Shown here piece after piece: positions 1 to 11,567 of a stretch of DNA of 11,567 nucleotides. The notes under the pieces were generated by a model, which was not told where the DNA came from, did not search any database, and was given only the letters and a program-made list of their open reading frames with translations. Source of the DNA: Octopus sinensis (Eukaryota). The position numbers were made by a program, and so were the translations under genes. Every line of letters starts with the position of its first letter. Positions within the stretch are counted from its first letter, which is position 1. The stretch lies in contig NW_021826956.1 of NCBI RefSeq assembly GCF_006345805.1, positions 1-11,567 of the forward strand, written 5' to 3'.

Positions 1-169
1 TGATAAGATAATCACGTTTCCCGCCGTTTCACGGCGTTAAGTATTTCAAAGAATTCATCTGGGTGAGCTGGTCTTTCGCACGCCGACCCCCATTCGATCC
101 CTTGGTTATTATCGATCCTCTGTAATTGCTCACCGACCACTAGGAGCTCCCTCGTACCCTCTTTGCTGA

Positions 170-282
170 GCCCTGGGTAAAGGTGTTGCACTCACTATCT
201 AGCGATTGCTGTTTCGATTTCTGGACCGGGTGGTGCGTTGTGTTCTTGAGCAACACACTTCATCTCACGTTGCTTTGCGACC
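170..282 (+). mobile_element. Degenerate, 3'-truncated tRNA-derived SINE
   Basis: B-box-like GTTTCGATTTCTGGACC followed by GGGTGGTGCGTTGTGTTCTTGAGCAACACAC, resembling the head of the SINE at 5541 (GTTTCGATTCCCAGACCGGGCGTTGTGAGTGTTTATTGAGCGAAAACAC). Boundaries approximate. Confidence 0.6.
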
Positions 283-307
283 ACACCGTGAGGGAGAGAG
301 AGAGACA

Positions 308-320
308 TTATATATATACA

Positions 321-359
<39 letters not shown>
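308..359. repeat. (TA)n microsatellite
   Basis: Direct reading; abuts the hammerhead element. Confidence 0.95.
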
Positions 360-360
<1 letters not shown>

Positions 361-361
361 T

Positions 362-844
362 ACATTCGACTCACTAGAAAGAGCAGCCAAAACTCATACC
401 GCTAAATAGTTGTAATTCTGAAATAGAAAGAGAAATAAAAACGTTTACCCCCTTCATCTCTGGACTATGCATAGTTTCGGCAAAACTTTGACAAATGAAT
501 TAATTAAATTAAATTAAATTCATTTACATCTGGCGTGCCTCGTCAGCAGAGAGCCTAGGACGAGTATATGTCCACGAGGCTATGGTAAAGAAGCCTCCAG
601 TCACATATGCACTAAATTTTCAAATCTTACCGCAATCGCGCAGTCTACTCAGCAGCAAATATAAACTGCTGATTTAATTTCAAAATTAGCCTAAAAATCA
701 TTAATTAATAAATATAAGGGTAGCCAAAAATTCTTGTTGAATGTATATTATATAGTCTTTGACTATTTTTTCTTTCTCACTAGACCGCTGGTAGCGGAAA
801 ATTTTTTCTAGAATTTTTTGCTACCCTTATATTTATTAATTAAT
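362..844 (-). mobile_element. Hammerhead-bearing non-coding element (retrozyme/Penelope pLTR-like), version A, with an inverted terminal segment
   Basis: Colinear similarity to 9353-9832 (AGAAAGAGCAGCCA, TTTACCC, CACGAGGC, GCAGCAAAT, AGGGTAGC, TAGTCTTTGACTA). Contains a hammerhead on the - strand. 35-bp inverted repeat 700-734/810-844. Both flanks are (TA)n. Confidence 0.8.
457..552 (-). ncRNA. Type I hammerhead ribozyme
   Basis: Minus strand: stem I UCUCUG - core CUGACGA (546-540) - stem II GGCA...UGCC (~61 nt) - GAA - palindromic stem III ACUAUGCAUAGU - C - stem I' CAGAGA. GUC triplet; predicted cleavage between 463 and 462. Confidence 0.9.
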
Positions 845-1229
845 ATATATATATATACATACAATCAAGGTCCCACCAGACGGCCACTTTAATATATTTG
901 ACTTTTTGAATAGTGGAAACATAAATGTTGTCTTCTGTGGTCGAAATATTTTGAGAAAGAATTGGTTTTTGGCACATTTAAATAATTTCAGGGAAAGCTA
1001 CAACTATGTTTTGTTAATAATTTAGAAAGAATTCATATAATTATGGTCCTAAAAACATATGCCGGCATCTTCATCACAAAAGTCAGAATGAGGGGCAGAA
1101 CGTTCTGAGTTTCGGCGATACATCTCATTGCTTTTGTTTTATTGATTTATCTTTTATCGAATACTTTCCTTTATTTTATTCATTCCTCCTATATTTTATT
1201 TTTCTTCTCTTTGGAGCAAGACGTGTATG

Positions 1230-1700
1230 AAGTTAGGAAATGCTTCTGGGTGTTTCTCCAACCAGAAATCAATTGCCTCAATACCATATTCATATGGAAT
1301 GTTGGTATAGAGGTTGGTATAGAGTAAGGCGGCGAGCTGGCAGAAACGTTAGCACGCCGGGCGAAATGCTTAGCGGTATTTCGTCTGCGTTACGTTGTGA
1401 GTTCAAATTCCGCCGAGGTCGACTTTGCCTTTCATCCTTTCGGGGTCGATAAATTAAGTACCAGTTACGAACTGGGGTCGATGTAATCGACTTATTACCT
1501 ATGTCTGTCCTTGCTTGTCCCCTCTGTGTTTAGCCCCTTGTGGGTAATAAAGAAATAGGTATAGAGGTTGATAACATCAAAGGAAACCAAGAATGCCTCC
1601 CCGTTGGTTGTTTTCGGGAGGTGCTTGAGCATACCGAGATCATCTCTAATGAAACTTTTCATGTGACTGAGGAAAGGATTCAAAAGGATGTCCAGGGGCA
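1230..1700 (-). pseudogene. Penelope-like retroelement reverse transcriptase fragment, interrupted by a SINE
   Basis: Removing the insertion and one TSD copy restores one frame: LDILLNPFLSHMKSFIRDDLGMLKHLPKTTNGEAFLVSFDVINLYT|NIPYEYGIEAIDFWLEKHPE. SFDVxxLYTNIP is the PLE/telomerase-type RT motif A region. Confidence 0.85.
1326..1557 (+). mobile_element. tRNA-derived SINE with Meta-like central domain
   Basis: A-box-like TGGCAGAAACGTTAG, B-box GAGTTCAAATTCC, domain GACTTTGCCTTTCATCCTTTCGGGGTCGATAAATTAAGTACC, A-rich tail. 13-bp TSD GGTATAGAGGTTG at 1304-1316 and 1558-1570. Confidence 0.9.
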
Positions 1701-1845
1701 AAACGTGGATAAATCACCATGGAATAGGATGACACGTTTATTTAATGTTAAAATAGAAGAAGGAAACACAAGACTCTTCAGTACATAGCTCATCTTTTCC
1801 TTAACATGATTAAAGTTCACATAAACTTTACTAAATTTCCTTTAA

Positions 1846-2400
1846 CCCCTTACCCAACAATTACTTTGAAAATAAATGTATTTTTTCAGACATATTTTTT
1901 AATTGTTTTGGGGTATATTTCAAACCTTATTTATTATGAATTTTAATTCAATAATATTGATTTAAATTACCGCTTGGGCAGAAACGAGTTACCCGGTTTT
2001 TCATAAATCATATTACTTTTAACAAAAATCATGTTATTTTATTTGGTTATCGACATGGTGGGGTTATAATATAAAGATATAAAAAAAAACAACGTAAAAA
2101 CAAAGTGAATACTTCTATTCATAAAATGTGCCTTCCAACCCTTCGACTGTCTCCAGGTGACTAAATCATACTCGGTCTTCAATGCCTTACTCAAGCGAAA
2201 GGTGGCAGAAATCGTCACTGCCAGACGTATAAAGTGAGCGAATATACTCGTATATGTCAAAAAAGAGTTTACAATAGACAAAGGAACTCGTTTGCTGTCG
2301 ATTTTGGCGAGTCTATCTTTTGACGAGCTAACTCGCCAGAGATAGAAAAAAAAAACGATTTCGGTCAAAACGCATATATTCGTTTCTGCCGGGTAAGGGG
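1846..2400. mobile_element. piggyBac-like non-autonomous element (MITE)
   Basis: TTAA at 1842-1845 and 2401-2404. TIR CCCCTTACCC / GGGTAAGGGG. Internal inverted repeat GGCAGAAACGA (1977-1987) / TCGTTTCTGCC (2380-2390). No transposase recognised. Confidence 0.75.
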
Positions 2401-2751
2401 TTAAAAAAACTACTGTAAAACATTAACTTTTGCTACGAATATTTTGGTTCATGAAGAGCGATTTCTGTCTATATTTAAAGTATTCGCATTTTCTGGCCAT
2501 TCACATTTAATGACGCATTGAAATAAAGGTTTGCACGGTTCCAAGATTCCTCTTCAGAATTAACCGGATATGTCTTTACTAAAGATATTCACAAATAATG
2601 ATTATTAAGTTATTTGGATTTAAGAGGAGACGGGGAAATTTGTGTTAATGTACTTTATTTTCCCGTTACATTTATTATAAAGACAATAAGTTCCGGTGGT
2701 TGAATCTAGAGCTGTTCGCCTTGTGTGTGCAGGCGAGCATGCGTCGTGTTG

Positions 2752-2989
2752 TATGTATATATACATACATACATACATATATATATATACATACATGCAT
2801 ATATATACATACATATATGTATATACATACATACATATATATATACATGCATACATATATATATACACATACATACATATATATATACACATACATACAT
2901 ATATATATACACATACATACATATATATATACACATACATCATATATATACATACATACATATATACATACATACATATATATACATAC

Positions 2990-3045
<56 letters not shown>

Positions 3046-3235
3046 ATATAAGTATACATCAACGTACATCATACACAGGACACACTTCCGCTAATACACT
3101 CAGACATATATACATACTTACAAATGTATCAAATGTATGTATGTATATATGTATATATGTATATAGATATATATACATACATGCATACATATATATATGC
3201 ATGTATGTATATATATATATATACATATATATGTA
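2752..3235. repeat. Compound (TA)n/(TACA)n microsatellite region
   Basis: Direct reading; explains the Y/I/H/T- and M/Y/V/C-rich ORFs. Confidence 0.95.
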
Positions 3236-3397
3236 GACGAGCAACGCCTTTATATTGTTATATCGTTTACACAGTAGACACGCAGCAAAATTATATTTAC
3301 GTATTTGTAACTCATACATCAATATATGGATTACGTCATAGGACTAAAACCGTCGTCCCCATCGTCATTATGTATGCTTATAAGTTTATGGATGAAT

Positions 3398-3638
3398 ATG
3401 TATATATTATATATATATATATACACACACACAAATATATACATAGATAGATTATATAATAGATTGAATATATATATATAATATATATATATACAATAGA
3501 TGCATATAGATATATAGAATAGATTGATATATATAATATAATATATATATATATTATATATATATATATATAATATACAAATAGATAGATAGCTTATAGA
3601 TAGATTTTAAATATATATATATGTACAAATAGATTGAT

Positions 3639-3730
<92 letters not shown>
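3398..3730. repeat. Degenerate (TA)n/(GATA)n ending in a pure (GATA)n array (3639-3730)
   Basis: Direct reading. Confidence 0.95.
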
Positions 3731-3732
<2 letters not shown>

Positions 3733-4215
3733 GCGTATATTTATCCGCACATATGCCTAACTAAAAGTAATTCAGTAATATAGAAGTATAAATTTGCAAG
3801 GACACATCATAACTATATTACAAATGTAAAAAAAAAAGAAAAGAAAAGAATTACCTGGATGCAGACTGGTGTTAAATAAGGTGTAGGAAATAGAACAGTG
3901 CTAAATGCACAATCATTAACGGACATCCGAGTGTAATAAACGCTTCTTTTATATTAAATGTATATGGATATAATTTCTTCATCAAAGACAAAATTCTTTC
4001 ATGTTAGACTTAGTTAAAGGTAATGCACAAATAAAAGAGCATGGAATGATATTTGGTTGATGATAAATGTTATATAAATCAGTCAGCGCTGGTAATAGCA
4101 GAAAATTATTCCATATTCAGGGAATATTGTATTTAGATGTGTTTGAACATATGTAAAATATACGGAAATTATTCGGAGAAAATACGTAGGAATAACTGTA
4201 GTATCATGTATAATA

Positions 4216-4336
4216 TAGATAGATAGATAGATAGATATCAGGCAGACAGAAAGAAAGATAGATAGATATACAGATAGATAGACTGACGGACAGACAGACA
4301 TATAGATAGATAGACAGATATATATATATATATATA
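4216..4336. repeat. Degenerate (GATA/GACA)n plus (TA)n
   Basis: Direct reading. Confidence 0.9.
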
Positions 4337-4530
4337 AAGTTAATCCAAACAAGAAAACACAAAAAAACACAACAACGTGAGGACATGGAACAAATATAGT
4401 ATTATTGGACGCTCAGGAAAGAAGGGAAGAAGGAGGATATAACGTTTCGAGCGGAGCTCTTCGTCGGAAGCACAGGAGAAGGAAAGATCCCAAGAAGGGA
4501 AGACAGAGGAAAAAAATCGCCAACGTATCA
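4337..4530 (-). mobile_element. Short non-coding repeat with minimal hammerhead-like core (family B, copy 1)
   Basis: Minus strand CCGACGA-A-GAGC-UCC-GCUC-GAAACGUU (4467-4441). Downstream blocks TTCCTGAGCGT, TAATAC, TTTGTT, CATGTC are shared with 11320-11503. Ends in (TA)n. Confidence 0.55.
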
Positions 4531-4533
4531 ATG

Positions 4534-4678
4534 TATCTCTCTCTGTCTTTCTCTTACTCCCTCTCTTTTCTTCTCACTCGCGTTCTCTCTCTCTCTCTTT
4601 CTCCCTCTATCTATCTATCTATCTATCTATTTATCTGCCTATCCGTCTGTCTACCAGACTGCTCGTCTGCCTATCTAT
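4534..4678. repeat. (CT)n/(TATC)n low-complexity tract
   Basis: Direct reading. Confidence 0.85.
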
Positions 4679-5008
4679 TCAACAAACACATATACCAATG
4701 TATAGTAGCGGACAAAAAAAAAAGAGAACAATAAATATTTATTTTTAAATGTCGGAAAAGCTAGTGAACGTACAAATTTGTAATTTCTTTAGTAAAATCG
4801 GTTCATCATTAACTAAATTTTCTGAAAAATTTACGTTTGTACAATAGTCTTAATAAAAGTTAATAATTCTAACACTAGTTTCGTCCAAATGTCTCATGTG
4901 CAAAATAAGAACGATTAGATTCCTTTAGAGATTTCTGGAAATTTCGAATATTGTTTACAACTGAGACTCAACGCTACTACCGTCTCAGTATCGTGCTAGC
5001 TTCCGAAC

Positions 5009-5526
5009 ATGACACACCACGCTAAAGTTTCCTCCCGACCTCCGAAAAGAAATTGTGAGGATGAAAGTTTCAGGAATTACTCCCTTGGCTATTTCACGAG
5101 ATGTAAGGAGATCTGGGAGTGTAGTTTCACGTGTTCTTAAGCCCTATGAAGAAACTAAAGGTTTTGAACCGAAAGAGGTAACTGGTAGACAACGCAAAAC
5201 TACCATGCGAGATGATCGAGCCTCGAAAGGTACTATTAAATGATTCTTTCGAGATTGCGAAAGCGTGTCACTGGATTCTTTAGTGAACAAAATATCCAAG
5301 CAATGAAGTGGTCAGCACAAAGTTCAGAAATGAATCCAATTGAAAACCTTTGGAAGATATTTGGAGACAAAGTAACACAAAGGGCACCAACTACGACGAC
5401 GAATTTATGGAGATATTAGAAGAGAAATGGAAGAAAGTAACACCTGACTTGTGCAGGAAACTTATGTCCTGTGGCAATCGATGTGCAGATGTGATCTCCA
5501 ACAAAGTTCTACAAATATTATACTAA
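5009..5526 (+). pseudogene. Tc1-family transposase pseudogene
   Basis: N-terminal HTH region with GRQRKTTMRDDR (GRPRKT motif), joined after ~5245 to WSAQSSEMNPIENLW (5309-5353; WPxQSPDLNPIENLW motif) and a LEEKWKKVTPDLCRKL..RCADVI tail. Frameshifted; middle of the DDE domain missing. Confidence 0.9.
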
Positions 5527-5540
5527 CTGTATTTTCAATT

Positions 5541-5927
5541 GTGGAGGCGCAATGGCCCAGTGGTTAGGGCAGCGGACTCGCGGTCGTAGGATCGCAGTTT
5601 CGATTCCCAGACCGGGCGTTGTGAGTGTTTATTGAGCGAAAACACCTAAAGCTCCAAGAGGCTCCGGCAGGGGATGCTGGTGATCCCTGCTGTACTCTTT
5701 CACCACAACCTTCTCTCACTCTTACTTCCTGTTTCTGTTGTACCTGTATTTCAAAGGGCCGGCCTTGTCACTCTCTGTGTCACGCTGAATATCCCCGAGA
5801 ACTACGTTAAGGGTACACGTGTCTGTGGAGTGCTCAGCCACTTACACGTTAATTTCACGAGCAAGCTGTTCCGTTGATTCGGATCAACCGGAACCCTCGT
5901 CGTCGTAACCGACGGAGTGCTTCCCAC
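5541..5927 (+). mobile_element. Full-length tRNA-derived SINE nested in the Tc1 element
   Basis: A-box TGGCCCAGTGG, B-box GTTTCGATTCCC. 10-bp TSD ATTTTCAATT at 5531-5540 and 5928-5937. Confidence 0.92.
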
Positions 5928-6490
5928 ATTTTCAATTATTATTATGGTTTGGAGTTAATTGAAGCATTTTTTTGGTACGATCGTTCTCTTATTTTGCACA
6001 AGAGACATTTGGACGAAAATAGTGTTAGTGTTATTAACTTTTATTAAGACCATTTGCAAAATCAGATTTTTTACAGAATTTAGCTAATGGTTAACCGTAT
6101 TTAGAAAACCAATTACAAATTTGTACGTTTACTAGCTTTTCCGCAATTTAAAAAAGATATTAATCGTTCGCTTTTTTTTTTTTTGCTCGATACCGTATGT
6201 GGCCATATTTTTTACTAACAGCTTTACTCAGCTCCATGTGTACGTGAATATGTGTTCATTCATCTAAGTATGTATGTATGTGTGTATGTGTGTGTTTGCG
6301 TATACTTAAGCTGAAACTATATAAAACCGCAAATGATAAGTAAAGGGGCAGAACAACAAGCGCGCATAAACCAATTTATAACGGAACATACATGTCTGTG
6401 ATAATCAAGAAATTATATCCAAACCATAATTTTGGTCGTTCGTATAACTGAAATAAACATGTGATATCAAAAAATAAATAAATAAATAAA

Positions 6491-7710
6491 GGCGCAGGAG
6501 TGGCTGTGTGGTAAGTAGCTTGCTAACCAACCACATGGTTCCGGGTTCAGTCCCACTGCGAGGCATCTTGGGCAAGTGTCTTCTGCTATGGCCCCGGGCC
6601 GACCAATGCCTTGTGAGTGGATTTGGTAGACGGAAACTGAAAGAAGCCTGTCGTATATATGTATATATATATATATGTGTGTATGTGTTTGGTGTCTGTG
6701 TTGTCCCCCTAGCATTGCTTGACAACCGATGCTGGTGTGTTTATGCCCACGTTACTTAGCGGTTCGACAAAAGTGACCGATAGAATAAGTACTGGGCTTA
6801 GAAAAGAATAAGTCCCGGGGTCGATTTGCTCGATTAAAGGCGGTGCTCCAGCATGGCCGCAGTCAAATGACTGAAACAATTAAAAGAGTACGTAGGCGCA
6901 GGAGTGGCTGTGTGGTAAGTAGCTTGCTAACCAATCACATTGTTCCGGGTTCAGTCCCACTGCGTGGCACCTTGGGCAAGTGTATTCTGCTATAGCCCCG
7001 GGCCGACCAATGCCTTGTGAGTGGATTTGGTAGACGGAAACTGAAAGAAGCCTGTCGTATATATGTATATATATATATATGTGTGTATGTGTTTGTGTGT
7101 CTGTGTTTGTCCCCCTAGCATTGCTTGACAACCGATGCTGGTGTGTTTATGCCCACGTTACTTAGCGGTTCGACAAAAGTGACCGATAGAGTAAGTACTG
7201 GGCTTAGAAAAGAATAAGTCCCGGGGTCGATTTGCTCGATTAAAGGCGGTGCTCCAGCATGGCCGCAGTCAAATGACTGAAACAATTAAAAGAGTACGTA
7301 GGCGCAGGAGTGGCTGTGTGGTAAGTAGCTTGCTACCCAATCACATTGTTCCGGGTTCAGTCCCACTGCGTGGCACCTTGGGCAAGTGTATTCGCTATAG
7401 CCCCGGGCCTACCAATGCCTTGTGAGTGGATTTGGTAGACGGAAACTGAAAGAAGCCTGTCGTATATATGTATATATATTATATGTGTGTGTGTGTTTGT
7501 GTGTCTGTGTTTGTCCCCCTAGCATTGCTTGACAACCGATGCTGGTGTGTTTACGTCCCCGTCACTTAGCGGTTCAGCAAAAAGAGACCGATAGAATAAG
7601 TACTGGGCTTACAAAGAATAAGTCCCGGGGTCGATTTGCTCGACTAAAAAAGGCGGTGCTCCAGCATGGCCGCAGTCAAATGACTGAAAAGAGTAAAGAG
7701 TAAATAGAGT
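6491..7710 (+). mobile_element. Head-to-tail trimer of a ~405-bp tRNA-derived SINE (units start 6491, 6895, 7301)
   Basis: A-box TGGCTGTGTGG, B-box GGTTCAGTCCC, CORE-like CTTGGGCAAGTG, internal (TA)(TG) microsatellite. The 3' GGGGTCGAT block is shared with the SINE at 1326. Flanked by AAATAAATAAATAAATAAA at 6472-6490 and 7711-7729. Confidence 0.92.
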
Positions 7711-7794
7711 AAATAAATAAATAAATAAAGACAAAACGGAGGAGAATTTGGCGTTTCGTGTAATTTCATTCATGAAAGAGTGAAAGAAGAAGAA

Positions 7795-8143
7795 TCACGC
7801 ATGCGCTTGCGGTGGTTTCGCCATGCATGTAAGCGTCAGGTGGGTGAACTGAGCCGTGATGTCCTTCTCCCAACTCCACTTCCCAACTGGCAGAAACGCG
7901 CGGCGGGCAGGCAGCTGAAGACCTGGGTTACGACGATCAAGGAGGACCTCTCCGTGCTCACGGACCACAGGACCACAGGTGGTCGGCCTGCACCGATAGA
8001 ACCGTGACTGGCTCGCTATCTCCAGTGAACTGGCGCAGGACCGTCGTGCGTGGGCTGCCATGGTTCGAGATGCCTCGAGGGTGGTAGAAGAAGCCGACTC
8101 AACCCGCCCAGGGTGAATGTCGCCACAAGTACAAGTACAAGTA
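7795..8143 (+). mobile_element. 5'-truncated LINE 3' end, probably RTE clade
   Basis: RLRWFRHACKR...GRQLKTWVTTIKEDL, then after an 8-nt duplication (GGACCACA x2) DWLAISSELAQDRRAWAAMVRDA..PG* (stop 8114-8116). Very short 3' UTR and (CAAGTA)3 tail at 8126-8143. GC-rich relative to flanks. Confidence 0.8.
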
Positions 8144-8152
8144 CACATGCAC

Positions 8153-8285
8153 TTGTGTAGAAAGAAGCTTGTTTCTCAACCACGTTGTTCCGGTTTCATT
8201 TCCAATGCATGGCACCTTGGGCTAGTGTCTTCTACTATAGCCTCAGTCCAACCCAAGCCTACTGACTGGAATTGGTAGGCGAAAA
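8153..8285 (+). mobile_element. Old truncated relative of the 6491 SINE
   Basis: CAACCACGTTGTTCCGGTTTCA..GGCACCTTGGGCTAGTGTCTTCTACTATAGCC..TGGAATTGGTAGGCG aligns by eye to the SINE 5' half. Confidence 0.8.
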
Positions 8286-8374
8286 ATATATATATATATA
8301 TATATAATATATATATATAATATATATATATATGTATGTATGTATATATGTATATATATGTATATATATGTATA

Positions 8375-8432
<58 letters not shown>

Positions 8433-8452
8433 ATATATGTTATTCTATATAT

Positions 8453-8538
<86 letters not shown>

Positions 8539-8547
8539 TATATATAT
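8286..8547. repeat. Long imperfect (TA)n microsatellite
   Basis: Direct reading. Confidence 0.95.
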
Positions 8548-8848
8548 GTGGGGGGGTTATCAATTTGTGAAAATGATGGCAATAAAACAATAACGGTGGT
8601 GACAACGATGGGTGTCAAGAATAACTACCACGATGGTAACACTGGTGAACACATAAACACAGTGAGATACAGGAACTGTACAAAGTTTCGGGTCCTTGGA
8701 CAGTAGCAGCCCAATGGATGAGAGGATGGGGCTGAGTGGACTGACATAATGTTGCTAAGAACAATGACACACACACAAGAATACACACACAGACATACAT
8801 TCTCATACACACACACACACACGATCACGGACGCAAATAAGGATACAT

Positions 8849-9135
8849 ATCCATTATGACAATTGCAGCCTTTATCTGCTTCTTTAATTATAATTGTGCT
8901 ATTATTTTCTAGAGTTGAAGTGTAGACTTGTCTGATTTGTTAATATTTGGTGTAACATTAGTGTTGCGTCTAAGAGGAAATTTAGACAGGATATCAATGT
9001 ATCGGTCGATATAGATGTTTCTTCCATTTGGTGGGTGAATTTTGATTTATTCCTTACTACGGATTCACCAATCTCTCTATTTTTATCGGCAAAGAATTCG
9101 ACAAGTCGTAACTTCCGACGGAATTTTTTGAAAGA
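8849..9135 (-). pseudogene. Penelope-like retroelement ORF fragment (N-terminal region to the DKG motif)
   Basis: Frameshifted minus-strand reading FRRKLRLVEFFADK..ESVVRNKSKFT / PNGRNIYIDRYID..PNINK / LENNSTIIIKEADKG / AIVIMD. IxxADKGxxxVIMD is the conserved PLE DKG motif upstream of the RT core (DKG at 8876-8868). Confidence 0.85.
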
Positions 9136-9243
9136 TATACATATATAAATATATAGATGGATAGATAGATAGATGTGTGTGTGTGTGCGCGTGCTTATTT
9201 GTGTGTATATATGCATATATTTATGTACACACTTACATATAAT

Positions 9244-9275
<32 letters not shown>

Positions 9276-9352
9276 GCCAACCACACACACACACACCACA
9301 CACACAACAACACACACACACCACACACCACACACACACATATATATAATAT
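9136..9352. repeat. Compound (TA)/(GATA)/(TG)/(CA) microsatellites
   Basis: Direct reading. Confidence 0.9.
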
Positions 9353-9571
9353 ATTAATCAATTTAGGGTAGCAAAAATTCAGTAAAAATTTATCGCTACC
9401 ACGGCCTAATGGAAAAGAGAAAATAGTCAAAGACTAAATATGTATAAATATAACAATTTAGGAATGGCCTAAACAGGCCATTCGTCCACCAGAAAGAGCA
9501 GCCATAACTCCAACCGCCAAGTAGTGTAATTCGGAAATAAGGTGAAATTTAAAAACATTTACCCTAATTCA

Positions 9572-9669
9572 TCTTTATACGATGCATCGTTTCAGTGTCT
9601 TTAATGATAGACCAGCTTAATTAAATTAAATTAGCTAGTCTACCATAGGTCACACTTCATCAGTAAAGA
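9572..9669 (-). ncRNA. Type I hammerhead ribozyme
   Basis: Minus strand: UCUUUA - CUGAUGA - AGUGU...ACACU - GAA - ACGAUGCAUCGU - A - UAAAGA. GUA triplet; predicted cleavage between 9578 and 9577. Confidence 0.9.
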
Positions 9670-10030
9670 AACCTGGGAGAGACGGATATACACGAGGCGA
9701 CTGTATCAATGCCTCGGGAATATCTGTCTTAAAATTTCAAACCAACGCATTCTCGCCAAACTTATCGGCAGCAAATAAAAACTGCCGATTCAATCTCAGA
9801 ATTAGTCAGAAATTATCAATTAATCAATTTAGCGATAATTTTTACTGAATTTTTTGCTACCCTAAATTTGATAATTGATAATTTTTGCTAATTCTTAAAT
9901 TCTGAGATTGAATCGGCAGTTATATTTGCTGCCGATAAGTTTGGCGCGAATGCGTTGTCTTGAAAATTTTAAGACAGATATTCCCGAGGCTTGATACAGT
10001 CGCCTCGTGTATATCCGTCTCTCCCAGTTT

Positions 10031-10131
10031 TCTTTTACTGATGAAGTGTGACCTATGGTAGACTAGCTTAATTTAATTTAATTAAGCTGGTCTATCATTA
10101 AAGACACTGAAACGATGCATCGTATAAAAGA
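10031..10131 (+). ncRNA. Type I hammerhead ribozyme
   Basis: Stem I UCUUUUA (10031-10037)/UAAAAGA (10125-10131). Core CUGAUGA 10038-10044. Stem II 10045-10108. GAAA 10109-10112. Palindromic stem III 10112-10123. GUA triplet; cleavage predicted after 10124. Confidence 0.92.
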
Positions 10132-10250
10132 TGAATTAGGGTAAATGTTTTTAAATTTTCACCTTATTTCCGAATTACACTACTTGGCGGTTGGAGTTAT
10201 GGCTGCTCTTTCTGGTGGACGAATGCCTGTTTAGGCCATTCCTAATTGTT

Positions 10251-10318
10251 ATATATATATATATATATAATATATATATATAATATATATATAATATAAT
10301 ATATATAAATATATAAAC
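10251..10318. repeat. (TA)n microsatellite
   Basis: Direct reading. Confidence 0.95.
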
Positions 10319-10819
10319 ACATACATACGTGTGTGGCGTATATATATGTGTGTAACTGTGAATTATATACATGCCTATTTCCATATACATATATTATATT
10401 CCAAAACGGTATCGTGAAAGAACACCAAAGAAAGGAAATACCAATTTTATATACTATTTTTCGACGGTAGAAGGGAAAAAGAAAAAAGTCATAGATATAT
10501 TCTTTTTATCTAACTTTTTGTCCATCATCAAAGAAAATAAGTAATGAAGAAAATAATTATGGCAAGGAATGGCATTATACTGTGTCAATATATTTTGTCC
10601 TACTTCCTGGAGGAATTCTGGACAGGTCACCGACACATTTTGACTTCGTCTTCCTCTGAGTTAATATAATATACCGCTTGGCACGTAAATGAATATTGGA
10701 AGTACTTTGATGTATTGATTAAGTCAACGTAGTTTAACTTGAGAAAGAATTAATATCCATGTAAGAGTGTAAGCGTATACACACATAAACGTATAACCAT
10801 GCGTATAGACAGACAGACG

Positions 10820-10922
<103 letters not shown>

Positions 10923-11130
10923 GGATAGATCGGAAAGCAGATAGGTAGGTATGTATATATCTTGGGACACTCCTGCAGTTGTGGATTACCGATAATCAGT
11001 GGACTTCCCAACATCGATGCCTCCTTCATAAACTAGAATATTTACCTGTTGATTTGTGTTTTATCGTATAACCATTAATATGATCCGCTTAACTTTGATA
11101 TTCTCCAATCTTAATTGATGATATTTAATG

Positions 11131-11241
11131 TACATACATATATACATACATACATACATACATACATACATACATACATACATACATACATACATACATA
11201 CATACATACATAAATACATACATACATACATAAATACATAC
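11131..11241. repeat. (TACA)n microsatellite
   Basis: Direct reading. Confidence 0.97.
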
Positions 11242-11319
11242 CCGGTTGCTGAAGTCGAAATTCCAATGAAGGAGCCTTGGATCTAGGTTAGAAATGCGTG
11301 TGTTTGTGTGTGTTCGGCA

Positions 11320-11503
11320 TGATAGATCGCTAGCCACTACACATTGTTTATTTACTCTCCTTGTTTCTTTCTGTGTTCATTTCTGTAGAAGAGCGTAGGC
11401 TCGAAACGTTAAAACTTTTTCACTTCCCGAGCGTTATACTAATACATCTGTTTGTTATCTACACCACATGTCTTCGTCTTTTGTTTTCGTGTGAATTCTC
11501 CCT
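11320..11503 (+). mobile_element. Short non-coding repeat with minimal hammerhead-like core (family B, copy 2)
   Basis: CUGUAGA-A-GAGC-GUAG-GCUC-GAAACGUU (11383-11410), then TTCCCGAGCGT, TAATAC, TTTGTT, CATGTC as in 4337-4530. Ends in (TA)n. 5' boundary uncertain. Confidence 0.5.
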
Positions 11504-11536
11504 ATATATGAATATAAATATATATATATATATATA

Positions 11537-11567
<31 letters not shown>
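11503..11567. repeat. (TA)n microsatellite running off the window
   Basis: Direct reading. Confidence 0.95.

Follow-up and report, generated by a model that had tools for sequence, protein, structure and literature searches.

The association of hammerhead ribozymes with Penelope-like elements is already well known, while the role that the ribozyme plays in these elements is an open question (PMC11167929, 10.1101/2021.04.23.441226). For a Penelope-like element of a lizard, mutants of the hammerhead are reported to insert normally in vitro, no reads began or ended at the cut site, and hammerhead activity needed the protein, which itself cuts AT-rich DNA on both strands and extends both (PMC11167929). 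Reverse transcription of that element is described as starting at an internal stem-loop 111-118 nt into the ORF, with the hammerhead cut at 26, which places the start about 85-92 nt past the cut; a second start defines the 'tail' (PMC11167929). Naiad elements are described as amplifying without a hammerhead, and inverted truncated copies, tails and a bias toward microsatellites as general traits of Penelope-like elements (10.1101/2021.04.23.441226). The copies that autonomous elements leave are mostly truncated and carry a single motif, and for Schistosoma pairs of motifs on opposite strands, 100-700 bp apart, have been reported (PMC4209133). A palindromic stem III and cleavage as a dimer are known for both repeat-type and Penelope hammerheads (PMC4209133, PMC3088659, PMC6765202).

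The other systems that come close to the locus described here are the non-LTR retrozymes. Cleavage and circles in vivo are reported for related repeats of animals (PMC7229834), with unit lengths given as 150-450 bp (PMC7229834) or 51-972 (10.64898/2026.07.22.740005). The latter account relates retrozymes to pLTRs, takes a head-to-tail pair of complete motifs as the defining arrangement of active retrozymes, and reports that, of nine retrozymes predicted in Xenopus, eight showed no cleavage in vitro (10.64898/2026.07.22.740005). That animal retrozymes are mobilised by Penelope-like elements has so far been argued from co-occurrence and sequence kinship (10.64898/2026.07.22.740005, PMC7229834). 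Many covarying hammerhead families per genome have already been described (Cervera and de la Pena), so that a second subfamily keeping its ribozyme is the expected pattern. For octopus, no report of hammerheads was found in the literature searched, although the supplements of papers may include such; a 2026 repeat annotation of Octopus vulgaris, in the portion of its text accessible to us, lists Penelope-like families and leaves hammerhead, ribozyme and retrozyme unmentioned (PMC13282606).

Here we describe a window of 11,567 nucleotides from Octopus sinensis (GCF_006345805.1, contig NW_021826956.1, positions 1 to 11,567), by which we mean the whole stretch of DNA that was analysed. It holds a hammerhead motif in an insertion that we call A, and a diverged version of the same motif in both arms, B and C, of a second insertion (Table 1). 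In our reading, the motif of A belongs to the type I hammerheads and sits in a repeat unit of some 466 nt that has no ORF. This unit is likely a non-autonomous offshoot of a Penelope-like terminal repeat, copied into TA microsatellites by a helper, and we put the probability of this reading at roughly three in four.

Table 1. Coordinates of the hammerhead motifs and of the two insertions that carry them
Feature	Position	Strand	Basis or description
Type I hammerhead, version A, whole motif	457..552	-	sequence, descriptor search, predicted fold, covariation
Stem I 5' arm UCUCUG	547..552	-	6 Watson-Crick pairs with 3' arm CAGAGA 457-462
Catalytic box CUGACGA (C3-A9)	540..546	-	sequence and descriptor search
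Stem II arm, 61 nt	479..539	-	predicted fold -12.0 kcal/mol; base covaries with version B
GAAA box 478-475 and stem III 475-464	464..478	-	descriptor search, predicted fold
GUC triplet 465-463, predicted cut 463/462	462..465	-	sequence and hammerhead consensus
Hammerhead, version B	9572..9669	-	CUGAUGA, A-U-closed 63-nt stem II, GUA site, predicted cut 9578/9577
Hammerhead in arm C	10032..10130	+	same as B save single-base indels; predicted cut 10124/10125
Left arm, insertion A	361..733	-	runs from end of terminal hairpin through upstream part and hammerhead to 102 nt past the cut, without reaching second hairpin
Right arm, insertion A	734..843	+	head-to-head with left arm; unit part after second hairpin
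Hairpin a, GGTAGC...GCTACC	790..825	+	directly precedes one of the conserved 3' ends; predicted -18.2 kcal/mol; B has it too
(TA)n microsatellite, left end of A	310..358		sequence
(TA)n run, right end of A	841..858		sequence
Arm B, second insertion	9353..9832	-	one whole 466-nt unit and 14-nt terminal repeat
Hairpin d	9462..9483	-	about 95-115 nt downstream of cut; marks other 3' end; -14.4 kcal/mol predicted
Arm C	9830..10250	+	head-to-head with B; ends just past hairpin d in TA run

The stretch at 457-552 is a real hammerhead motif, for which cleavage is predicted from the sequence. It has the CUGANGA and GAAA boxes, the NUH site and three helices with helix I open that define type I. The core, the G-C-closed stem II, the palindromic stem III and the perfect 6-bp stem I on the minus strand that a first-pass annotation had listed were all found again by inspection of the sequence and by the descriptor search, and the GUC triplet together with the hammerhead consensus leads to the same cut position that it had predicted. 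Two features go beyond that annotation: stem II is a 61-nt arm and not a short hairpin, and the element around the motif is made of two arms, joined head to head, that together span 361 to about 843. The arm is predicted to consist of a 4-bp base (G-C, G-C, C-G and A-U, the first pair being G539-C479), an internal loop and a long AU-rich hairpin; stem III is a perfect 12-nt palindrome. Descriptor searches of the window at three stringencies returned exactly three matches each time (457-552 minus, 9663 minus and 10038 plus), and none of 1000 dinucleotide shuffles of the window contained a match at either of the two stringencies to which shuffles were submitted. The 96-nt strand of A also folds better than its shuffles (z -2.76; 2/200 as good). 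Rfam gave no hammerhead among 57 matches on the window at E<=1 and none among 2 matches on 430-600 at E<=10, likely because stem II is 61 nt long. In hammerheads, a tertiary contact between loops 1 and 2 has as its partner an A in loop 2; the U that directly follows stem I is shared by A, B and C, and the partner A is not evident in loop 2 of A.

The first-pass annotation had placed this motif at the homologous position of a clearly diverged element, and blastn agrees: it aligns two segments, 363-716 to 9479-9831 (69%) and 734-852 to 9456-9340 (82%). All 14 core-flanking base pairs are kept between A and B/C, six of them by double changes (two in stem I, three in the base of stem II and one in stem III), with none changed on one side and none broken. 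Slid controls were 30-48% paired and had no double changes, and under a simple neutral model the probability of no break together with at least six double changes is 5e-9 to 4e-7. Because B and C are arms of one insertion, this covariation compares only two independent versions. A, B and C agree at each of the 11 invariant core positions and differ in the core only at positions 7 and 17, and a cleavable NUH triplet is present in both versions while 12 of the 28 core-flanking stem positions have changed. The proposal that the ribozyme has been kept by selection is thus upheld by the pairs that were kept and the double changes that kept them. The comparison of core with flanks that the first-pass annotation had suggested is instructive: between A and B the sequence of the ribozyme region changes faster than the flanks, and yet its pairs are kept. 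Substitutions reach 42% in the arm of stem II, compared with 27% in the upstream part, 14% in the downstream part and 15% in the far part. The distal hairpin of stem II is predicted in both versions even as its arms differ largely in sequence. Taken together, the comparison of the two versions supports selection on the fold of the ribozyme, and on the downstream parts more by sequence. An alignment of B with C over 340 columns has 5 substitutions and 8 columns with internal gaps, mostly in homopolymer runs, and these mainly single-base indels suggest long-read errors in the inverted repeat; the extra base on both stem I arms of C may be one such error. A further hairpin upstream of the ribozyme (about 659-682 and 9763-9788, both minus) is predicted in both versions, and the changes at the base of this hairpin are paired.

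As single molecules, the active folds lie above the best predicted fold by 3.7 kcal/mol in A and by 1.0 in B and C, and with flanks the best predicted fold of A and of B is not the hammerhead. When two molecules are folded together, the best predicted structure is a double hammerhead with an intermolecular stem III of 12 bp, at -53.5 kcal/mol for A compared with -44.2 (twice -22.1) for separate molecules, and at -77.1 for B compared with -62.4 (twice -31.2). The best two-molecule fold of C is without stem I.

Read in the sense of the ribozyme, the unit is made up of hairpin a, a short AT-rich part b, a part c with upstream sequence, ribozyme and 100 nt of downstream sequence, the second hairpin d, and a part e. 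These follow each other as b-c-d-e-a-b in B and as a-b-c-d in C, while the left arm of A (733 to 361) is the end of a followed by b and c, and its right arm is e-a-b. An identical 14-mer occurs twice in B, 466 nt apart, which sets the unit at about 466 nt; B thus exceeds one unit length. The parts close into a circle in which every link is present without an ORF, the longest stop-free stretches in the three arms tested being 54, 29 and 64 codons. With no ORF for a reverse transcriptase or a GIY-YIG endonuclease in the unit, it is not an autonomous Penelope-like element. The circular order implies tandem or circular sources, and the window holds no head-to-tail pair of complete motifs (B being one unit and 14 nt). 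Closed as a circle, B is predicted to be highly paired (z -6.6; 0/100 shuffles as good).

Since the motifs of B and C are arms of one insertion, the window contains two insertions, not three. Both are head-to-head pairs of truncated arms and all four of their ends lie in TA runs, for which reason any target duplication would be hidden; the right boundary of A (about 843) is likewise uncertain by a few bases within its TA run. An inverted truncated copy and a microsatellite or AT-rich target, traits of insertions mobilised by Penelope, are therefore both found here. In each pair, one arm ends after b (225 nt past the cut in B) and its partner at or near hairpin d (102 nt past the cut in A, 126 nt in C), and to judge from its parts A looks like a product of twin priming in which d was lost at the inversion. 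The cut site lies inside each of the three arms that bear a motif; the template would accordingly have been a circle or an uncut longer RNA, not a cut linear unit. We also considered the 34-bp inverted repeat 700-733/813-846 as the ends of a MITE, and rejected this: the repeat does not bound the element but is the end of hairpin a on two arms.

Contigs of four public sequencing runs were aligned to 361-1310 at 80% likeness, with 491-530 masked as repeat. Part of 361-846 is present in 20 of 24 runs (9 studies, 4 organisms), none of which holds half of its words. In two runs (X1 and X2) the summed contig depth, which is a rough order of magnitude and not a copy number, is about 28,000-111,000 on 361-456, about 800-4,300 on 521-648 and 0-61 on the flank 873-1128; over the bins of 361-488 and 617-808 it ranges from about 4,000 to 111,000. 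As an order of magnitude, these depths suggest that the family runs to thousands and that A-like central parts make up a few per cent of it. An X2 contig over 449-552, with 4 differences and 1 gap, has a depth of 259, compared with 13 for the contig of the flank 830-1310. The second subfamily that the first-pass annotation had put forward is therefore repeated in its own right, and the run contigs speak for a highly repeated family with A as a multi-copy minority where a single-copy element would have contradicted that view. Among the rows listed there are no differences at 540-546, 475-478 or 463-465, and the copy in the window differs from the majority at 452, 611, 642, 692 and 799, all outside the core. 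A-like contigs contain a joint from 419 to 734 with 40 letters between, as well as opposite-strand joints 724/807 and 732/806; in the contig sequences, these represent the links c-d-e and a-b-c, respectively, in A-like copies. Several joints from the interior of the element to 839-843 look like 5'-truncated copies that end in TA runs. Separate amplification of the 9353-10254 version, which that annotation had also inferred, may have occurred, further copies of it being indicated only by loose contig ends that resemble version B; compared by eye, such ends have B-like letters in X6 at 372 and X2 at 410. Loose ends also include variants of hairpin d with its pairing kept and a third stem II arm (X2 at 479, 2 contigs). 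A contig of run X11 (record 9), which differs at 537 and 539 of the stem II base and has 30 gaps, may be either a decayed copy or one more version, which would be the third. An X11 contig at 423 has about 200 unlike letters starting some 40 nt past the cut, which might be flank or the start of an ORF-bearing helper.

With the non-LTR retrozymes as described (PMC7229834, Cervera and de la Pena 2020; 10.64898/2026.07.22.740005, Li, Clavereau and Pollet 2026), the unit has in common that it codes for no protein, measures a few hundred bases, is low in GC and carries a single type I hammerhead; further shared features are the several sequence families per genome, a strongly self-paired predicted circle and a proposed Penelope-like helper. 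Unlike these, the copies here are head-to-head truncated pairs in TA runs and not head-to-tail arrays, the stem II arm is 61-64 nt long, stem III is a 12-nt palindrome, and both cleavage and circles are predicted. The hammerheads of canonical Penelope-like pseudo-LTRs (PMC4209133, Cervera and de la Pena 2014; PMC11167929, Frangieh et al. 2024; Craig et al. 2021) have in common with ours a type I topology and a palindromic stem III that lends itself to dimers. Also shared are families with many compensatory changes, copies that are inverted and truncated and have an optional tail, AT-rich or microsatellite targets, and a 3' end that lies some 100 nt beyond the cut; the start-site geometry of the lizard element resembles the 102- and 126-nt ends of A and C. 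Unlike the minimal motifs of Penelope pseudo-LTRs, the motif here has a stem I of the canonical 6 bp and lacks an additional base between positions 9 and 10.1; in contrast to canonical Penelope-like elements, there is no ORF, four pairs of stem III are possible within one molecule, and 100 nt beyond the first fixed end comes a second. The type I hammerheads of Schistosoma and newt satellites share the 6-bp helix I, the 4-bp base of helix II and the palindromic helix III (PMC4209133), whereas here loop 2 is replaced by an internal loop and a long hairpin and no Rfam model matches. The new details are thus the long stem II arm and the two conserved, hairpin-marked ends. We found no description of a stem II arm of about 60 nt in such elements in the literature searched, although Lunse et al. 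2017 or supplements may include such variants. The ORF-less circular unit, the head-to-head arms in TA runs and the repeated family together make a non-autonomous, Penelope-derived non-LTR retrozyme the most likely identity. Membership in the retrozyme class is probable on these features, and it is the architecture of the unit that makes its link to Penelope likely.

For transcription, cleavage, dimer and circle formation, the helper and its priming sites, we infer the following route. A transcript longer than one unit would be made and then cut after GUC (463/462) or GUA, mainly as a double hammerhead formed by pairing of the 12-nt palindromes, and the resulting unit-length RNA would likely be ligated to a circle, or the RNA would stay uncut. 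A helper with a reverse transcriptase and a GIY-YIG endonuclease would nick both strands of a TA run, reverse transcription would start at two hairpin-marked sites of the RNA, about 100-125 nt and about 225 nt past the cut, and the two cDNAs would stop at various points before joining head to head. A more specific version is possible rather than probable: a circle made by the ribozyme would be copied by a Penelope-like reverse transcriptase that primes twice, at two hairpins about 100 nt apart, and in the hammerhead, then a distinct variant, loop 2 would have given way to a 60-nt arm kept in shape though not in sequence, possibly a grip by which the helper protein switches cleavage on. If this double priming on a circle is true, each genomic copy records the mechanism, in arms that cross the cut and in a B that exceeds one unit, and the many copies in at least 2-3 versions are a natural dataset linking retrozyme circles to Penelope-type insertion. 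Given that retrozyme-like organisation, Penelope-style scars and strong compensatory change come together in this family, its copies in populations could speak to both the role of the hammerhead and the Penelope-like mobilisation of retrozymes, through retention of the core in young copies and through arms that run past one unit over the cut site.

The first-pass annotation had gone on to suppose that the ribozyme is needed for propagation. This may be so, and published work argues both ways. The fold could have been kept for a role other than cutting, such as protein binding, dimerising or RNA processing, with uncut RNA as the template. We consider this unlikely, though the likeliest of the alternatives. 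In its favour, the cut site is crossed by all three arms that carry a motif, as would be the case with an uncut template no less than with a circle, the monomer hammerhead of A is not the best predicted fold, catalytic mutants insert normally in vitro and activity needs protein (PMC11167929), and Naiads thrive without hammerheads (10.1101/2021.04.23.441226). Against it, the 11 catalytic positions and the NUH triplet were kept in both versions while the stems around them changed, and related animal repeats do cleave and yield circles in vivo (PMC7229834).

It is less probable still that the copies are 5'-truncated inverted ends, that is, solo pseudo-LTRs, of an autonomous Penelope-like element, and that no independent small unit exists. 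The mostly truncated single-motif copies of autonomous elements and the opposite-strand motif pairs 100-700 bp apart in Schistosoma (PMC4209133) would fit this, as would the unlike letters in the X11 contig at 423 if they are from an ORF-bearing form and not merely flank. However, all links of the 466-nt circle are present and none contains an ORF: starting at the ribozyme, B passes both hairpins and returns to its own start, C and the left arm of A run from hairpin a to the ribozyme, and A-like contigs have the same links.

We think it very improbable that a DNA-level repeat, either a Helitron-like rolling-circle passenger or a satellite, carries an old ribozyme by happenstance. Passengers of the Helitron type do have a 3'-terminal hairpin and insert in TA runs, as seen here. 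The distribution of retrozymes is also said to resemble that of Helitron-like elements (10.64898/2026.07.22.740005). Yet for all three helices to show compensatory change, selection must have acted at an RNA stage, and head-to-head arms with two fixed 3' ends fit priming of the Penelope type. As for a chance motif or an assembly artefact, the single-base indels between B and C, most of them in homopolymer runs, are what could be said for it, and it is refuted for 457-552 by the shuffles and by independent short-read contigs that cover the motif (X2 record 18; X1 record 2; X6 records 27-28), leaving it a negligible chance.

Scans of metagenomes with a pattern specific to the family gave 0 matches; a looser pattern gave 20, none with more than 3 pairs in stem I and none with homology beyond the pattern. 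A model built from the three motifs of the window found no further copy in it (only those three and two antisense self-matches) and, against the 20 metagenome loci, nothing better than E 0.06. The loci at that value (L001, L012 and L017, the same metagenome sequence three times) have both boxes and a palindromic stem III with a 2-pair stem I, and were treated as chance.

The window as a whole is low-GC, microsatellite-rich DNA, in which ARAGORN found no tRNA gene. At 1842-2404 a 555-bp element with 10-bp terminal inverted repeats (CCCCTTACCC) lies between two TTAA sites, and we take it to be a non-autonomous element of the piggyBac type. Inverted repeats of about 200 bp with 84% identity at 4714-6181 enclose what is presumably a decayed Tc1/mariner transposase, with an apparently SINE-like insert near 5543-5925. 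A 405-bp SINE-like unit with an internal TA/TG microsatellite is present at 6490-7702 and 8154-8343 in three head-to-tail copies that are 92-96% alike, together with a fourth copy that is partial and more diverged. The SINE-like repeats of the window seem to resemble those of octopus, and a literature search with 25 bases from one of them returned no paper. Between these, the GC-richer stretch 7795-8145, with a short (CAAGTA)n tail at its end, is in our assumption the 3' end of an RTE-type LINE. Further SINE-like fragments lie at 1-300 and 1323-1560.

What the first reader, a model, noticed from the sequence alone, without database searches (positions are those of the whole stretch)
9353..9832. 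Terminally redundant, circularly permuted ~466-nt non-coding monomer: retrozyme-like circular RNA replicon?
Seen: on the ribozyme (-) strand the body (9832->9449) runs through an AT linker (TTGTTATATTTATACATATT) into TAGTCTTTGACTA...GCTACCCTAAATTGATTAAT (9436->9353). This segment also precedes the body (partly visible at 9833-9870; direct repeat at 9353/9819). Version A has the same join (TTGTTGAATGTATATTATA-TAGTCTTTGACTA, 734-765), and its segment stops at the same ATTAAT before (TA)n. No ORF. Known: retrozymes are small non-autonomous retroelements whose tandem transcripts are cut by hammerheads into monomers that circularise; PLE pseudo-LTRs arise as partial tandems. Inference: a ~466-nt ribozyme-processed monomer copied slightly more than once. 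I cannot tell whether this family is already catalogued.
Basis: partly seen in the sequence, partly recalled or inferred. Interest (0 to 1): 0.85.

Follow-up and report, generated by a model that had tools for sequence, protein, structure and literature searches.

The report
Two-armed hammerhead retrozyme, Penelope footprint
This is half of a mirror-image insertion of a 475-base non-coding repeat that carries a predicted self-cutting hammerhead RNA; it is likely a protein-free parasite (retrozyme) of Penelope-like retrotransposons, a known kind, and its copies suggest that both arms are written from one RNA, possibly a circle, primed at two fixed sites.

Summary
The quoted motifs are there, but 9353-9832 is only the left arm of one two-armed insertion (9353-10253) between microsatellites. 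Redundancy is 14 nt; 9830-9875 opens an inverted right arm. The unit is 475 nt (this copy lacks 9 single bases) with a covarying type I hammerhead. In 79 other loci it forms diverging tandem arms: 51 of 55 simple two-armed loci pair one end with an ~84-nt tail and one without, and none pairs like with like (one tail-tail block lies inside a duplicated locus). Both arms share one haplotype, centres carry microhomology, and arms run through the ribozyme cut site. Two coding Penelope-like families in the genome leave the same footprint; none shares sequence with the unit. Verdict: new member of a known kind (non-LTR retrozyme, a non-autonomous Penelope-like element), likely copied by two-site priming on one RNA. 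A circular template is about 55% likely; no RNA, cleavage or circle is shown, and this copy cannot release a monomer. The scan reported this class before on other DNA.

The parts
9353..9832 (-). Left (tailed) arm: one full monomer (9818->9353, 466 nt) preceded by 14 nt of the previous monomer (9832->9819); 3' end points outwards into (AT)n
9353..9436 (-). Tail (about 84 nt): short hairpin plus longer hairpin, between the two fixed 3' ends of the family; present at one outer end per insertion
9437..9456 (-). AT linker; holds the second fixed 3' end (no-tail end) used by the opposite arm
9572..9669 (-). Type I hammerhead motif, left arm; predicted cut between 9578 and 9577
   Evidence: sequence, descriptor search, covariation
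9830..9832 (.). Head-to-head centre; 3 nt (TAG) belong to both arms
   Evidence: read by eye: a 1-nt deletion beside the junction made the script call it a 4-nt insert
9830..10253 (+). Right (no-tail) arm: last ~46 nt of a monomer (9830-9875), then monomer positions 1 to ~378, ending in the AT linker and merging with (TA)n
10031..10131 (+). Type I hammerhead motif, right arm: stem I 7 bp, CUGAUGA, stem II 5 bp plus long A/U hairpin, GAAA, palindromic stem III, GUA; predicted cut between 10124 and 10125
10250..10315 (.). (TA)n target microsatellite, right side
9244..9352 (.). (AC)n then short (AT)n microsatellite, left side
363..733 (-). Subfamily A insertion, no-tail arm (alternative short end also seen in L074, L078); about 70% identical to the family above
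457..552 (-). Subfamily A hammerhead (CUGACGA, GUC; predicted cut between 463 and 462), stems changed on both sides
734..840 (+). Subfamily A insertion, tailed arm (linker plus tail) ending in (TA)n

Best explanation
The stretch is the tailed arm of a two-armed insertion of a 475-nt non-coding, hammerhead-bearing unit that is likely a non-autonomous Penelope-like element (non-LTR retrozyme), likely copied by a borrowed Penelope-type reverse transcriptase/GIY-YIG enzyme from one RNA, possibly a circle, primed at two fixed sites. Steps. (1) Inferred: loci with two or more same-strand monomers are transcribed, and the hammerheads, likely as dimers through the palindromic stem III, cut out monomers that a host ligase closes into circles; uncut multimers are the alternative template. 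(2) Inferred from PMC11167929: the enzyme nicks both strands of a (TA)n run, and the two 3' ends prime on A/U-rich sites of the RNA about 84 nt apart. (3) Shown in the DNA: one outer end is the tailed site and the other the no-tail site, both 3' ends point outwards, and the arms cross the ribozyme cut site without a scar and reach about 7 monomers. (4) Shown: both arms carry one haplotype; inferred: one template molecule. (5) Shown: the centre varies and is rich in 1-5 nt microhomology; inferred: the two growing cDNAs are joined by end annealing and repair. Odds: PLE-mobilised retrozyme about 0.9; coupled two-site priming about 0.75; circular rather than uncut linear template about 0.55.
For: Ends: best-hit set of 39 loci: 33 simple two-armed, 31 tail + no-tail, 2 cut off (foreign sequence, contig end); set chosen by the no-tail end, 40 loci: 22 simple two-armed, 20 tail + no-tail, 2 atypical; no like-with-like pair among these 55. 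With the two end types about equally common (104 and 117 exact matches), 0 of 20 has p about 1e-6 under free choice. Subfamily A: 9 of 10 two-armed loci among 22 read by eye pair the same way, 1 unclear. Haplotypes: substitution distance 0.0029 within an arm, 0.0029 across arms, 0.020 between loci; 109 of 109 shared fixed variants in two-armed loci are in both arms, and 4 private variants are fixed in both arms (4/4, 10/10, 9/10, 4/4 copies); 19 fixed haplotypes among 30 loci (about 17 after merging by eye). Centres: 3 nt or more of microhomology in 15 of 26 cleanly mapped junctions against 6% in simulated ones. Cut site crossed by 12 of 20 tailed and 16 of 20 no-tail arms; 5' stops not enriched there (4 of 104 against 3.3 expected). 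Hammerhead: 9 of 14 pairs change on both sides across three subfamilies, 99% of cells paired, slid controls 34-46%; the only frequent change at the cut site is GUA to GUC (11 of 215 segments); stem III is weak as a hairpin (0 to -1 kcal/mol) and strong as a dimer (-16 to -19). Monomer folding z = -8.4 as a circle, -6.9 linear. Helpers: two young RT + GIY-YIG families end in (TA)n with or without a 34- to ~40-nt tail, and L110 and L188 are two-armed with one of each. Literature: the footprint is the PLE hallmark (PMC8557442 Fig. 2 legend; PMC3846280); a PLE protein cuts and extends both strands from two RT start sites that bound the tail (PMC11167929).
Against: No coding element with this unit as its pLTR among 70 PLE loci, mostly of two families (only 150 of 5029 GIY-YIG candidates were scored); PMC3846280 reports no cross-mobilisation between two PLE types in a rotifer. 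No cleavage, transcript or circle shown; Rfam finds no hammerhead. DNA-level duplication occurs, or the assembly mimics it: a 3-monomer repeat in one arm of L055 and whole-block repeats in L054 and L153, so long uniform arms need not come from a circle. One two-arm variant is in register (L062), as a linear multimer template or arm-to-arm conversion would give. L054 holds a tail-tail block. 22 of 79 loci show one arm only by BLAST. 24 of 50 junctions did not map cleanly and were left out of the microhomology count. In vitro, the anole PLE used uncut RNA and showed no strand difference in start site. The covariation rests on three subfamilies, not eight independent sequences.
Confidence: 0.8

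Rival explanations
1. Same element and enzyme, but the template is an uncut linear multimer read through a genomic array; uniform long arms arise by DNA-level duplication or gene conversion after insertion, and circles play no part in copying.
For: L055, L054, L153 duplications; in-register variant in L062; uncut RNA is the main substrate in vitro (PMC11167929).
Against: New variants are found fixed across both arms (4 private cases) or in single copies (89), rarely in between (8, of which 4 are the L055 repeat). About 17 stepwise whole-array haplotypes would each need a bottleneck and regrowth. In 37 cases the in-register partner lacks a minor variant.
Confidence: 0.35
2. Solo or truncated pLTRs of a coding Penelope-like element not yet found.
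For: The footprint equals that of coding PLEs; Xenopus retrozymes resemble pLTRs (10.64898/2026.07.22.740005); the search for partners was incomplete.
Against: In all multi-monomer arms position 475 joins position 1 with no coding sequence; three subfamilies about 70% alike keep the whole unit; where subfamily A lies beside a PLE (L111, L125) a (TA)n run separates them.
Confidence: 0.07
3. Foldback/MITE-type DNA element or satellite whose inverted arms are terminal inverted repeats.
For: Long inverted repeat, 91% over about 400 nt per arm; TA targets.
Against: The two ends differ by the 84-nt tail, arm lengths run from 37 to 3284 nt, the centre differs between loci, and the ribozyme covaries.
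Confidence: 0.03
4. The inversions are long-read fold-back chimeras.
For: The window contig is small (11.6 kb) and has single-base losses.
Against: Arms are asymmetric with a fixed tail/no-tail rule, flanks differ on the two sides, most loci lie on chromosome-size contigs; one 57-nt public contig (X16, record 13) changes strand in the same way, with only 27-30 letters per side, so weak.
Confidence: 0.02

Closest known systems
Metazoan non-LTR retrozymes (Cervera and de la Pena 2020, PMC7229834; parts 2-4 of 6 and a term search read; supplement not readable. Li, Clavereau and Pollet 2026, 10.64898/2026.07.22.740005; parts 1-3 of 5 and a term search read; supplements not seen)
   Same: Non-coding, low G+C, head-to-tail units with a type I hammerhead, stable predicted fold, coexistence with PLEs; proposed PLE-driven copying of a circle into tandem cDNA.
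   Different: Unit is 475 nt (170-400 nt in PMC7229834; 51-972 in the preprint); stem II has a ~54-nt extension; neither main text mentions octopus or cephalopods in what was searched, inverted arms or a tail. Their circles were shown by northern blot; here none is shown.
Endonuclease-positive Penelope-like elements (Craig et al. 2021, PMC8557442, passages and supplement term search; Arkhipova et al. 2013, PMC3846280, passages; Cervera and de la Pena 2014, PMC4209133, passages)
   Same: Partial tandems, head-to-head inverted copy, tail often at one end only, (TA)n preference, type I hammerhead with palindromic stem III; non-autonomous tandem forms are known (MRC1 in Chlamydomonas).
   Different: No ORF; tail 84 nt rather than 30-40 nt; the tail/no-tail pairing is near strict here (51 of 55) where the papers say 'often' or 'optional'.
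PAc (Poseidon of Anolis) in vitro mechanism (Frangieh et al. 2024, PMC11167929; parts 1-2 of 4 read)
   Same: Both strands cut and extended, AT-rich target, two internal RT start sites that bound the tail and lie downstream of the hammerhead.
   Different: In vitro no strand difference in start site was seen and no circle was used; the genomic pairing here implies coupling of the two sites.

Membership tests
Non-LTR retrozyme | Short non-coding unit in head-to-tail copies | tested here: met
   Arms of up to ~7 monomers, period 474-475; no ORF in the unit
Non-LTR retrozyme | Type I hammerhead in each unit | tested here: met
   Core, three stems and NUH present; 9 of 14 pairs covary. Rfam models do not detect it; loop contacts not tested
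Non-LTR retrozyme | No LTR, primer-binding site or polypurine tract | tested here: inconclusive
   Insertions hold only monomer sequence; no search for a primer-binding site or purine tract was run
Non-LTR retrozyme | Self-cleavage of the transcript | not testable with these tools
   Needs in vitro transcription
Non-LTR retrozyme | Expressed as linear and circular monomer RNA | tested here: inconclusive
   Only assembled contigs of runs guessed to be RNA were on offer; they cannot show strand, ends or circles
Non-LTR retrozyme | At least two same-strand hammerheads at the locus (activity criterion of the 2026 preprint) | tested here: not met
   Not met for the window copy (one per strand); met for many other loci such as L035, L044, L048
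Penelope-like element, non-autonomous | Partial tandem plus head-to-head inverted, 5'-truncated copy | tested here: met
   55 of 79 loci simple two-armed, 2 duplicated two-armed, 22 one-armed
Penelope-like element, non-autonomous | [quoted passage not shown] | tested here: met
   51 of 55
Penelope-like element, non-autonomous | Sequence kinship with the pLTR of a coding PLE | tested here: inconclusive
   None among 70 PLE loci, but most PLE candidates were not examined
Penelope-like element, autonomous | RT plus GIY-YIG ORF | tested here: not met
   such ORFs exist elsewhere in the genome
MITE / foldback DNA element | Identical fixed terminal inverted repeats | tested here: not met
   Ends differ by the tail; arm length and centre vary
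MITE / foldback DNA element | Target-site duplication | not testable with these tools
   Insertion in (TA)n hides any duplication
Viroid-like circular RNA replicon | Ribozymes on both polarities of the unit, RNA-to-RNA replication | tested here: not met
   The descriptor finds one hammerhead per unit on one polarity only; other ribozyme classes were not sought beyond Rfam; replication not testable

The most novel reading that the evidence does not exclude
These insertions are a genomic record of coupled twin priming on a circular RNA: a Penelope enzyme holds one retrozyme circle, starts one cDNA at each of two fixed sites from the two nicked strands of a (TA)n run, rolls round the circle, and the two cDNAs are joined head to head. 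That would explain the PLE tail and tandem/inverted structure in one step and supply the missing evidence that animal retrozyme circles are true transposition intermediates.
Probability: 0.42. Interest if true: 0.7.

Novelty: new member of a known kind. Interest (0 to 1): 0.42.

Why it matters
The class and the footprint are known, so the element itself is ordinary. What it adds is counts on an open mechanism: papers call the PLE tandem/inverted structure unexplained and treat retrozyme circles as hypothetical templates. A young, short, protein-free family with a near-strict tail/no-tail rule and whole-array haplotypes gives a 475-nt RNA and candidate enzymes from the same genome for a direct in vitro test. 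I found no paper counting this pairing (open-access library only).

Tried and rejected
Rfam, whole window and 9990-10170: no hammerhead family, only hairpin and microsatellite noise. Expression: no RNA holder listed on record; 4 + 1 runs guessed to be RNA hold pieces at summed depth about 10-50, which a multi-copy repeat could give from DNA or pre-mRNA; no silent control was laid. Partner search: GIY-YIG scan (150 of 5029 candidates scored) and one protein search (58 of 31166); adjacency in L110, L111, L125, L084 is nesting in (TA)n; weak 63-65% hits beside L116 look like an older relative. Template 5' end at the ribozyme cut: not enriched. Equal stop positions in the two arms: explained by palindromes and hairpins at the junction. 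L032 variant first read as in register: uninformative. Exponential fit of arm lengths: not used, because that sample left out 9 long loci already fetched. Flank count (93 of 121): not used, the pattern caught extra sites. Catalogue check: three family motifs absent from the one searchable supplement of PMC8557442; the supplement of PMC7229834 could not be read; the Octopus vulgaris repeat paper PMC13282606 (passages; supplement listed, not read) did not turn up under 'ribozyme' counts; Dfam and Repbase could not be searched, so the family may be catalogued there. Scan look-up by sequence: nothing.

Full report
Observation. The exact direct repeat 9353/9819 is 14 nt. The rest of the claimed redundancy is a misreading: 9830-9875 is the same tail segment in inverted orientation and opens a right arm on the + strand that ends at about 10253 in (TA)n. 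The whole object is 9353-10253, two arms head to head with their 3' ends outwards. The left arm is one monomer plus 14 nt and ends with an ~84-nt tail; the right arm is 46 nt plus 378 nt and ends in the AT linker without the tail. Version A (363-840, about 70% identical) is built the same way: ribozyme on -, linker and tail on +. No ORF lies inside the unit.

Setting. The genome has 2.72 Gb and about 30 chromosome-size contigs; I infer an octopus-like animal from size and repeats (recalled, not tested). The unit gave 219 matches from 40 scored candidates and 286 exact hits to a ribozyme pattern. The period is 474-475 nt, also in short-read contigs; the window copy lacks 9 single bases, possibly long-read error.

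Ribozyme. Each unit has a type I hammerhead: 7-bp stem I, CUGAUGA, 5-bp stem II with a long A/U hairpin, GAAA, a 12-nt palindromic stem III and GUA. Across subfamilies A, B and C, 9 of 14 pairs change on both sides and 99% of cells pair, against 34-46% when slid (three independent lineages only). Core positions are nearly invariant apart from the free position and GUA to GUC. Stem III is far more stable as a dimer, as described for metazoan and PLE hammerheads (PMC4209133). Rfam misses the motif. The monomer folds well below shuffles. The two hammerheads of the window copy are on opposite strands, so this copy could not cut out a monomer.

Architecture of the family. I fetched 39 best-hit loci and 40 loci chosen only by the no-tail end (the first 50 listed places less 9 already held and 1 double entry). 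Of 79, 55 are simple two-armed, 22 show one arm by BLAST and 2 are duplicated blocks. Of the 55, 51 have one tailed and one no-tail end and 4 have a cut-off or atypical end; none has two alike. L054 holds a tail-tail block inside a duplication. The two end types are about equally common, so free choice would give many like pairs (p about 1e-6 for 0 of 20). Subfamily A agrees in 9 of 10 two-armed loci read by eye and has a second short end in 3. Centres vary; 15 of 26 clean junctions have 3 nt or more of microhomology against 6% simulated; 24 of 50 did not map cleanly and 2 had no anchor. Arms cross the predicted cut site without a scar and do not stop there by preference, so a cut linear monomer is not the template unless template jumps are seamless.

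One template. Monomers differ by 0.29% within an arm, 0.29% across arms and 2.0% between loci. All 109 shared fixed variants in two-armed loci are in both arms; 4 private variants are fixed in both arms; 89 are single-copy and 8 intermediate (L054 and L153 left out). Thirty loci carry 19 fixed haplotypes in stepwise series. This is what copying from a single monomer gives, which favours a circle. Against it: L055 repeats three monomers in one arm, L054 and L153 repeat whole blocks, and L062 has a variant in register in both arms, so DNA-level growth, conversion or a linear multimer template remain open. I put the circle at about 0.55.

Helper. The genome holds young RT + GIY-YIG elements. The L112 protein has a CxxxxCxxC motif before a C-terminal GIY-YIG, which PMC8557442 gives for Neptune and Nematis; no tree was built. 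Both families examined end in (TA)n with or without a 34- to ~40-nt tail, and L110 and L188 are two-armed with one of each. Neither shares sequence with the unit, so the helper is not identified.

Comparison. Tandem hammerhead units that form circles are published for coral, mussel and axolotl, with PLEs proposed as helpers (PMC7229834), and a 2026 preprint links them to pLTRs. The tandem/inverted structure with a tail at one end and (TA)n bias is the PLE hallmark, and two RT start sites bounding the tail were shown in vitro. So it works like a PLE-mobilised retrozyme and meets the sequence-level tests for that class; cleavage and circles are untested. Earlier agents of this scan filed similar units the same way; these notes are not independent evidence. 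I found no paper that counts the end pairing or uses whole-array haplotypes; unseen supplements and Dfam/Repbase may hold the family.

Verdict. New member of a known kind; interest 0.42. The boldest reading not excluded is coupled twin priming on one circular RNA (probability 0.42, interest 0.7).

Noticed in passing
L112:1674-3110 and 3032-5374; L116:7003-8439 and 4739-7081; L125:4008-5417: A young Penelope-like family has two overlapping frames: a 479-aa upstream frame with no Pfam match above cut-off and the 781-aa RT + GIY-YIG frame. The upstream frame is intact and 97% identical in L112 and L116. PLEs are described with a single ORF; a frameshift, intron or separate ORF1 is possible.
   Followed up: partly
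L114:7129 and 7629; L115:7262 and 7762; L058:861; L085:2382; L147:5616; L119:8021: Other type I hammerhead families with unrelated stems, some in diverging pairs like this one.
   Followed up: no
L059:3492-4576; L152:1781-2270: Third subfamily (C), 73-76% identical, core CUGAAGA, one wobble in stem III; nested beside B copies.
   Followed up: partly
window 6490-7689: Three tandem copies of a 404-bp SINE-like unit, 96% alike, each with an internal (TA)n.
   Followed up: no
window about 4750-5500 and 5950-6170: Broken Tc1/mariner-like remnant: paired-box match E 9e-6 at 5061-5237, weak DDE_3 match at 5303-5413; inverted-looking ends near 4750 and 6150 seen by eye.
   Followed up: partly
L053 (centre near 5089) and L060 (centre near 4847): Two loci on different contigs and with different haplotypes share the same centre junction (monomer positions 440 and 247, 5-nt microhomology); 247 is the first base after the predicted cut.
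   Followed up: no
L054:2836-7530; L153:555-2936; L112:1-1653 and 5934-7591: Local block duplications that include these elements; real or assembly artefact not resolved.
   Followed up: no
L110, L111, L125, L084: Retrozyme copies sit in the (TA)n run at the 3' end of coding PLEs; these runs collect nested insertions.
   Followed up: partly
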